A stretch of 64,000 nt of DNA from Thermofilaceae archaeon (GCA_038861545.1 JAWCCZ010000002.1:206434-270433); one strand, 5' to 3'. Shown: positions 1-64,000, numbered from the stretch's first letter. Notes: generated from the letters alone by a model not told the origin. Numbers and translations: made by a program.

Positions 1-296
1 TCCTCATCGCTGTGCTCTAACAACTCTCTGTAAAGACCAAAACCGGCGTTGTTAACCAGTAGATCAACCTTACCTAGACTGGCTTGAGCTTTACGGAAAA
101 CCATGTTTAAGCTTTCAGGTTTTGAGAGATCTGCAACTATGTAATCGAAGCGCTCTCCAAACATGTTACTGAGATCCTTTAGAGGTTCCTCCCTTCTAGC
201 TATACCTAGAACCTTTGGGCTGCTAAAACGACTACAGACCTCGATACACAAGGCTTTACCTATGCCTGACGACGCTCCCGTGATTACTGCTTTCAT
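1..296 (-). CDS. Short-chain dehydrogenase/reductase (SDR), partial; 3' end runs off the window
   Basis: Hand translation from ATG at 296 gives MKAVITGASSGIGKALC...VDLLVNNAGFG, with the SDR TGxxxGxG and NNAG motifs. Not in the ORF track. Confidence 0.85.
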   Translation of the reverse strand, partial: MKAVITGASSGIGKALCIEVCSRFSSPKVLGIARREEPLKDLSNMFGERFDYIVADLSKPESLNMVFRKAQASLGKVDLLVNNAGFGLYRELLEHSDE

Positions 297-348
297 AGCA
301 TTCCCCACCGGTTCTTAAAGGCAGAGAAACAATCTTTCTGAAAAATTA

Positions 349-996
349 CTATGAGCTTCTGCTTTTCCTAAGCTTATAGAGAGCTACCTCGGCCTTAATG
401 GTCTCCGACGGCAGCTTGTTAGGTATTCCAGCAGCTCTAGCTAGCACGTAGACCTGAGCGGCTCTCTCCACACAAACTAGGATATCAAAAGCTTCCATTA
501 TATCCCTACCACAAGTGAGTATACCGTGGTTAGCCATGATCACGGCGCTTCGATCGCCTAATGCTCCTACCACATTATTGGCAAGCTCTTGAGAACCGAA
601 GATAGCGTAATCTGCAACTTTCACTCCGCCGCCCACATATATTGCAAGCTCCTCTACAACTGGTTCAAGATCTACACGTAAAACGCCGAGAACAGTTGCA
701 TATATTGGATGAGCATGGATGATCGCCCTCACGTCCTGCCTATTCTTGTAAACTGTTACATGTAATGGCAGCTCGACGGATGGTTGACCAGTCCCCTCTA
801 AAACCTCTCCCTCTTCATTAACTAGCAGCACATCCTCAGGCTTCATGGACGCTTTCCTAGCCCCTGTAGGCGATATCAGGTACTCGTTTTCAGAAACTCT
901 AACGCTTACGTTTCCACTGTAGCCGTAGTTAAGATTTTTCTCTTCCATAAGCCTGAAAACAGTTACTATCCGTTCCCGCTCAGTTAGGTACCTCAC
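349..996 (-). CDS. Class II aldolase/adducin family protein (L-fuculose-1-phosphate aldolase-like)
   Basis: SGNVSVR, PSVELPLH, HAHP and NHG zinc-binding motifs. Confidence 0.88.
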   Translation of the reverse strand: MRYLTERERIVTVFRLMEEKNLNYGYSGNVSVRVSENEYLISPTGARKASMKPEDVLLVNEEGEVLEGTGQPSVELPLHVTVYKNRQDVRAIIHAHPIYATVLGVLRVDLEPVVEELAIYVGGGVKVADYAIFGSQELANNVVGALGDRSAVIMANHGILTCGRDIMEAFDILVCVERAAQVYVLARAAGIPNKLPSETIKAEVALYKLRKSRSS

Positions 997-1022
997 ATGT
1001 TAACCCACCTGCAAGATACACT

Positions 1023-2099
1023 TTAATTTTCCTGTGGATGCTCAGATTCCCCAAGAGGTAACTTCACTACTTGACCTGTTCTGCCAGATTGATAAACCGC
1101 CTTTATCAGCTCCAAACTCCTTCTGCCTTCAATACCGTCTACTCGGGGTTTACCGTCCAACGCTACAGATTGAGCGAAATCCTTTATGAGCTTTGTATGG
1201 TTATCTACTGGAACTGCCTCGGGTCTAGACCATGAGGCCAGCCCAGATTCCCTACGTCTCTCTTCGCGAGTTTCTTCACCTCTCATGACTAACATTTTTA
1301 ACTCAGCTCCCTCGATAACCGCTGTACCTTCTGTCCCATGAATTTCAAGTCTAGTTGGTAAGCCAGGGTAAATGGCTGTTGCTCCCTGCACAACGCCAAA
1401 AGCTCCGTTTTTAAACTTCAGTGCAGCTACAGCGAGGTCCTCCACCTCAATGTTATGAGCGAATGTACCAGTTAACCCCCAAAGTTCCTCCACGTCTCCC
1501 ATAAACCAAAGAAGTAGATCGATCGTATGTATAGCTTGGTTGATTAAAGCCCCGCCCCCCTCCGTCGCCCACCTGCCTCTCCAGTCGCTCCGCTCATAGT
1601 ATTCTTGAGGTCTAAACCATTCGACAACCGCTTCGCCCATTATTAACCTGCCTAGCTTCTCTTCCTCGATCAAGCCCTTCAACTTTTCTATAATGGGGTC
1701 GAACCGATACTCAAAAATCACGCCTAGCTTCACTCCTTTCTTTTCAGCCCTTCGAATCATCTCATCCGCTTCCCTAAGGCTAACGGCCATCGGTTTATCG
1801 ACTAGCACATGGAAACCAGCTTCGATCGCCGCTAAAGCTTGAGGAAAATGCAAGTAATGAGGTGTCGAAATAGTTACGACATCGAAACCCCCTTCGTTAA
1901 GCATTTGTTCGAAGCTTGTGTACCATCGCTTTACTCCATACTTTCTGGCGAACTCCTCAGTTTTTATCGCTTTCCTTCCCGCTACGGCTACGAGTTCTGC
2001 CGAACCTTCCCTTTTTAACAGTTGTAATGCCTTGGCTACAAAATCCCCTCCAACACCGGTTCCCACTAAACAAAATCTTATCATCAACCGAGTAAGCAT
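1023..2099 (-). CDS. Gfo/Idh/MocA family oxidoreductase
   Basis: N-terminal Rossmann GTGVGG, TPHYLH, HVLVDKP and GGGALINQAIHTID motifs. Confidence 0.9.
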   Translation of the reverse strand: MLTRLMIRFCLVGTGVGGDFVAKALQLLKREGSAELVAVAGRKAIKTEEFARKYGVKRWYTSFEQMLNEGGFDVVTISTPHYLHFPQALAAIEAGFHVLVDKPMAVSLREADEMIRRAEKKGVKLGVIFEYRFDPIIEKLKGLIEEEKLGRLIMGEAVVEWFRPQEYYERSDWRGRWATEGGGALINQAIHTIDLLLWFMGDVEELWGLTGTFAHNIEVEDLAVAALKFKNGAFGVVQGATAIYPGLPTRLEIHGTEGTAVIEGAELKMLVMRGEETREERRRESGLASWSRPEAVPVDNHTKLIKDFAQSVALDGKPRVDGIEGRRSLELIKAVYQSGRTGQVVKLPLGESEHPQEN

Positions 2100-2227
2100 G
2101 CGTAAGATAAAACTCTTACATTTATTTTTGGATGGTTATGCACTGAAGACTATCAAGCGACTATTAAGTATTGATGAAGCTCGAAAACGGAGCATTGCTT
2201 TTTAATATTTAGACATGAATTCAATGT

Positions 2228-2515
2228 ATGCTCAGTTTCGGTCCTGATGTTGAGCGGCTAGCTAGAAAGCTGGTAGCAGGCTACATGGTCTACTTCTCTT
2301 ACGATCTGCTTAACTCAGAGGGGAGGAAGATTTTCGAGGAGATGGCTAGGATGCTTATACACGAACATCCAGAGTTGAAAAACATAGTCGTGAAAGCTAG
2401 GAAGAATCCTACACTCGAAAACGTGATGAAGATTGCTGAAAGGATTCTGGGCCCGGAGGCTCGGATTTTGCTAAGAAACTCTGTTAACGGCCCATATAGT
2501 TACTACGAGCTTTAA
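2228..2515 (+). CDS. Small hypothetical protein
   Basis: 95-aa ORF with typical composition, ATG start and a T-rich TATA-like element about 25 bp upstream. Confidence 0.65.
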   Translation: MLSFGPDVERLARKLVAGYMVYFSYDLLNSEGRKIFEEMARMLIHEHPELKNIVVKARKNPTLENVMKIAERILGPEARILLRNSVNGPYSYYEL

Positions 2516-2577
2516 TATCAGGAGCCTGGATCCGCTCATAGCTTAGCTCGCTGCTTCCAACCTTCATCACAGGCTGA

Positions 2578-5202
2578 CTATTTCCGTTTACTATTAAAGT
2601 TGACTACTAGTTTATATGCTTCGATAGACACAAATGGAATTGTTATATACGGGACAATTTCCAGTAGCTCATTAAAGGTAAGTGGGGTTAATTCAAATAC
2701 TGTGGATAGCGGCGTGTAAATTGGAATAAGCGACAGTGCAATTCCAGCCAGTATACTTAGAAAAAGCAGCTTGTTTACAGTCTTCAGTTTAAAGAAGGGA
2801 AGTTTTTCACTCCTGAACGCATAAGAGCTTATAGTTTCTCCAAGACAGAAGAAAGCGAAAGCGGCAGTTCTAGCCTTAATTATCCCTATTGGGAGAAAGA
2901 CTAAAAGCATAAAAATCGTTAAGCTAGCCGTCAGCGCTCCAATACCGGTGTAAGCCGCGATCCTCCTAAGAGATATGAGCCGTTCACCTATCCCACGTGG
3001 TGGCCGCTCCATTACACCGGGTTCCTCAGGCTCCAAACCCAAAGCTAATGCTGGTAATGAATCTGTAACCAGGTTTATCCATAATAGCTGGGAAGCGGAC
3101 AATGGCACCGGTAGACCTAGAAGCTCGGCGCTCAATACAGCAAACACTTCGCCAAGGTTGCAGGATAACAGAAAATCTATTGGCTTCTTCACGTTCTCGT
3201 ATATAATCCTACCCTGCTTCACAGCCTCAACTATAGTTGAATAATTGTCATCCGCGAGTACCAAGTCTGCAACCTCTTTCGCTACATCAGTACCCTTAAT
3301 GCCCATGGCTACACCCACGTCAGCAGCTTTCAATGCTGGAGCATCGTTTACGCCATCCCCAGTCATAGCGACTACATACCCTTTCCGCTTCAGGGCTCTT
3401 ACTATACGTAACTTATGGGTTGGAGTTACACGCGCGAATACGCTTACAGTTTCAAGCGCTTTTTCAAGCTCCTCATCACTCATCCGATCAACCTGGCTTC
3501 CCTTCAGAGCAGCACCGGTATCTATGCCGACTTCCTTAGCTATGGCGCTAGCTGTTAACTCGTGATCACCCGTAACTATGATTGTTCGTACACCAGCATG
3601 CTCAGCTAAATCGACAGCCTCTTTAACGCCTTCGCGGGGTGGATCCCATATCGCGAGCACTGCTAGGAACACCATATCTTTTTCAATATCATCTACATCA
3701 GCATCCACCAGCCATGCATCACCTATCCTGTAAGCCGCGCCTAAAGTCCTGTAACCCTTGGATGCATAAGCTTCAATTGCATCTAAAAGGGCTTTTTCAA
3801 GCTCTTGTGTTAAAGGTTGCTGCTCCCCATTAACTTCGATCTGCGAACAGCGTTTAAGTAAGAGCTCTGGGGCGCCGAAGGTTGCTACAAACACTCTACC
3901 GTTGGGTAAACTGTGAAGAGTGCTCTTCCGCTTTCTAACTCTATCGAAATGAAGAGTTCTCAGCCTTGGATACTTATCCGCTATGTCAAACCCCTTCCTT
4001 AGGGAAAGATCTTTCAATGCAACCTCTGTGGGTTGACCTCTAAGGATTATTTTACTACCGGATTTTTCGACGGCGACATCGTTATAAATAGCGCACATGT
4101 AGAGGAGCCGCTCGACCCCTTTGCTTTCAGGTAAACTACTGTTCATACTTACCGTAGAGTTTACATCCAAGTCCTTTAAGTCGATGAAGATCCTTCTAAC
4201 CTCCATCTCCCCTTTAGTTATAGTACCGGTTTTATCGCTGCAGATCACGTTGCAAGCCCCTAAGGTTTCAATAGCAGCTAACTTCCTCACTATCGCGTTA
4301 ACCTTAGCCATTCGAAGCGCCCCAATCGCCAGTATGGCAGTTGCTATTGCTGGCAAGCCCTCGGGAACAGCGGCTACGGCAAGTGCTGCAGCTGTTAGCA
4401 TTGCATCGGCTAATCCCTCTCCTATGGCTAGCTCTAACAGGAAAACAAGGGCGCAAAGAGCCAATAAGAGACCGCCAATCCATTTCCCGAAACGATCAAG
4501 TTCAACTTCTAAAAGAGTCTTCTGAGCCTCGACCTGTTCCAAGCTAGCCGCTATCTTACCTAGCTCAGTCGACATGCCTGTAGCTACTACGACGCCTTTA
4601 CCTGCGCCTTTGACGACATAAGTTCCTGTAAAGACTATGTTGGATCGCTCGTAAACTTGGGCATCCTCCGGCAGCACTTGACTTGGATCCTTTTCTACCG
4701 GAATGCTTTCCCCAGTTAAAGGTGATTCATCGACTTCTATGTTCTCAGCTTCTATCAACCTTAAATCCGCTGGAACTCTATCTCCTTCGCTGAGAATTAC
4801 GATATCACCGGGTACAATAAATTTAGCTTCAATTAATTTAACTTGACCATCCCTGATAACTTTAGCTTTGGGTGCAGCCATTTCCTTAAGAGTTTGAACA
4901 GCTTTTTCCGCCTTGTACTCTTGCAGGAAACCAGCTACCGCCATTAGGATGATGATGCCCACGATTAATACTGAATCTAAAACCTCTCCAAGTGCGAAGG
5001 ACAGGAGAGTTGCCGCTAATAGGATATACACAAGAAAGCTCTTAAACTGGCTCAGAAACATTAGAATAGGGTTAACGCGTTTACCTGCAAGCTCGTTGAA
5101 ACCATATTTTCGAATTCTTTCCTCTGCCTCTTGCTCGGTAAGCCCCTTTAGCGAAGTACCCAGTTTCGCAAGCGCTTCATTAACGCTAACTGAGTGCCAC
5201 AT
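2578..5202 (-). CDS. Cation-transporting P-type ATPase (type IIA, Ca2+-ATPase-like)
   Basis: TGES, PEGL, DKTGT phosphorylation site, TGD, GDGVND and TM5/6 NLGE/INLVTD motifs. Start taken at MWHS (5202) rather than the ORF-track 5244. Confidence 0.93.
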   Translation of the reverse strand: MWHSVSVNEALAKLGTSLKGLTEQEAEERIRKYGFNELAGKRVNPILMFLSQFKSFLVYILLAATLLSFALGEVLDSVLIVGIIILMAVAGFLQEYKAEKAVQTLKEMAAPKAKVIRDGQVKLIEAKFIVPGDIVILSEGDRVPADLRLIEAENIEVDESPLTGESIPVEKDPSQVLPEDAQVYERSNIVFTGTYVVKGAGKGVVVATGMSTELGKIAASLEQVEAQKTLLEVELDRFGKWIGGLLLALCALVFLLELAIGEGLADAMLTAAALAVAAVPEGLPAIATAILAIGALRMAKVNAIVRKLAAIETLGACNVICSDKTGTITKGEMEVRRIFIDLKDLDVNSTVSMNSSLPESKGVERLLYMCAIYNDVAVEKSGSKIILRGQPTEVALKDLSLRKGFDIADKYPRLRTLHFDRVRKRKSTLHSLPNGRVFVATFGAPELLLKRCSQIEVNGEQQPLTQELEKALLDAIEAYASKGYRTLGAAYRIGDAWLVDADVDDIEKDMVFLAVLAIWDPPREGVKEAVDLAEHAGVRTIIVTGDHELTASAIAKEVGIDTGAALKGSQVDRMSDEELEKALETVSVFARVTPTHKLRIVRALKRKGYVVAMTGDGVNDAPALKAADVGVAMGIKGTDVAKEVADLVLADDNYSTIVEAVKQGRIIYENVKKPIDFLLSCNLGEVFAVLSAELLGLPVPLSASQLLWINLVTDSLPALALGLEPEEPGVMERPPRGIGERLISLRRIAAYTGIGALTASLTIFMLLVFLPIGIIKARTAAFAFFCLGETISSYAFRSEKLPFFKLKTVNKLLFLSILAGIALSLIPIYTPLSTVFELTPLTFNELLEIVPYITIPFVSIEAYKLVVNFNSKRK

Positions 5203-5427
5203 TTCGTGTCGGAGCGAGAGTTCAAAGTAGTAAAAAAACTTCACGCTAATAAGTGCTCGATTAAGATGCTAAATCTAAACACAAAGTTTGCTGAAAACTC
5301 ATTAATACCCATTAGCGTGTGTATCGAAGTAAATTGTTTTTCTGATCAGCCTTAGAGCGAGTTCCATAAAAAGTTTCACTTATAAGATTAGTAAAAATAT
5401 CTCCATGGGTTATACAGAAGGATACCG

Positions 5428-7002
5428 CTAGCTTTGCAACATTATGCGAGGTATAGGTTCCCAGTCATCGAAAGGTGGTCTAACCCGCTTGCACTCCTCC
5501 GGGTTCAGTGAAAGCAAATGTGCTTTAGGAAGAGCGTCCAGCAAGTCGGTTGCTAGAATGTGGTATCCTCTCTCCATAGCTACTAAATCTCCGGCAAGTC
5601 CGTTAACGAACGCGGCAGCACACGCGGCCCTGAAGGGATCCTTTGTCCACGCGAGAAACGTAGCGGTAACGCCTGTGAGCACATCCCCTGTGCCTCCAAC
5701 CGTCATTCCAGGATTACCGGTTTTATTCAATTTCACCCGCTCGCCGTCGCTTACAATGTCAATGTGTCCCTTCAAGAGTACAGTGCAACCCGTCATAGAG
5801 GACAAACGCTTAGCCGCTTCTACCCTTTCCTCAACATTTTCACCGACGCTCCAGCCCGTTATCGCTTTCAGCTCACCGGCATGGGGGGTTAGTACCACCT
5901 TGCCCCCTTTAACTGAATAAATGTCAGTTGCCAATGCTTTAAGCGCGTCTGCGTCGATCACCATTAATTTGCTGGAAGAGAACTCGGTCATTAAGCGTAG
6001 AGAAGCTTCTAAGGTCTCTTCGGCGAGACCCAAACCCGGGCCTATGGCTACTACATCAAATTTCTCTGCTACTTTTAAAAGTTCATTCAGAAGCTTCGGC
6101 GTTAAACGTTTCCCCTCATAGGGGACTACTATCAAGTTCGGTGAGAAGGCCCTTACTGGGCCTGCTGCCTGTTCGGGGACCGCGACCGCGACTAAGTCGG
6201 CCCCCATTCTTAAGCTGGCCAAAGCCGTAAGAGCTGGAGCGCCCGTGTAGGTTTCCGAGCCGCCGATAATCAATACCCTTCCGAAATCACCTTTCTTGCT
6301 CCAAGGCCTTCGAGACTTCGTGGCGGCTATCGAGTCCCCGGGGCCACAGATAAGCTCAGCCTCAAGCGGAACGCCTGCCTGCTCGACGACAAGCTCACCC
6401 ACGTACCTCTTAGCCTCTTCCCTCAGCAGGCCTGGCTTGGCAGTGTGGAAGGTAACCGTGAGATCCGCTTCAACAGCGACGCCCAATACCTCCCCAGTGT
6501 CCGCGTCCAAGCCCGAGGGGACGTCAACCGCAACCTTGAGCATGGAGCCCGAGTTGTTCACCGCCTCAATGGCCCTCCTGTAGGGGCCCCGAACCTCGCT
6601 TTTAAGCCCTGTACCAAATATCGCGTCGATGATAACGTCGGCCGACTCCAGCAGCGCAGGTGCGCGCTCGGCACAGGGGTCCACGACTAACTCCACCGTC
6701 GATGCCATCGAGCGCAGTGCCTCAAAGTTGGCCCTCGCCTCCCTAGTCCTGATAGCCTCGGCTCGCGCGAGAAGGGCTACTGTTACACGGGCGAAGGGGG
6801 CTAGGTGACGGGCAGCAACCATGCCGTCACCGCCGTTGTTCCCGGGGCCGCAGAGGATTAAAATCTTCTCCCCCTTCAGCCTCGACTTCACGTGCCTGGC
6901 TACGGCAGCGCCTGCGTTCTCCATCAGCTGGAGGCGGCTGACGCCTAAGTACTCGGAGTTATCATCAAAGATCGATAAATCTAGGCTGGTTAAGACACGC
7001 AC
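5428..7002 (-). CDS. nnr: Bifunctional NAD(P)H-hydrate epimerase/dehydratase (YjeF_N plus carbohydrate-kinase fold)
   Basis: LMENAG, GPGNNGGDG and VDVPSG (NnrE domain); KGDFG, GPGLG, TPHAGE and GGTGDVL (NnrD domain). Confidence 0.93.
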   Translation of the reverse strand: MRVLTSLDLSIFDDNSEYLGVSRLQLMENAGAAVARHVKSRLKGEKILILCGPGNNGGDGMVAARHLAPFARVTVALLARAEAIRTREARANFEALRSMASTVELVVDPCAERAPALLESADVIIDAIFGTGLKSEVRGPYRRAIEAVNNSGSMLKVAVDVPSGLDADTGEVLGVAVEADLTVTFHTAKPGLLREEAKRYVGELVVEQAGVPLEAELICGPGDSIAATKSRRPWSKKGDFGRVLIIGGSETYTGAPALTALASLRMGADLVAVAVPEQAAGPVRAFSPNLIVVPYEGKRLTPKLLNELLKVAEKFDVVAIGPGLGLAEETLEASLRLMTEFSSSKLMVIDADALKALATDIYSVKGGKVVLTPHAGELKAITGWSVGENVEERVEAAKRLSSMTGCTVLLKGHIDIVSDGERVKLNKTGNPGMTVGGTGDVLTGVTATFLAWTKDPFRAACAAAFVNGLAGDLVAMERGYHILATDLLDALPKAHLLSLNPEECKRVRPPFDDWEPIPRIMLQS

Positions 7003-7082
7003 AGTAGGACTACATTGCCAGCTAATTAAATTTACTTTAAAAGGAATTAAGAAAGAAAAGGGAAAGGGACAGGTTAGCCTGC

Positions 7083-7313
7083 TTACCTATAGCCCAGCAT
7101 CATCTGCCTGCGTTCAAGGAAATCGCGGTGCTCTTTTAACAGGTTGAAAAGCGCAGTCCGAATCGCCTCACTCCTATTGTTGAATACACCCATATCCACG
7201 AGTTGATCGAGCGCGTCCAGAAGAGCCCTCGGTATATGGAAGCTTACGATATAAGTTTTAGAGCCTATCACTAAAGGCGGTTTTCTGAGTTCCTCTTTGT
7301 TGCTCATCATCAT
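7083..7313 (-). CDS. Ribbon-helix-helix (CopG/Arc/MetJ) DNA-binding protein
   Basis: IVSFHIP...LDALDQLVDMGVFNNRSEAIR matches the RHH pattern. Confidence 0.85.
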   Translation of the reverse strand: MMMSNKEELRKPPLVIGSKTYIVSFHIPRALLDALDQLVDMGVFNNRSEAIRTALFNLLKEHRDFLERRQMMLGYR

Positions 7314-7458
7314 AATATGTGGTGGGCAGGTATTTTAAGCTGATACTTGCATGATTTATACCCTTGTATGATCGAATTAAAATAATAGTACGCGGGTAAT
7401 ACTGTACTTTAGCATGGAGGTCAACAATAAATACGCATGAATCGCCGGTGCTGACAGT

Positions 7459-8175
7459 ATGAGCACTATCAACGCTCTAAAAACGAAGATAAGAGAAGAA
7501 GTTTGGAACACTCTCGACGTTAACAGAGTAGCTTCGCCTAGACCCAGTAAAGGTAAAATACCTACCTTCGCTGGTGCTCGAACCGCAGCCCTAAAGTTAG
7601 TTAAAAGAGATCTATTCAAAGGAGCTGAAGTGGTTTTCTCCACTCCAGACTCTTCGTTACAGCCAATTCGAGAAGAAACGCTAAAAACCGGTAAAACGCT
7701 CGTAATGATAACCCCCAACCTTAGTGGATTCGTTATTGTAGATGGGGGCAGTATCCCAAACTATAGGATCACGATTGCCGCTACACCGAGAGGGGCTTTA
7801 ACATTCGGCCAAAGAGTTAAGGTACCTGAAAACGTTAAAGTGGATCTAATACTCGTGGGCAGCGTGGCTGTGGATAGGCTCGGCGGTCGCCTCGGAAGGG
7901 GGGACGGTCAGCAGGATATAGAATACGCTGTTCTGCGGGAGCTAAAGTTGATCAGCGACCAAACTCCAGTGGTTACAGCTATTCATGACCTCCAAATAGT
8001 TTCCAGGGTGCCAATGCTTTACCATGACTTACCAGTCGACTATATAATTACACCTACACTATTCTTAAAAATTCAAGACGGTTATAAGAAACCCTCAGGC
8101 ATTATCTGGGATGTCGTGAACGCAGAGACAATAGAAAAACTCCCACTTCTTAAAATATTATATGGTTCCGTTTAA
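7459..8175 (+). CDS. 5-formyltetrahydrofolate cyclo-ligase family protein (MTHFSD-like paralog)
   Basis: KIPTFAGA, PDSSLQPIR, GSVAVD, RLGRGDG and HDLPVD motifs. Confidence 0.85.
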   Translation: MSTINALKTKIREEVWNTLDVNRVASPRPSKGKIPTFAGARTAALKLVKRDLFKGAEVVFSTPDSSLQPIREETLKTGKTLVMITPNLSGFVIVDGGSIPNYRITIAATPRGALTFGQRVKVPENVKVDLILVGSVAVDRLGGRLGRGDGQQDIEYAVLRELKLISDQTPVVTAIHDLQIVSRVPMLYHDLPVDYIITPTLFLKIQDGYKKPSGIIWDVVNAETIEKLPLLKILYGSV

Positions 8176-8287
8176 TGTATTGAAATAGAATGGTTCAAAT
8201 CTGATTACCTCTAAGGTTTTAAAAGTAATTAACAAGAATTCAGATATAATGCCAGAGAATAAAGTAAAAATCTCTTAAATAAGAAAA

Positions 8288-10222
8288 TTAGTATGGAGCC
8301 AGCCACGTAGACTTTACCATTATGGCAAAAGATATTAACAGCGAAGTTGCTACACCATATCCAACGACTGCACCAGCGTACACAGACCATTTAAGCCTCT
8401 CTACTGTTTCACGCTTGAAGCGAATTAGAATCCTATAAATTACGTGACCGATAGCTATCGATATCGCGTACGGAGGTATAGTTGAAGCTCCCACAGTAAA
8501 TATCACGAGCGAGAATGGGATGCGTAAAACCTTCGTGACAAAGTGTAGAAGAACTCCTAGTATGAATGCTGCTTCGAGAATAGGGTAGCTTTGACCCGGG
8601 TTTAGCAAAATCGATTGAAAAGCAGTGCCTCTCGTAATCCATAAGCAGCTTTGGATCACGTTTATGGGCCAGCTAGCTTGAGCCCAAGGATATGCTTGAG
8701 ATGGAATCGGACCGAACAACCAAATGATACTCGTGTGGATGAAACTCATTATCAGCGAAAGAGGTATCGCGATAGCGGCCACTGTGAGCACAACATCCCT
8801 AAGTTTTAATCCTATGTAGCGAGCCACGTAGAAGCGTGTACACCAAGTAACTCCATCACCCGGCATGGGGGCCAGCCAAGCACTGACTCCAAGCTGGCTG
8901 TGAACCGGTATATTACCTGAAGTCTGCGTAGTTATCAGAACTATCTCCCTCAGCGGTATTTGAGCCACCGAGTAACCGGTTTCTCCGACACCCCTCGCGT
9001 TAATTAGAGTAGAGAATAACGGCCAAAACACCGTCAGAATAGTTAAAGGAAGTATTGGAAATGATGGAAGGAGCAACGCTAAACTCGCCGTCCAAGCAGC
9101 AACGCCTAGAAAATAAATCGCTAACAACTTCCAATACGAGAATCCGACTGGTGCATTACCCCTCGCGCTACCTCCAAGTGTTGAGAAAGCACTTTTAAGG
9201 AACCTGCCTATGCGTGTTAGCTCAACAACCATTATCGCGAAAGTTAAGCCCACGAACGCGCTGCTCCAAACATGTAGGTACGTGAACTGCCAGTTCAGCG
9301 TTATATTGAATCCTGGTGTCCACTCAGGAACCAAATCCCTGAAGTAGGATAACAGTAAGGAGTTACCGATTATCCATATGGTGATAGAGCCGATTAGCAT
9401 AAGTACAACGTTAAATGTCGGAAGAATCAATCCTGCAAAGAATGTGAATAAGTCTGTAGCGATTCCTAGCAGAGTGCCGGGTAAGCCCAGCAAAGATTCG
9501 GCCCCTACTGATAGGTCAATAAAAGGTACCGGTATTAGCGTTACCACTCTGCCTCCCATCGTAGAGCCCAGTATATACGGTGTATAAACAAGCAGTGCGT
9601 AGACAAAAGCCGCTATAAAACCAAGAACCATAGCTCGCATTTTCTCATGCTCTCTTTCGCCCAGCGTAACAGCAATCTCTGCATCCACCCTAGCGAAGGG
9701 GAAAGGAAGTTTCTCCTCTATTACGTACATTTGATAAGCAAGGTATCCCAAGGGGAGTTCTATCACAAGCGGTAAAATAACCCCTAAGACAATTGAAACA
9801 AGAATTGGAATGAACCACTCCGGGTGAAGGAAAGTTCTGATTACCTGTTGTCTGATCAGAGGGTTACTGGGAACCCACCATTCTGGTAGGTATTCAGTTA
9901 CGCCGAAAGCCATTGCTTCAGGGCTGTTAGCAAAGTAAACCCTGTATATGAACTGGAAAAAGAACACATTATAGGCGGAGAGGCTTATTGCCAGATTCAT
10001 CAAGTATATCTCCTGTGATGAAAGGAAACGGCCTCCAAAACTCCTGAGCACAAAGTTAAACAATAGAATAGTTGTAAATGCAAGTCCTCCCGCGGCTCCC
10101 CCTATTAAGTTCATCCATATAGCTACTGGCATCAATGCGAGCGACGCAAAAATAGCAGCCAGTACAACGCGGAAGGTTATACCGCTCACCAATTGGGATT
10201 CTTGTATGCTCATGCAAACCAC
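8288..10222 (-). CDS. OPT (oligopeptide transporter) superfamily-like multi-pass membrane protein
   Basis: Many hydrophobic segments; N-terminal GITFRVV, LSSQE and YVIEEKLPFPFARV (OPT-like E-x-L-P-F-P motif). Confidence 0.7.
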   Translation of the reverse strand: MVCMSIQESQLVSGITFRVVLAAIFASLALMPVAIWMNLIGGAAGGLAFTTILLFNFVLRSFGGRFLSSQEIYLMNLAISLSAYNVFFFQFIYRVYFANSPEAMAFGVTEYLPEWWVPSNPLIRQQVIRTFLHPEWFIPILVSIVLGVILPLVIELPLGYLAYQMYVIEEKLPFPFARVDAEIAVTLGEREHEKMRAMVLGFIAAFVYALLVYTPYILGSTMGGRVVTLIPVPFIDLSVGAESLLGLPGTLLGIATDLFTFFAGLILPTFNVVLMLIGSITIWIIGNSLLLSYFRDLVPEWTPGFNITLNWQFTYLHVWSSAFVGLTFAIMVVELTRIGRFLKSAFSTLGGSARGNAPVGFSYWKLLAIYFLGVAAWTASLALLLPSFPILPLTILTVFWPLFSTLINARGVGETGYSVAQIPLREIVLITTQTSGNIPVHSQLGVSAWLAPMPGDGVTWCTRFYVARYIGLKLRDVVLTVAAIAIPLSLIMSFIHTSIIWLFGPIPSQAYPWAQASWPINVIQSCLWITRGTAFQSILLNPGQSYPILEAAFILGVLLHFVTKVLRIPFSLVIFTVGASTIPPYAISIAIGHVIYRILIRFKRETVERLKWSVYAGAVVGYGVATSLLISFAIMVKSTWLAPY

Positions 10223-13200
10223 CCCCCAGCTTTTTCGATATACAGTTTTCTATCTTCTTCTTTTAGAGAACGCCAAACTAGCAGCCGTTTCCTGACCTCA
10301 TCTACAAATCTCAGGTGATTAGCAATCCAGAGCTGGCGAGGGCCTGAAAGGTGTTCACTAGTCAGGATAAGGCGAAATCTTAGTTCGCGTGGGCCTTTCC
10401 TAGCAATTAGCTGAATGCGCTCTTCAACTCCTAACTCGTATGGCCTTAGTCGAACCCTCATATCTGATATGTAGGCTGTCTCCCTTCCTGACACGCTCTT
10501 AGAGTATGAAAGCCCAGTCACCATAAATGGCTGGGCTTCGCTACCGTAGGCGCGAAGGGATTCTCCAATGAAAGCTAGTAATCCTCTCGACTCAGCTTCA
10601 TTCCTAACGGTGAAAGGTAGCGAAATATCCCATCTACTTCCTCTAGGTCCAGAGGATGGCCTCCACTTTCGCTCAAGGGAAGGTACAACGATTTTCGATG
10701 CCATGTAGGCGGGGTAGACAGATGCTGTAACCACAGCTAAAATCGACACCAAGATACTCGTCACCACAGCTAGAGATGCATAGTTAAGTAATGGACCAGC
10801 TGCAACAGGTCCTAAAGCAAGACCTAAAGTATACCCTAGCGGTGCACTAAGAAAAGCATATGTGAGAACTTCTCCGAAGAAAACACCAGCCGCATCTCTC
10901 GGGCTAGCACCCACAGTAGCGTAAACCTGCATGTCCCGCATCCTTTCATATAAAGTTCCTAGAACCACTGACACTAACATTAGGAAACTTATCACCATAG
11001 GCACAAGTACAAACTGCCATCCTCCACCTAAGTAAGCTACTTCTCTTCGTAGATAAAGGAAACTGGAGCCTGGAGCTTCTTCCGTAGCTGCATATACATT
11101 ATGGGAATAGAACCCTATATACTCACTTAATTCATTGGCAACTTGCCTTATTAGATCCTTATCGTTCGACAGTAAAGCTACAGAAAAGGGATACCCACCT
11201 AAGCGCATGGCAAGCTTATATGGTATGTAAACAACCCCCCAATATGCCCGCTCCTTGATTGGCCCCGTTTTAAGGGGGTCAAAAGGTACGATTGGCTGAC
11301 CGTCTAAGTCATATATCGTTCTAAGCAGTCTGCTGTCTATAATTCCCATTACAGTAAGCTCCATGCCGTAAAGGTATACCCTGTCACCTGGCTCTAGATT
11401 CAAAGTTCTGGCTATATCATCAGTTACATAGCATTGAAACTCATCATCAAGCGTGAACCATGGACTTAATGCCTCTATAATTACATTCTGGAGTTCTAAA
11501 GCTTCAGCCTCAGCCTTAGATAAGCCGATTATTCCGCTTATTAGCACCGACTGGCCTGCAATGTTAAACAAATATATTCTCTGAGCTGGAATCCAAACCC
11601 TTGGGACAATTTTCATTTTTTCACCGTAAACCGTTGTCAAGTAATCAAGGAAAATAGGGTTGATTGGCTGAAAAGCTTCTCTACGTGTAACTAAAACTCC
11701 CGTGTAACGTGGGCTCCAAGTTACAGCTGGCTGTCCTGGTGGAGGTAAAGTAACTGTAACCCATGTGGAAGAGAGAGCGACAAATGATACTGTCGAGAAC
11801 GTCACTAACGTTACGCCAATAATTGTAAGTACAGTCCTCATATGTCTTCGCCTCAGGTTCTCCACTCCTATACTGATAGCAGTCATGGTCAACGATAACC
11901 TGTCAACGGTAACGAACATAGGTCCCATAAACCTGCTACGTATTTCTCTCACTATATTGCTGAATTCGTCAAACATTAATATCATCACAGGGATAACTAG
12001 TATTAGCGAAGTAGCGCCGAGAGCCGTTAGGAAAGAGTAACTCGCCACTTTAAATCCAGGATGAAGTAAATACTGAATTACAGTCAGCGTTAACATTATC
12101 GAAACCAACGCTATTAACCGTTTCTTTCCCTCATAGTGTAGCACCAATCTTTCGAACATAAAGACGAATGGTAAATTAAGCAAGAAAAAGAAAACCATTG
12201 CAACTCCCGTATCAATCACCATTGACTTGCTTTTCTCATAAGCATAAAGTGCGTAGTACCAAGCTTGTACGGTGTAGGCATAGTAATCGCTATAGCGGTA
12301 TTCCATCAGAGCACTTTCAGCGAGCTCGAGATTTCTAAGAGCTTTTCTATAGAACTCATCTAAATCTGCTGCTGTGGCCCCCATAAGACCTGCGCCAGTG
12401 AGAGCTTCAACCCTTCTTTTCACGACAGCTAGCAGATCTCTTGTGACTCTGAGTATCGTGGGAGCCGTATCTAAATAGTTAAAGGACACCGGCACTCCTT
12501 CCTCGTCGTTTATGAGTAACCCAATCGGATTCCCCCCACTGGTGAGAACCATCTTAATGCAGATATCCTTTGGAACAAATACCACAGCTTCGTAACCTGA
12601 GGTTGGATCAGTTAACGTGAATCTCCCTTCTGGTTTTTCAAAAATGGGTGGCTCTGATACAACATAGCTGTAACTTGTTAACCCTATACCTGACCTGTCA
12701 AGTATTTGTATACCCCCAACTGGAGGGGTCAAGAGGGAACGTGGATCAAAGAACTCATGCAGCGCTAATGTCGCCGACCTAAAGACTGCCAAGTTGACTA
12801 ACTTTCTACCGCTTCCATCAATTAATTCTGTTTCAGAGGTAAAGAAGGTGTAACCGTAGGGCCAAGATCTCGTACCGTAAACACCATAATCTGGAGCAAA
12901 AACTATATCGCCGGTTAACTTATCAATGATAAAGGGTAAAACCTGGTACTTAGCCACCGGCACTGCCCATCCGACACTTGGCGTCAATCCTTTCAAAGTA
13001 AAAGTCCCGTCCCTATCAGCAAGCTCTACCCATTCATGCCCAAGAAGATCGTTTCTCTCAAGAATCTTTACGTGTAGGACCATTTGATACCTTTCCTCTC
13101 TCAGATAGTCATGCCAGCTGTAGTTGTACCAGCCATGCTTAATATCCCATCTTCCAACCCTACCTTTCACAACGGTAAACCCAAGACCTCCTGTTTCAAA

Positions 13201-14790
13201 GTGCGTATGCGTTGGAATAGCCCTTCCCATAATTGACGCTTTGTCATAACTAATCCAAGATATATCATCTATTATCGCCCTAGCTAAGACAAATGAAAGT
13301 TCTACCTGAGGCCATAGGTTCTCAAAGTTTAATTTATCTAATGTGTCGAGGGGAGTTCCGTAAAGCGGCCGTGCAGTTAATGCTGTTGTAAAAGTTATCC
13401 CCCAAATACCCACTTGAGCTATAACAGCTGCATCAAAATGTCCTGGAGTTTGCAGATAACGGCGGTCAAGCTGTAAGCCAAAAGCAGTATACGTAAGGTT
13501 CCCAAGGCGTTCTTTGAGTTTTTCCCTAAGCTCGTCGCTACCCAAGTAGTATGTTCCAGAGCTCTCATTATACCTGCCATACCTACCCCGTGTGAAAAAG
13601 AGTGAGTAAAGGTCGTTATAACCGTACCAAGAATACCATACCTGTACACCGTAAAAAGTGCTTCCCGCGACAGCGGCAATAGCTCTCGATTCGGTTGAGA
13701 AATCAAAGCCAACGGCGAACCATAGTGTGTATGAGGTCAAGGAAGAGGCGTCGTTGCTACCTATGTGGCTGTAATGCCAAATGAAGCTAGAATTCTGGAT
13801 ATCTCGTCGATGCCAAACAAAATTCCTAGCACCTGCCATAGCTTGAGCGTGGCCTGATAGAGCTACGAGCCAAACAGACCTCTTAGGTGGATACTCTTTT
13901 AGAATCCTCGCAAATTCTAGTAAAGCTGTGATTCCTCCGGCTTCGTTCGCACCTGGAGCCAGTGCCGGTACTATAGAGTTGGAATCATAGTATGCTACTA
14001 CGACAACTGCATTTCGCCACTCTGCAGGATCGGTCCCCTTTATAACCGCGACTATGTTTTTAGCGGTAACTCTTTCCCACGTCATATTGACTACAACACG
14101 CGCCTTAACTTTCCCAACGCCGTAGTTTCTGATAAGTTCCCTCAAATAACCGGCATCACCACTGCTTATGTAAATTCTTGGGAATTTCACGGGGATATCC
14201 AAGCTTTTATGCTCAGCTTCACCTCTTAAGGTAAATACCGGTTCAATGAATACTACAGCTTTAGCACCAAGTCTCATAGCGTTAAGCCAATTATCTCTAG
14301 AGTTGAACTCCATTAACGCAATGCTACCGTTAATAGGCAATCCATTCAACTCCTCAAGCGACCCCTCACCAACGTACACTAGTGGACCTTCAAAAACCCC
14401 GCTGCATGTTTGAACGTTATTGGGTAAAAGGGCATAAGCTTTAATCTCCCTGTAAGTGGGGTCAAGAATAACGATCTTTGAGCCCCAATCCATTGGTATA
14501 GTTACGTTGTATTCTTCTACAAAAGTTTCTAAGCCCAGCGTGCTGTTAAAGTAGTCGAATATGTAGTTTGCTACCTCAATGCTTCCAGGATAACCGGTGT
14601 ACCTACTCCGAGAAGCTATATACCTTAAGTGTTCGATAATTTTACTACGATTAATCGTCAGCAGGGTAGTCTGTATAATGTTATCAGTTTCAGAGAACTC
14701 AGCTAGAACTCCTCTAAATAAACCTGCAGGATACGGTAAAGCCGATAAAATTAATACGAGCACCAAAGCAAACTTCAACCACTTATACAT
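10210..14790 (-). CDS. Large fusion: signal peptide, PA domain, degenerate M28 peptidase fold, then MacB/FtsX-type ABC permease
   Basis: SRYTGYPG (M28 N-terminus); GPLVYVGEG...GSIALM...GAKAVVFI (PA domain); NIVAVIKG...AYYDS...PGANEAGG (M28 fold); NLRRRHMRTVLT (MacB TM1); LYERMRDMQVYATVGASP (FtsX). Confidence 0.8.
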   Translation of the reverse strand: MYKWLKFALVLVLILSALPYPAGLFRGVLAEFSETDNIIQTTLLTINRSKIIEHLRYIASRSRYTGYPGSIEVANYIFDYFNSTLGLETFVEEYNVTIPMDWGSKIVILDPTYREIKAYALLPNNVQTCSGVFEGPLVYVGEGSLEELNGLPINGSIALMEFNSRDNWLNAMRLGAKAVVFIEPVFTLRGEAEHKSLDIPVKFPRIYISSGDAGYLRELIRNYGVGKVKARVVVNMTWERVTAKNIVAVIKGTDPAEWRNAVVVVAYYDSNSIVPALAPGANEAGGITALLEFARILKEYPPKRSVWLVALSGHAQAMAGARNFVWHRRDIQNSSFIWHYSHIGSNDASSLTSYTLWFAVGFDFSTESRAIAAVAGSTFYGVQVWYSWYGYNDLYSLFFTRGRYGRYNESSGTYYLGSDELREKLKERLGNLTYTAFGLQLDRRYLQTPGHFDAAVIAQVGIWGITFTTALTARPLYGTPLDTLDKLNFENLWPQVELSFVLARAIIDDISWISYDKASIMGRAIPTHTHFETGGLGFTVVKGRVGRWDIKHGWYNYSWHDYLREERYQMVLHVKILERNDLLGHEWVELADRDGTFTLKGLTPSVGWAVPVAKYQVLPFIIDKLTGDIVFAPDYGVYGTRSWPYGYTFFTSETELIDGSGRKLVNLAVFRSATLALHEFFDPRSLLTPPVGGIQILDRSGIGLTSYSYVVSEPPIFEKPEGRFTLTDPTSGYEAVVFVPKDICIKMVLTSGGNPIGLLINDEEGVPVSFNYLDTAPTILRVTRDLLAVVKRRVEALTGAGLMGATAADLDEFYRKALRNLELAESALMEYRYSDYYAYTVQAWYYALYAYEKSKSMVIDTGVAMVFFFLLNLPFVFMFERLVLHYEGKKRLIALVSIMLTLTVIQYLLHPGFKVASYSFLTALGATSLILVIPVMILMFDEFSNIVREIRSRFMGPMFVTVDRLSLTMTAISIGVENLRRRHMRTVLTIIGVTLVTFSTVSFVALSSTWVTVTLPPPGQPAVTWSPRYTGVLVTRREAFQPINPIFLDYLTTVYGEKMKIVPRVWIPAQRIYLFNIAGQSVLISGIIGLSKAEAEALELQNVIIEALSPWFTLDDEFQCYVTDDIARTLNLEPGDRVYLYGMELTVMGIIDSRLLRTIYDLDGQPIVPFDPLKTGPIKERAYWGVVYIPYKLAMRLGGYPFSVALLSNDKDLIRQVANELSEYIGFYSHNVYAATEEAPGSSFLYLRREVAYLGGGWQFVLVPMVISFLMLVSVVLGTLYERMRDMQVYATVGASPRDAAGVFFGEVLTYAFLSAPLGYTLGLALGPVAAGPLLNYASLAVVTSILVSILAVVTASVYPAYMASKIVVPSLERKWRPSSGPRGSRWDISLPFTVRNEAESRGLLAFIGESLRAYGSEAQPFMVTGLSYSKSVSGRETAYISDMRVRLRPYELGVEERIQLIARKGPRELRFRLILTSEHLSGPRQLWIANHLRFVDEVRKRLLVWRSLKEEDRKLYIEKAGGWFA

Positions 14791-14839
14791 AGGTAAATCA
14801 CCATCAAAAGTAAAAAAGATTCTAAGATTTTAAAACATT

Positions 14840-16885
14840 CTACCTGCCTTGTATAGCGAACACTATACCCCTAGCTGGCAGGTAACCGATGAAAGCACCT
14901 ATGAATAGGCCGAGGAACGCTGGAAAAGCTTTCTCTTCATAGAACTTAGATCCAAAGATCTTAAGTATTAAGAACTTAATTACGTATGCTACTAAACCAT
15001 AGAGGAACGCGTAGAAACTCACGGAGAATAGCATTAATCCAACAGGGTTAAGTGGGAACCAGGCGAAACGCATCCTAGCAAAACCCATAGCGAGCACTAA
15101 TAGTACACCGAGTAAAACATTCAAGTAGAAGTACGGAGCTTTATCTCCTCCATAGGGTCCGAAACCTCCCTTCATTAAACCGTCAACCGTAGCGGGCCAT
15201 ACCAGCTGCTGACCAGCCCACCAATCCGCTACATAGTTTTTCACACCAACGTTCGAGATAACCTGAGCTAACAGCGTGAAAGTCAAGGGTACAGCAACTA
15301 ACGTTGCTATTAATTGTGCTATAAAGACTTCTTTAAGGTCGGTTTTCGTGGACTCGGCTATGCTCATAGCTTCAATACCAGCAATACCATAGTTCCACTG
15401 TGCATACCATTTCTGACCTGGCCCCTCTACGAAATTCCTTGTCACGTAAAGGTGTAATGCTTGTTCACCAGTTAACGGAGTATAGAAGCCAGGAGCTGCA
15501 CCTACAGCTACAGCTAGATGATAGAAACCGTTTGACAAGATATCGCTGCCTCCTGTCCACGGTCCCCAATTCCCTGCCATAAAACCGGGCCAGACGTCTC
15601 CTCTTATTCTAATCTGGGTGAACAACGAGAATGCTAGAACAAAAACTGCATAGAATGCTAACAGGGGATGTGCACCAGATACAGACATGAAAGCAAATAA
15701 CAGCGCAGTTGAACCAATTATCATTACCCATATAGTTCTGTAGGACAGCGGTACATTACCCTTGCCGCCCCTAGACAAAGCCTTCAACGTTCTAGTTAAG
15801 TGGTGTCTCGCCATCCATATGGTTAAAATACCAATGCCTATCCACACACTGTGATCAAGTATAACCTCAGGCATTATTGGTGGAGTATCCATACCCATAG
15901 TGTAGAAGACCGGCCATTCTGATGATCCAAACATCGGCTCTCTAAAGCCTCCAGCAACCGCTATTATCGGCCATATTATCCAGAATACAATGAAGGCGAC
16001 TATACCTGTTAACAGTATGTCAAGTGGGAACAAAAGATAGTAGCTTAAACCTAAGATATCTATACTCCATGCTATCAGAGCATTAGTGAAAGGAGTTGGT
16101 AATTGTCCAACATAAGACACATCGTAACCTATGTATGAGGGTATAGATTGTTGAATAGCAGGTACTAATTCGACACCAGGTGGCCCTTGCACATTTATTA
16201 AAAGCCCAATTGCGAAGGCGACCCAGAAGAAAATAGATTTCCATAGATTTGGTATCCTACCTCCCTCCTTTACAGTTGTACTTTGAATTGCAAGCCATTC
16301 AGCAACTCTTGCTAGTGGATATTCAAGCCTTTCAACTTCGAGGAACTGCTCCTTGTAAAGTAACGCGATACCATATGATAACGCGAAAAGCATTAATTGT
16401 ATGAAAGTGAAAAGTATAACTGTAGGGAAAAGCGCGCTTATTGGAGCTCCTCCGTCCCAGAGCTGGTCTTTAAGACCTTTTGGTACCCAGAAACCGGGAA
16501 CAGCATCCCAGCTTAACACGAAATCAGACTGAAGGATGCCGAAAAGATACGAAAATGTAGCTAATCCTACACAGAAAGGCACTGGCACCATACTCCAGAT
16601 AATAGCATAAACTATGGTGTTTTCCTGTGCAGAGAGCCGCTTTCTAAGTATTAATGAACTTAGTAGACTCGTGATAACTAAGGTCAAGAGAAAGACGAAG
16701 TACTGAGTGCCAAAGAATACCATTACTCTAAGAGTCCGCCTAACCGATAATCGCGGCCACCAGTATAAAGGTAGAATGAAAAGAATTCCAGCCACCAAAC
16801 CTATTAGAAGAGCTCTCAATGTTAATCCTTTAGGCCTCACCTCAACTGTGGCTCCAGAGGTGATTTGAACACCTTCTGTGCTCAT
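14840..16885 (-). CDS. DUF6785/DUF6784-like OPT-related multi-pass membrane protein
   Basis: GLTLRALLIG, LSAQE, EQFLEVERLEYPLARV and C-terminal RMRFAWFPLNPVG motifs; highly hydrophobic. Confidence 0.68.
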   Translation of the reverse strand: MSTEGVQITSGATVEVRPKGLTLRALLIGLVAGILFILPLYWWPRLSVRRTLRVMVFFGTQYFVFLLTLVITSLLSSLILRKRLSAQENTIVYAIIWSMVPVPFCVGLATFSYLFGILQSDFVLSWDAVPGFWVPKGLKDQLWDGGAPISALFPTVILFTFIQLMLFALSYGIALLYKEQFLEVERLEYPLARVAEWLAIQSTTVKEGGRIPNLWKSIFFWVAFAIGLLINVQGPPGVELVPAIQQSIPSYIGYDVSYVGQLPTPFTNALIAWSIDILGLSYYLLFPLDILLTGIVAFIVFWIIWPIIAVAGGFREPMFGSSEWPVFYTMGMDTPPIMPEVILDHSVWIGIGILTIWMARHHLTRTLKALSRGGKGNVPLSYRTIWVMIIGSTALLFAFMSVSGAHPLLAFYAVFVLAFSLFTQIRIRGDVWPGFMAGNWGPWTGGSDILSNGFYHLAVAVGAAPGFYTPLTGEQALHLYVTRNFVEGPGQKWYAQWNYGIAGIEAMSIAESTKTDLKEVFIAQLIATLVAVPLTFTLLAQVISNVGVKNYVADWWAGQQLVWPATVDGLMKGGFGPYGGDKAPYFYLNVLLGVLLVLAMGFARMRFAWFPLNPVGLMLFSVSFYAFLYGLVAYVIKFLILKIFGSKFYEEKAFPAFLGLFIGAFIGYLPARGIVFAIQGR

Positions 16886-17276
16886 CGATTACTAAATAAG
16901 AATTATCCGTTTATATAATTTTCCATAATTTTTTTAAATAGATTTAAGTCAGGTTGGTCTAAATATCTCTATATTTTTTGAAAAAGGTTTGAATAACCTA
17001 ATTAAGAAAAACTATTACTGATCATTATGCTAAAAATTAACGGATATTTTTATTTAATAATTCCCTAGCTGTATAATTGCCTACTTAATTAATATTAAAC
17101 TTAAATTTTTAGCTTATAATATTCATCTTTATGATGATGTTTAATTTCAAATTTATAAAATTATCTAAACATCTTCTCTCTATTTAAAAGCTTAGAAATA
17201 ATACTTTAAAAATAAATATTTTAACTAACTATTCTAACCGAAAATCATATTAACTTGAAAGATTAATCTTATTGGA
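16886..17276. promoter_or_regulatory. Very AT-rich divergent promoter region; TATA box TTATATAA at 16911-16918 serves the minus-strand operon
   Basis: Sampled 60-mers have 13-22% GC. The TATA element lies 26-33 bp upstream of the ATG at 16885. Confidence 0.6.
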
Positions 17277-17648
17277 ATGATCTATTTAACAGAGGAAGAA
17301 TTTCACCAAAGAACCCCCTACACGGTACAATATAATGTAGACCTTGAGGGGCGGTCAGGATTTAACCATCGATTTGATGCCTTGATCAGGTATATGGGAA
17401 ATAGCCTGGGAATAGTTTTCATTGACCCAATAGTGTGGAGGAAAGTTATAATACTTTTAGTGATGGAGTTTGATTCTCTGGTAAGCTTAGCTGTTATAAC
17501 ACAAAATGTGGATCAAAAAATTAGACACTTCCTAGAAAACCAAGGAATTATAATAGCTAAAAGCATTGAAGAGGCTGCCGCGATTTTTCGCGATTCCTAT
17601 TTAATTACATCCCCCAAAACGGCCCAAGATAAGTATCCTAGCATTTAG
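17277..17648 (+). CDS. Hypothetical protein, restriction-endonuclease-like (PD-(D/E)XK-type) fold candidate
   Basis: LEGRSGFNHRFDAL resembles the G-x-S-G-x-x-H-x-F-D signature of archaeal Mrr-like domains. Confidence 0.5.
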   Translation: MIYLTEEEFHQRTPYTVQYNVDLEGRSGFNHRFDALIRYMGNSLGIVFIDPIVWRKVIILLVMEFDSLVSLAVITQNVDQKIRHFLENQGIIIAKSIEEAAAIFRDSYLITSPKTAQDKYPSI

Positions 17649-17685
17649 TCAAGCATACTTACAAACGTTTTCAGTACAACTTTAG

Positions 17686-18876
17686 TTACTCGTAACCCTC
17701 CTTACATTTAGTTTGGTAAAGCAGGGTTATAATTGTGGGTATAATTAGAATTACGGCATTGGCCAAGATCGTAGTTTTTAGTCCAAATCGGTCTGCTATA
17801 ACGCCGCCTATAAGCGCGCCTAGTATCCAGCCGACATTCATAGCGGTGTTTCTGAGACCGATTAAAGCTCCTCTAGTTGAGGCAGCGGCTATTCGTGAAA
17901 CATAAGCTAGAGTTGAAGCTTCGAAAAACGCGTAAGCAATGGCTCTCGTTATTTGCGCTACAATCAAGTAATTCCAAGAGGAAGTAGCCACGTAGATCAT
18001 GTATGTTAACATCAAAGTCAGGCTGGAAAATACTACAGTTTCCTTCATCAATCCCCTATCGACGAGCCTACCGCTTATCACCATAAATGGTACTTCCCCA
18101 AAAGCCGCTACAGCCCATAGTACGTAGGCATCCCCCAGGTTATAGCCCAAGCTCGCGACGTAATTAGGCCATACACTTGTCACAGCCATAAACGAGAAAG
18201 ACCATAGTACCAATATAACTAAGAAATGCGAAAACCTTTTGACATTTAAGCTTTCGCGTCGAGTGGGTTGGCTTTCCTTATCTTTGAGAAAAACCGCCAA
18301 AGGTAGTGAGAAAACGCTTAACACAGCTGAAAAGGCGAAAACCAGAGTACGCTCTCCCAAAATAGCGGAGGTAGCAATCGCTGCTACGGCGAAGCCTATC
18401 GACCCCATCATTCTAGCGATACCAGTGGCTAAGCCTACGCTTAAGCCCAGCGTTGCTGCTTGACCGCTGACCGCCGCCGGTATGCTGGTGTAAACAGCGG
18501 CTGAAGCTATGCCCTCTAAAGCCCTTAACCCGATAGCGTGAAGGGAGTTCCCCATATAGGGTAGCGCCAAGAAAAATACTGCCTGCAGAGCGAAACCGAT
18601 GAACGCTACAGGAGCCCTTCCGATCACATCCGACGCCACACCCCACGCGTACTGGGATACCATTCCCGCTAGAGTCGAAGCCGCCGACGCTGCGCCAACA
18701 GTAGCGTAGGAGCCCGTGATAGCCTCGATGTAAACCGGAAGAAAAGGTATGTATAGGCCTCGAACAGCGAAGTAGAGCGTGAAAGCCATTAATGGCGGGG
18801 TTAACTTTGCGAGCGACGCTCTGCGGCTGGACATGCGACTGCCTTGAAAACTCAGGTACAAAAGAGTACTTCTCAT
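17686..18876 (-). CDS. MFS transporter
   Basis: About 12 TM segments; GVASDVIGR and GVIADRFG motif A variants. Real start probably at MSSRR. Confidence 0.88.
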   Translation of the reverse strand: MRSTLLYLSFQGSRMSSRRASLAKLTPPLMAFTLYFAVRGLYIPFLPVYIEAITGSYATVGAASAASTLAGMVSQYAWGVASDVIGRAPVAFIGFALQAVFFLALPYMGNSLHAIGLRALEGIASAAVYTSIPAAVSGQAATLGLSVGLATGIARMMGSIGFAVAAIATSAILGERTLVFAFSAVLSVFSLPLAVFLKDKESQPTRRESLNVKRFSHFLVILVLWSFSFMAVTSVWPNYVASLGYNLGDAYVLWAVAAFGEVPFMVISGRLVDRGLMKETVVFSSLTLMLTYMIYVATSSWNYLIVAQITRAIAYAFFEASTLAYVSRIAAASTRGALIGLRNTAMNVGWILGALIGGVIADRFGLKTTILANAVILIIPTIITLLYQTKCKEGYE

Positions 18877-19214
18877 TCCGCCTTGTGCGGCTTAGCGGTT
18901 AACCACATCTCCTCTGCTTCTCTTAAAACCTCTTCTTCGCTCCTACTGCTTTCCAGTACTTGATACTCTGCATAGCTAGGCTTCCCCTCCTTTAGCCTCG
19001 ACCCGATCAGTTCTACAGCTCGCCTGGTCGGGTGTATAGCCACTGACGCATAGGCCCTCACAATCGCTGCTGCCGTAGCCTCTTGGAGGATGATTGTTTG
19101 ATCGTCCAGCTCCAAGATTAACCGCGCATGAACATGTCCTTCGGGTATGAAAACTACGATACGCTTTACGTCCTCATTCCTGTAAATTTTTAGGCGCATA
19201 CAGAGATGTAGCAC
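18873..19214 (-). CDS. Conserved hypothetical protein
   Basis: 113-aa ORF that abuts both neighbours in a same-strand run; FIPEGHVHAR and HPTRRAVEL. Confidence 0.7.
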   Translation of the reverse strand: MLHLCMRLKIYRNEDVKRIVVFIPEGHVHARLILELDDQTIILQEATAAAIVRAYASVAIHPTRRAVELIGSRLKEGKPSYAEYQVLESSRSEEEVLREAEEMWLTAKPHKAE

Positions 19215-19230
19215 ATTGTTTTAAAACTCT

Positions 19231-20235
19231 CTAGGCTGCTTCCAGTATACCTACGTATGATGGAGACTTCATCTGCCTGATCACCCGCCAACCAGCTATG
19301 CTGATCCATTCCCTTAGCTGGCTGTATGTAGGGTATATCTCCTGGCCCAGTAGGTACCCTATTAAGCTAAGCGTCCTAAACATCTTATTGTCTTGGAGAG
19401 GTTGGCTGAGTAAAGCCGCCGGAGCGGTATTGCGCATACTTCTGAGCGTGACCACAGGATCCATAACCTGCTGAAGAACTCCGAACGCGACGACTAAGTC
19501 AGCGCTTGGGACTACTTTATGCAGCTCCTCGGGCCGACCTAGGCGCGTCTCCAGCCTATCTCTAACACTGTAAGCTTCAGCCAGTTTCTCAGCTTCCCGC
19601 AGGTTTGACAGGAAGGGATCCACGAAGATTACCTTGCAACCCGTAAACCTTAGGAGGATTGTAGCGATGAAACCGCGTGCGGAACTGATGTCCACGATTA
19701 CGGTATTCGATGAAAGGCGGTTAAGACCCGCCCAGGCAACCATTAATTGGTAAATCCACTCCTGCGACCTGTTGGCTATGGCTTTCTGGTAAATTTCCAT
19801 TGATTCCTCCCGCGCCGCTAACTGGGCTAGAGGCCTAACACCCCTTAGCAGGGCTTCCGGGAGCGTTTCAAGCGTTCGGTCTACAACTTGCTTATACTCT
19901 GCAAAAAACATTGTTTCTATCGCGGGCGGTGAGCCGGAGAAGCGAATCCAGCGAAGCCTGCCTTGAACCCACTCAGCATAACCCTCGGCCTCCATTATAT
20001 CACCTACCAGTTTCGCTAAATCTGGGTTAGGGAAATCGAAAAATGGTAGTGAGGCCAGTTCCTTATCCACGCCGGATTCCTCTAAAACTCGCCTAATCTT
20101 CCATGGAACGTATTTTCGCGCTTCCCGCATCGCGGAAATACTTTCTCTAACTTCTCTGTTAAGCAGGGCACGCATCATATATGATCTAGGAAGGCGGGCA
20201 TCTCTAAGTACTGAAATAACTGGGGACTGGGACAC
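19231..20235 (-). CDS. Class I SAM-dependent methyltransferase-like protein (degenerate motif I)
   Basis: IVDISSARG (motif I), VIFVDP (motif II) and ADLVVAFGVL (motif IV-like). Confidence 0.6.
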   Translation of the reverse strand: MSQSPVISVLRDARLPRSYMMRALLNREVRESISAMREARKYVPWKIRRVLEESGVDKELASLPFFDFPNPDLAKLVGDIMEAEGYAEWVQGRLRWIRFSGSPPAIETMFFAEYKQVVDRTLETLPEALLRGVRPLAQLAAREESMEIYQKAIANRSQEWIYQLMVAWAGLNRLSSNTVIVDISSARGFIATILLRFTGCKVIFVDPFLSNLREAEKLAEAYSVRDRLETRLGRPEELHKVVPSADLVVAFGVLQQVMDPVVTLRSMRNTAPAALLSQPLQDNKMFRTLSLIGYLLGQEIYPTYSQLREWISIAGWRVIRQMKSPSYVGILEAA

Positions 20236-20286
20236 AGGAAACAGAAATAAAAACTGGTATAAATAAATTAAAGGGTAAACTTGCAG

Positions 20287-21222
20287 TTAAGCCTGCTTCA
20301 TTTTTACGCGAGTTTTTACAAACTTGGTATAAGCTAGGTAGCCGAAAACACCGGCTAGCATCAATGGCGAAAACCCGATGAGGAGTATAATTGTCCCGTA
20401 GATTACGGAGTAGAGCAGGCCTAGAGCGGAGGCGAGAGCCGGCATAGGGTCGAAACTTGGGAAGGTTACAATAGGTTTAATCTCTTTCGGCGGAGCCTCA
20501 ATATGAACCCTTATGCTTGAGAACTGGACACTTCTCTCCAAGTTTTTAAGCTGAGCTTCGTACCACTCGATGTTGGATCTCACCCTTGTAAGGTAATCTT
20601 CAACTTTCAGCAACTCCTCCACAGTTTTCGCCTGGGAGAGAAGCTGGAGCAACCTCTCCTCCTGAGCTCTCAGAGCTTTTAACCTTGCCTCCAGGTCGAT
20701 GTACTGCTCAGTCACATCCCTTGCCGTTGTCGAAACCTCTATCACGCTCGCCAGCTTTTTCAGCTCCTCCAGTGTCTTGTTGAACTTCTCCTGCGGCACC
20801 TTGAGAAGCACTACGGCGTAATCCTCACCAACATACATTTCACCAACATAGCCTCCAAACGCATCAGCAAGCCTCGACGCTCTCTCCGCAACGCGGGACA
20901 CATCCTCAATGCCCCCTACGCGCAACCTCACGTAACCCTCCATTATCACTTTCCTGCCTTCCGGCAGGCTGTACGACATGCCGCTACCACCTCCGGGCCC
21001 TGTAGTTGTAACGCTTGTCGCGGGCCCCGCTTTGCTATAGGTTGACTCCAAACCTGGACTTGAAGCAAAGCTAGGGATCCCTCCTCTTCCAATGAGTCCA
21101 AAGGGGGATCCTGTTAAAGTCTCGTAGATCGGCTGGAAGCTAATCGAAAGGAAAAAGCCGATTATGATGCCGGAAAAAAGTAGCGCTGTGCACGCGGCAA
21201 CTAATTTCACTTGTTTATTCAT
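20287..21222 (-). CDS. DUF4349 domain membrane-anchored protein
   Basis: RKVI, DVTEQYIDLEARL coiled coil, N- and C-terminal TM helices. Confidence 0.85.
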   Translation of the reverse strand: MNKQVKLVAACTALLFSGIIIGFFLSISFQPIYETLTGSPFGLIGRGGIPSFASSPGLESTYSKAGPATSVTTTGPGGGSGMSYSLPEGRKVIMEGYVRLRVGGIEDVSRVAERASRLADAFGGYVGEMYVGEDYAVVLLKVPQEKFNKTLEELKKLASVIEVSTTARDVTEQYIDLEARLKALRAQEERLLQLLSQAKTVEELLKVEDYLTRVRSNIEWYEAQLKNLERSVQFSSIRVHIEAPPKEIKPIVTFPSFDPMPALASALGLLYSVIYGTIILLIGFSPLMLAGVFGYLAYTKFVKTRVKMKQA

Positions 21223-21299
21223 CCCTATTCACCAATGCTATACTTTTAGAGGCAATTAGACTTATCCTTGCGGACACTCCGTCCGTAAAAGCGGACATC

Positions 21300-22568
21300 C
21301 TACGGGTAAAAGCTGCTACCGTACGCGGTCTCGAGCATAGCGACTACGTTCCGAGGCGGTGTACGAGGCTGAATGTTATGTACTTGGCAGAAAACGTACC
21401 CCCCACCCCTCTTAAATACCTCGACGCTAGCCTTTACATGTGCAACCACATCGTCAACTTGAGCGAAAGGAAGCACATGCTGTGTGTCGGCACCGCCTCC
21501 CCAAAACGCTAGCTGCTCGCCGAACTCCTTCTTCAACCGTTCTGGTTCCATGTTCCTAGCAGAAATTTGAACCGGGTTCAATGCATCCACGCCAGCGTCG
21601 ATAAGGTCCGGTATTAGCTCATACACGGACCCGCATGAGTGAAGGAAAACGAACATTTTTGAATGCTTCTTCACGTACTGGTACAGCTCTTCGTGGTACG
21701 GTTTCAGCATTTCCCTGTAAACTTTCGGCGGGATCTGTGGACCCGCTTGAGTTCCTAAATCGTCGCCGAACTCGATTACATGGATGAAATCCTTTAAAGC
21801 TTCCACGTACTTTTTCACGTTGTGTAGGTTCACCTCAAGCATGTAGTCGAGAATCTTCGAAGCTAGGCTTTTTCTAAAGGTTAAGTCTACCAGCCACGTA
21901 CTCCAACCACGCAACCCTTGACCCCACTCGTGGAAACCCGAGTACGTGGAGTACATAAGGGCGTAGTCGGTGGTCCTGTAAAGGTGCTCAGCCTTCCTCC
22001 TCACCCATTCAACTTGGGCATCGCTAACCTTATACATGTCCCAGTTGTAGCTGTCAACCTCCTCAGGGCTCTTTACCCCAGCTAAAGGATGATCGCTTTG
22101 CCAGCTATTGACACCGCCGAAGTAGTAGCTCCCTCTTGGCATCCTTGACACAATTTTGCTACTTGCGTTTCTGATAACCCAGCCGCCTTCTCCATCCGGC
22201 TCCGGGTTAAACCACTCAGGGATTTCGCATGGAGTACCATCAGGTAAAACCCACGGTTTCCATCTCCGCCCGTCAGGACCGCATGGGTCTAGGCTCCTCG
22301 TAACATCCAGCACGTCGACGTGGAAGAGCTCGAGTATACTTTTTTCTGGTTCAGCGAGCTGTTGTCCTGTATCGTACACACGGATTACACCGCCTTTAAA
22401 GTTGAGGTATCTCCTTAACCCCGCGTAGGCTACTGCGTGGATACCGGTTGAAGCCATTGCACCTAAGTCGATTGGTACTCTATCGGGCTCCTCATGACGT
22501 AGTGCAGCAATAACGCGTTCCCTGCGGCTCATCCACTCTTTAGTGGACACGCTTCCTCCACTAGACAT
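21300..22568 (-). CDS. Uroporphyrinogen decarboxylase/MtaA-CmuA family TIM-barrel protein
   Basis: RERVIAALRHEEPDRVP, GDDLGTQ, HSCG, LNPVQ and FWGGG motifs. Confidence 0.88.
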   Translation of the reverse strand: MSSGGSVSTKEWMSRRERVIAALRHEEPDRVPIDLGAMASTGIHAVAYAGLRRYLNFKGGVIRVYDTGQQLAEPEKSILELFHVDVLDVTRSLDPCGPDGRRWKPWVLPDGTPCEIPEWFNPEPDGEGGWVIRNASSKIVSRMPRGSYYFGGVNSWQSDHPLAGVKSPEEVDSYNWDMYKVSDAQVEWVRRKAEHLYRTTDYALMYSTYSGFHEWGQGLRGWSTWLVDLTFRKSLASKILDYMLEVNLHNVKKYVEALKDFIHVIEFGDDLGTQAGPQIPPKVYREMLKPYHEELYQYVKKHSKMFVFLHSCGSVYELIPDLIDAGVDALNPVQISARNMEPERLKKEFGEQLAFWGGGADTQHVLPFAQVDDVVAHVKASVEVFKRGGGYVFCQVHNIQPRTPPRNVVAMLETAYGSSFYP

Positions 22569-22660
22569 ACTTAAAATGGTTAACCTTACCCCCGGTTAGG
22601 GCTAACTCTTTTAAGTCAAGATGCTCGAAGAAAATTGAATGAAAAGATTATAGAAGACCG

Positions 22661-23488
22661 TTAACCAAGCAAGCGGTCCGCCACAATATCTAACATTAAT
22701 GTCCAGATATCATAGAAAGCCCTGGGCACTTCGCCTTCCATCATTCTTTCATCAACAATCTTCCAGTAGCCGGTACACACATGACACACACTTAGCTTGA
22801 AGGGTTTACCTTTACCGGCATCAACTGTTGTAACAAGTTGCGCGTCGTCGTTCCCGCAGAATGGGCATTTATCCTGTTGATAGCCCCACTCGGTGCCACA
22901 GAACTGGCACTTCAAGTTGAAAGCTCCGTCCCTATCCACGAAACCGAGCCTGGCAAAACTCCCGCATACGGGGCATCGCCCAGCGTGCCAAGCTGACAGG
23001 TCAACTTCGCTGACAAGGCGTTCAGAGAGAGCAGTGTAAGCTGGCTGTATGGACCACGCGACTAGCGTCTTCATAGCCGCCGAGTCTACTCCAGCTTCAC
23101 CTGCCAAGCTGTCAGCTTCGCTTACCTCGCCAGCCAACATACGCTTAGCAACTTCAGCTAGCCTGAGCCGCCCATTGTTCCACGCGTCAACTATCATCTG
23201 AACATTCGCAGCTTCACTTGGAATCCTGTTAACAACGAGCTCCGCAATAGCCTTTACCGAAGAACCTACTTCTTCTTCGCTTAACCACAACCCCACTGCC
23301 ATGGAAGCCGGAGTACCTGACTCCACCGCTTCTTTAGCGGCTTGCATATCTAACCTATTGAGTGTATTAGAATACTCATCTTTCAACCTGTCCTGCATTT
23401 CTAAGAGATCAAGGAAAGCTTCAAAGGATTGATCATCGACAGGAACATCGCCTCGTATAGAACTAGTTTTCTCCCTTAAGTTACTCAT
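22661..23488 (-). CDS. fdhE: Formate dehydrogenase accessory protein FdhE family
   Basis: Four CxxC pairs (CPVC, CQFC, CPFC, CHVC) in the FdhE arrangement. Confidence 0.82.
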   Translation of the reverse strand: MSNLREKTSSIRGDVPVDDQSFEAFLDLLEMQDRLKDEYSNTLNRLDMQAAKEAVESGTPASMAVGLWLSEEEVGSSVKAIAELVVNRIPSEAANVQMIVDAWNNGRLRLAEVAKRMLAGEVSEADSLAGEAGVDSAAMKTLVAWSIQPAYTALSERLVSEVDLSAWHAGRCPVCGSFARLGFVDRDGAFNLKCQFCGTEWGYQQDKCPFCGNDDAQLVTTVDAGKGKPFKLSVCHVCTGYWKIVDERMMEGEVPRAFYDIWTLMLDIVADRLLG

Positions 23489-23506
23489 TTAAACCATCTC
23501 TCGAAG

Positions 23507-24274
23507 CTATGGGAATGGGGTAGAATTAAGCCTACCGGTTCCATGCTGCGTAGCCGCCAACCGGCGGAGAAGCTTGAGGTCTATCCGCTTAAACTCTAGC
23601 CCCTCTTTTACGAGGACTGCTTGAACCCCTTTTGCCAGCTTCTCAGCCACGAGAATCCCTCTAACCTCCCTGCCCAGCTCCCTTCTCAACGTTTCAACAT
23701 ATCTCTTCAATTGAATAGCTGCTTCGACTCCAGCTACCCCACGCTTTACCTCTACTACTACTAAGCGCCCCTGGGAATCCACGAATAATGCATCAATGAA
23801 CCCGCTTCCAGTCCTCCGTTCAACTCCAGCTGGCTGTAACCCCTCCTCGATGAACTGGGGGTTCTTTATCAAATGATCACGAACCTCTCGCTCAGAGCCG
23901 TGCATTTGTAGCTCCTCTTCATCGCGCAGCTTACCATAAGCTAAGAAGAACACTTCATCAAACTCTATTAGAAGCTCCTCCCAAGGCTTAAGGCGAACAC
24001 ACCTTAAAAGAAGCTTGCCTCTTACAATCTCGCTCGAGATCATTGAGCCAGCTGGTTGCCAATTTACTGGCTCATACCCGGTAGGCCGATGCACGAGAAT
24101 ACTCCCATCCTGTTTTAAAAGTATTATACGCTCTCCGGACCCTAGGATGGAAGATGCACGTCCCCTATACTTCACACTACAGCGTGCCACTACAATACAT
24201 GAGCGACCTTCAGCTATAGCTGTTTTCAGACTTATACAAGCTTCACTCACTGTAGGTTTAGTTAATAATTCCAC
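23507..24274 (-). CDS. nucS: Mismatch-specific endonuclease NucS/EndoMS
   Basis: YRGRASS, KQDGSILVH, PVNWQP and GFIDAL...VVVEVKR...QLKRY motifs. Confidence 0.93.
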   Translation of the reverse strand: MELLTKPTVSEACISLKTAIAEGRSCIVVARCSVKYRGRASSILGSGERIILLKQDGSILVHRPTGYEPVNWQPAGSMISSEIVRGKLLLRCVRLKPWEELLIEFDEVFFLAYGKLRDEEELQMHGSEREVRDHLIKNPQFIEEGLQPAGVERRTGSGFIDALFVDSQGRLVVVEVKRGVAGVEAAIQLKRYVETLRRELGREVRGILVAEKLAKGVQAVLVKEGLEFKRIDLKLLRRLAATQHGTGRLNSTPFP

Positions 24275-24462
24275 ACTCCATCTGAACCAAGTGGGGCTTT
24301 AATACCCAACACTTACCTTTAAAACCTGCGGTAGTTTAACACTATCAGCCTGGATTAGTAGGCTGACTTCAAACCTGTTAACAATCAATTTCCTGAACTT
24401 CCTGTTTACAAGCTAGAACTATTGACCTTCATTATATAAATTGATTCAGTACTTAGAGTAGA

Positions 24463-24740
24463 ATGAGTTGATGAACCGGTTAAGGGCACTACTATCCACA
24501 TTAGAAAAAGCGGCAATGTTTACAACCGGGCTCGCCTACTTTCATGCAGAGTAGGGGTAAATTACACGTTAACTAAGGCTTGAGAGACATGATGATACTA
24601 ACCGAGAAAAAGAGTAGATAATACTAGAGATTCAGTAACAGGCAGCGAAGTCAGCGTATGGATTTATGTTGCAGTTTACAGCATAAGGGGTAGCAACTTT
24701 ACTGGAGGAGTTGAACTCTACTCGAATTCTCTGACGCCGG
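24463..24740 (+). pseudogene. Probable heavily decayed HEPN-domain gene remnant
   Basis: Frame from 24471 reads MNRLRALLSTLEKAAMFTTGLAYFHAE* (HEPN-type LA-x-FHAEQ with CAG changed to TAG). LLEFSDA follows at about 24718. TATA box at 24432-24440. Confidence 0.35.
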
Positions 24741-24818
24741 TCTAGCGAACAACAACAAATTTGAAAATAAAGGAGGCGAATAGTTATCCAGAAACGATTT
24801 ATGCCCTTTAAGTTAGTG

Positions 24819-25736
24819 TCAGTCTATCAACAAGTGGGCGTATCGGAACATTGAATCAGGTGCAAGCGTTGCTATAACCTTGCTTCCAGTTTCCTCTGCG
24901 ACTTTAAGAGCGCCTACGACGTTAGCGCCAGTAGATAATCCACCCAGCACTCCTTCTTCTTTAGCTAACCTCAGCATCGTTTCGTAAGCCTTTCGGTAAT
25001 CTACTTCTACCAATAAGTCTATCAGCCCCGAGTATTTTTCGTAAATAAAGGATACTGTACTTGTAGCGAGCCCCTCAATTGGTTCGCCGAGCGTTGGACA
25101 ACCAGTAACTATGGGGGACCCTTTAGGCACAACCCCTACGATTTTAGTTCTCATCCCCTTTTCTCTAAAAAATTGAGCGACACCGGCTATCGTTCCCGCT
25201 GTACCGATTCCCATTACGAAGGCATCAGGCTCACCCCCTAGTTGCGAGTAAAGCTCGGCGGCCGTCGTCTCGTAGTGGGCTTTCACATTAGCTTCGTTTT
25301 CAAACTGGTTAAGAAAAACACAACCCCACTCGGCGGCGAGCCTTTTTGCGACTTTTACCGAGTGCTCTGGGTGATCAAGAGGGACTCTAGGTGCAAAAAC
25401 TACTTTAGCTCCGAGGGCTTTAATTATTGAAACCTTAGCTGGAGAAATCCCCTCTTCAACTACTATTATCGCATTATAGCCCAACTGTGATGCAAGCCAA
25501 GCTACTGAGATAGCAGTGTTCCCGCTCGAGGCTTCAACTATTGTACCTCCTTGCTTTAGCAACCCCTTCCTCTCGGCTTCCCTTATCATATAGAGGGCAA
25601 TCCTATCTTTATGGCTTCCAGTGGGGTTCATGTACTCTAGCTTCACGTAGATATGTGCCTTTCCAGGCGGAATCTTTTGTAGCTTTACCAACGGAGTATT
25701 ACCGATAAGCTCTACCAAGCTACTATAGAACCTCAT
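24819..25736 (-). CDS. PLP-dependent cysteine synthase/cystathionine beta-synthase family protein
   Basis: IGNTPLV, NPTGSHKDR (PLP lysine), SSGNT and GIGTAGT motifs. Confidence 0.9.
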   Translation of the reverse strand: MRFYSSLVELIGNTPLVKLQKIPPGKAHIYVKLEYMNPTGSHKDRIALYMIREAERKGLLKQGGTIVEASSGNTAISVAWLASQLGYNAIIVVEEGISPAKVSIIKALGAKVVFAPRVPLDHPEHSVKVAKRLAAEWGCVFLNQFENEANVKAHYETTAAELYSQLGGEPDAFVMGIGTAGTIAGVAQFFREKGMRTKIVGVVPKGSPIVTGCPTLGEPIEGLATSTVSFIYEKYSGLIDLLVEVDYRKAYETMLRLAKEEGVLGGLSTGANVVGALKVAEETGSKVIATLAPDSMFRYAHLLID

Positions 25737-25954
25737 AAAGTAACTCTCAATAACACACTTATAAAACTTATAAAAAGAAAACAGAGTTCATCTGTAAACA
25801 CTCTAAACTTTTTACAGTTTCTACAAATCATTTGATTACCATAGCTGAAGGAATGAATGATTTTTCCAATAGATGAAAAAAAGATTGACTTTAAGCATGT
25901 GAATGGAACAGTGAACTAAGCGCGGATATTTTAGCTACCGCAGGTGCTACAGCT

Positions 25955-27061
25955 GTGGAAAATCCGGTTGAAAATCTTGTATTAGACGTTTTCGAGGGGG
26001 CAACGGAGGCCATACCCTTCAATATTCGCCACGAGTACTGGTACCATGTTAACAGGGCAGCAAAAACTTTACCGTACGAGTATGAGAGGCTCGACCTACC
26101 GGACATTTGCAAATTATGGAACGCTACCTGGAGATGCTACAGTGGCTACTATGTTGAAAGTTGCGTGAAAGTAGGGTACGAAAATATCGTTTTCAAAACC
26201 GAGGTAATTGACAACAGGACTATTACCTCCGTCTTAACCCCTTTTGGCGAGCTAAGAAGAGTGCTCGCATATGATCAGTACGGGTTATCGGCTCAAACCT
26301 TAGAATTCCCCGTTAAAAGTGTCAATGATTTTAGAGCACTCGAATACGTGTTAGGGAGCATTAAAGTTAAGTTTGACCACGCCGCGTATGAGAAGCTTAA
26401 ACTACGGGCAGGTTCACAGGGCTTTATCACATACTTTTTCCCACACAGCCCTTTACAGGCATTGTTCCTTGACTGGGCCGGTATTCCAACTACTGTGAGG
26501 TTACTTAGGCTGGAAAGAAAAAGAGTCGAAGAGCTTATGGAAGCTATCCACGAGCACAACTGGGTGTTTTACAGGGAACTAGCCCGGTCACCTATGAAAA
26601 TCCTCAACTTGGGGGAGAACATTGATGTAAGAATAACCTCCCCCGAGCTTTTTAGAAGGTACTGTTTACCCATTTACGCAGAAGTTGCTGATTACTTACA
26701 TGGTTATAACAAATATGTTCATATCCATGTTGATGGTTATGCCAAGCAGCTGCTTGCGCTGCTGGGAGAGACCGGGCTTGATGGAGTAGAGGCTTTAACA
26801 CCAAAACCGGTTGGTGATTTTACTTTAGAGGAAGCTAAAGATCGAATCGGTGATATGGTGGTGCTAGATGGAATACCTTACCTTCTGTTCCTACCTCACC
26901 TTGACTTGGAACTATTGAAAAAATTCGTATACAGGATTGTAGAATTATTTAGAAGTCAATTAATCTTAGGTATCTCTGATGAGCTTCCACCTCCAGCCGA
27001 CCTGGAAAGGGTAAAGCTAGTTTCTAAAATGCTTGAAGAGTTAAATAGCCGTTCTAGCTAA
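25955..27061 (+). CDS. Divergent uroporphyrinogen decarboxylase family protein
   Basis: TPFGEL, EFPVKSVND, HIHVDG, EALTPKPVGD and ILGISDELPP motifs. Start uncertain. Confidence 0.75.
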   Translation: MENPVENLVLDVFEGATEAIPFNIRHEYWYHVNRAAKTLPYEYERLDLPDICKLWNATWRCYSGYYVESCVKVGYENIVFKTEVIDNRTITSVLTPFGELRRVLAYDQYGLSAQTLEFPVKSVNDFRALEYVLGSIKVKFDHAAYEKLKLRAGSQGFITYFFPHSPLQALFLDWAGIPTTVRLLRLERKRVEELMEAIHEHNWVFYRELARSPMKILNLGENIDVRITSPELFRRYCLPIYAEVADYLHGYNKYVHIHVDGYAKQLLALLGETGLDGVEALTPKPVGDFTLEEAKDRIGDMVVLDGIPYLLFLPHLDLELLKKFVYRIVELFRSQLILGISDELPPPADLERVKLVSKMLEELNSRSS

Positions 27062-27193
27062 TACTCTCTTAACATAACATTTTCTTGCTACACTATCATC
27101 ATCTTAGAATGTATAATCAGCATTACTCTTAAAGATTCTTAAAAAAATAATAATAAAATATTTAATAATACCCACCGGTACAGTAATCTCGTA

Positions 27194-27967
27194 ATGTCAA
27201 CAACTGCAAGAAATACAGTTGTCGCGTATCTACTTATAGCCATTATGGCGCTGGTTTTTCCAACCATATTACTGTCTCCACAACCAGACAGCTTTACTGT
27301 ATATGTTAACCTCTACACTACAGTTACTGCTCTCATAGCAGTGTTACACTGCTTCAGAATACTAGAAACATTACACCAAAGCTCCTCTAGCTTAATAAGA
27401 CCCTGGATCTTCATTACAGCTGGCTTAGCTTTATGGACATCCGCTGAACTCACCTTTTCAACTCACCTTGTTTTACTAGGGGAAGCTCCACTTCTTTCTT
27501 TAGCGGATTTCCTTTGGCTTATAGGTTACCCGTTCCTTTTCCATGGAATCTCAGGGATAGCTAGTCCGATTTCTAGGTTATTAAGACAAGCTGGACTTAA
27601 AAATGGGAAACGAGTTAAATTATTTGTCCATATATTGGTAATTGCATTCATATTCATGATCCTAGCTGTGCGGAGTCCAATCATCTTGGAAAAAGGTGTT
27701 TTAGAGATCATCATGACTTTGTACGTTGTCTTAGACCTTGCGCTTTTAACCTTAGCTTTAAGTACAGTGACGGTATTTTACCCTGGGTATTACGCATTCC
27801 CGCTAACGCTCATCTGCGCTAGCTTTGCAATGTTCGCAGTAAGCGATTTCCTTTACATGATGGCTGGTGCCTATGAATCAACACTGGCTGATTTGATTTA
27901 TGCTTTTACCTATGTAACTTTAAACATAGGTCTGTACCTTTACTGGAAAAAAGGATTTTACCCCTAA
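27194..27967 (+). CDS. Multi-pass membrane protein resembling a stand-alone membrane sensor domain
   Basis: About 8 TM helices; W-x-x-x-x-x-G and SLADFLWLIGYP motifs. Confidence 0.65.
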   Translation: MSTTARNTVVAYLLIAIMALVFPTILLSPQPDSFTVYVNLYTTVTALIAVLHCFRILETLHQSSSSLIRPWIFITAGLALWTSAELTFSTHLVLLGEAPLLSLADFLWLIGYPFLFHGISGIASPISRLLRQAGLKNGKRVKLFVHILVIAFIFMILAVRSPIILEKGVLEIIMTLYVVLDLALLTLALSTVTVFYPGYYAFPLTLICASFAMFAVSDFLYMMAGAYESTLADLIYAFTYVTLNIGLYLYWKKGFYP

Positions 27968-28051
27968 CTAGTAACTCATTACATAGTAGCATATCTAGTA
28001 GAGCCTCGGCGACGCTGTTAGCTGTTAACCGCCAATCTTATTAAAAACTCT

Positions 28052-29362
28052 ATGTGGAAAGCATGCATGCTTAAGATAGGATTGATTTTCTCTGTAATGC
28101 CTAAGGCTACTGCTACATGGCCGTATACGGGTTTCGACTATGAGGCAAGGGTCTCCTACCTTTCTAATATGATCCGCGAAAGTTTACCTGGCGTGGAATT
28201 CGAAGAACAGATTATAAAAAACCCGAGTGAGTTTAAAGATAACCCATCCATTAGCGCTTACGCAGTAGTGCTTGTAGGGATCTGGAACGGTGTTCCGGCA
28301 CGCATCGCTCAAACTGGGAAGCCTACATTACTTATTGATGACCTCTACGGTGGTTCAGGTGAGTTTTTAGAGACGCTCGCTTGGGCTGGAAGGGAAAGGT
28401 TAAAAGTAGCTGGTGTAGCTTCCTCGAATCCTCAGGACATTAAAACGGCTTTATGGGCTTTAACAGCTGTTAGCGAAGTATCTAGATCCAAGTTACTTAT
28501 CGTAAAATATATGGAGCATGAAGCCTTTGATAAGATTCGCCTGGTTGTCAAGGAGAGAATCGGCGCCGAACTAATCCTAGTTAAGCCTGAAGAGCTAATG
28601 GTCGAGTATGAAAAAACCAATGAACCCGAGGCAGAGCGTTTAGCCGAGCGTTGGATAACCAGGGCGCTGGCTGTTGTTGAGCCTCAAAAAGCGGAGATTA
28701 TAAAGTCGGCAAGGATGTATATAGCTATGAAGAGACTTGTAGAGAAGTATAGTGCGCAGGGTATTACCATCGATTGCCTCGGTTTATTCTACGCCGGTAA
28801 ACTGCCGGCTTATCCGTGCTTAGGCTTTGTTGAACTCCTTAATCAAGGTATAGTGGGGGCATGCGAGGCAGACATCGACTCGGCTCTCACTCAACTGTTG
28901 ATACAGTTCGCTACTGGGAGACCTGGCTTTATATCCGATCCCGTGATCGACGTGGGAGCAAAACAAATAATCTACGCACATTGTCTCGCACCGACTAAAG
29001 TTTACGGTGGCTCAGGGCCAGAAGTGCCGTACAAGATACGATCACATGCAGAGGATAGAGCTGGAGCCGCGGTACAGGTCTACTGGCCTCCTGGAGAGCC
29101 GGTCACTACAGTTAAGCTCAACCTAGAAGAGAGAGCTATAGCAATTCACAGCGGCATTATCTGCGGTAACGTGGAGGAGGAAAAAGCCTGCAGGACTAAA
29201 GTTGCTTCCACCGCCAAAGTTGAAAGTATACTGGATAGCTGGAATCGAGATGCACACTTTGGATGGCATAGGGTTTCCGTTGTAGGCGATTATAGAAAAT
29301 TATTCAAAATAGTAGCCCGCCTACTAGGTTTCAAGGTTATTGAAGAGGATGTCTGCTGTTAG
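28052..29362 (+). CDS. L-fucose/L-arabinose isomerase-family protein
   Basis: ITIDCL, PCLG, ACEAD, GFISDP, YAHC and CRTK motifs. Confidence 0.75.
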   Translation: MWKACMLKIGLIFSVMPKATATWPYTGFDYEARVSYLSNMIRESLPGVEFEEQIIKNPSEFKDNPSISAYAVVLVGIWNGVPARIAQTGKPTLLIDDLYGGSGEFLETLAWAGRERLKVAGVASSNPQDIKTALWALTAVSEVSRSKLLIVKYMEHEAFDKIRLVVKERIGAELILVKPEELMVEYEKTNEPEAERLAERWITRALAVVEPQKAEIIKSARMYIAMKRLVEKYSAQGITIDCLGLFYAGKLPAYPCLGFVELLNQGIVGACEADIDSALTQLLIQFATGRPGFISDPVIDVGAKQIIYAHCLAPTKVYGGSGPEVPYKIRSHAEDRAGAAVQVYWPPGEPVTTVKLNLEERAIAIHSGIICGNVEEEKACRTKVASTAKVESILDSWNRDAHFGWHRVSVVGDYRKLFKIVARLLGFKVIEEDVCC

Positions 29363-29459
29363 GAAGCTAAGCACTAGCAGCAGTATCAACATGTGTTCTA
29401 CAACGGTCAATACTTGTGGTAGCGTGTGAAAGCCTATTACTTGAAGAGAGCCTGAAAGC

Positions 29460-30422
29460 TCAAGGGGAATTGAGGGGTATCAGAGCTTTCAGCACAGGTT
29501 CTATCCATCGGTTGTTCGATATATCGTATAGTATAAAATCGCTGTCGAACTGCCAGTAAGCCCAGCTCCACCCTAGGCTTTCCGCTGACCTAGCTACGAA
29601 ACTCAGGTAACGAACACGTGAATCCATCGGGGCTTTATCATAAACCCCAAATTCCCCCAGGAAAACCGGCCTATCACGAGACTTTGCCCATGACTGAGCT
29701 TTGCTGAAAGCTTCTACGATCGCGTTCCTCTCTTCTTCGCTTCCCTTCCACTCGATGCCAACTTTACCCTCCAGTCCAGCCCATTTAGCGCCTTGATGGG
29801 TGAACTGGAAAGGCTCGTAGTAGTGCACGGTTACAATTATTTTCCGGTCTTCTTCGGGCAGCTCAAGCTTGTCAAGGTAACTAATGCTGTTCCAGAAAGC
29901 CGGTCCTATAATCACGCCTCTATCCGGGTTGGTTTTCCTCACCACTTGCAAGGCCTCTTTGAGGAAAATATTCCAGAGCTCTGGCGTCAGTTGGTTATTT
30001 GGCTCGTTTAAAAGCTCGAATAAAATTTCCTCCGGATAGTCACTATACCTCTCGCTTACCTGCTTCCAGAAGGACAGGAACCTATCCTTGAGTTCCAATG
30101 GGGCCTTACCCATTGCGATGAACTCGTGGAAGTCTAGAACCGCTAACAATCGGTTATCGAGAGCTTGTTCAATAGCCCAATCCAGCACGCTGAGCCAGTA
30201 GCTTGCGAGGTTTCCATTATCGTCCATCCCTTTGTCCCGGAAGGGGTGTAGACATATCCTCACACTGCTGAAACCGGTTTCTCTTATCAGCGTAAAATGT
30301 TCATCTTTCATCCGGGCTTCACTTTTAGATTTCCAAACAGGGTCATAGCCTAGAATGTTTACACCCCTCCCCAACCTTTTATTCAACTCGAAAATGTCCA
30401 TTTCACCCGCCCTCCCCTCCAA
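29460..30422 (-). CDS. Glycoside hydrolase family 5 (endoglucanase/cellulase-like), no signal peptide
   Basis: LGRGVN, FELLNEP (acid/base Glu), TVHYYEPFQFTHQGA and FLGEFG (nucleophile Glu). Confidence 0.92.
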   Translation of the reverse strand: MEGRAGEMDIFELNKRLGRGVNILGYDPVWKSKSEARMKDEHFTLIRETGFSSVRICLHPFRDKGMDDNGNLASYWLSVLDWAIEQALDNRLLAVLDFHEFIAMGKAPLELKDRFLSFWKQVSERYSDYPEEILFELLNEPNNQLTPELWNIFLKEALQVVRKTNPDRGVIIGPAFWNSISYLDKLELPEEDRKIIVTVHYYEPFQFTHQGAKWAGLEGKVGIEWKGSEEERNAIVEAFSKAQSWAKSRDRPVFLGEFGVYDKAPMDSRVRYLSFVARSAESLGWSWAYWQFDSDFILYDISNNRWIEPVLKALIPLNSP

Positions 30423-30465
30423 GTAGGGATACGGTATTTATCTGTGCGTTCACGCAGCTGCTGCA

Positions 30466-31224
30466 TTGAAGCGAAATTTATTAGCGTGTATTCGCTCTTC
30501 GGGCGTGCTTGCGGAAGAGCTTTACCTTATTGACCCCTACTCTAGGAAATGTGAAGCTTGCATCATTGATATAGAGAGAGTAAAAGGTAAGCGCGCTTAT
30601 ATTACATTAGATAGAACCATCTTTCACCCGCTCAGCGGAGGCCAGCCTTCGGATGAAGGGGTAATCTCCAATAACTCAGGCGTTTTCGAAGTGAAAAAAG
30701 TGATAAGATCTGGTTCGACTATCAGGCACTGGGGCTCGTTAACCAGCGGTGCTTTAAGCGTAGGTGATAAAGTAATCTGTGAAATCAATTGGGAGAAGAG
30801 GTACAAAGTTATGCGCTTACATACGGCTGGGCATATACTTGACTACGCTATGCTCCAACTTTACGGTGAGCTCGTAGAGACGCTTAATGCATACCATGGT
30901 CCACCAGAATCGTATCTTGAGTATAATGTTGAGGTGGAGCCAAACACCAGGGAACTTGAACGGCTGGCCAATGAGATCGTGTCACGAGCTCTCTACGTCG
31001 TGGTGCATATAATCCCTGCGGAGGAACTGGATAAACATGTGTATAACGCTCCTAACCTTTTAAGGCTACCTGAGGCTAGTAAGTACAGGATAGTTGAAAT
31101 CCCTGGCGTTAACGCGATGCCTTGCACAGGGACACACGTTTTGAACACGAAGGAAGTAGGTAAAGTGCACATCTTAAGAGTTGAAAAATCTAAAGGATAT
31201 ATGGTGTTTTATGATGTAGAGTAA
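30466..31224 (+). CDS. alaX: Alanyl-tRNA editing protein (AlaX-M type)
   Basis: LDRTIFHPLSGGQPSD, HTAGH and PCTGTH zinc motifs. Confidence 0.9.
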   Translation: MKRNLLACIRSSGVLAEELYLIDPYSRKCEACIIDIERVKGKRAYITLDRTIFHPLSGGQPSDEGVISNNSGVFEVKKVIRSGSTIRHWGSLTSGALSVGDKVICEINWEKRYKVMRLHTAGHILDYAMLQLYGELVETLNAYHGPPESYLEYNVEVEPNTRELERLANEIVSRALYVVVHIIPAEELDKHVYNAPNLLRLPEASKYRIVEIPGVNAMPCTGTHVLNTKEVGKVHILRVEKSKGYMVFYDVE

Positions 31225-31297
31225 AAGCAGCTGTACTGTTACTAGTGTTGCGAGGGCTCTATAACATACCGAGAGAAGAAGTTGGAGTACATCATTT

Positions 31298-31966
31298 TCA
31301 GCAACTCTCTCTAATTATCCTAGCCCTCTTCAAGCACGCTTCAGCCAGTTCCTGCAACTCTGGTTCCTTGGAGAGCCTTTCAAGGAAGGCTATAGAGCCG
31401 CTAGTTTCCTCACAGATACTGGATAGGTGTTTTTTCTTTAAAACTTCGTCGACCATTTTCTCACCCTGAAGCTTTGGCCCGCCTTCCATGAATCCCTCAG
31501 GGTAATACCAGTCTTTTAAACGAATGAAACCCATCAGAAAAAGCTCGAATCCTAATCTAGTTAAAGCTGGGGGGATTCCCAGCCTTAGAGCTCTGGTTGT
31601 CTCAAGATCGTATAAGTACTCGATATACAGTAGATCTCCGCTACCCAAGGTTTCGGCTAAGCTCTTCAGTAGTTCCCGCTCTAGGTTTGAGCCGGCGAAG
31701 CGGAATCGATGTCCACACAGCTCCGCATGCTCCATGACAGCGAATACTTCAACCCAGCGTCCGTAGTGTGGGGGTCTCCCTCGAAAGCATTTGGCGACGA
31801 GCAGCCTTACTCGATCATTGCAACGTTGAAGATGCAGCTCAATGTTAACTTCTTCTCTAAACCTACCAGGTTTTTCGTCGACGATAAGGGAAAAACCCTG
31901 GGGCACAGGCAGCAGCTCCAAGGCTTTTCTGAGCATCTCCATAAATGTGTCTATACCCAGCGACAC
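31298..31966 (-). CDS. DUF1122 family protein
   Basis: GRFREE, WVE, IEYLYD, TRLG and KDWYYPEGFMEGGPKLQGEK motifs. Confidence 0.8.
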   Translation of the reverse strand: MSLGIDTFMEMLRKALELLPVPQGFSLIVDEKPGRFREEVNIELHLQRCNDRVRLLVAKCFRGRPPHYGRWVEVFAVMEHAELCGHRFRFAGSNLERELLKSLAETLGSGDLLYIEYLYDLETTRALRLGIPPALTRLGFELFLMGFIRLKDWYYPEGFMEGGPKLQGEKMVDEVLKKKHLSSICEETSGSIAFLERLSKEPELQELAEACLKRARIIRESC

Positions 31967-32263
31967 TATATTTCTTTTTTCATTACCTGGCTCCTCTACA
32001 TTTATAGATAACTTAGTTCCGATTAGGTGCTTTGTTTACCAAAACGCCTTCATGACCTATACCTCACACGCCGTATCGCGTAACTCTCCTACACTACTTC
32101 CACACTGAGCAATTTCCCTCTAGCGAATGTCCCTTGACTTAACATAATAAGTTCCCGATGAAAGTTGATTTTTTCCATCCAATTTAGCTTGATTTCTTAA
32201 CATATTTACTGCATCGGTAGGTTTATATGGTTAGTTTTTAATAAACTATGAAGAGCAACGTGG

Positions 32264-32749
32264 GTGAAACATACGAGTGAAATACCGGTTATTTTAGGCA
32301 GGTTATCTGAAGCTGAAAGCAATTACGCTGAGGAGCTAAGAAAACTTGCGTCTTCGATACGGTACACCGCTGCTTTATCAGCCATTTTCACCGCCTTATC
32401 AAAGGATTCAGAAAAGCATGCAGAGTTATACGAGTCTTTGCTTAAAATCATGGGCGAAACCGCTCAACCGCGACTCTTCGAAGAAGACTTGAAACTCGTA
32501 AGCGATGCAATCGACAGGCATATCGAAACCGAAAAGAAGATGATCGAGGAAAGTAGGAAACTTCTCGATAAGATTGAGGACTCCCGTATCAGGTTGCTGT
32601 TAGCAGCTATATATGAAGATGAAGTAAAACACCATAAGCTCCTCGTAGATGTTAAGGATAAAATAGCGAAAATTCAAACATTTACCGAGGAAGAGTTCTG
32701 GGATGCAGTATGGAGAGACAGCCCTTGGCATGGAACTCCCGGTGGATAG
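32264..32749 (+). CDS. Ferritin-like di-iron four-helix-bundle protein (rubrerythrin-like, no rubredoxin domain)
   Basis: Paired motifs E...DSEKH and E...DEVKH; C-terminus WRDSPWHGTPGG. Confidence 0.8.
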   Translation: MKHTSEIPVILGRLSEAESNYAEELRKLASSIRYTAALSAIFTALSKDSEKHAELYESLLKIMGETAQPRLFEEDLKLVSDAIDRHIETEKKMIEESRKLLDKIEDSRIRLLLAAIYEDEVKHHKLLVDVKDKIAKIQTFTEEEFWDAVWRDSPWHGTPGG

Positions 32750-32865
32750 CTTAAGCTCTTTAAAATTTAAACTTTTTATAAAAGGTTTAATTTTTTTTAG
32801 GACTACAAATATGAATATTTTCCTTTGATGGTTACTTATTTAAGCTACTTGAAGGATTTCCAAAT

Positions 32866-34143
32866 ATGGAGAGAATCAGGCTGGTGGTTCTGCTGATATT
32901 CTTCAGCTTCTTATTGTTCCATAACGCCGATCGATTCATCATATCGGCTGTAGCTCCGCAGGTTATGGAAGACTTCAAAGTTGGTTACAGCGAGCTTGGG
33001 CTCGTATTCTCTCTAACTGGTTTCGTTGCTGCCGCACTTTACCCTGTGTGGGGCTACCTCTACGACCGCTATTCGAGAAGGCTTCTAGTCAGCTTAGCGG
33101 CTGTGATCTGGGGGGTTACCTCCCTTATCAACGCTTTATCTAAAACCTTCAGTGAATTCTTCGCCACGAGAATTTCTACAGCAGTGGATGATGCAGCGCC
33201 TCCTGGCATGTCCAGCCTCGTACTTGACTACTATGAGCCGGATAAGAGAGCGAGAGCCATAGGTATTTTAAATACCACAGGCCCCTTGGGAGCTATAGTT
33301 GGCTCTGTGTTATCGTTAAGCCTAGTAGCTGCTGGCCACTCTTGGAGGACAGCCTTCTACATTACTGGCTCCATCGGAGTACTCTCCGGTGTTTTAACCT
33401 ACCTACTGGTTAGGGATGTGCCTAGAGGAAGCTCTGAGCCTGAGCTTAAAGGGCTGCTCACTCATGAAGTATATAGAGCAAAACTCTCGGACCTCCCAAA
33501 ACTATTGAAAAATTTATCTTTAGCTTTTCTATTCCTCCAAGGATTTTGGGGCGTATTTCCATGGGCTGCAATAAACTACTGGATTATAACTTACATGCAA
33601 GTTGAGCGCGGGATTCCTCCTGATACAGTCATGTATATAATGGTCCTTTGGCTCTTAGCAATGAGCATAGGTAACGTGGTAGCCGGTTACGCAGGCGACT
33701 ACATTTACAGAAAAAGTATCAGGGGAAGAGCAGCTTATGGTGCGGTTATAGTGTTCCTCTCAGCTGTGCTGATATATATGACTATTAGAGCTATGACATT
33801 CGAAGAATTCTTCGCCTATGGGTTGCTTACTGCATTTGTGATACCCCAAGCAGGTCCTCAAGTATCTGCTATGTGGGGTGATATAGTTGAACCAGAGCTC
33901 CGATCGAGCGCTGCTGCTTTCCAGGCTTTCTTCGAGAACGCAGGTAGCAGTGCAGCTCCAGCGATAGTTGGCTTTTTAGCAGAGAAGTGGGGGCTGGGAA
34001 GCTCGATAATGTGGATCAGCTTTTGGACATGGATGCTTTGTTTCGTCTTCTTTTCAGTGCTAGCCTTTGTGATTCCAAGAGACGTGAAAAAGTTAAGGGA
34101 AACACTAAAGCAGCGAGCTGAGAAGCTTAAAAAAGCTGGATAA
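32866..34143 (+). CDS. MFS transporter
   Basis: HNADRF, GYLYDRYSRR and about 12 TM segments. Confidence 0.9.
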   Translation: MERIRLVVLLIFFSFLLFHNADRFIISAVAPQVMEDFKVGYSELGLVFSLTGFVAAALYPVWGYLYDRYSRRLLVSLAAVIWGVTSLINALSKTFSEFFATRISTAVDDAAPPGMSSLVLDYYEPDKRARAIGILNTTGPLGAIVGSVLSLSLVAAGHSWRTAFYITGSIGVLSGVLTYLLVRDVPRGSSEPELKGLLTHEVYRAKLSDLPKLLKNLSLAFLFLQGFWGVFPWAAINYWIITYMQVERGIPPDTVMYIMVLWLLAMSIGNVVAGYAGDYIYRKSIRGRAAYGAVIVFLSAVLIYMTIRAMTFEEFFAYGLLTAFVIPQAGPQVSAMWGDIVEPELRSSAAAFQAFFENAGSSAAPAIVGFLAEKWGLGSSIMWISFWTWMLCFVFFSVLAFVIPRDVKKLRETLKQRAEKLKKAG

Positions 34144-34156
34144 AACAGTTCTTCTT

Positions 34157-35680
34157 TTACAAGTACTTCCAGATACCCACTCCTCTGTAATTATATACTA
34201 TTGTTTTATAAGCGGTGACGTATTCAACCGAGTAACCGATTCCCTCCCTTCCTATACCTGAATCCTTTCTACCTCCGAACGGATAATAGCCGACTCCATG
34301 TCTAGGCATGTCGTTCACGTATATGGCTCCGAACTCAAGGAATCTCGCAAGCTTCCTTATTCGGTTTATATCATGCCCGAAAATTGATGCATCAAGACCA
34401 TACCTTCTACCGTTTGCAAGCTCAATAGCCTCGTTATCGTTCTCAAAAGTTGTCACCACGGCTACTGGAGCGAAGATTTCCTCCCTGTATAGTTTAAGTT
34501 CTTTTAAAGCGCCCTTGTCAAGCACTTCAACTAAAGTGGGTTCAACATAAGTTGCTCCAAGCCGCTTCCCACCATAGAGGACTTTGCCTCCATGCTTTAC
34601 AGCTTCCTCCACAGCTGATAGCATCTCATCTACAGTGGTAGAATCTATCACCGGCCCCATCGCGGTGTGAGCGTCGCGGGGATCGCCCACTTTGACCTTC
34701 GAAAGCTCATCCACGAGTCTTTTGGCGAACTCCTCGTAGATGAAGCTCTCCACGAGGATCAGCTTAATGGCGTCACACCGCTGACCAGCGTAACTGTAGA
34801 CGCCAGCTGCAACCCTCTCTGCTGCAAAGTCGATGTCAGAATCTGCTAGCACTAAGGCGGGGTCTCCGCCACCTAGCTCCATAACGAATTGCTTGATACC
34901 AGCTGTGGCTAGCACCTTCCTGCCAGTCGAGCTGCTGCCTGTAAGGCTAATGACGCTTATCCTCTCATCCTCTATTAATCGCTCACTTTCCCTTCCCGGG
35001 ATGGTAAGCACAGCGAAAGCCTCACCTGGGAAACCGGCTTCCTCCACAAGCTTGGCGAACATGAGTACTGGTAGAGGATCCATGGAAGGCGGTTTCACTA
35101 CAACCGCGTTGCCAGGCACGATGCTATATGCGAACTTGGATACGGTATCGAATAGCGGGTAATTAAAGGGGATTATCGCTAGGACCAGCCCGTAGGGTTC
35201 CCTTCGGATAATGGCTTCTGTTTCCGCTGTCGTGGGATCCCAGTCGCCGGGTGCATATTCCCCGAAAACCTTTCTAGCGTCTAAATCCGCTCTCCTTAGC
35301 CTGTCGATACTCGCGTTCACCTCACCCACTGCTTGGCTCTTAGTCTTCCCACTGTTCACTATAAGCGAATCCACGAATGTGTTTTTGTGCTCCTCTATAA
35401 GGTCTGCAATCCTATCCAGTACCTCCAGCCTCCTGTGGCCCGGCGTGTCTCTGATCCTCCAGCGGCCAACCTTGTATACGGTTTCTAGAACTTTATCGAC
35501 TTCCCGCCAGCTTAACCTCGGAACCTTAGCGATTACGCTCAAGTCAATCGGGCTTTTAACTTCTGTAAACGCTTCACCTTCAAGCCACTCGCCGGCTGCG
35601 TACGTTTTGAACTTGTAAACTCCATCTTCCTCCGTGAAAATACCTTTAAACAGCTTGTCATGTAGACTCAACAATCCCAT
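34157..35680 (-). CDS. gapN: Non-phosphorylating NADP-dependent glyceraldehyde-3-phosphate dehydrogenase
   Basis: ALDH fold: PFNYP, TGSS, MELGG, GQRCD catalytic Cys and EEIFAP. C-terminus YRGVGIWKYL is typical of archaeal GAPN. Confidence 0.9.
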   Translation of the reverse strand: MGLLSLHDKLFKGIFTEEDGVYKFKTYAAGEWLEGEAFTEVKSPIDLSVIAKVPRLSWREVDKVLETVYKVGRWRIRDTPGHRRLEVLDRIADLIEEHKNTFVDSLIVNSGKTKSQAVGEVNASIDRLRRADLDARKVFGEYAPGDWDPTTAETEAIIRREPYGLVLAIIPFNYPLFDTVSKFAYSIVPGNAVVVKPPSMDPLPVLMFAKLVEEAGFPGEAFAVLTIPGRESERLIEDERISVISLTGSSSTGRKVLATAGIKQFVMELGGGDPALVLADSDIDFAAERVAAGVYSYAGQRCDAIKLILVESFIYEEFAKRLVDELSKVKVGDPRDAHTAMGPVIDSTTVDEMLSAVEEAVKHGGKVLYGGKRLGATYVEPTLVEVLDKGALKELKLYREEIFAPVAVVTTFENDNEAIELANGRRYGLDASIFGHDINRIRKLARFLEFGAIYVNDMPRHGVGYYPFGGRKDSGIGREGIGYSVEYVTAYKTIVYNYRGVGIWKYL

Positions 35681-35780
35681 ACCTACCGAAAATTTCTCGA
35701 CAGTGTCATACTAAAACTTTTCGATCCAGAGATGGGATACACTTAAGACTCCCTCAGAGCGTTACAGTTAGGTGGCTTAG

Positions 35781-36878
35781 TTGAGCGCTGCGGAAAGATT
35801 CAACGAACACGTCATAAGAAGGTACTTGAGGGCAGGTTACATGCTCGTGGGAAAGCATTCAGCTGTAGAGGTGTGTAGGTGGACAAAAAGCGCCTTAAAG
35901 GGCGAGCGCATGTGTTATAAGCGCTGGTACGGCATTAATAGCCACCGTTGCATTCAGATGACACCTGCGCTGAATTTCTGCAACTTCGCCTGTATCTTCT
36001 GCTGGAGACCCCACCTTGAAGGCCGTTTCACAATACCCGAGGGGTGGTACTGGGATGAGCCCCGGGAAATAGTGAATGGTGTGATTCATGCCCAGAGAAA
36101 GCTGCTTGTCGGCTACAAGGGTAACCCAAAAACCGTTAGGGAACGCTTCCTTGAAGCGATGTTCCCCCGTCATGTGGCGATAAGCCTAGATGGAGAGCCT
36201 ATCCTCTATCCTAAGCTGGCGGATTTAATCAATGAGGTAAAGACAAGAGGGATGACTGCGTTTCTAGTTACTAACGCATCCTTGCCTCATAGGCTTGAAG
36301 AACTGCTCAGGAGAAAAGCCGAGCCGACAAACCTCTACTTCAGCATTTATGGACCCAACGTTGAAGTTTTCGCTAAGACCGCTAAACCGCTCATGTCTAA
36401 GGTTTGGGAGCTTGTAATGGAGAGCCTCGATCTAGTACCAAAGTTCAGTTGTAGGACTGTAATGAGGTTAACTATGGTTAAAGGGGTTAACATGGTGGAC
36501 CCCGAGGGCTATTCAAAACTAATCGAGCGATCACAGCCACGTTTCGTCGAATTGAAGGGTTACACTTGGGTGGGAGAAAGCCAGAAACGACTCCCCATTG
36601 CAGCGATGCCCACCATTCAAGAACTGGAGGAGTTTGCGAAAAAAATCGCCGACTCGGCTGACTACCAGCTGAAGCTCACTGACGAGAAAAGCCGCGTAGT
36701 CATGCTAGTAAGGGACGAGGAAACATGGGAGTGGAACTTGAAGCTGATCGAGAAGCAGAAAAGAGTTGAGGAGGAGTTTGACATTGAATGGAGAGGGAAA
36801 ATCAGGGATTTCAAGCTGAGGACTTACGTGCCGCCACATGCGCGGAAACCGGGTCCTGTACCCCTTAAACCAGGGTGA
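35781..36878 (+). CDS. taw1: 4-demethylwyosine synthase (radical SAM, TYW1/Taw1)
   Basis: HSAVEVCRWT, CYK, SHRCIQMTP, CNFACIFC, SLDGEP and ELKGY motifs. Confidence 0.93.
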   Translation: MSAAERFNEHVIRRYLRAGYMLVGKHSAVEVCRWTKSALKGERMCYKRWYGINSHRCIQMTPALNFCNFACIFCWRPHLEGRFTIPEGWYWDEPREIVNGVIHAQRKLLVGYKGNPKTVRERFLEAMFPRHVAISLDGEPILYPKLADLINEVKTRGMTAFLVTNASLPHRLEELLRRKAEPTNLYFSIYGPNVEVFAKTAKPLMSKVWELVMESLDLVPKFSCRTVMRLTMVKGVNMVDPEGYSKLIERSQPRFVELKGYTWVGESQKRLPIAAMPTIQELEEFAKKIADSADYQLKLTDEKSRVVMLVRDEETWEWNLKLIEKQKRVEEEFDIEWRGKIRDFKLRTYVPPHARKPGPVPLKPG

Positions 36879-37094
36879 GCTACTAATTGAGCATTTCACT
36901 TTAAACTCTTCTTCATATTCCAATTCTTTATTGAATTCCTAACTACGTGTGTAAATTTACACTGTTCGGCACAGCTACTCGTATTCAAGGGACATGAACC
37001 TCACGCTACGTCAAAGCACCTGACAGCAAGCTCATTGAATAGCCTTAAAGAGGAATAGAGTTCCAGCTTATAAAGCCCCTATTGAGTAGGGGTT

Positions 37095-38327
37095 GTGCTT
37101 CAGTGGAAAAAAAGGCTCAGTGGAAACGCTAAGTGGTTAATTGCAACTGAACCTGGATGGTCGATACCGATGCCCTGGGTCTTCTACTATATGCCGCTAT
37201 ACCTAGTGATGGTGGGGGTTGGCGAAATCGAATATGGAGCTCTCTCAAGCTTGTCCAGGGGTTTATCGATTGCAGCCCCGTTGTTCGCTATGCCGGTCGC
37301 AGCGAAACTGGGTCTTAAGCGCGCTTTCCTGGTCCTCGACACAATAAGCAACGTGGGCATGCTTCTTCCACTCGCAGTTGGAAAAAGGGAGCCCGTCGCC
37401 TTAGCTTTTATTTTCTCTGGGTTAGCACCTTCCTCCGCAATACTCTGGGAGGTACTTCTAGTTGAAGGAACAGGCTCGGAAGCTCTCGTGGCGGCGTATT
37501 CAGTGCCTGGGATCATTTACCTAATAGGAAACTTGCTAACACCTTTAGCAGGAATAGTGTTGAATAAATTCAGCCTAGTCGAGGGCTACAAGTTGGTGGT
37601 TCTAACAGCTCTTTCATCATTCCTAGCTAAAACAGCGATCCTAGTTGTAACTCTTAAAGAGCCTGGGTCCAAGCTCGAGAGAGAAAGGGAGAAAGATGGG
37701 CTTCGCGAGGCTATTAAGCTTATAATCTCAGACGGTAGGATGCGCGCCCTTCTGCTTTTCTCGGTTTTCTCTTCCGTGATATACGCGGTATTCGGGTACC
37801 AGTCGTTGTACCTCTGTGACGATAGAGGACCAAGGATGACTGTTGAGAATGCCAGTCTTATACCCAGCTTCTCCTCTACCGTCTCGCTAGCCACTCTCAC
37901 GTTCGTGACAGCAATGTCCCATTTAAACAGAGTCAGCTACCTGACTACAGCTGCTGCGGCCGGCGTGACAGCTTACATCCTGTACGCTCTTTCGTCCACA
38001 AGGCCTGCTCTAGCCTTCGCAGCCGCCTTAGCCTCAGGTTTAAGAGGAGCTGAGTTCTCTGTATCGAGAGCTTATTTCGTGGATCTCTTGAAGGGATCCG
38101 ACGCCGTAGCTAAGGGGCACGCAATATCCTTGCTGTATACGCTCAGCAGCATTGTAACGGTTCCGGCTCCCATGCTTGTGGGGCTACTCTACAGTATCCA
38201 CCCGGTAAGCATCTGGCTACTCGCTTTATCGGCCTCCTTCGGGCAACTAATTGTGCTAACTTGGTTGACGAAACATAAACAGGGTTTGTCAAGCGTTAGT
38301 GGGTGCTTCTCCTTAAATAAGGCTTAA
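37095..38327 (+). CDS. MFS-type transporter
   Basis: About 12 hydrophobic helices; N-terminal TEPGWSIP. Confidence 0.75.
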   Translation: MLQWKKRLSGNAKWLIATEPGWSIPMPWVFYYMPLYLVMVGVGEIEYGALSSLSRGLSIAAPLFAMPVAAKLGLKRAFLVLDTISNVGMLLPLAVGKREPVALAFIFSGLAPSSAILWEVLLVEGTGSEALVAAYSVPGIIYLIGNLLTPLAGIVLNKFSLVEGYKLVVLTALSSFLAKTAILVVTLKEPGSKLEREREKDGLREAIKLIISDGRMRALLLFSVFSSVIYAVFGYQSLYLCDDRGPRMTVENASLIPSFSSTVSLATLTFVTAMSHLNRVSYLTTAAAAGVTAYILYALSSTRPALAFAAALASGLRGAEFSVSRAYFVDLLKGSDAVAKGHAISLLYTLSSIVTVPAPMLVGLLYSIHPVSIWLLALSASFGQLIVLTWLTKHKQGLSSVSGCFSLNKA

Positions 38328-38387
38328 ATACATAATTGCTAGGCGGCAATGCGTAAAAGACTTTAGACCAACTTGTGCGCTAAAACT

Positions 38388-39944
38388 TCATTTCGTTCTA
38401 GATCTCACCAATCCGATTATAGTCCCTTCGAGCTGCAGGATCGGTTTAATTATCGAGCGCAGGGGAACACGGTCAAGCATAACTCCCAAAGCATCCAAGT
38501 CACTGTGGTCGAGACAGCCCAGAATAGGCGTTAGTACTCCGTAGGCTAGTAAGTACACAGGTACTGAGCTAGCAAGCCGTATGAGGTAGTGCACTCCAGT
38601 TAACATGATTAGCGCTGCCGGCACAGCTGCTAAAAGCGCTGCAACGCTTAAGCGAACCGCGGTCCTCCAATCCACATCGGCACCCCGCTCGATGGCTTCT
38701 CTTAAGCTGTAAAGGCTTGATGCGAGACTGGATACGAGTGTTGCAGCGATCACACCGTGAATGCTGGCAAAGGGCGCTAGTGCAGTTGACAAGGGAAAGA
38801 AAATAAAGGCATAAAATACCATAGCTTTAAAGTTTACACGGGTTTCACCGATCCCTTGAAAGAAGCTGCCAAGCGCGACTGTTCCAAGGCCAGTCCATAG
38901 GAAGCTTACAGCTTGAAGGGACAGGTAAATTGGAGCTAAACGGTAAGCTTCTCCGTACACTAACCGAACTAGATCCCAAGACCCAATGAGAACGTAAGCA
39001 CCCAGGGGTGCGAGCATAAGGGCTGAGTACTTAGCCGCGTAGCGGAAGGCTCTTTTAGCGTCGGTTTTCTCTAGCTTAGAGAAAGTCGGGAAAAGGGTAG
39101 TAGCGATGGGGGCGGAGAAAAGCTGGAGAAGAGCGAGAAAATTCGCGGCTACTTTAAGGTTCCCTACTTCCTCGTCTGTCGCAAACCATGCAATAATTGA
39201 GTTCTGGTACACACTAAGAGCCGTGCCGAGAGCAGTTGACCCATAAATGGGTAACCCATACTCAAGAAATACCCGCAGCTTCCCCCATTCGGCTGGTCCA
39301 AAAGCCTCAATCCTTCTTCGAAGTAGCAACAAGCCGACGATAGCTGCAAGAGCATGGCCAGTTACGAAGCCCAGTACTGCACCGCTACACCCCCAGTAAA
39401 GGGATAACGTTAGAGAAGCGATGCTGCGAAAAGTATCTCGTACAATTGGGAGTAAACCGAGAGCTTTGGCATCGCCTAAACCCAGTAAAGCTGAGTGAGA
39501 TAAATTCAACAAAGAGTTAAAAACTACTAGTGGCAACGCGATACGCGCAACTGGCGCTAACTCAGGCCTGTTTAAGAGTATTGCAGATAACTCCTCGGAG
39601 AACATGAAACCGAGAACCATAGAACATAGGGATGTGGATAAAACGAATCTGAGAGCAAGGCCAGCGAGCGGGGAGGCTGAACTTAAATCCCCCTTAGCCG
39701 ATAACCTGGACATTTCTCTAGCTAGAGCTGCTGATAACCCGAAATCCGTGGTCAACATGAGAAAACCGGGTATCGTTATCGAAAGCGAGTACTTCCCGTA
39801 CTCCTCTGGGCCGAGAATCCTAGCTAAAAATATCGAGGAAAAACCAGCTACCAGTGTAGCTAGAACTTGCCCTCCGAATAGCGAGAAAACGCTGACCACG
39901 CTTCCCGAGGCAGCGTCAGCTAGCGTACTCTGATCTTCCATCAA
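38388..39944 (-). CDS. Oligosaccharide flippase / polysaccharide export (Wzx/MOP family)
   Basis: LARILGPEEYG, DFGLSAALAR and LFPTFSKL motifs; about 14 TM segments. Confidence 0.88.
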   Translation of the reverse strand: MMEDQSTLADAASGSVVSVFSLFGGQVLATLVAGFSSIFLARILGPEEYGKYSLSITIPGFLMLTTDFGLSAALAREMSRLSAKGDLSSASPLAGLALRFVLSTSLCSMVLGFMFSEELSAILLNRPELAPVARIALPLVVFNSLLNLSHSALLGLGDAKALGLLPIVRDTFRSIASLTLSLYWGCSGAVLGFVTGHALAAIVGLLLLRRRIEAFGPAEWGKLRVFLEYGLPIYGSTALGTALSVYQNSIIAWFATDEEVGNLKVAANFLALLQLFSAPIATTLFPTFSKLEKTDAKRAFRYAAKYSALMLAPLGAYVLIGSWDLVRLVYGEAYRLAPIYLSLQAVSFLWTGLGTVALGSFFQGIGETRVNFKAMVFYAFIFFPLSTALAPFASIHGVIAATLVSSLASSLYSLREAIERGADVDWRTAVRLSVAALLAAVPAALIMLTGVHYLIRLASSVPVYLLAYGVLTPILGCLDHSDLDALGVMLDRVPLRSIIKPILQLEGTIIGLVRSRTK

Positions 39945-40306
39945 ACTGCCGATAACCTAAGATTAATAATAATTATTGTTGGTTTATATTAAAACCGAAC
40001 TGCCCAGTCCATGCCTCATGCTTCGCATACAACGTGTGGATTGGGTCATCCTATCCTTAGCACCCGCCCCCGGTTCTATCTTTTCCAATCCTGATGGTTT
40101 AAGCTAAGTGCTTACTAGACCCGGCGGTGTGGAGACGCTGACGGCACATCTGAACCTCCCGAAGCTCTTGGTAAGATCGCGAAATACCCGCTGTGTAAAC
40201 TTAGAGAAAAAGCTCGTTATAACAAATGAAAAACTTAGTGTTGCTTTTCTAAGACCCGTAGATAGCGAAAAGCCTTAGGTATGCTGTGCTGGTTTGGATA
40301 TGCTTA

Positions 40307-40331
40307 TATACTTGTATATTATGCAAGTATA
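40307..40331. promoter_or_regulatory. Imperfect inverted repeat (12-1-12), likely vapBC operator overlapping the TATA box
   Basis: TATACTTGTATA-T-TATGCAAGTATA (one mismatch), 13 bp upstream of the antitoxin ATG and overlapping TTATATA at 40304-40310. Confidence 0.6.
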
Positions 40332-40344
40332 GCAGGTCGACGCT

Positions 40345-40554
40345 ATGAGTGAAGCTACGACCGTCAGGGTTTCAAAGGGGACGCTTAGGATGCTTGAGAA
40401 CATGCGTAGAAGGCTGAATGCTTCCACGCTCGATGAGACTATACGGCTGCTCATCGTTCAGCAACGTAAAAGGAGACTTGAGGAGGTTTTCGGCGTGGAT
40501 AAGGGGAGGGTGAAACCCTTTTCAGAGGAGGATCGCGGTGAGGATCGTAGTTGA
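40345..40554 (+). CDS. VapB-type antitoxin
   Basis: 69 aa with TTVRVSKGT...TLDETIR DNA-binding pattern and acidic tail; overlaps the PIN gene. Confidence 0.8.
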   Translation: MSEATTVRVSKGTLRMLENMRRRLNASTLDETIRLLIVQQRKRRLEEVFGVDKGRVKPFSEEDRGEDRS

Positions 40555-40948
40555 CACCTACGCGTGGATTGAGGTATTTATTGGAGGTAGAAACAGTGAA
40601 AAAGTGAAGGAGATTATCGAGGGATCCGAAGAAGTGTACACGCCGGACGTAGTGTTAGCTGAAATAGCCCGTAAATACTTGAAGGAGGGAGTGGAGGGGT
40701 GGGAAATTATCGAGCGCTTAAAAGTGATAGAGGAAACTTCCGAGATCGTCCCCATAGATAGGTGTATAGCCCTTGAAGCTGCAAAATGTTACGCGGAGCT
40801 CGTGGAAAAAGCTAGGCGGGAGAAATTAAAGGCCCCAAGCCTCTTCGACGCCATAATACTGGCTACCGCAAGAACACGCGACGCAGAACTGATTACTGGA
40901 GACGAGCACTTCAAGGGAGTAGATAAAGTGGTATGGATAGGATTTTGA
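40538..40948 (+). CDS. vapC: VapC PIN-domain ribonuclease toxin
   Basis: VVDTYAWIE, VVLAE, SLFDA and ITGDEHF provide the PIN acidic residues. Confidence 0.9.
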   Translation: MRIVVDTYAWIEVFIGGRNSEKVKEIIEGSEEVYTPDVVLAEIARKYLKEGVEGWEIIERLKVIEETSEIVPIDRCIALEAAKCYAELVEKARREKLKAPSLFDAIILATARTRDAELITGDEHFKGVDKVVWIGF

Positions 40949-41496
40949 GCTTTACTGGCTAAGCTGATGGCATTGACAGCAAATCATTCAGCTGTGAAGG
41001 ATGCCGATGGGATTACTATCAGCATTGCACGGTTGAATCGGTTGCGACAAAGTTTTCTTCTGAGAGAAGGCTTTACGCTTAAACTGCGAGTCTAAATTAA
41101 GGGACTGGCACGTTCTTACTGACCAATTCTCTCCTACACCCCAATTTTTCCTTAAGAACTTCGTGAACCGGGCTTCTACCGCCCGCTCGGGCTCCACAGG
41201 TTGGTTAACGTTTACATAGTACTCGTGATAACTTTCCCAAGCTCGCTGGAAAAACCTTCCAGGGTAGTGCGTTGAACGGCCCGGGAGCCTCTCTAGCGTG
41301 CACCCCTATCTGTGTCCGCACATCAGCTCAATTATTTTCCATAGTTATTGAGAACCTTCCACAAGTCCGGCAAGTCTAACTGGTGCCAACGTTTCCATTG
41401 GAGTGGGGAAACACCTGGCTACGGCGCTTCCTGTGCGCTGCCTCGTACCATTTTAAAGAAGACAATGTGAGGGGCCGGATGATAGTTGGGGGAACG

Positions 41497-42765
41497 TTAA
41501 TCTCCTACCCCTATTAGTAGGATATCGCTATTCAGCTCAGGCATTCGAATCAGTGTGCAGTCCCCCGACTCCTCGACCACGGGCTTTATGAAGCTACGGG
41601 TCTCAAGCGCGAAACCCTCCCACTCATACGATGCTGAGTCAACCCTCAGCTTAACATCCCAGTTATACGGGGCGTAAACCACCAGCTTACCCTTCCCTTG
41701 CGCCACTCTGATATCCTGGTTCATAGGGGACAGAACCTCGTTAGCCGGCTTTATATCGAATAAATCATGCTTTTCGAACAGCCATTTCGCAAAAGCTACG
41801 TCGAAAGCGCCTTTAAACCCTAAAGCAGACCTCCAATCGTAAGATGGACCCGAGTACCCTTCGCCGTAGAAAACCCTTTCCAGCTTATGCCAGTTCCAGA
41901 TACCGAGCGCGCCGTAAGCTACACCGGCCTTCGCGCCGGATAGAAGGCTCCACCAAACGGCTCGCCTAACGTCAGCCCTGGTGAACCTGTTGTACTTACC
42001 GCCGGCTATCCCCTCGTAGCAAGGTTCCCCGTTGACGACCGGCCTCTTCACCGGCATCCTATAGAATTTCTCAGCCAGCTCGTAGGCCAGCCGCTGGCTA
42101 TCCCTATCGTGGCCCGACTGGTACATGTAGAAATCGTAGTACGGAGATTTCCATACAGCTTCAGGTAGCTCCCAAAGCCCGCCCATTAAGTGCATCGTTG
42201 TAAGGCAGGAGTAACCCCTACTCTTAACCACCTTTAAGGCGGTAGTGTAGTACTCCACCGCCTCCTCGTTCTCGAAGTTCGTATCCCCGCTGATCACGAA
42301 CACTGGATCGTACTTCCCAAATTTCTCAGCCACGTACTCCACGTAGGATTCAAGGTTCTCCCTCGGGATAACTCTAGTCGGTTTAATAAGCCTCGACCCC
42401 CAAGTGCCGGGCACGTAATTGCACCAGAGAACCACGAGCGCCAGCGTGAAACCAGCCTCAACAGCCATTCCAACCATTTTCTCGGCACGGTCAAAGTACT
42501 CTTCGTTAACCTTGCTGAAGTCCCACACTCCGCTAGAGGCCTGTTTAAATGGTTCAGGGAAAGCGTTCAGCTCGCTTCTATCGTGCTGGGGTAGCACGTT
42601 GATCTGGAGAGCGTTAAACCCCTGCATTCTCCTATATTCAAGGTAGTACTTCCAATCGTCCAGCGAGGCATTCGTAAAAGCGCTCCAGCAGGTATCAGCT
42701 AAGTAAAAGAACTTTTTCCCACCCCTTAGAAAATGATCCCCAGATTCGGAAATCGTTACCTTCAT
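41497..42765 (-). CDS. DUF4038 / GH140 (apiosidase-like) glycoside hydrolase
   Basis: FFYLADTCW, QGFN, YFDR, MYQSGH, PVVNGEPCYEG and GVAYGA motifs. Confidence 0.8.
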   Translation of the reverse strand: MKVTISESGDHFLRGGKKFFYLADTCWSAFTNASLDDWKYYLEYRRMQGFNALQINVLPQHDRSELNAFPEPFKQASSGVWDFSKVNEEYFDRAEKMVGMAVEAGFTLALVVLWCNYVPGTWGSRLIKPTRVIPRENLESYVEYVAEKFGKYDPVFVISGDTNFENEEAVEYYTTALKVVKSRGYSCLTTMHLMGGLWELPEAVWKSPYYDFYMYQSGHDRDSQRLAYELAEKFYRMPVKRPVVNGEPCYEGIAGGKYNRFTRADVRRAVWWSLLSGAKAGVAYGALGIWNWHKLERVFYGEGYSGPSYDWRSALGFKGAFDVAFAKWLFEKHDLFDIKPANEVLSPMNQDIRVAQGKGKLVVYAPYNWDVKLRVDSASYEWEGFALETRSFIKPVVEESGDCTLIRMPELNSDILLIGVGD

Positions 42766-42785
42766 TGTCCTTTACCGCCTTAGAA

Positions 42786-42953
42786 TTAGTTTATATATGT
42801 GTGCTTCCATCCACGTGCGAGCAGGAGAAGCATACTGGAGCTGTAAATAATCCGGGTGCGCACCTTTAACCCGTGTTTTTCGGCTACTTGATCCTCTTCG
42901 CAGAGCCTGTTGTAAACCCCCTTGGGGTAGGTGGTGGTTGCTTCGACTTCCAT
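42786..42953 (-). CDS. Possible small ORF (55 aa), weak RHH/antitoxin-like
   Basis: Hand translation MEVEATTTYPKGVYNRLCEEDQVAEKHGLKV...; TTTTAA about 30 bp upstream; below the ORF-track cutoff. Confidence 0.25.
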   Translation of the reverse strand: MEVEATTTYPKGVYNRLCEEDQVAEKHGLKVRTRIIYSSSMLLLLARGWKHTYIN

Positions 42954-43109
42954 ACTTCAGACTAGCTATAAGCGCGCGTTTCCCTTAAAACAATATATAG
43001 TTAACTGGTAAACTTCTGAACAGGTACACTCAACTGAAAACGCTGACAGCTATGTTTTTACTTTCTGCTATCCGAAAGAGTCATATAATTTGGTAGAGTA
43101 TTATGATCT

Positions 43110-43745
43110 GTGAGTTTGTCAGAAAGAGAGGTCGAAGAGCTAACCAAGAGAGCTCTACGTGATGCCTACTTTTCAGAGCGCGAAGTAGTTAAGAGCGCGC
43201 CTACAAACGTGGTGTACCCAACCGAGCTGAACCAGTGCTTGCGTAAAAGCTGGTATGAGCGGACAGTCGCTGAACCGCCACCCCCTGAGCGGTTAGTTCT
43301 CTTCCTACTCGGCGAAAAGCTACACGATGTAGCTGGAGAGTACTTCCCGATCGGGACCGGAGAGAAGACCTTTGAGAAAACTGTGGAGGGGGTTATAATA
43401 AGAGGACGATTAGACCGTGAACTCCCCTCATGCCTTGTAGAGTTTAAGAGCACCACCACTATACCTGAGAGTCCCAGACCATACCATGTGGATCAAGCCC
43501 AACTTTATATGTGGTTAACAGGAAAAGATCATGCTTTCATCGTCTATGTTTCAAAGAATACTGGTGAAGTAAAAGCATTCCGAGTGCAACGGGACGAAAA
43601 GCGTATCGAAGAACTGCTGAAAAGGGCTGTTGAGTACAGTAGCCACCTCCAAGCGAGTGCCCCGCCGCAACCGGAGCCCGGGTTCCTCTGCAAGTACTGT
43701 GACTACATTCAGCTATGCCCAGCGAATATGGGATCCCAAGCTTAG
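43110..43745 (+). CDS. cas4: Solo Cas4-like PD-(D/E)XK exonuclease with 4Fe-4S motif
   Basis: N-terminal Cys (NQCLRK), GEKLH, GRLD, VEFK, QAQLY and C-terminal CKYCDYIQLC. Confidence 0.85.
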   Translation: MSLSEREVEELTKRALRDAYFSEREVVKSAPTNVVYPTELNQCLRKSWYERTVAEPPPPERLVLFLLGEKLHDVAGEYFPIGTGEKTFEKTVEGVIIRGRLDRELPSCLVEFKSTTTIPESPRPYHVDQAQLYMWLTGKDHAFIVYVSKNTGEVKAFRVQRDEKRIEELLKRAVEYSSHLQASAPPQPEPGFLCKYCDYIQLCPANMGSQA

Positions 43746-43805
43746 TTTTAGAAAGTTAACTCGCATCACTAAGCCTTCTGCTCTACGGTACTTCTGCATT
43801 GATTT

Positions 43806-44097
43806 TCGAAATGATATACTGATGCATCGTTGAAGTTGACGCCTTCCATAGCAGCTAGTACAGCGCTCTCGAGTATGTATAGTCATCCACCCCTTCAACG
43901 CTCAGGTTTTCCTTTGAGAAAAGGTCTCTATAAAGCGATGAAGGGTTGCCCATCTGTATCCTTCAACTCGTTCACTATTTCGATAATATACACCGCTACC
44001 TGCTTAGCTCACTTTTTCGCGTTAGCTCCTGTAGGTATTTCTTCACTTCCTCTGTTTGAAATTAATTATAGAAGAGAACATTAGCATCGATTATTTT
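43806..44097 (-). pseudogene. Decayed PIN/VapC toxin gene
   Basis: Minus-strand fragments across frames, with stops and frameshifts: KIIDANVLFY* / VAVYIIEIVNEL / LFSKENLSVEGVDDYTY / AVLAAMEGVNFNDASVY. Confidence 0.55.
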
Positions 44098-44181
44098 GAG
44101 CTGATTTAGAAAGGCGTTTTCAAATAAGCCTCTCTGGTAACGGTAGCGGCGGATTGAAAAAGCCGTGTTATAGAGGGGGGT

Positions 44182-45180
44182 GTGCATCTTGAGCCGCCAT
44201 CAGGTGTTCACCGCTTATCTTTGAATGAAAATCTCTTCCTCCCCAAGGAGTTAATCCTATCCATTACCCGAAGAGCACTCGAGTTGATCGATCCAAGGCT
44301 TTACGCCGACGTTTACGGCGAGGGATTAGCGGAGAAGCTTGCAGAGTTTCATGACGTAGATATGAGAGAAATTATTGTTGGCCCTGGAGCCGACTATATA
44401 ATTTACCTTTTAGCCTCGCTAGGGAGAGAGGGGGTCGTAATAGTTGAACCGACCTTTGAGGAGTACGAGCGGGCAGCGTGCCTCTTCGGAGCGCCAGTAA
44501 CTAAAATCCTATTAGGCGAAGACTTCAGTTTAATCCCTAGTCGGATTAGACAAGCTTCAGGTCGGATAGTGTACATGGCTTCGCCTAACAACCCTACTGG
44601 GAACCAATATGATAAAGCTGCTGTAGAAGAGGTTGCCGACTCAGTGGAGAGTATAATCGTAGTGGACGAGGCGTATGCAGAGTATGGACGATACACATTA
44701 ATCCATGAGGCTCCAAGCTTGAATAACCTTGTCGTGGTTAGGACATTTAGTAAAGCGTGGGGGCTTGCCGGTTTGCGAGTAGGTTACGCTGTTACGAATG
44801 CAGAGCTCGCGAAGAAACTTAAGGAAAAGGGGAGAGTTTTCGCAACTTCAATCCTTTCACTGAAGGCCGCAGAGCTTATGCTGGATCACTGGCATGAGGT
44901 AAGCAAAGCTGTAGAGGAGGCCAAGCTAGTAAGAGATTGGTTGATCGGGGAGATAGCTCACATCGCTAAACCATACCACTCTGATGCAAACTTCGTAATG
45001 ATTCGGCTTCCCTTCCGCAGTGATAAAATAAGAGAAGAACTGTTGAAACGGGGATTCGCTATCAAGGACATTAGTATGAAACCTTTATGCGAGAATTGTA
45101 TACGTGTTACTGTCGCGCCTAAACAGATAAGTGAAAAATTCCTTCAAGCATTCCGTGAAGTGATCCAAAGTTTAGCTTAA
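44182..45180 (+). CDS. Histidinol-phosphate aminotransferase family (class II PLP aminotransferase)
   Basis: LSLNEN, SPNNPTG, VDEAY and RTFSKAWGLAGLRVGY motifs. Confidence 0.9.
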   Translation: MHLEPPSGVHRLSLNENLFLPKELILSITRRALELIDPRLYADVYGEGLAEKLAEFHDVDMREIIVGPGADYIIYLLASLGREGVVIVEPTFEEYERAACLFGAPVTKILLGEDFSLIPSRIRQASGRIVYMASPNNPTGNQYDKAAVEEVADSVESIIVVDEAYAEYGRYTLIHEAPSLNNLVVVRTFSKAWGLAGLRVGYAVTNAELAKKLKEKGRVFATSILSLKAAELMLDHWHEVSKAVEEAKLVRDWLIGEIAHIAKPYHSDANFVMIRLPFRSDKIREELLKRGFAIKDISMKPLCENCIRVTVAPKQISEKFLQAFREVIQSLA

Positions 45181-45267
45181 TCTATATGCTTACATTTGAG
45201 CTAGTGTGGAGTAGGTTACTTGATAAAGGACTAAAGAAAAAAAATACGTTTAATACTTTGGGGTAAG

Positions 45268-46389
45268 CTAACCAGTCAGTACCGCTTTTTTGACGGCGTT
45301 TAGGACTTCGAACTGGTCACCTTTACTGCGAGCTTCCTCTAATTCCTCCTTTTTAGCATATATTAAGAGGGCTTTTTTCATAAGGTTACCGAAGATTTCT
45401 CTGCTAAGCGCCATCGCCTTCGTGGGGTCCATTCTGTATGTGAATTGGTCTTCGCCAAACCAACCCTCATAGCCAGTGTCGATAGCTGCGTACAAGTAAT
45501 CCACGAAGCGCCATACATCTCCTGTTCCAAATACCCGGTCCTCATCGTTGCTATGAAGTTTAGCAGTATTAACGTGGAAGTTCGCTATGGGTACACCCAT
45601 TTTATGCAAAACGTAAACAGTGAAAGCAGGTTCAACTGCATACATTTGCTCGTGACCGTAATCGATTGTTACGCCCATGTACTTACCTCCCAGTTCTCGG
45701 TTGATAGTATAAGCTATCCAGCCCGCTAAGTGTGTAGTCGGGATGGTCATATTGCCCTCTTTGGGCTCTTTCAGCTTCGCTTCAACCCCGAACCTTAAAC
45801 CCAGTTCCTTAGCCCTTTTAGCCGCTTGATGACACGCTTCAATAAACCATTCAAAGTGCTTACCGTAATTAACTTCGAAGTTGTAGTCCCATCCGTCCTG
45901 ACCCGGCCAGAAGCTGAAAGCCTCGCATCCCACGGCTTTGGCGATGTCGGCTGCTTGCAGAAGCACCTCGAGCGCTTTTTCTCGAACCTCCTTCTTCGGG
46001 TGAGTTACACTGCCGAGCTTCCACCTAGGATCAGTGAACATGTTCACGTTCATCGTTGTAGCCTTTAGACCCAGTTTTTCGAGAAGCCCTTTAACTTCGG
46101 TGATTCTATCCTCCACAACCTTCAGCTTCCCATCGAGGAATAGAACATCGTGGAACTCGATTCCCTTTATACCGGCTTTCGCCACCCTCTCCATCTGGGC
46201 TTTTATACTGCTGTCGAGTTCCGGCCAATAACCTTGCGTAGCGAACCTATCCAGGAAATCGCCGGCAGCCCAGTGGCCCGCCGCGAACTTAATGTTGAAT
46301 TCCTCGAAGAACCTGTTAAGCCTTTCGCCTTCAAGGTACCCTGCGTACTCACTTTCCAGCTTGGATAGTATGTTTTTGTCTACTTTCAC
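45268..46389 (-). CDS. Xylose-isomerase-family TIM-barrel sugar isomerase
   Basis: IEFHD, WPGQDG, EAKLKEP, DYGHE, FHVN, DEDR and EDQF metal-binding motifs. Confidence 0.85.
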   Translation of the reverse strand: MKVDKNILSKLESEYAGYLEGERLNRFFEEFNIKFAAGHWAAGDFLDRFATQGYWPELDSSIKAQMERVAKAGIKGIEFHDVLFLDGKLKVVEDRITEVKGLLEKLGLKATTMNVNMFTDPRWKLGSVTHPKKEVREKALEVLLQAADIAKAVGCEAFSFWPGQDGWDYNFEVNYGKHFEWFIEACHQAAKRAKELGLRFGVEAKLKEPKEGNMTIPTTHLAGWIAYTINRELGGKYMGVTIDYGHEQMYAVEPAFTVYVLHKMGVPIANFHVNTAKLHSNDEDRVFGTGDVWRFVDYLYAAIDTGYEGWFGEDQFTYRMDPTKAMALSREIFGNLMKKALLIYAKKEELEEARSKGDQFEVLNAVKKAVLTG

Positions 46390-46483
46390 GGTTTAACCTA
46401 CCGTGCGCAAGTAAAAATGGGTTACGCAGCAAGCCGTGGATGCATGGCCGTTAATTCTTTAAATTCAGGCTGCTGGAACCTGC

Positions 46484-47014
46484 ATGGATGCTAAAGCCCC
46501 TGCCCTATCGGCGTTGATCGCTGCCATGTACGCTGTGCTTGTGGCTGCGCTTCCAATGGTCTCGTTCCTCATGTGGCAGGTCAGGTTGGCTGACTCGTTA
46601 CTTATGCTGAGCACGGTTTTAGGCTGGCCCGCCATAATCGGAGTTACCGTCGGCTGTTTCATAGGTAACTTATCCGCGCCGTGGGGATCCATCGGGTTAA
46701 TACTGCTTGACGCGGCGCTGGGCAGCTTAGCTAACTTCCTGGCTAGCTATGCTGGTTACATGCTGGCCTACGGACGCGGGCTAAGTGAGAAGCTGGCAGC
46801 AGCTGTAGCGGAGATAGTGATCGTCTCCTTCATCGTGGGTACTTACATCAAGTACCTCATGCTATGGGCTTTTGGGATAAATATACCCTTAGCGATTAGT
46901 ATTTTGGGCGTTGTACCCGGTTCCGTTGTGGCGATCGGCGTACTCGGTACGGCCCTAGCCGTAGCCTTGGAGAAAAGAGTTCGGATCGGCGATTGGCGCC
47001 CTTCAAGTCCATAA
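46484..47014 (+). CDS. queT: QueT-family transporter (ECF S component)
   Basis: ALIAAMY, QVRLAD, GVTVGCFIGNL and DAALGSLA match the QueT pattern. Confidence 0.8.
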   Translation: MDAKAPALSALIAAMYAVLVAALPMVSFLMWQVRLADSLLMLSTVLGWPAIIGVTVGCFIGNLSAPWGSIGLILLDAALGSLANFLASYAGYMLAYGRGLSEKLAAAVAEIVIVSFIVGTYIKYLMLWAFGINIPLAISILGVVPGSVVAIGVLGTALAVALEKRVRIGDWRPSSP

Positions 47015-48723
47015 CAACTTTCCCGAGCTCTTCTTGGAAAAGGATTAAACTAACGGATAGTTTAGCCGGGTTAGTGAACTCCGCGATGTTTCACTTAAAG
47101 CCCGCTCCGGACAATGGATTGGGTGATGCCCTTGCTGCTATTGAGGTGAAGAACCTATCCTTCAGATACTTGGGGAAAAGCGAGCCGGCTTTAAAGAACA
47201 TAACCCTCGAAGTCAAGCGGGGCGAAGTGGTTTTACTCGCGGGGAGGAGCGGAAGCGGTAAATCCACACTAATTAAATGTGTAAACGGGTTGATCCCGCA
47301 TCGTTACGAGGGAGTGTATGAGGGCGAGGTTAAGGTAGACGGGTTATCCGTACCGGAAGCTAAGCTCTCCCAAATATCTAAGGTCGTCGGGACAATTATG
47401 CAGGAGGTGGGCAAGCAGCTTGTGCTACCGACGGTGATAGACGACGTCGCCTTCGGTTTATGCAATTTATGCCTGGATCGCGAAACTATAGAAAATAAAG
47501 TAGAAGAAGCCCTTTCCCGGCTTGGTATCGCTCATCTGAGAAACAGAGACGTAAACGAGCTGAGCGGGGGAGAAAAGCAGAGGGTAGCCATAGCGGGTGT
47601 CTTAGCGATGAACCCCTCTATTGTACTGATGGACGAACCCCTGGCCAACCTTGATAGTGAAGGCGTGAGGCTAACTCAACAGTTGATAAGGGAGCTAAAA
47701 GCGGAAAAGAGAACCTTGCTCGTCGCAGAGCATAGAGTTGAGGAGGTGCTTGACGCTGGTGTTGATAGAGTATTTATCATGGAGCAGGGGATGCTAGTTA
47801 AAGAGGTAGAGGACGCGCAGGAGCTAGCCGAGTTCGCAGGCACGCTCAAACTTCCAGCGAGCATATTTGCTAGGAGTGGGAAAACCGTAGCAGTTAAAGA
47901 GTTAGCTGGGCAAACAGCAGGTAAAGTCGCCGTGGAGTTTAGAAACGTCAGCTTTAGCTACGATGATAGACCAGTGCTCCGTAACATCAACCTGGTGATA
48001 AGAGAGGGGGAGCGTGTTGCTCTGCTAGGCAACAACGGGGCGGGGAAAAGCACGATAGCTAAGCTTATAATCGGAATTCTAAAGCCGACCAGTGGAGAAG
48101 TACGTGTTTACGGAATGGATACGAGAAGAAAAGATGTGTATGACCTCGCCCCCATAGTCGGCCTAGTTTTCCAAGACCCTTTTAACATGCTGTTCGCGCG
48201 AACCGTTAGAGAAGAGCTTTCATTTGGTCCGCTTAACTTGAGAGTCCCTGCAGACGAGATCCCGGCTCGAGTTAAACAGGCAGCTGCTAGCTGCAGGATC
48301 GAACCCCTGCTAGAGTATTCGCCTTTCGCCTCAAGCCACGGCGAAAAAAAGAGAATATGTGTGGGCTCGATACTTGCGATGAAGCCGAAAATACTTATAT
48401 TGGACGAGCCCACGGCGGGGCAGGACTATGCCAGCTGTACTTCCTTTATGGAATTCATCAATAGGTTGATTAGCGACGGTATAGTGAGGACCCTTATCCT
48501 AATAACCCATGATACAGACCTGGCTGTAGAGTATACTGATAGGACAGTAGTACTCGCTAATGGAGAAATCGTGGCAGAAGGCCCTACACGCAGGCTCCTA
48601 GCTGATTCAAACGTGCTTCTTCGTGGAAAGATCCGTGAAACAAGCCTTATTAGAGTTAGCAGAGAGCTGACGGGTGGAGCGGAAGTACTTAGACTAGGCG
48701 AGCTGCTCTCCGGCAACTTGTGA
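46993..48723 (+). CDS. ECF transporter ATPase with two fused ABC domains
   Basis: Two Walker A motifs (GRSGSGKS, GNNGAGKS), signatures LSGGEKQR and SHGEKKR, Walker B MDEP/LDEP. True start probably downstream (about 47086-47119). Confidence 0.9.
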   Translation: MAPFKSITTFPSSSWKRIKLTDSLAGLVNSAMFHLKPAPDNGLGDALAAIEVKNLSFRYLGKSEPALKNITLEVKRGEVVLLAGRSGSGKSTLIKCVNGLIPHRYEGVYEGEVKVDGLSVPEAKLSQISKVVGTIMQEVGKQLVLPTVIDDVAFGLCNLCLDRETIENKVEEALSRLGIAHLRNRDVNELSGGEKQRVAIAGVLAMNPSIVLMDEPLANLDSEGVRLTQQLIRELKAEKRTLLVAEHRVEEVLDAGVDRVFIMEQGMLVKEVEDAQELAEFAGTLKLPASIFARSGKTVAVKELAGQTAGKVAVEFRNVSFSYDDRPVLRNINLVIREGERVALLGNNGAGKSTIAKLIIGILKPTSGEVRVYGMDTRRKDVYDLAPIVGLVFQDPFNMLFARTVREELSFGPLNLRVPADEIPARVKQAAASCRIEPLLEYSPFASSHGEKKRICVGSILAMKPKILILDEPTAGQDYASCTSFMEFINRLISDGIVRTLILITHDTDLAVEYTDRTVVLANGEIVAEGPTRRLLADSNVLLRGKIRETSLIRVSRELTGGAEVLRLGELLSGNL

Positions 48724-48768
48724 CCACGCTACCGTTAAGGATTTAACTATTCGCATGATAGCTTCCCC

Positions 48769-49344
48769 GTGGGCCAAGGACAGTCCGCTAAAAGGCCCGT
48801 GATATCAACCACAGGTATCGTCGCCATGGGTGTGGGGACAGCGCTCTATGCCGCGTTTAATGTTTTCTTCAACGTGCTTCAGCTACCCGGCGCTCAGCTA
48901 GTTGCGCTTAGGCCGAGCGTCAGTATACCGATGTTCTTCGGCTATGTTTTCGGCCCTATCGTGGGGTTCGTTTCCGGTTTCCTAGGCAACGTGATTAGCG
49001 ACGCGATAAGCTGGGGTGGCTTCTGGTGGAACTGGGATGTCGGCAACGGCCTACTCGGGCTGATACCCGGATTCGCAGCTTATTTTCTTTCGAAAGAGGA
49101 TGTATACAAGCAGAAGGGGTTAATCGTCTGCGCAATATTGGCAATAGTGGCCTCGGTTATAGGGATGGGTTTCGCGGCATTCACTGACTACTTGTTCGGC
49201 TATGGGATATCAACAATTGAGGAAGCTATTTACGCGCTGTTTTTACCTGCTGCGGTGACCGACGCGGTTAACGGTGCTATCCTAACGCCGATACTGGTTT
49301 CAGCGTACGCTTCAGCAGTGAGGGGCAGGGCAAGGAGAGTTTGA
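48769..49344 (+). CDS. ECF transporter S component (UPF0397-like)
   Basis: GVGTALY, FGPIVGFVSGFLGNVISD and WWNW motifs; 5-6 TM segments. Confidence 0.85.
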   Translation: MGQGQSAKRPVISTTGIVAMGVGTALYAAFNVFFNVLQLPGAQLVALRPSVSIPMFFGYVFGPIVGFVSGFLGNVISDAISWGGFWWNWDVGNGLLGLIPGFAAYFLSKEDVYKQKGLIVCAILAIVASVIGMGFAAFTDYLFGYGISTIEEAIYALFLPAAVTDAVNGAILTPILVSAYASAVRGRARRV

Positions 49345-49345
49345 A

Positions 49346-50134
49346 ATGGCTAGCAAGGTCATCAGGTACGTTGAAGGTAAAAGCGCGGTACACAAGCTAG
49401 ACCCGAGGTCGAAACTAACACTAGTTTTTTCTGTTGCTGTGTGCGCAACGCTAGCGTACAACCTCGCTCTAGCTCTTCCTATTCTCGCATTCTCCTTAAC
49501 AGTTTACTCACTAGCCAGGTTGCCGTGGAGTAAAACTAAAAATACTTGGAGATTTATACTTTTTATCATAGTTTTTCTCTCCTTACTCAACTACCTTTTT
49601 GTAGTTGTACTTTTCCGTCCCCTACGCCAACCCTTAGGTCCCGAGATGCTATTGAAGCCTGAGATCCTTACTGGAGTGTTCACCCCTATTGTTAAGCTCC
49701 TTGCCTTAGCTGCAGCAACGATAACGTTTGTATATACGACGCCCCCATACCTTTACGCACCCGCTTTAGGCCAGATAGGGCTTAACTACAAGGCAGCCTA
49801 CGTAGTACAACTGGGGTTGCGTTACATCCCGGAGTTCATAGAGGAGATGAAGAGGACGTTAGAGGCGCAGATGGCGCGCGGCTATAAGCCTAAGGGTGGT
49901 GGCAACTTGATAGCTAGAATAGTGGCTTTGACGCCTCTCGTGGTTCCAGTCACCATTTCAGCTACACTTTCGATTTACGATATAGCTGACGCTATGGAGC
50001 TGCGCGGTTTCGGTGAAGTCGAATGCCACACATGGTTCCGAGCGTTGAAATTCAGAAAAGCGGATTTCGTAGTAGTAGCCATTTCTACGATTTTGGCAGC
50101 CGTCTACACGATATTTTTTGTAATTAAACCTTAG
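49346..50134 (+). CDS. ecfT: ECF transporter T component (EcfT/CbiQ)
   Basis: HKLDPRSK, LRYIP, AQMARG and AMELRGF motifs. Confidence 0.92.
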   Translation: MASKVIRYVEGKSAVHKLDPRSKLTLVFSVAVCATLAYNLALALPILAFSLTVYSLARLPWSKTKNTWRFILFIIVFLSLLNYLFVVVLFRPLRQPLGPEMLLKPEILTGVFTPIVKLLALAAATITFVYTTPPYLYAPALGQIGLNYKAAYVVQLGLRYIPEFIEEMKRTLEAQMARGYKPKGGGNLIARIVALTPLVVPVTISATLSIYDIADAMELRGFGEVECHTWFRALKFRKADFVVVAISTILAAVYTIFFVIKP

Positions 50135-50207
50135 ATATTAAAGTGAACTTTTAAACTTGCATCATATTAGATTAAAAGTTTAAATAGTAGTCTGAGAACA
50201 CGGCATT

Positions 50208-50618
50208 ATGCAGCACCTTAAAGTTGACAACCCTGAAAAACTTGTTACTGCTTACAGCGGTATTGTAAGCAGTAAGGGTGAAAGTAAAACTGTCAGCAGA
50301 GGAGGCAGCGACCTGCGGAAGCTCGATGAGATGGGGAGTACTTACGAGTTCGTAATCACCTATACATATAAACCCGGCAGGTTTGCGAAGGAGAAGACAG
50401 TTGTAGCAATAGTCCCAGTGAAACGTGCAATGAATAGATTATTTGAGTGCAACACTGATGAAGTAACCTTCAGAATCCTCGCGTTCAAAAAGGGAAACTT
50501 TGAGGAGGAGTGGAGCGGGGATCTAGGAAAAGCTAAGAGCGAGATTCCCGACGTTGTACAGGCGTTTGAAGAGGATATTGCAGACCTAGTATCGGCAGTT
50601 GGTGCAAAAACCGGTTAA
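50208..50618 (+). CDS. Hypothetical protein
   Basis: 136-aa ORF with its own TTTAAATA TATA box about 25 bp upstream. Confidence 0.7.
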   Translation: MQHLKVDNPEKLVTAYSGIVSSKGESKTVSRGGSDLRKLDEMGSTYEFVITYTYKPGRFAKEKTVVAIVPVKRAMNRLFECNTDEVTFRILAFKKGNFEEEWSGDLGKAKSEIPDVVQAFEEDIADLVSAVGAKTG

Positions 50619-51103
50619 GGATCAAGCACAAGTCTAAGCACCTCATCGAAGCTTTTTACGTCTGCACCGAACATGGCTACAGTAACTTGCGGCCACGCAC
50701 GTTTTACTTTCTCCACCATTTCCGGGTTGTCATCTACGAATACAATTTCACTTGGCTTAATCCCGTGGAATGTACTCCATTCTAAAAGCTTGCTGAACAT
50801 TAAATCTTTACGTGGATGTGGTTCAACAATTACCAAGTCAAAAAGACGGAGTAAGTCAAACGCTTCTAAAGCGGCCACTGCCTTGCTATAAAGGTTCCAG
50901 CTTACGACGGCTAAAGCGATCTCACGATCCTTAAGAGTTTCAAGAACTTCCCTAACCCCAGTTCTAAGCTTGATGAAAATACCCTTAGAATCGGATATCG
51001 TATCCCTGTTAAGTCTGTCGTAAGGTGGCTCTGTTGAAGAAACATCCTCGTGATCCCAAATAGTTTTGTCCAAATCCAGCGCTAACAGTTTGTAACTGCC
51101 CAC
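50615..51103 (-). CDS. Magnesium-dependent phosphatase-1 (HAD subfamily IIIC)
   Basis: ALDLDKTIWDH, VSWN, PHPRK and FVDD motifs. Start taken at GTG 51103 because the ORF-track start overlaps the divergent gene. Confidence 0.85.
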   Translation of the reverse strand: MGSYKLLALDLDKTIWDHEDVSSTEPPYDRLNRDTISDSKGIFIKLRTGVREVLETLKDREIALAVVSWNLYSKAVAALEAFDLLRLFDLVIVEPHPRKDLMFSKLLEWSTFHGIKPSEIVFVDDNPEMVEKVKRAWPQVTVAMFGADVKSFDEVLRLVLDP

Positions 51104-51192
51104 AGCCTGGGGATTTTTAACGGGTAATAAGGTTCGCGCTGAGAGCCGAAGTACTTTTAACACCCTTATTTTAAGGGACTCAAGGTGAGGAT

Positions 51193-52755
51193 TTGAAGAA
51201 TGCACACTCGGCTTTACTCGTAGCAACTTTATTTGTGCTACTCTCAATTGCCTCGTACCTTGTTCTCCGAGAGAAAAGCGGTTACGTAGGCGTGATCCAC
51301 GTCAAAGGTTACGTGCTATCCTCGGAAAGCGCCGACTCAGTTACGAGTGCTATTATGAAAGCATCAACAAACTCGAGTATTAAAGCCGTTGTCGTTGTTA
51401 TAGACTCCTTTGGAGGTTCGGCGAACTACGTTGAGCAAATATACTTAAACTTAAAGGGACTGAGAGGGAAGAAGCCGGTTGTAGCCTTAGCTGTTAACGC
51501 GCTATCCGGCGGTTACTACATCGCTGCAGCAGCTGACTACGTTTTCGTTCATCCGACTTCTTTCATAGGCTCCGTGGGTGTAGTATCAACAGCACCGCCA
51601 CTCCTAGTACCCTCGGAGCAAACCCTGGAGACAGGCGCTTACAAGCACACGGGCTTCTCGAGGCTGCTGTTCTACTATAATCTCAGCAGAGCGTTGGATG
51701 CGTTTATAGGAGCTATCGAAGAGGGAAGAGGTAGCCGCTTAAGAGCCTCTAGGGAAGAGCTTAGCAAAGGGCTAGTATACCTAGGCAAGGAGGCTGTCGC
51801 GATAGGCTTGGCTGACCAAATCGGCTCTCTAGAGCAAGCCCTAAGCGAGGCGGCGCGCAGGGCTGGACTTCTCAGCTATGAGGTAGTAGAAGTAACTGGC
51901 AGAATTGCCCAGGGATCCGGCTACTATACTTGGAGCAATGTTACGGCAAGTCTACTGGAAGAGCTGCAGCCACCGCCTGCACTCTACTACATATACCTCG
52001 GAGCTAGGGGGTTAGTGGACAGCGGTCAACCGGCGGCTCAGGTTCCCGTAGCAACAGGAACACCGGCGCAGGTGCTTGTAGACCTCTCGCACGGTAACAG
52101 AGTATCCTGGTGGAACCTTGATGCGCTTATAGCTGAGCTAGCCGAGATTAACTCCACTGTAAACTTCGTGAAGACTTGGTACGAGCTGGAAACTTTGCTC
52201 AATAACTCGACATGCCTAATCGTGGCAGCGCCCACACTTCCCTATATGGGTAAAGAAATCGAGAAGGTAGAACATTTCGTGAAAAATGGCGGGGTGCTTA
52301 TCCTACTATTCGACCCCTCTATTGAGTACGTAGGTCTTGAAGGAATTTCAGCGTACATAACGGCTCCAATAAACACATTAGCCGAAAGATTCGGTTTAAC
52401 TTTCGCTTACGGGTTTCTATACAACGAGAAAGAGCACCTTGGCATTTACAGAAACATTTACGTTAGCGAGTTTGCCGAGGATGAGCTTTTTAAGGATGTT
52501 CACACTATAACGCTGTTTACGGCAACCCATATAAGATCGGGAAGCGGTATTGCTTGGACCTCTAACTCGACTTTCTCCTCATCTGCCGAGAAAGTCGGGA
52601 GATATGCAATCATTGCACGTGATAGGTACGGGAAAGGAGAGATTATTGCTTTAGGCGATATCACGATCTTCAGTGAACCATTCTGCTACGTTGAGGATAA
52701 TTACCGGTTCATAAGGAATTTAGCCGAGTTTATCGTAAAAAGCAAGGAAGGTTAA
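51193..52755 (+). CDS. S49 (SppA) peptidase fused to a C-terminal GATase-like/DUF4350-type domain
   Basis: IDSFGGS, ALSGGYYIA (Ser), IGSVGV, TGAYK (Lys) and GLADQIG; then VLVDLSHG, FVKNGG and GKGEIIALGD. Confidence 0.8.
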   Translation: MKNAHSALLVATLFVLLSIASYLVLREKSGYVGVIHVKGYVLSSESADSVTSAIMKASTNSSIKAVVVVIDSFGGSANYVEQIYLNLKGLRGKKPVVALAVNALSGGYYIAAAADYVFVHPTSFIGSVGVVSTAPPLLVPSEQTLETGAYKHTGFSRLLFYYNLSRALDAFIGAIEEGRGSRLRASREELSKGLVYLGKEAVAIGLADQIGSLEQALSEAARRAGLLSYEVVEVTGRIAQGSGYYTWSNVTASLLEELQPPPALYYIYLGARGLVDSGQPAAQVPVATGTPAQVLVDLSHGNRVSWWNLDALIAELAEINSTVNFVKTWYELETLLNNSTCLIVAAPTLPYMGKEIEKVEHFVKNGGVLILLFDPSIEYVGLEGISAYITAPINTLAERFGLTFAYGFLYNEKEHLGIYRNIYVSEFAEDELFKDVHTITLFTATHIRSGSGIAWTSNSTFSSSAEKVGRYAIIARDRYGKGEIIALGDITIFSEPFCYVEDNYRFIRNLAEFIVKSKEG

Positions 52756-52822
52756 GTTAGAGACATGTTGAAACTGAAAAATAATTTTTAGATTTACATA
52801 ACTTGTGGTACTAAGCCGGATT

Positions 52823-53266
52823 TCACTCTTGCCGTTCCCAAGATACTTTTTTCGCTAATCTGACCAGCCTTAGACCCTCCAGCCAGAGTAAAGCCGTGGG
52901 TATCGCCGCGACTATTATTGCTTCAAGCGGTGGTTTAGAAAGCAGGTAAAAAGCAGTTAAGAGAACCGTGCAGAAAACCGCGTACGGTATTAGCCTTGGA
53001 ACCACGTTTCCTAGCAAGCCGACGTACACTGACATAACTGAATCGTTATTGACTTTAGCCACGTACTCTCCAGTGCTTTTCTCGGCGAACCCCAGCTCGA
53101 CCAGCCTATCTAGGTAATGCTTAGCTGCTCCGGGGCTGCCTAAAGCGGCTAACCGTTGAACTTCCCGAACCCCCAAGGGTTTTCCACTCCTCAGTAGTAC
53201 GAAGTAAACTCTAGCTAGCCTACCGTCGATAGCCACCGTCGAACGCCTCTTATGCTGTAAGGCCAT
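52823..53266 (-). CDS. Winged-HTH protein with two C-terminal TM helices
   Basis: PLGVREVQR...AKHYLDRLVELG HTH, followed by two hydrophobic segments. Confidence 0.75.
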   Translation of the reverse strand: MALQHKRRSTVAIDGRLARVYFVLLRSGKPLGVREVQRLAALGSPGAAKHYLDRLVELGFAEKSTGEYVAKVNNDSVMSVYVGLLGNVVPRLIPYAVFCTVLLTAFYLLSKPPLEAIIVAAIPTALLWLEGLRLVRLAKKVSWERQE

Positions 53267-53269
53267 CTC

Positions 53270-54667
53270 TTACCCCTCTACTGGGAACCGCCTCCTAATA
53301 ATATAGTAGGCGGCCCCAGCCACTACTAAGGCCATGAAAGCAGCTAACGCGAGACCGGTTATCGCCTGCTGAGGGATCCGGTTACCCTGGCTCGCTTCAG
53401 CGCCACCGACAGCGGAGTAGCCTCCTCTGCTTAACCGATTGTATTCGGGGCTTTCCGCTTCGAAAAACCTTGGAGGCGCAGCTATACAGCGGACGAGCAA
53501 AGCCCCCTCAACTGAACTGTATGGAACCCATATGCCGTCATCCCAAACGAGCCTGCTATTCCATCCGGCGTAGCCGAGTTTAGCCGCTTGAGCGATAGCC
53601 TCAATATCAGCCTTCTCGAAGTTTGAAATTACGTCGATCTCCATTAACCATTCAAGCTCAGCCTCAAGGGCATTCTTCATTATTGGGTCGGAGATCTTAA
53701 AGGTTGGAACTAGCCTAGTCTCGCTGTAAGCGCTGAAATTGCATACTTCGACCAAGTTTTTATCAGGGCCTATTCCACTTAAGAGGGAATCGATCTCTTT
53801 CAGTATTCGCTCGCTAAGGTTGCCGGTTACCGTAATGGTATAAGAGTATAAACCGACATCCACCCGTATATCCGTGTCCCCCACGCTTTTAGTAGCTGTA
53901 AAGCCGCCCTGGTAAGACTCAATATTCCAACCAAGTCTACCAACGTTAACGTAGAACGGGAAACCCTGCATCGGCTCGATTGATACGTATATCACGGTAT
54001 CCTTTGAGCTCGTCCAGCTAAGCTCGAGCGTAACGTTGTACTCCCCAGGTTCAATATCCATAGGTGCATCGTAGCCTGGTATCAGCATTAGAACCCTGAA
54101 ACATGGTTCGCCAAGGCTTAACAGACAGGGCATGGTTACCCGGTACTCCGACGCTCCGCTCAAAAGGAGAACTCCGCTTACAGTTAAGTTAACATCTTCA
54201 TCGAAAACCTGGGGAACAAGCGTGGGTTTGAACTGAAGCGCGCATCTGCTCTTCACTTTTAGCGTTCCCAAAGCTACAGTGCTGCTCCCCTTTCCGGCTT
54301 TCAGCAGGACTTTTTCCTGCGTTAATCCTTCAGGATCAAAGCATTGTACGTTTAACGTGCAGTAATGTACAGTCACCTTCTCGAATTTCAAAGGCGCTTG
54401 TAGCCTAACAGATAGGTACTTCTCTCCTTCGGGGACGAGCTGCTGCTCTGATACAAGTACTATAAGCCTCTCATCGTAATGGCTCCTATACGCGTATGCC
54501 TGGCCCTCATAGTAAACCTCGATAGCGTTTTCAAGCTTTGAGAGGTTATATATAATCCCGGGCTTGTTTAACACAACTTCGACGGCGTAAAAGTCGGCTT
54601 GGCTTATGCAAGCAAGCGTAGCCGGTACTAAGGCTATCACCATTAAGACCCAGATTTTCCCTTTCAT
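53270..54667 (-). CDS. Secreted, C-terminally anchored surface protein related to Thermococcales Cys-rich CGP-CTERM proteins
   Basis: Signal peptide MKGKIWVLMV..., C-x-x-x-AD-x-YAVEVVLNKPG, YRSHYD and GYAGWNSRL; C-terminal TM plus RRR. Family recalled from memory. Confidence 0.6.
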   Translation of the reverse strand: MKGKIWVLMVIALVPATLACISQADFYAVEVVLNKPGIIYNLSKLENAIEVYYEGQAYAYRSHYDERLIVLVSEQQLVPEGEKYLSVRLQAPLKFEKVTVHYCTLNVQCFDPEGLTQEKVLLKAGKGSSTVALGTLKVKSRCALQFKPTLVPQVFDEDVNLTVSGVLLLSGASEYRVTMPCLLSLGEPCFRVLMLIPGYDAPMDIEPGEYNVTLELSWTSSKDTVIYVSIEPMQGFPFYVNVGRLGWNIESYQGGFTATKSVGDTDIRVDVGLYSYTITVTGNLSERILKEIDSLLSGIGPDKNLVEVCNFSAYSETRLVPTFKISDPIMKNALEAELEWLMEIDVISNFEKADIEAIAQAAKLGYAGWNSRLVWDDGIWVPYSSVEGALLVRCIAAPPRFFEAESPEYNRLSRGGYSAVGGAEASQGNRIPQQAITGLALAAFMALVVAGAAYYIIRRRFPVEG

Positions 54668-54825
54668 CAGGACTACTCCACTTAGGGGGTGAAAAAATTG
54701 CATTTCCGAACGGCGTGTCCGGTAAAATAGACGCTTGTGGACTCCTTCGCTTGCAAACGGAAAATTGCCTACACTCATATTTTCAAGCACTCTACAATAT
54801 GTCAGGTTAAACTATTCCCGGCTTA

Positions 54826-57060
54826 GTGCTAAAGTATTTTAATGTCGAAGCGAGAGAAAAACGTGTGACCCACTTAGTTGACATTAAGCTTGGAGCTTTA
54901 CGGACCCGGGTAACGGTTTACTCATCAAACATCATCCGTATTACGCATTCTCCCCCCTTCGTAGAGCCCTTCAAAAGTTATGTGGTTGTAAGAGAGCCTG
55001 GAGAGGTTATCTACAACGTTAGAGAAGAGGGGAAAAGAACCACAGTATCGACAAGCGAACTCGAAGTTACTGTTGATAGCGAGAGCGGTGTTCTGGAAAT
55101 CAGCTGGGGTAACGGCTCGTTGAGAGAACTCGAACGGGAAATTAAGAGAACTACGGCCCTCGGAAAAGAGACGTACAGCATAGTTCAGAAGCTAGAGCTG
55201 GTTGAGGGAGAAGCGGTTTTCGGGTTAGGCCAGCACGCCGGCTATTCGGCTCACACTGGTTTAAACTACCGAAACAGAGTCGTTTACCTAGCTCAGAGGA
55301 ACACCGATATCGCTATCCCGTTCATGGTCTCCAGCCGGGGATACGGTATACTGTGGGATATTACTTCCATGGGTGTTTTCGAATTCCGCGGCAACAGCCT
55401 AAAGGTGTGGTTTGAATCGAGCGACGCCATAGACTTTTACTTCATTTTCGGCCCCTCGCTGGATAGAGTGATAGCCGGATACAGGTGGCTTACGGGAGAC
55501 GCTCCTATGCTTCCTAAAAGCGCCTTCGGCTACTGGCAGTCGAAGGAGAGGTACGCATCACAGGAGGAAATAGTATCCGTTGTTAAGGAGTTTAAAAATA
55601 AGGGCATTCCGATCGACATCATAGTGCAAGACTGGAGATACTGGGGTAAGTACGGCTGGAACGCTTTCAAGTTCGATGAGGAGTACTACCCTGATCCAGC
55701 GAAAATGGTGAAAGACCTGCACGACCTCGGCGTTAAGCTGGCAATATCCATCTGGCCTATGTTCGGTGAGGAAACAGAGATTTACCAGAAAGCGATCGAA
55801 CTAGGGTACAATATCCCAGAAACTGGGCTGGTCAATTTCTTCAAAGAAGAAGCGGGGAAATGGTTCTGGGAAAGGATTAAAGAGGTTTTCTTCGACATCG
55901 GTGTTGACGCTTGGTGGTTAGATGCTACAGAGCCGGAGATAAAGCCTCTACTGATATACACTACATGGCAGCGGGAACTAAAAATAGATGATGACCGCAT
56001 GCTCAAGCACCTAAACGCATATCCGCTGCTCGAAGCGAAAGCCGTGTATGAGGGACAACGACGGGACAGTAACAAGAGAGTATTGATTTTGACGCGATCC
56101 GGCTTTTCGGGCATTCAGCGTTACGGCGTCGTTAACTGGTCCGGTGATATCACAGGTGACTGGACTACCTTTAGGTCGCAAATATGGGCCGGCTTAAACT
56201 ACTGCTTATCCGGTCCACCCTACTGGACTACCGATATAGGCGGATTTTTCAGCGGCAACCCGGACACCGAGAGCTTCAGAGAGCTTTTCATCCGATGGTT
56301 TCAGTGGGGGGTTTTCTGCCCGATATTCAGGGTTCATGGAACGTACTTTCCGAAGGAGCCGTGGAGATTTGGTCCACAAACAGAGGAAATCTTAGCCAAG
56401 TATATCCGGCTCCGTTACAGGCTACTACCTTACATATACTCTCTTGCTTGGAAGGTCCACAGCGAAGGCTACACGATGATGAGGCATTTAGCGATGGACT
56501 TTCCCGACGATAAGGAAGCGCTAGAAGTGGACGACGAGTTTATGTTTGGTCCCCACGTACTTGTAGCGCCCGTAACCACGCCATCTACGTGGGAAAGAGA
56601 AGTCTACCTACCCCGCGGGCTGTGGTATGATTTCTGGACTGGGAAGCTATACTGCGGTGGACGCTGCGTGAGAGCTCATTCACCCCTCGATACAATACCA
56701 CTGTTTGTAAAGGCTGGAGCTATTCTACCCCTAGCACCATCCAATATCAAAAGCACAGCGGAGAAAATCAATGAGATCGAACTGCGCGTGTATCCAGGTG
56801 CAGATGGTTATTTCGCGCTATACGACGACGATGGTGAAACGTATAATTATGAGAAAGGAGCTTACGCGTTGATACCGGTTATGTGGAACGATTATGACCA
56901 GGAGCTAATCTTAAACGAAAAACTGGGAGGGTATGAAATCCCTGAACTGAATTTCAAACTGGTTGTTGTGCGAAAGGGAAGGGGGGTTGGAATAGAGGAA
57001 AGCGAACCCGACTTAACGTTGAACTACAAGGGAAAGCTTATCAAAGCGAAGCTAATTTAG
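54826..57060 (+). CDS. Glycoside hydrolase family 31 (alpha-xylosidase/alpha-glucosidase)
   Basis: GYWQSKERY, DIIVQDW, WWLDATEP (nucleophile), WSGD (acid/base), YWTTDIGGF and RVHG motifs. Confidence 0.93.
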   Translation: MLKYFNVEAREKRVTHLVDIKLGALRTRVTVYSSNIIRITHSPPFVEPFKSYVVVREPGEVIYNVREEGKRTTVSTSELEVTVDSESGVLEISWGNGSLRELEREIKRTTALGKETYSIVQKLELVEGEAVFGLGQHAGYSAHTGLNYRNRVVYLAQRNTDIAIPFMVSSRGYGILWDITSMGVFEFRGNSLKVWFESSDAIDFYFIFGPSLDRVIAGYRWLTGDAPMLPKSAFGYWQSKERYASQEEIVSVVKEFKNKGIPIDIIVQDWRYWGKYGWNAFKFDEEYYPDPAKMVKDLHDLGVKLAISIWPMFGEETEIYQKAIELGYNIPETGLVNFFKEEAGKWFWERIKEVFFDIGVDAWWLDATEPEIKPLLIYTTWQRELKIDDDRMLKHLNAYPLLEAKAVYEGQRRDSNKRVLILTRSGFSGIQRYGVVNWSGDITGDWTTFRSQIWAGLNYCLSGPPYWTTDIGGFFSGNPDTESFRELFIRWFQWGVFCPIFRVHGTYFPKEPWRFGPQTEEILAKYIRLRYRLLPYIYSLAWKVHSEGYTMMRHLAMDFPDDKEALEVDDEFMFGPHVLVAPVTTPSTWEREVYLPRGLWYDFWTGKLYCGGRCVRAHSPLDTIPLFVKAGAILPLAPSNIKSTAEKINEIELRVYPGADGYFALYDDDGETYNYEKGAYALIPVMWNDYDQELILNEKLGGYEIPELNFKLVVVRKGRGVGIEESEPDLTLNYKGKLIKAKLI

Positions 57061-57115
57061 TTTTTTCCTTTTGGTAAATTCCTATTAGTTCCCATTCCAA
57101 GTTTCAGGTAAAATT

Positions 57116-58738
57116 TCAGCTGGCACGCCTTCGCCTCTTCAGTTTCCCCAGCATAAATGGAATCAACGCGAAGGATAGCAGCACTGCCGTGATAATGATA
57201 ATCGATGCTAAATCCACTCTCCAAACGGCCCTCAACTCTACGTGCTCCTCAATAGTTAGAACCAAGCAAGGATCCTTAGATAGGATCCCGCCGTTATGCT
57301 CCCAGTGGTCGAAAACCATTATCGCGTGCCTCGTCGGCCACACTGTAATCAGAACTGTAAACCCCTTCGGGTACCAGCCTGAACCCCTTACTTCGCCGTA
57401 AGGCGAGCTAGCATCTACTCGAACCACCCTGTAAGGTAACGCAGAGGGATGCATATCCGCGTTCCCTTCCCCTAGCGTGTACGGATCACTCCATGCATCC
57501 CCCTCGCGGCTAGCATCGCTGTACCTGACGGTATAATCATCCCAGAAATTCCCACGTCTACCGTCATCCCATAAGTTAAAACCGCAACCCTCGACAAGCG
57601 CGTGAGCACTGTTTTCTATAAAATCATTGTAGAGAAACTCGTTACTGGTTGAATAAACATTAAGGTAAAGCCCTCTCTCGTTACGCCAGAAAATGCAGCC
57701 TTCTATACGATTACCGCTCGAGTTGACCAAGCGTATGCCAGCTATAGTGCTGTCACCTACCAAGCAATCTCGCACTACGTTGCCGTTACTCCTTTCCGCG
57801 TACACACCGTGCGCATTGCCAGTGAATTGGCTGTTTGCCACGAGGTTGTTTCTAGACTCGACTAGGCGCAATCCAACTTCGTTCCCCTTGAAACTCCCAG
57901 CATCAATAACGCAGCTTGAAGTTCGCCATAAGTCAACCCCAATTACGCAGCTTGTGACGTTTAAGCCTATAATTTTGCTTTGTTCACACTCAGATACAAG
58001 GACGCCTACAGTCGCCGCCGATACTTCCGCAGAAACCGTAATGTTCCTACACTGGACAAGGACCACCTGTCCAACTTCGCCGCTTACATTACCCCCCTGA
58101 GCCCCTTCCAGGTAGACCAGTGGCTTGCCATTCACAACATTGCCTTCAACTACGTTACCGAATGAACTGCGAACGTAGAGGCCACATTCCTTGAAAAAGT
58201 TGTTAAGTAACCTACATCGAAACGATTCCTCTACAAAAACTCCCACCATACAGTTTTGGAATATACTTGCTTCCACTAGGATATCTGAAGAATTGATTAT
58301 GCCTACTCCCACCCGGCTCAACGTCGCCGATACATTCACTAAAGATATGCCGACAGATTTGTTAATCGATAACCCATAGCGGAAGCCATCCACCCTTAAA
58401 TCCTTAACTACAACGCTAGTTACGCCTTTCAAGTGTATTCCAGTACCGGTGCCGTTACCCTTTAGCAGGTGCCCATTACCGTTTAAAACCACACCGCTTT
58501 TCTCTACGATTACACCGTCCCCTGCAACATTAAGGTCAGCAAGTAGAGTGTAAACGTTACCCTCCCTTGCTATCGGCGCGCCTAGCGGTTCAACGCTCCC
58601 ATCAGGCTTAATCCGTATAGCCCAACTCTGAACTTTCTGAAGCTCTGTAACCGGTAGCAAAACCGAGGCTAGTAAAACCGCTATGGTAAGCCTAGTGCAT
58701 AACATTGGAAGAACGCTTAAATTCCCCTGAACAGGCAT
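57116..58738 (-). CDS. Cell-surface parallel beta-helix (NosD/CASH) protein with C-terminal TM anchor
   Basis: IRIKPDGSVEP, repeated G-I/L-x-L/V-x-x-S-x-x-N coils, NxVNGKPLVY, GNFWDDY, TM plus KLKRRRR. Confidence 0.82.
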   Translation of the reverse strand: MPVQGNLSVLPMLCTRLTIAVLLASVLLPVTELQKVQSWAIRIKPDGSVEPLGAPIAREGNVYTLLADLNVAGDGVIVEKSGVVLNGNGHLLKGNGTGTGIHLKGVTSVVVKDLRVDGFRYGLSINKSVGISLVNVSATLSRVGVGIINSSDILVEASIFQNCMVGVFVEESFRCRLLNNFFKECGLYVRSSFGNVVEGNVVNGKPLVYLEGAQGGNVSGEVGQVVLVQCRNITVSAEVSAATVGVLVSECEQSKIIGLNVTSCVIGVDLWRTSSCVIDAGSFKGNEVGLRLVESRNNLVANSQFTGNAHGVYAERSNGNVVRDCLVGDSTIAGIRLVNSSGNRIEGCIFWRNERGLYLNVYSTSNEFLYNDFIENSAHALVEGCGFNLWDDGRRGNFWDDYTVRYSDASREGDAWSDPYTLGEGNADMHPSALPYRVVRVDASSPYGEVRGSGWYPKGFTVLITVWPTRHAIMVFDHWEHNGGILSKDPCLVLTIEEHVELRAVWRVDLASIIIITAVLLSFALIPFMLGKLKRRRRAS

Positions 58739-58964
58739 AAGCTCTCCCAGGTATGCGTAACTACTGCCGCTACTTGTGACTTGCTTAGCATGCTTCCCTG
58801 AAATAAGTTTATTACTACTAAAATCTTAAGCATTTCCGGAAATCAAATTAGCGATTTCGCCCATCCGAAGGTTTCCATCATCTCCTATAACAGCAAGTCT
58901 AGACAGCTCTTGAAGAGGATTTTATCCAAGAAGAGATAATACGGGATGTTTTAAGACTATTGCG

Positions 58965-59351
58965 GTGGCTAAAACGTCGGAAGAAGAAAGGTTTTTAGAA
59001 ATTTTAGCAGGCTTGGGCTACGAGATTGAGAAAAGGCTTACAGAGCCGGGAATCGCCATTCTAGTGGGTGTTTTACTATGGGCTTTTTGGCCTACCCCGA
59101 TTGACACGCTAGCTGCCACATGTTTTCTAGCTTTGCTATACTACCGAAAGACCAGGGGCAAGGAACCCCCCGAATTAAAGGATAACTCCTGGTTAACGGC
59201 TATCGGTTTAGTGCTTATAGCTTGGGGGTTATACGCCTCACTTGGAACATTTGTAAATGTTCCCTGGCAAGCAAGCCTGGTACTTGTCGGAGCCCTCTTA
59301 ATTGCACTCGGATATACCGGTGGAAAAAATGGTAAAGGAGGAAGCGGTTAA
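58965..59351 (+). CDS. Small membrane protein (about 4 TM)
   Basis: Hydrophobic 128-aa ORF, first gene of an overlapping run. Confidence 0.7.
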   Translation: MAKTSEEERFLEILAGLGYEIEKRLTEPGIAILVGVLLWAFWPTPIDTLAATCFLALLYYRKTRGKEPPELKDNSWLTAIGLVLIAWGLYASLGTFVNVPWQASLVLVGALLIALGYTGGKNGKGGSG

Positions 59352-59523
59352 CGTTATTGGTCGAGGCTACACTCTGCTAGTTATCGGTGTCCTGTGGTAC
59401 TTGATCATAGAAGGAGCTTTAGACTTTGGCAAAGCGTTTGCAGCCCTTCTAGTAGCCATTGGATTCTTCCTCGTGCTCAGGGGGCTTGTGGTGAGCAGGT
59501 ATGGTGAGAAAAGAGCTGGTTGA
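59329..59523 (+). CDS. Small 2-TM membrane protein
   Basis: Two hydrophobic helices; overlaps both neighbours. Start taken at ATG 59329. Confidence 0.6.
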   Translation: MVKEEAVNVIGRGYTLLVIGVLWYLIIEGALDFGKAFAALLVAIGFFLVLRGLVVSRYGEKRAG

Positions 59524-60577
59524 AGCTGGAGCCGCGCTGATCGCTATAGGGTTAGTTTTGCTCCTGGCTCCAGAGCTTCTGGCCCAGCGAGAGCTGTACC
59601 CAATGACCGTGGCCTGCATCGGTATCTCCATCATCGCACTAGGAATTTTAATGTTTGCAGTTTCTGAGAAAGGGCTTTTCGTCCTCAAAGTCCTATCCTC
59701 GGCTCTATACATAACCGGCACCGTAGTGATCCTACTGGGGGTCTTAGGAGTACCTATACTCTTCTTTACCGGGTTAATGAAAGGGCCTTACACTTTCAGC
59801 TACAGGGATGCGGGGCCTGTAGAGGGTAACAAGGTACATTTAGAGATTCAGAACCCGATAGGGAATATAGTCGTAGGAAGCTGGAAACAGAGCGAGTACT
59901 TGGTTGAGGTAACCTTAAATGTGCAAGCACTTTCGCAAAAAGCTGCTGAGCAGGCAGCCGAGAGCTTTAAGCCTATTGTAACTATTGAACATATAGGGAA
60001 TAAAACTATGATTAAAGTTCAGCCAAGTCAATTTAAGCCCCCCGTCTTTATGACTTACGATGTGCGAGTTACTTTACCTCAAGAGGTTTCAGCTGAGCTT
60101 TCTTTGCAAACTAGCGTGGGTTCAGTTAAACTTAGAGATATATTCGTCTCGGAGGCTAATATTGAAGCTACTACTGGGCAAGTAATTATTAGTAATGTAA
60201 AGGCGAACTCGCTTAACGCTAAGACTACAACCGGCACAATTGAGGCAGTTGTAGATACTAAAATAGCTCGAATTTCAACAACGACAGGAAAGATAGAATT
60301 AAGCGTAACCGGTACGTTTACTGGCGAGTACATTCTAATGGCTACTACTGGAAAAATTTCTATAAGTGTACCCGAGAAAACAGGTATTGGCGTACAGCTG
60401 GAAGCTATTAGCACGCTGGGCGATATCGAGTACCCTAAAAGCTGGATTACGTCGGTTGAAAGCGTTTTTGGCCCGAAGTCCGTAACTGCGAAAAACCCTG
60501 ACTTCGACAGCGCGAAGGTGAAGATCATTTTTAAAGCTGAGGTGACTACAGGGAAAATCGAGGTAACCCAGGGATAA
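59501..60577 (+). CDS. DUF4097 (Toastrack/adhesin-like beta-repeat) protein with 3 N-terminal TM helices
   Basis: Repeated T/S-x-x-G-x-I units: TSVGSV, ATTGQV, TTTGTI, TTTGKI, ATTGKI, STLGDI and VTTGKI. Confidence 0.82.
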   Translation: MVRKELVEAGAALIAIGLVLLLAPELLAQRELYPMTVACIGISIIALGILMFAVSEKGLFVLKVLSSALYITGTVVILLGVLGVPILFFTGLMKGPYTFSYRDAGPVEGNKVHLEIQNPIGNIVVGSWKQSEYLVEVTLNVQALSQKAAEQAAESFKPIVTIEHIGNKTMIKVQPSQFKPPVFMTYDVRVTLPQEVSAELSLQTSVGSVKLRDIFVSEANIEATTGQVIISNVKANSLNAKTTTGTIEAVVDTKIARISTTTGKIELSVTGTFTGEYILMATTGKISISVPEKTGIGVQLEAISTLGDIEYPKSWITSVESVFGPKSVTAKNPDFDSAKVKIIFKAEVTTGKIEVTQG

Positions 60578-60580
60578 AGC

Positions 60581-61351
60581 TTGAGCGTAGACGAGGTATT
60601 TGAAGGCCTTGTACACGAGATAAGGAGGAAGATTATAAAGTCCTTAGGTGAAAGCAAGGTTCTTACCTACAAGGAGTTACTGGAAATTGCTGGCGTAGAA
60701 ACAGGGGTATTAAACTACCATCTTGGGAAGCTGAAAGGGCTTGTTGAAAAGACTGAAGATGGAAAGTATACACTTACAAGAAACGGGCTCGTAGCTTACA
60801 AAGTCCTCCGATATTTTGAAACTGGCGTAGACGATGTGCAACCAACAGGTATCAATACTTTTTCTGTTTTAAAGGATGTTTTTATCTGTCCTCAGCGTGT
60901 TTTCGCCGAGCCCGATGTATATGGAGTGTATGCAGCTATCCCTGCCATCATACTTTTCCTCGTGGAATACATAGTGACCAGTAACTTTTACGCAGCTGCC
61001 ACCGTTACTCTCGCACCGGCAATAATTACGTCAGCTATAGCCTTAGTGGTTTATGGAGCAGCTCCAAGTAACTTAAGGAATTTCATAAAAGGGTACCCGG
61101 CTACGCTATCCCCTCTTTGCCTAGTACCAGTGATGGAATTTATATTAAAGCAGGTTTCCGCCCCTCCCCAATCTGTATCTCTGACGTCTGGGGCTCTAGT
61201 TGCGGTTTATATTGCTTACAACACACTCTTTATCCAGAAGAATTGGAAGCTAGATTACGCTAAAAGCTTCATCGTCTCAATAACAAATACCTTTATCCTA
61301 GCTTACTTCCTTCGCTTAACGGGCTTAGCTTATTACCTGATTCCTATTTAG
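60581..61351 (+). CDS. ArsR-like winged-HTH fused to a Yip1-like membrane domain
   Basis: LVHEIRRKII...TGVLNYHLGKL...YTLTRNG, then ICPQRVF and about 5 TM helices. Confidence 0.78.
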   Translation: MSVDEVFEGLVHEIRRKIIKSLGESKVLTYKELLEIAGVETGVLNYHLGKLKGLVEKTEDGKYTLTRNGLVAYKVLRYFETGVDDVQPTGINTFSVLKDVFICPQRVFAEPDVYGVYAAIPAIILFLVEYIVTSNFYAAATVTLAPAIITSAIALVVYGAAPSNLRNFIKGYPATLSPLCLVPVMEFILKQVSAPPQSVSLTSGALVAVYIAYNTLFIQKNWKLDYAKSFIVSITNTFILAYFLRLTGLAYYLIPI

Positions 61352-61364
61352 GATCAACCTTAAG

Positions 61365-61388
61365 CCCTTTTGCAAAAAAAGCAAAGGG
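61365..61388 (+). terminator. Possible hairpin after the membrane operon
   Basis: CCCTTTTGC-AAAAAAA-GCAAAGGG stem-loop 13 bp after the stop codon. Confidence 0.3.
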
Positions 61389-61695
61389 ATAGCTCCCTCA
61401 CTTTTCAAGTGGTAGCCTAGCTACATATTTCAAGTTCATTTCAGCCTCTAGTGACTTCCAAGCTTGTCCCCCAGTAACTGGTGAACTTAGCGTAGGCGCG
61501 GGGAAAGCGGAGCGCTTGCGCTTCAGCCGCGGTGAGAGTCAGCTATGCTCTGCAGAAACTGCCGTCCGGAGGCCGCGAGCTGAAGGGTGAAACCGATCAT
61601 GGAATAGTTGTCGGCAGCGCGAGGGGGTGCGCAGGCGAGTCAGAGAAAGGTTAAGCAGTGATGTCGTGAAAGTCCTCGAGGTCGCAAACCACCAG

Positions 61696-62010
61696 GCTTA
61701 TTTGGATCGCCCGAGGGCTTTTCCGGGTGAGGATGTGTACGTGAGGGAGGTCGTAAAGCTGCAATGACATTGCGCCTCCGTGGCCGAGCATGCCGTCCAG
61801 CTGCTCTTGAAGGCTGTTACTCGCGCTGGCGGGCGAGGTACGCCGCACCAATGCCGTCGGGCGGCTGCCATCCACGCTCAGGAACCTAACGAGTGATTCT
61901 TGCTTCGACGATTTTGTCTGGGAGGAGAGAGCTCGTTCACAAGGCCTAAGGATGCTCATATAGACTCGCGCTACCTACCTGGGGCGTACAGGGAGCTGAG
62001 GGGCTCGAGG
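61696..62010 (+). pseudogene. Frameshifted HEPN-domain gene
   Basis: Fragments across frames: AYLDRPRAF / AEHAVQLLLKAV (61783) / LALAGEVRRTNAVGRL...FDDFVWEERAR / DAHIDSRYLPGAY. Confidence 0.7.
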
Positions 62011-62496
62011 CGAGGGCTAGTGGTTTGGCCGAAAAGCTGGCCTGTATCAGCGAGGGGGTAACCCGTCTATGCGCGGCAACAGAGAGGGAGGGTGATGGAT
62101 CTCTTCGCCTCCAGCCCGATTTTCAGCCCTAAGTTAGGAAGGGTACCCCTAAGCCTCTGGCTGCAGACGTCCGGCTCAGCCTAGCGGCTTAAGAGGCTGT
62201 GAACGCTTGGGAGAAGCTTTACCCGCCGGGGGGTCGGCGAGCAGGCTGCAGATGAGTGAAGTAGTTTTACTCACCGAGGTGTTCAAGGTAGTCCCATTTG
62301 CGAACTATGTAGCCCCATGCTTGCTGGTCGACCCTCCGTAGTCTTACCAGCCGGGGTACTTCGTGTCCACGAACTTCGGGATCGAGTAGCGAAGCTGTTT
62401 TCAACCCCTCCGCTCTCTGTAGAATGTTCAGTTTGTCGGTGGATCCTGTTAAAAGAGCGGATAAACCATAAATACGACAAAGGTTTCCTTTAATCG

Positions 62497-63627
62497 ATGG
62501 CCCAATCTTCTCAGCACTTGATCAGGGCTCCGTCCACCTATCAGCTGGCTGATCTGGTTTTCATTGAGGCTGTAACGCACGTTCACGCTGGTGTGGGGCG
62601 CGCCGGCGGCGTCGTCGATCTCCCCGTGCAGAGGGACGAGTACGGTTACCCTTGTATTTACGCTAGCAGCTTGAAGGGTGCTCTAAAGACTGCGCTGCTC
62701 TGGGCTCTCGTGAAGGAGAAGAACGATTTGACGTTCGCGAGGAGGGCCGTCGAGGCTCTGCTGGGGCCGGAGCCTGAGCCCGAGGAGAGCTTCGAGTCCA
62801 GCGTCGCAGTGCTCGATGCGCGGCTCGTAGCGATGCCCGTGCGCAGCCTCAGGGGCGTGTACGCCTACGTGACCTCACCGGTGCTCCTCAGGAGCTTCCT
62901 CGAGTACTCTCGCCTCTACGGCGCGGTAGTAGGTGACGTTGAGCCGCTCCTGAAAGAAGCGGAGAAGGTGAATAGAGGTTCCTGCCTCTGCGTGGGGAAC
63001 AAGGATCAGCTAGTCGTGAGCGAGCTGGAAAGCAAGAGCGAGCTGCACAACAAGATTATCCTGCTGGAGGAGTTGTGGCTCAATCCTGAGCCGGCTCAAA
63101 GCGGCGGCGAGCTCAGCAAGGCCCTAGGCCTGGACAAGCCCCTGCTGGTGCTCCACGACGATGAAGCCAGGCACGCGATCGACCGGGGGCTTCTGAGGCT
63201 CACGAGGGTCAGATTGAGGAGGGATACGAAGACTGTGGAGGAGAGGGGCCTCTGGAGCGAGGAGTACGTTCCGGCTAAAACGAGGTTCGCCACGGTGTTC
63301 CTCTTCAAGAAACCGCCCCTCACTGAGAAGTTCGTGACGAGCCTTCTGGGTAGGCAGGGTGAGGGCGAACAGGGCCAGCAGCGAGTCGATGATGCGGCAT
63401 ACCTCGAAGCCCTCGTGAAGCTCGGCCTGCTGAACGACTCGACCAGAAAGGGGGTAGAGGAAGCTCTGCAGAGGAACGATCTAGCGGGTGCTGCCGCGCA
63501 TCTCGCCAGCAGCGTGAGAGACCGGGTGAAGGAGCTTCTTGCCAACCATCTGAAGGGATACGTTGTGCTCGGCGGTCACGAGACGATCGGTAAGGGTATC
63601 GTAAGGCTTCAGGTGGTTAGCGCATGA
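62497..63627 (+). CDS. cmr4: Type III-B CRISPR RAMP Cmr4 (Cas7 group)
   Basis: HVHAGVG...VVDLPVQRD (catalytic Asp), SSLKGAL, PVRS, LWSEEYVP and LGGHETIGKG. Confidence 0.95.
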   Translation: MAQSSQHLIRAPSTYQLADLVFIEAVTHVHAGVGRAGGVVDLPVQRDEYGYPCIYASSLKGALKTALLWALVKEKNDLTFARRAVEALLGPEPEPEESFESSVAVLDARLVAMPVRSLRGVYAYVTSPVLLRSFLEYSRLYGAVVGDVEPLLKEAEKVNRGSCLCVGNKDQLVVSELESKSELHNKIILLEELWLNPEPAQSGGELSKALGLDKPLLVLHDDEARHAIDRGLLRLTRVRLRRDTKTVEERGLWSEEYVPAKTRFATVFLFKKPPLTEKFVTSLLGRQGEGEQGQQRVDDAAYLEALVKLGLLNDSTRKGVEEALQRNDLAGAAAHLASSVRDRVKELLANHLKGYVVLGGHETIGKGIVRLQVVSA

Positions 63628-64000
63628 GCGCTGAAGAGCTTAGGGATCCGGTGAGAGCTGCACTAGACATTTTTATGACAATAAGGGGTGAGCTCGAGCG
63701 AAGAGCTAAAAGTGAAAAGGAAAAAACTGATTTTGGTCGCGATCTGCGTGCACGTGCGAGAGACGCCCCCGAGCTGATAGAGGAAGTAGGCTTAGTGCCG
63801 GCTCTGAGCTTCTTTTACAGCAAGAGTGATAAAATCGGTTACGAATTGATGCTTAAAGCAATCCTGCTTTACCTGCAAAGAATTCAAATCGTACCTTCAA
63901 ATATCAATCTCGATGCTATATTAGCGGGGGAAAGGAATACGGATGCCATGATCGACCTGCTAAGGGATCTTCTCAAGTGGAGCACCGTCGTCGTGCCGAT
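63624..64000 (+). CDS. cmr5: Type III-B small subunit Cmr5 (Cas11), partial
   Basis: ATGA overlap with the cmr4 stop. Hand translation MSAEELRDP...LRARARDAPELIEEVGLVPALSFFYSK, open to the window end. Confidence 0.85.
   Translation, partial: MSAEELRDPVRAALDIFMTIRGELERRAKSEKEKTDFGRDLRARARDAPELIEEVGLVPALSFFYSKSDKIGYELMLKAILLYLQRIQIVPSNINLDAILAGERNTDAMIDLLRDLLKWSTVVVP

Follow-up and report, generated by a model that had tools for sequence, protein, structure and literature searches.

OPT-fold permeases are encoded together with a giant MacB/FtsX-type membrane protein in a widespread family of archaeal and bacterial gene cassettes

Three neighbouring genes of a Thermofilaceae archaeon (here A, B and C) raise the question of which membrane machine would need two OPT-like proteins and, between them, a giant protein carrying a peptidase-like ectodomain and an ABC-type permease. 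They are located in a stretch of 64,000 nucleotides, hereafter the window (GCA_038861545.1, JAWCCZ010000002.1:206434-270433). A first, sequence-only reading had described three co-oriented genes of 681, 1526 and 644 aa with a 49-bp gap and a 13-bp overlap, which agrees with the ORF coordinates, all on the minus strand. The following elements were considered:

16911..16918, minus strand: TATA-box-like TTATATAA, read from sequence
14840..16885, minus strand: gene A, ORF of 681 aa
14798..14802, minus strand: GGTGA, Shine-Dalgarno-like element, from sequence
10210..14790, minus strand: gene B, ORF of 1526 aa
10210..10213, minus strand: ATGA overlap, probable start of C on the stop of B, from sequence and a 641-aa homolog
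8288..10222, minus strand: gene C, ORF of 644 aa, probably 641 aa
8262..8287, minus strand: T-rich tract, terminator-like, from sequence

The TATA box announced before the first gene is present as a candidate, since TTATATAA is found 26-33 nt upstream of the ATG of A within a 390-bp AT-rich spacer; the GC content over 16-18 kb of the window is 0.37. The GGTGA element is located 7 nt before the ATG of B, inside the gap between A and B, and the T-rich tract follows directly 3' of the stop codon of C. The 13-bp overlap applies to the longest ORF of C only, which starts with GTG at 10222. The TGA stop of B (10212-10210) forms an ATGA overlap with an ATG at 10213-10211, which is preceded by a GGGGGTGG tract and fits a 641-aa homolog with 96% identity. 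The real overlap is therefore probably 4 nt, and this probable start would indicate translational coupling of B and C.

The nature of the two outer proteins was addressed by profile and structure comparison. Protein A matched the Pfam families DUF6785 (PF20581; aa 22-428, 3.6e-15, 55.9 bits versus a cut-off of 25) and DUF6784 (PF20580; aa 590-666, 3.9e-9, 37.0 bits versus 26.4), while C was without any Pfam family above threshold, and no match to OPT (PF03169) was obtained for either protein of the window at E <= 0.1. Among homologs, OPT was reached by 3 of 20 relatives of C (best 6.6e-9) and was carried by 11% of the members of one DUF6785 Atlas cluster. The AF2 model of C (pLDDT 89, pTM 0.91) matched barley YS1 (7wst) in Foldseek with an E value of 7e-10 and TM scores of 0.65/0.69; with VIA, 7wst_A gave a Z score of 24.3 (rmsd 3.7, 542/601 residues) and the next match 4.0. 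The ESM Atlas model of A was aligned with an OPT/YSL cluster at TM 0.57/0.63 over 540 residues, and hhalign of the A and C families gave a probability of 100 (E 8e-40, 588 columns). Both families share an E-x-L-P-F-P motif after a transmembrane helix and an L-[ST]-x-Q-E motif, and three charged residues (E71, R129, D236) are invariant or nearly so within the family. Protein A is thus a polytopic membrane protein of a divergent OPT/YSL-fold branch and a distant paralog of C, homologous to it over the full length. The initial description of both as OPT-like stands at the level of the fold and fails at that of Pfam, where A is assigned to DUF6785/DUF6784 and C to nothing.

Protein B was confirmed as a giant membrane protein with a receptor-like ectodomain, a MacB/FtsX-type permease and a cytoplasmic domain. 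It is organised as follows:

13231..14673, minus strand: B aa 40-520, PA and M28-like ectodomain, catalytically degenerate (PDB 2ek8 and column counts)
12211..13230, minus strand: B aa 521-860, beta-rich domains followed by a helical stalk (AF2 secondary structure)
11926..12210, minus strand: B aa 861-955, three extra transmembrane helices before the MacB module (hydropathy and AF2 helices)
10687..11913, minus strand: B aa 960-1368, MacB-type module (Foldseek, VIA and coupling-helix conservation)
10213..10686, minus strand: B aa 1369-1526, conserved cytoplasmic alpha/beta C-terminal domain (alignments and AF2)

The PA and M28 fold proposed from sequence was recovered with PDB 2ek8 (aa 53-356, E 2.8e-12) and with Pfam M28 (8.6e-11); further Pfam matches were FtsX (37.4 bits versus a cut-off of 25.5) and, weakly, MacB_PCD. 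The M28-like region displays the degenerate motifs AYYDS, GANEAGG, SGHAQ and YGTPLDT, and the active-site positions are occupied by Y267, N282/E283, G313-H314 and G478. Across 52 homologs the general-base Glu is replaced by Gly (43), Ala (8) or Ser (1) and the next residue is His in 48; a conserved His stands in place of the Glu ligand, and the last His ligand is lost. An active M28 metallopeptidase was considered and rejected, because the general base is replaced family-wide and the zinc ligands are not retained in full. The first His ligand is kept by about half of the family and most members have an acidic residue at the position of the Asp ligand, so together with the conserved His a single metal site may survive. 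The following region, aa 521-860, is the most variable part of the family (mean identity 0.22-0.23, most gaps).

The C-terminal part of B was modelled with AF2 (aa 505-1526, pLDDT 81). The extra transmembrane helices that had been noticed number three and are followed by an elbow helix, TM1, an extracytoplasmic Porter/Sabre-like domain, TM2, a coupling helix, TM3 and TM4. Such an FtsX core of four TM helices, interrupted after TM1 by an extracytoplasmic domain, is that of type VII ABC permeases. Foldseek and VIA returned MacB, LolC/E, YtrF, YbbP, FtsX and BceB, with MacB (5gko) at E 5.5e-11 in Foldseek and, in VIA, YtrF (9o9x_C) at Z 14.8 and the MacB periplasmic domain (3ftj) at Z 14.2 (rmsd 4.2 over 184 residues), which bears out the predicted MacB-type permease with an extracellular loop. 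The coupling helix between TM2 and TM3 (ERMRD...G..P) is among the most conserved segments of B. Its motif ER.R(D/E)...G..P (1282-1297) is invariant in the six B paralogs of this genome (E1282, R1283, R1285, G1294, P1297) and nearly so in 59 homologs, all of which keep R1283, G1294 and P1297. The anticipated cytoplasmic C-terminal domain is folded (AF2 pLDDT about 90); its fold matches are middling (KA1, START and Aha1-like, VIA Z 8.4-9.4). The motif PSLERKW...KPRG..W...RKQLL.W of this domain marks the full-size B family, and a search with the domain alone returned exactly six giants in this genome.

All six B genes are accompanied by C and four of them also by A. These cassettes make up about 2.9% of the 1.6-Mb genome and contain all of its 11 OPT-superfamily ORFs and all four DUF6785 matches. 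Homologs of B form 668 clusters at 50% identity (E <= 1e-30) in several archaeal lineages and at least four bacterial phyla, and 1-9 copies per genome were counted by means of the C-terminal domain. B and C have remained neighbours in Bathyarchaeia, Brockarchaeota, Thermofilaceae, Armatimonadota, Poribacteria and Brocadiaceae. Where flanks were adequate, C was found within 800 bp of B at 25 of 31 archaeal and 8 of 13 bacterial loci, the archaeal gaps often being negative or below 20 bp, and A was present at 19 of the 31 archaeal loci. The conserved core is therefore B plus C, with C as the constant partner and A as an optional one. Distance matrices of B and the adjacent C were strongly correlated (r = 0.95, Mantel p = 0.001), also among the six local pairs (r = 0.83). 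The suggestion that similar trios occur in other prokaryotes was thus substantiated by the neighbourhood survey in many archaeal and bacterial genomes, and the trio is no isolated oddity but part of a widespread membrane machine. The whole system is absent from three complete genomes of close relatives in the same family, hence it is accessory. Genes neighbouring the cassettes gave no consistent clue to the substrate.

A further question was how B is energised. No ABC ATPase is encoded within 6 kb of this or the other five local cassettes, nor within that distance of the majority of archaeal loci. In bacteria, the operon order is B-C-X-P-S-N, where X is a 320-aa protein, P a PqqD-like peptide-binding protein, S a small FtsX permease without outer domain and N a LolD-type ATPase. 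In the present genome the counterparts are single-copy and located away from the cassettes:

C3:19994-21492, S and adjacent N: small ectodomain-less FtsX/MacB-type permease and LolD/MacB-type ATPase
C5:2653-3618, X: 321-aa cytoplasmic protein
C4:224641-225045, P: PqqD-like peptide-binding protein

The idea of a trio that is self-contained without ATPase is not supported in view of these at least four further conserved parts. Among 201 Thermoproteota genomes, B was found in 54, P in 54 (52 in common with B), X in 47 (46 in common) and small S in 54 (49 in common); these counts are not phylogenetically independent. X occurs once and P one to three times per genome, and for full-length small S the 150 listed matches contained one in each positive genome. 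In archaeal genomes where both X and P were located, the two genes mostly lie side by side, P-S and X-B neighbours were seen in family f30, and S adjoins N at 5 of 8 loci. In NCBIfam, N matched LolD and MacB best, with the darobactin export ATPase DarD also among its matches; the PqqD domain of P was detected by Pfam at 2e-13 in this genome and about 1e-11 in bacterial operons. The occurrence of N in the bacterial operon, the unlinked single copies and the co-distribution of a single S-N pair with B indicate that an ATPase exists and is probably shared among cassettes. The local S resembles an ordinary FtsX permease at least as much as it does the FtsX module of B, so the pairing of B with S is suggested by operon context and co-distribution only.

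Taken together, the trio is best read as one of six paralogous specificity cassettes of an ATP-driven capture and OPT-uptake system with shared parts encoded once, a reading to which a probability of about 0.45 is given. Most likely, the system would capture peptides or similar nutrients with the help of ATP and take them up through its OPT-fold proteins. We infer that the proteins assemble physically. By analogy, B and S would form a LolC/LolE-like heterodimer onto which a dimer of N docks via the conserved coupling helix of B. Via the stalk, ATP hydrolysis would act on the large PA/pseudo-M28/beta ectodomain by MacB-type mechanotransmission. This ectodomain would capture an extracellular ligand, most likely a peptide or peptide-bearing oligomer, and hand it over to the OPT-fold elevator permease C, which would receive it in its outward-open cavity and carry it into the cell as a homodimer or together with A, while X and P would work on the cytoplasmic side. 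The PqqD-like component leans weakly towards peptide rather than glycan cargo. More doubtful is the proposal of a hybrid transporter class, in which B, S and the LolD-type ATPase dock OPT-fold elevators and ATP loads the captured cargo, the motor, X and the RRE-fold peptide binder being common to up to nine interchangeable cassettes.

Type VII ABC proteins use mechanotransmission to work on substrates that are outside the cytoplasm and, to our knowledge, those characterised export, extract or signal rather than import. PqqD-like proteins are leader-peptide binders of RiPP pathways and are otherwise known from peptide maturation and export. Both points weaken the uptake reading, and an outward-acting envelope machine would fit them equally well. 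In such a machine a precursor, whether a peptide, a lipid-linked compound or something else, would reach the outer face through the OPT-fold proteins; the B, S and N motor would extract it or deliver it to the surface of the cell in the manner of Lol, Lpt, MacAB or darobactin-type export, and P would chaperone a cytoplasmic peptide substrate. The structural neighbours of B act outward or on outer-leaflet or periplasmic substrates, P matches lasso, PQQ and SCM PqqD models (below their cut-offs), and DarD is among the NCBIfam matches of N. This alternative is nevertheless considered unlikely. Neither a RiPP precursor peptide nor a maturation enzyme could be recognised in the operons or in the recurrent flanking families that were examined, up to nine diverged cassettes per genome next to mostly single-copy core genes resemble the diversification of nutrient receptors rather than housekeeping export, and the system spans very different envelopes, from S-layer archaea to diderm bacteria. 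Furthermore, those OPT/YSL members that have been characterised import their substrates by ion coupling and an elevator mechanism (PMC9691689).

Surface sensing or regulation appears improbable. B would here be a BceAB- or FtsEX-like mechanosensor that detects or controls an extracellular partner, with the OPT-fold proteins as regulated transporters or scaffolds and no direct hand-over of ligand. FtsEX and BceAB are indeed type VII ABC systems whose task is signalling or the control of partners, not transport, and both BceB and FtsX turned up as fold matches of B. A receptor role is also known for dead M28 folds such as those of nicastrin, nicalin and the transferrin receptor (B has weak nicalin matches and one homolog a Pfam Nicastrin match). 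No kinase, regulator or hydrolase is conserved beside the cassettes, however, and the tight 1:1 coupling of B and C, with ATGA overlap and co-diversification, points to a stoichiometric working pair. Least probable is an ATP-independent trio of ordinary ion-driven OPT importers (A, C) co-transcribed by chance with a B whose FtsX module is only a membrane anchor: the lack of nearby ATPase genes at the local cassettes and most archaeal loci would suit it, but the coupling-helix motif is invariant or nearly so throughout the B family, S and N directly follow B-C-X-P in bacterial operons, and 49 of the 54 B-positive genomes also have an S-type permease.

The statement that no characterised system combines OPT and MacB/FtsX proteins is in line with the papers searched, none of which describes this receptor and OPT-permease system. 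Every part is of known fold, but we know of no described system in which a MacB-type ABC motor occurs together with permeases of the OPT fold, a receptor domain derived from a dead peptidase and an RRE-type protein. An uptake machine would add a third principle for powering nutrient capture to those of binding-protein ABC importers and TRAP/TonB systems, would assign a function to DUF6785/DUF6784 and would bear on the feeding of uncultured polymer- or peptide-degrading archaea (Bathyarchaeia, Brockarchaeota, Thermofilaceae), while an outward-acting one would be a new envelope-assembly route common to archaea and diderm bacteria. Either reading is directly testable in cultured carriers.

Compared with known type VII ABC systems (MacAB-TolC, LolCDE, FtsEX, YtrEF, YbbAP, HrtBA, BceAB), the C-terminal half of B has the same MacB topology and fold, and the system likewise includes an ATPase of the LolD/MacB type as well as a small second FtsX permease. 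What B has beyond them is an N-terminal ectodomain of about 830 aa, made up of PA, pseudo-M28 and beta domains and a stalk, together with three further transmembrane helices and a cytoplasmic domain of 150 aa; S lacks an ectodomain, and in archaea the motor genes are unlinked and apparently common to several cassettes. We know of no described type VII system with OPT-fold partners, X or a PqqD-like protein, and of no characterised OPT protein that works with an ABC motor or receptor subunit. Nicastrin, nicalin and the transferrin receptor share the PA and M28 scaffold, in which B has lost the catalytic Glu and a His ligand, and B resembles nicastrin-type receptors in having an outward-facing domain attached to a membrane complex. 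Beyond the M28 fold no specific relationship to them is detectable (nicalin E about 0.2), and the M28-like domain of B is, unlike theirs, fused to an ABC-type permease. P shares the PqqD domain with the discrete RRE/PqqD proteins of RiPP pathways, yet travels with X, S-N and B across genomes. C superposes on HvYS1 (PDB 7wsr/7wst; TC 2.A.67), a dimeric elevator-type importer (PMC9691689), yet identity to YS1 is about 14%; each OPT-superfamily gene of this genome adjoins a B gene, which sets them apart from OPT/YSL transporters.

A functional analogy, involving no homology, can be drawn with TRAP-T and SusCD, in which an extracytoplasmic capture module feeds a separate translocator. TRAP-T pairs a binding protein with an elevator-type carrier, and SusCD is an outer-membrane TonB-dependent pair; domain searches revealed no TonB-dependent barrel or SusD domain in A, B or C. 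The capture module here would instead be anchored in the membrane and driven by ATP. If the tentative hybrid-transporter proposal were true, the cassettes could be regarded as a cytoplasmic-membrane counterpart of the TonB-energised receptor families.

The three minus-strand genes that the sequence-only reading had proposed as a membrane machine were recovered exactly at the predicted ORF positions, with the 49-bp gap and the 13-bp overlap. Their coordinates and associated elements are the following:

14840-16885, minus strand: gene A, first flanking protein, 681-aa ORF
10210-14790, minus strand: gene B, giant middle protein, 1526-aa ORF
8288-10222, minus strand: gene C, second flanking protein, 644-aa longest ORF
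26-33 nt upstream of the ATG of A, within a 390-bp AT-rich spacer: TTATATAA element
7 nt upstream of the ATG of B: GGTGA element
directly downstream of C: T-rich tract

The longest ORF of C begins with GTG at position 10222. An alternative ATG at 10213-10211 forms an ATGA overlap with the stop codon (TGA) of B, is preceded by a G-rich tract and matches a 641-aa homolog (96% identical). The 13-bp overlap of B and C therefore calls for a refinement, to probably 4 nt. Taken together, the starts, the overlap, the upstream elements and the T-rich tract would fit a single transcript with coupled translation. The spacer upstream of A (within 16886-17648) is very AT-rich, and past it lies a divergent 123-aa ORF without Pfam family (17277-17648, plus strand).

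The nature of the flanking proteins was investigated with profile and fold comparisons. A was identified by Pfam as DUF6785 + DUF6784, no Pfam family scored above threshold for C, and the Pfam OPT model was reached by three out of 20 C homologs. BLASTP of A against C was insignificant, so that their paralogy is visible with profiles alone: the two families merged by iteration 2 of jackhmmer, and hhalign of 35 A-type versus 56 C-type sequences gave a probability of 100 (E 8e-40, 588 columns). Searching the PDB by sequence alone, with A or with the profile of the C family, gave no match, and the relationship to Yellow Stripe 1 was revealed by fold comparison only. The AlphaFold2 model of C (pLDDT 89, pTM 0.91) matched a single PDB fold, the barley Yellow Stripe 1 transporter, both with Foldseek (E 7e-10, TM 0.65/0.69) and with VIA (Z 24.3, rmsd 3.7 Å over 542 residues; runner-up Z 4.0). 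This importer (HvYS1) forms homodimers and is of the elevator type (PMC9691689). For A, the ESM Atlas model aligned with an OPT/YSL cluster over 540 residues (TM 0.57/0.63). These profile and fold matches bear out the OPT-like character assigned to both flankers from sequence, and place A and C as divergent proteins within the OPT/YSL fold superfamily, related to each other as ancient paralogs.

The domain composition predicted for B, i.e. a PA+M28 ectodomain, TM helices, a MacB-type permease and a cytoplasmic C-terminal domain, was also found. Residues 53-356 match the PA+M28 aminopeptidase 2ek8 (E 2.8e-12). In the AF2 model of residues 505-1526 (pLDDT 81), beta-rich domains are followed by a helical stalk, three extra TM helices (861-955), a complete MacB-type module and a cytoplasmic alpha/beta domain of 140 residues. 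With Foldseek and VIA, the MacB-type module matched MacB, LolC/E, YtrF, YbbP, HrtB and FtsX. For the C-terminal domain, KA1, START and Aha1-like folds gave only middling matches (Z 8.4-9.4) and none was assigned. At the M28 catalytic positions, B of the window displays Y267 for the first His ligand, N282/E283 for the Asp ligand, G313-H314 in place of the Glu-Glu pair and G478 in place of the last His. Among 52 B homologs, the general-base position is occupied by Gly (43), Ala (8) or Ser (1), and the next residue is His in 48. From these residues, hydrolysis by the M28-like domain is unlikely family-wide, and a single metal site (His, Asp/Glu, His, Asp) may persist in many members. Conservation within B is highest in the PA/M28 region, TM2-4 and the C-terminal domain, and lowest in the beta-rich middle and in the extracytoplasmic domain of the MacB module.

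In a scan with one genome per species, 118 relatives of B were detected, in archaea (Bathyarchaeia, Brockarchaeota, Thermofilaceae, Desulfurococcaceae and other Thermoproteota) and in bacteria (Armatimonadota, Brocadiaceae and Poribacteria, with B sizes up to about 2500 aa). The loci from Armatimonadota belong to uncultured members of groups such as Chthonomonas and Fimbriimonas. In an exhaustive search, 668 clusters (50% identity) matched the MacB module plus tail of B at E ≤ 1e-30. Public names of the homologs are generic ("FtsX-like permease family protein", "M28 family peptidase"). Where B has 2.5 kb or more of sequence on each side, C lies within 800 bp in 25 of 31 archaeal loci (8 of 13 bacterial ones), and A within 3 kb in 19 of the 31 archaeal loci. 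The recurrence of the trio in other prokaryotes, suggested by the sequence-only reading, held for B-C(-A) in archaea and for B-C adjacency in bacteria. In three other archaeal loci (L025, L041, L089) the order is B-C-B'-A. Distance matrices of B and of the adjacent C were correlated (r = 0.95, Mantel p = 0.001), as were those of the six local pairs (r = 0.83). Judged from these correlations, B-C pairs are inherited and duplicated as units.

The source genome (1.63 Mb) harbours six B genes detected by phmmer (27-31% identical), each with an adjoining C gene. The six B-C(-A) cassettes, in the order A-B-C, C-B or divergent, together span about 47 kb (2.9% of the genome), and none of its 11 OPT-superfamily ORFs lies outside them. 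A is present in four of them, and one of these A genes is interrupted by a TGA. This gene, in the second cassette (L013; G000:C1:247455-249563, plus strand), is split into a 173-aa and a 490-aa ORF with one in-frame TGA; pseudogenisation, recoding or a mistake in the assembly could explain the split. Cassette 4 has two flanking ORFs without Pfam family, of 798 aa (L015:15494-17890, plus strand) and 563 aa (L015:5396-7087, minus strand), which may encode extra cassette-specific accessory proteins. The genome also encodes five shorter giant FtsX/MacB_PCD proteins (~710-1090 aa), which are devoid of the M28 domain, the conserved C-terminal domain and an adjacent ATPase:

L015:821-4093, minus strand
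G000 contig C4:120563-123589
contig C1:412737-415562
contig C1:255369-257513
contig C1:136981

No ABC ATPase gene was found near the window cassette or the other local ones. In Armatimonadota and Poribacteria, the operon order is B-C-X-P-S-N, some loci lacking individual genes. X is a protein of ~320-340 aa without Pfam family, P is a PqqD-domain protein, S is an ectodomain-less FtsX permease (~215 aa), and the best NCBIfam matches of the ATPase N are LolD and MacB. Tandem DcrB/PsbP-like models resembled X just weakly (TM 0.53), and hhalign gave no relationship between the X family and the C-terminal domain of B. In this genome, S was not supported as the closest relative of the B FtsX module, with 16 bits to B versus 37 bits to an ordinary FtsX. 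The source genome has one homolog of each part, unlinked apart from the S-N pair:

C5:2653-3618: X homolog
C4:224641-225045: P homolog
C3:19994-21492: S-N pair

Across 201 sampled genomes of the phylum, which are not phylogenetically independent, the distributions agree closely: B was matched in 54, P in 54 (52 also with B), X in 47 (46 with B) and full-length small-S orthologs in 54 (49 with B). None of these four was found in three complete genomes of the same family. In most of the archaeal genomes in which X and P could both be placed, the two genes lie side by side; P next to S and X next to B were seen in one family (f30), and S and N are adjacent in five of eight loci. Counted by its C-terminal domain alone, B occurs 1-9 times per genome, X once, P 1-3 times and full-length small-S once per positive genome among the matches listed. 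The bacterial operons, the chain of archaeal pairwise neighbours and the co-distribution point to one system, in which a common core would serve several B-C(-A) cassettes.

In MacB-type proteins, ATP hydrolysis in the cytoplasm sets domains outside it in motion. OPT/YSL proteins import by an ion-coupled elevator mechanism, with peptides or chelates as known cargo. We tentatively favour, with a probability of about 0.45, ATP-driven ligand capture by B, S and N followed by import via C, with or without A. B would pair with S and two N subunits, and ATP would drive its receptor-like ectodomain, which would catch the ligand and load it into C, the OPT-fold permease, acting singly or together with A. 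Specificity would differ between paralogs through their diverged ectodomains, and X and P would work in the cytoplasm. Complex prediction with the TM segments of B (aa 855-1010 and 1255-1384) and C (score 0.01, mark 0.32) speaks neither for nor against binding. An outward-acting envelope or export machine built from the same parts is a rather unlikely reading, and a sensing or regulatory module is clearly less probable still. A trio working independently of ATP is very improbable, given the bacterial B-C-X-P-S-N operons and the cytoplasmic coupling-helix motif of B, which does not vary among the six local paralogs and hardly varies among 59 homologs.

For the favoured import, a weak lean towards peptides comes from P with its peptide-binding fold, from the descent of the ectodomain from aminopeptidases and from the known OPT cargo. 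Genes flanking the cassettes gave no consistent substrate clue, with the exception of a recurrent URO-D/MtaA-like gene:

21300-22568, minus strand: URO-D/MtaA-like gene of the window
25955-27061, plus strand: URO-D/MtaA-like gene of the window
L015:4181-5272, minus strand: URO-D/MtaA-like gene near another cassette

Six of its ten paralogs in the genome lie within 12 kb of a cassette (about one expected), and a URO-D-like gene of ~356 aa flanks the module in nine other archaeal loci. This recurrence may hint at the imported substrate or be due to chance. An MttB-family gene adjoins cassette 6. A DUF4349 protein (20287-21222, minus strand) and a GH5 cellulase (29460-30422, minus strand) encoded in the window would suit a polymer degrader; in other genomes, neither gene accompanies the module.

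Literature searches on combinations of DUF6785, DUF6784, FtsX/M28/OPT, nicastrin and MacB-archaea retrieved no description of the system, in agreement with the initial statement that no characterised system is known to combine OPT and MacB/FtsX proteins. There is a substantial chance that it represents a new class of hybrid transporter. As all its parts are of known fold, the system is placed as a variant among the type VII ABC systems.
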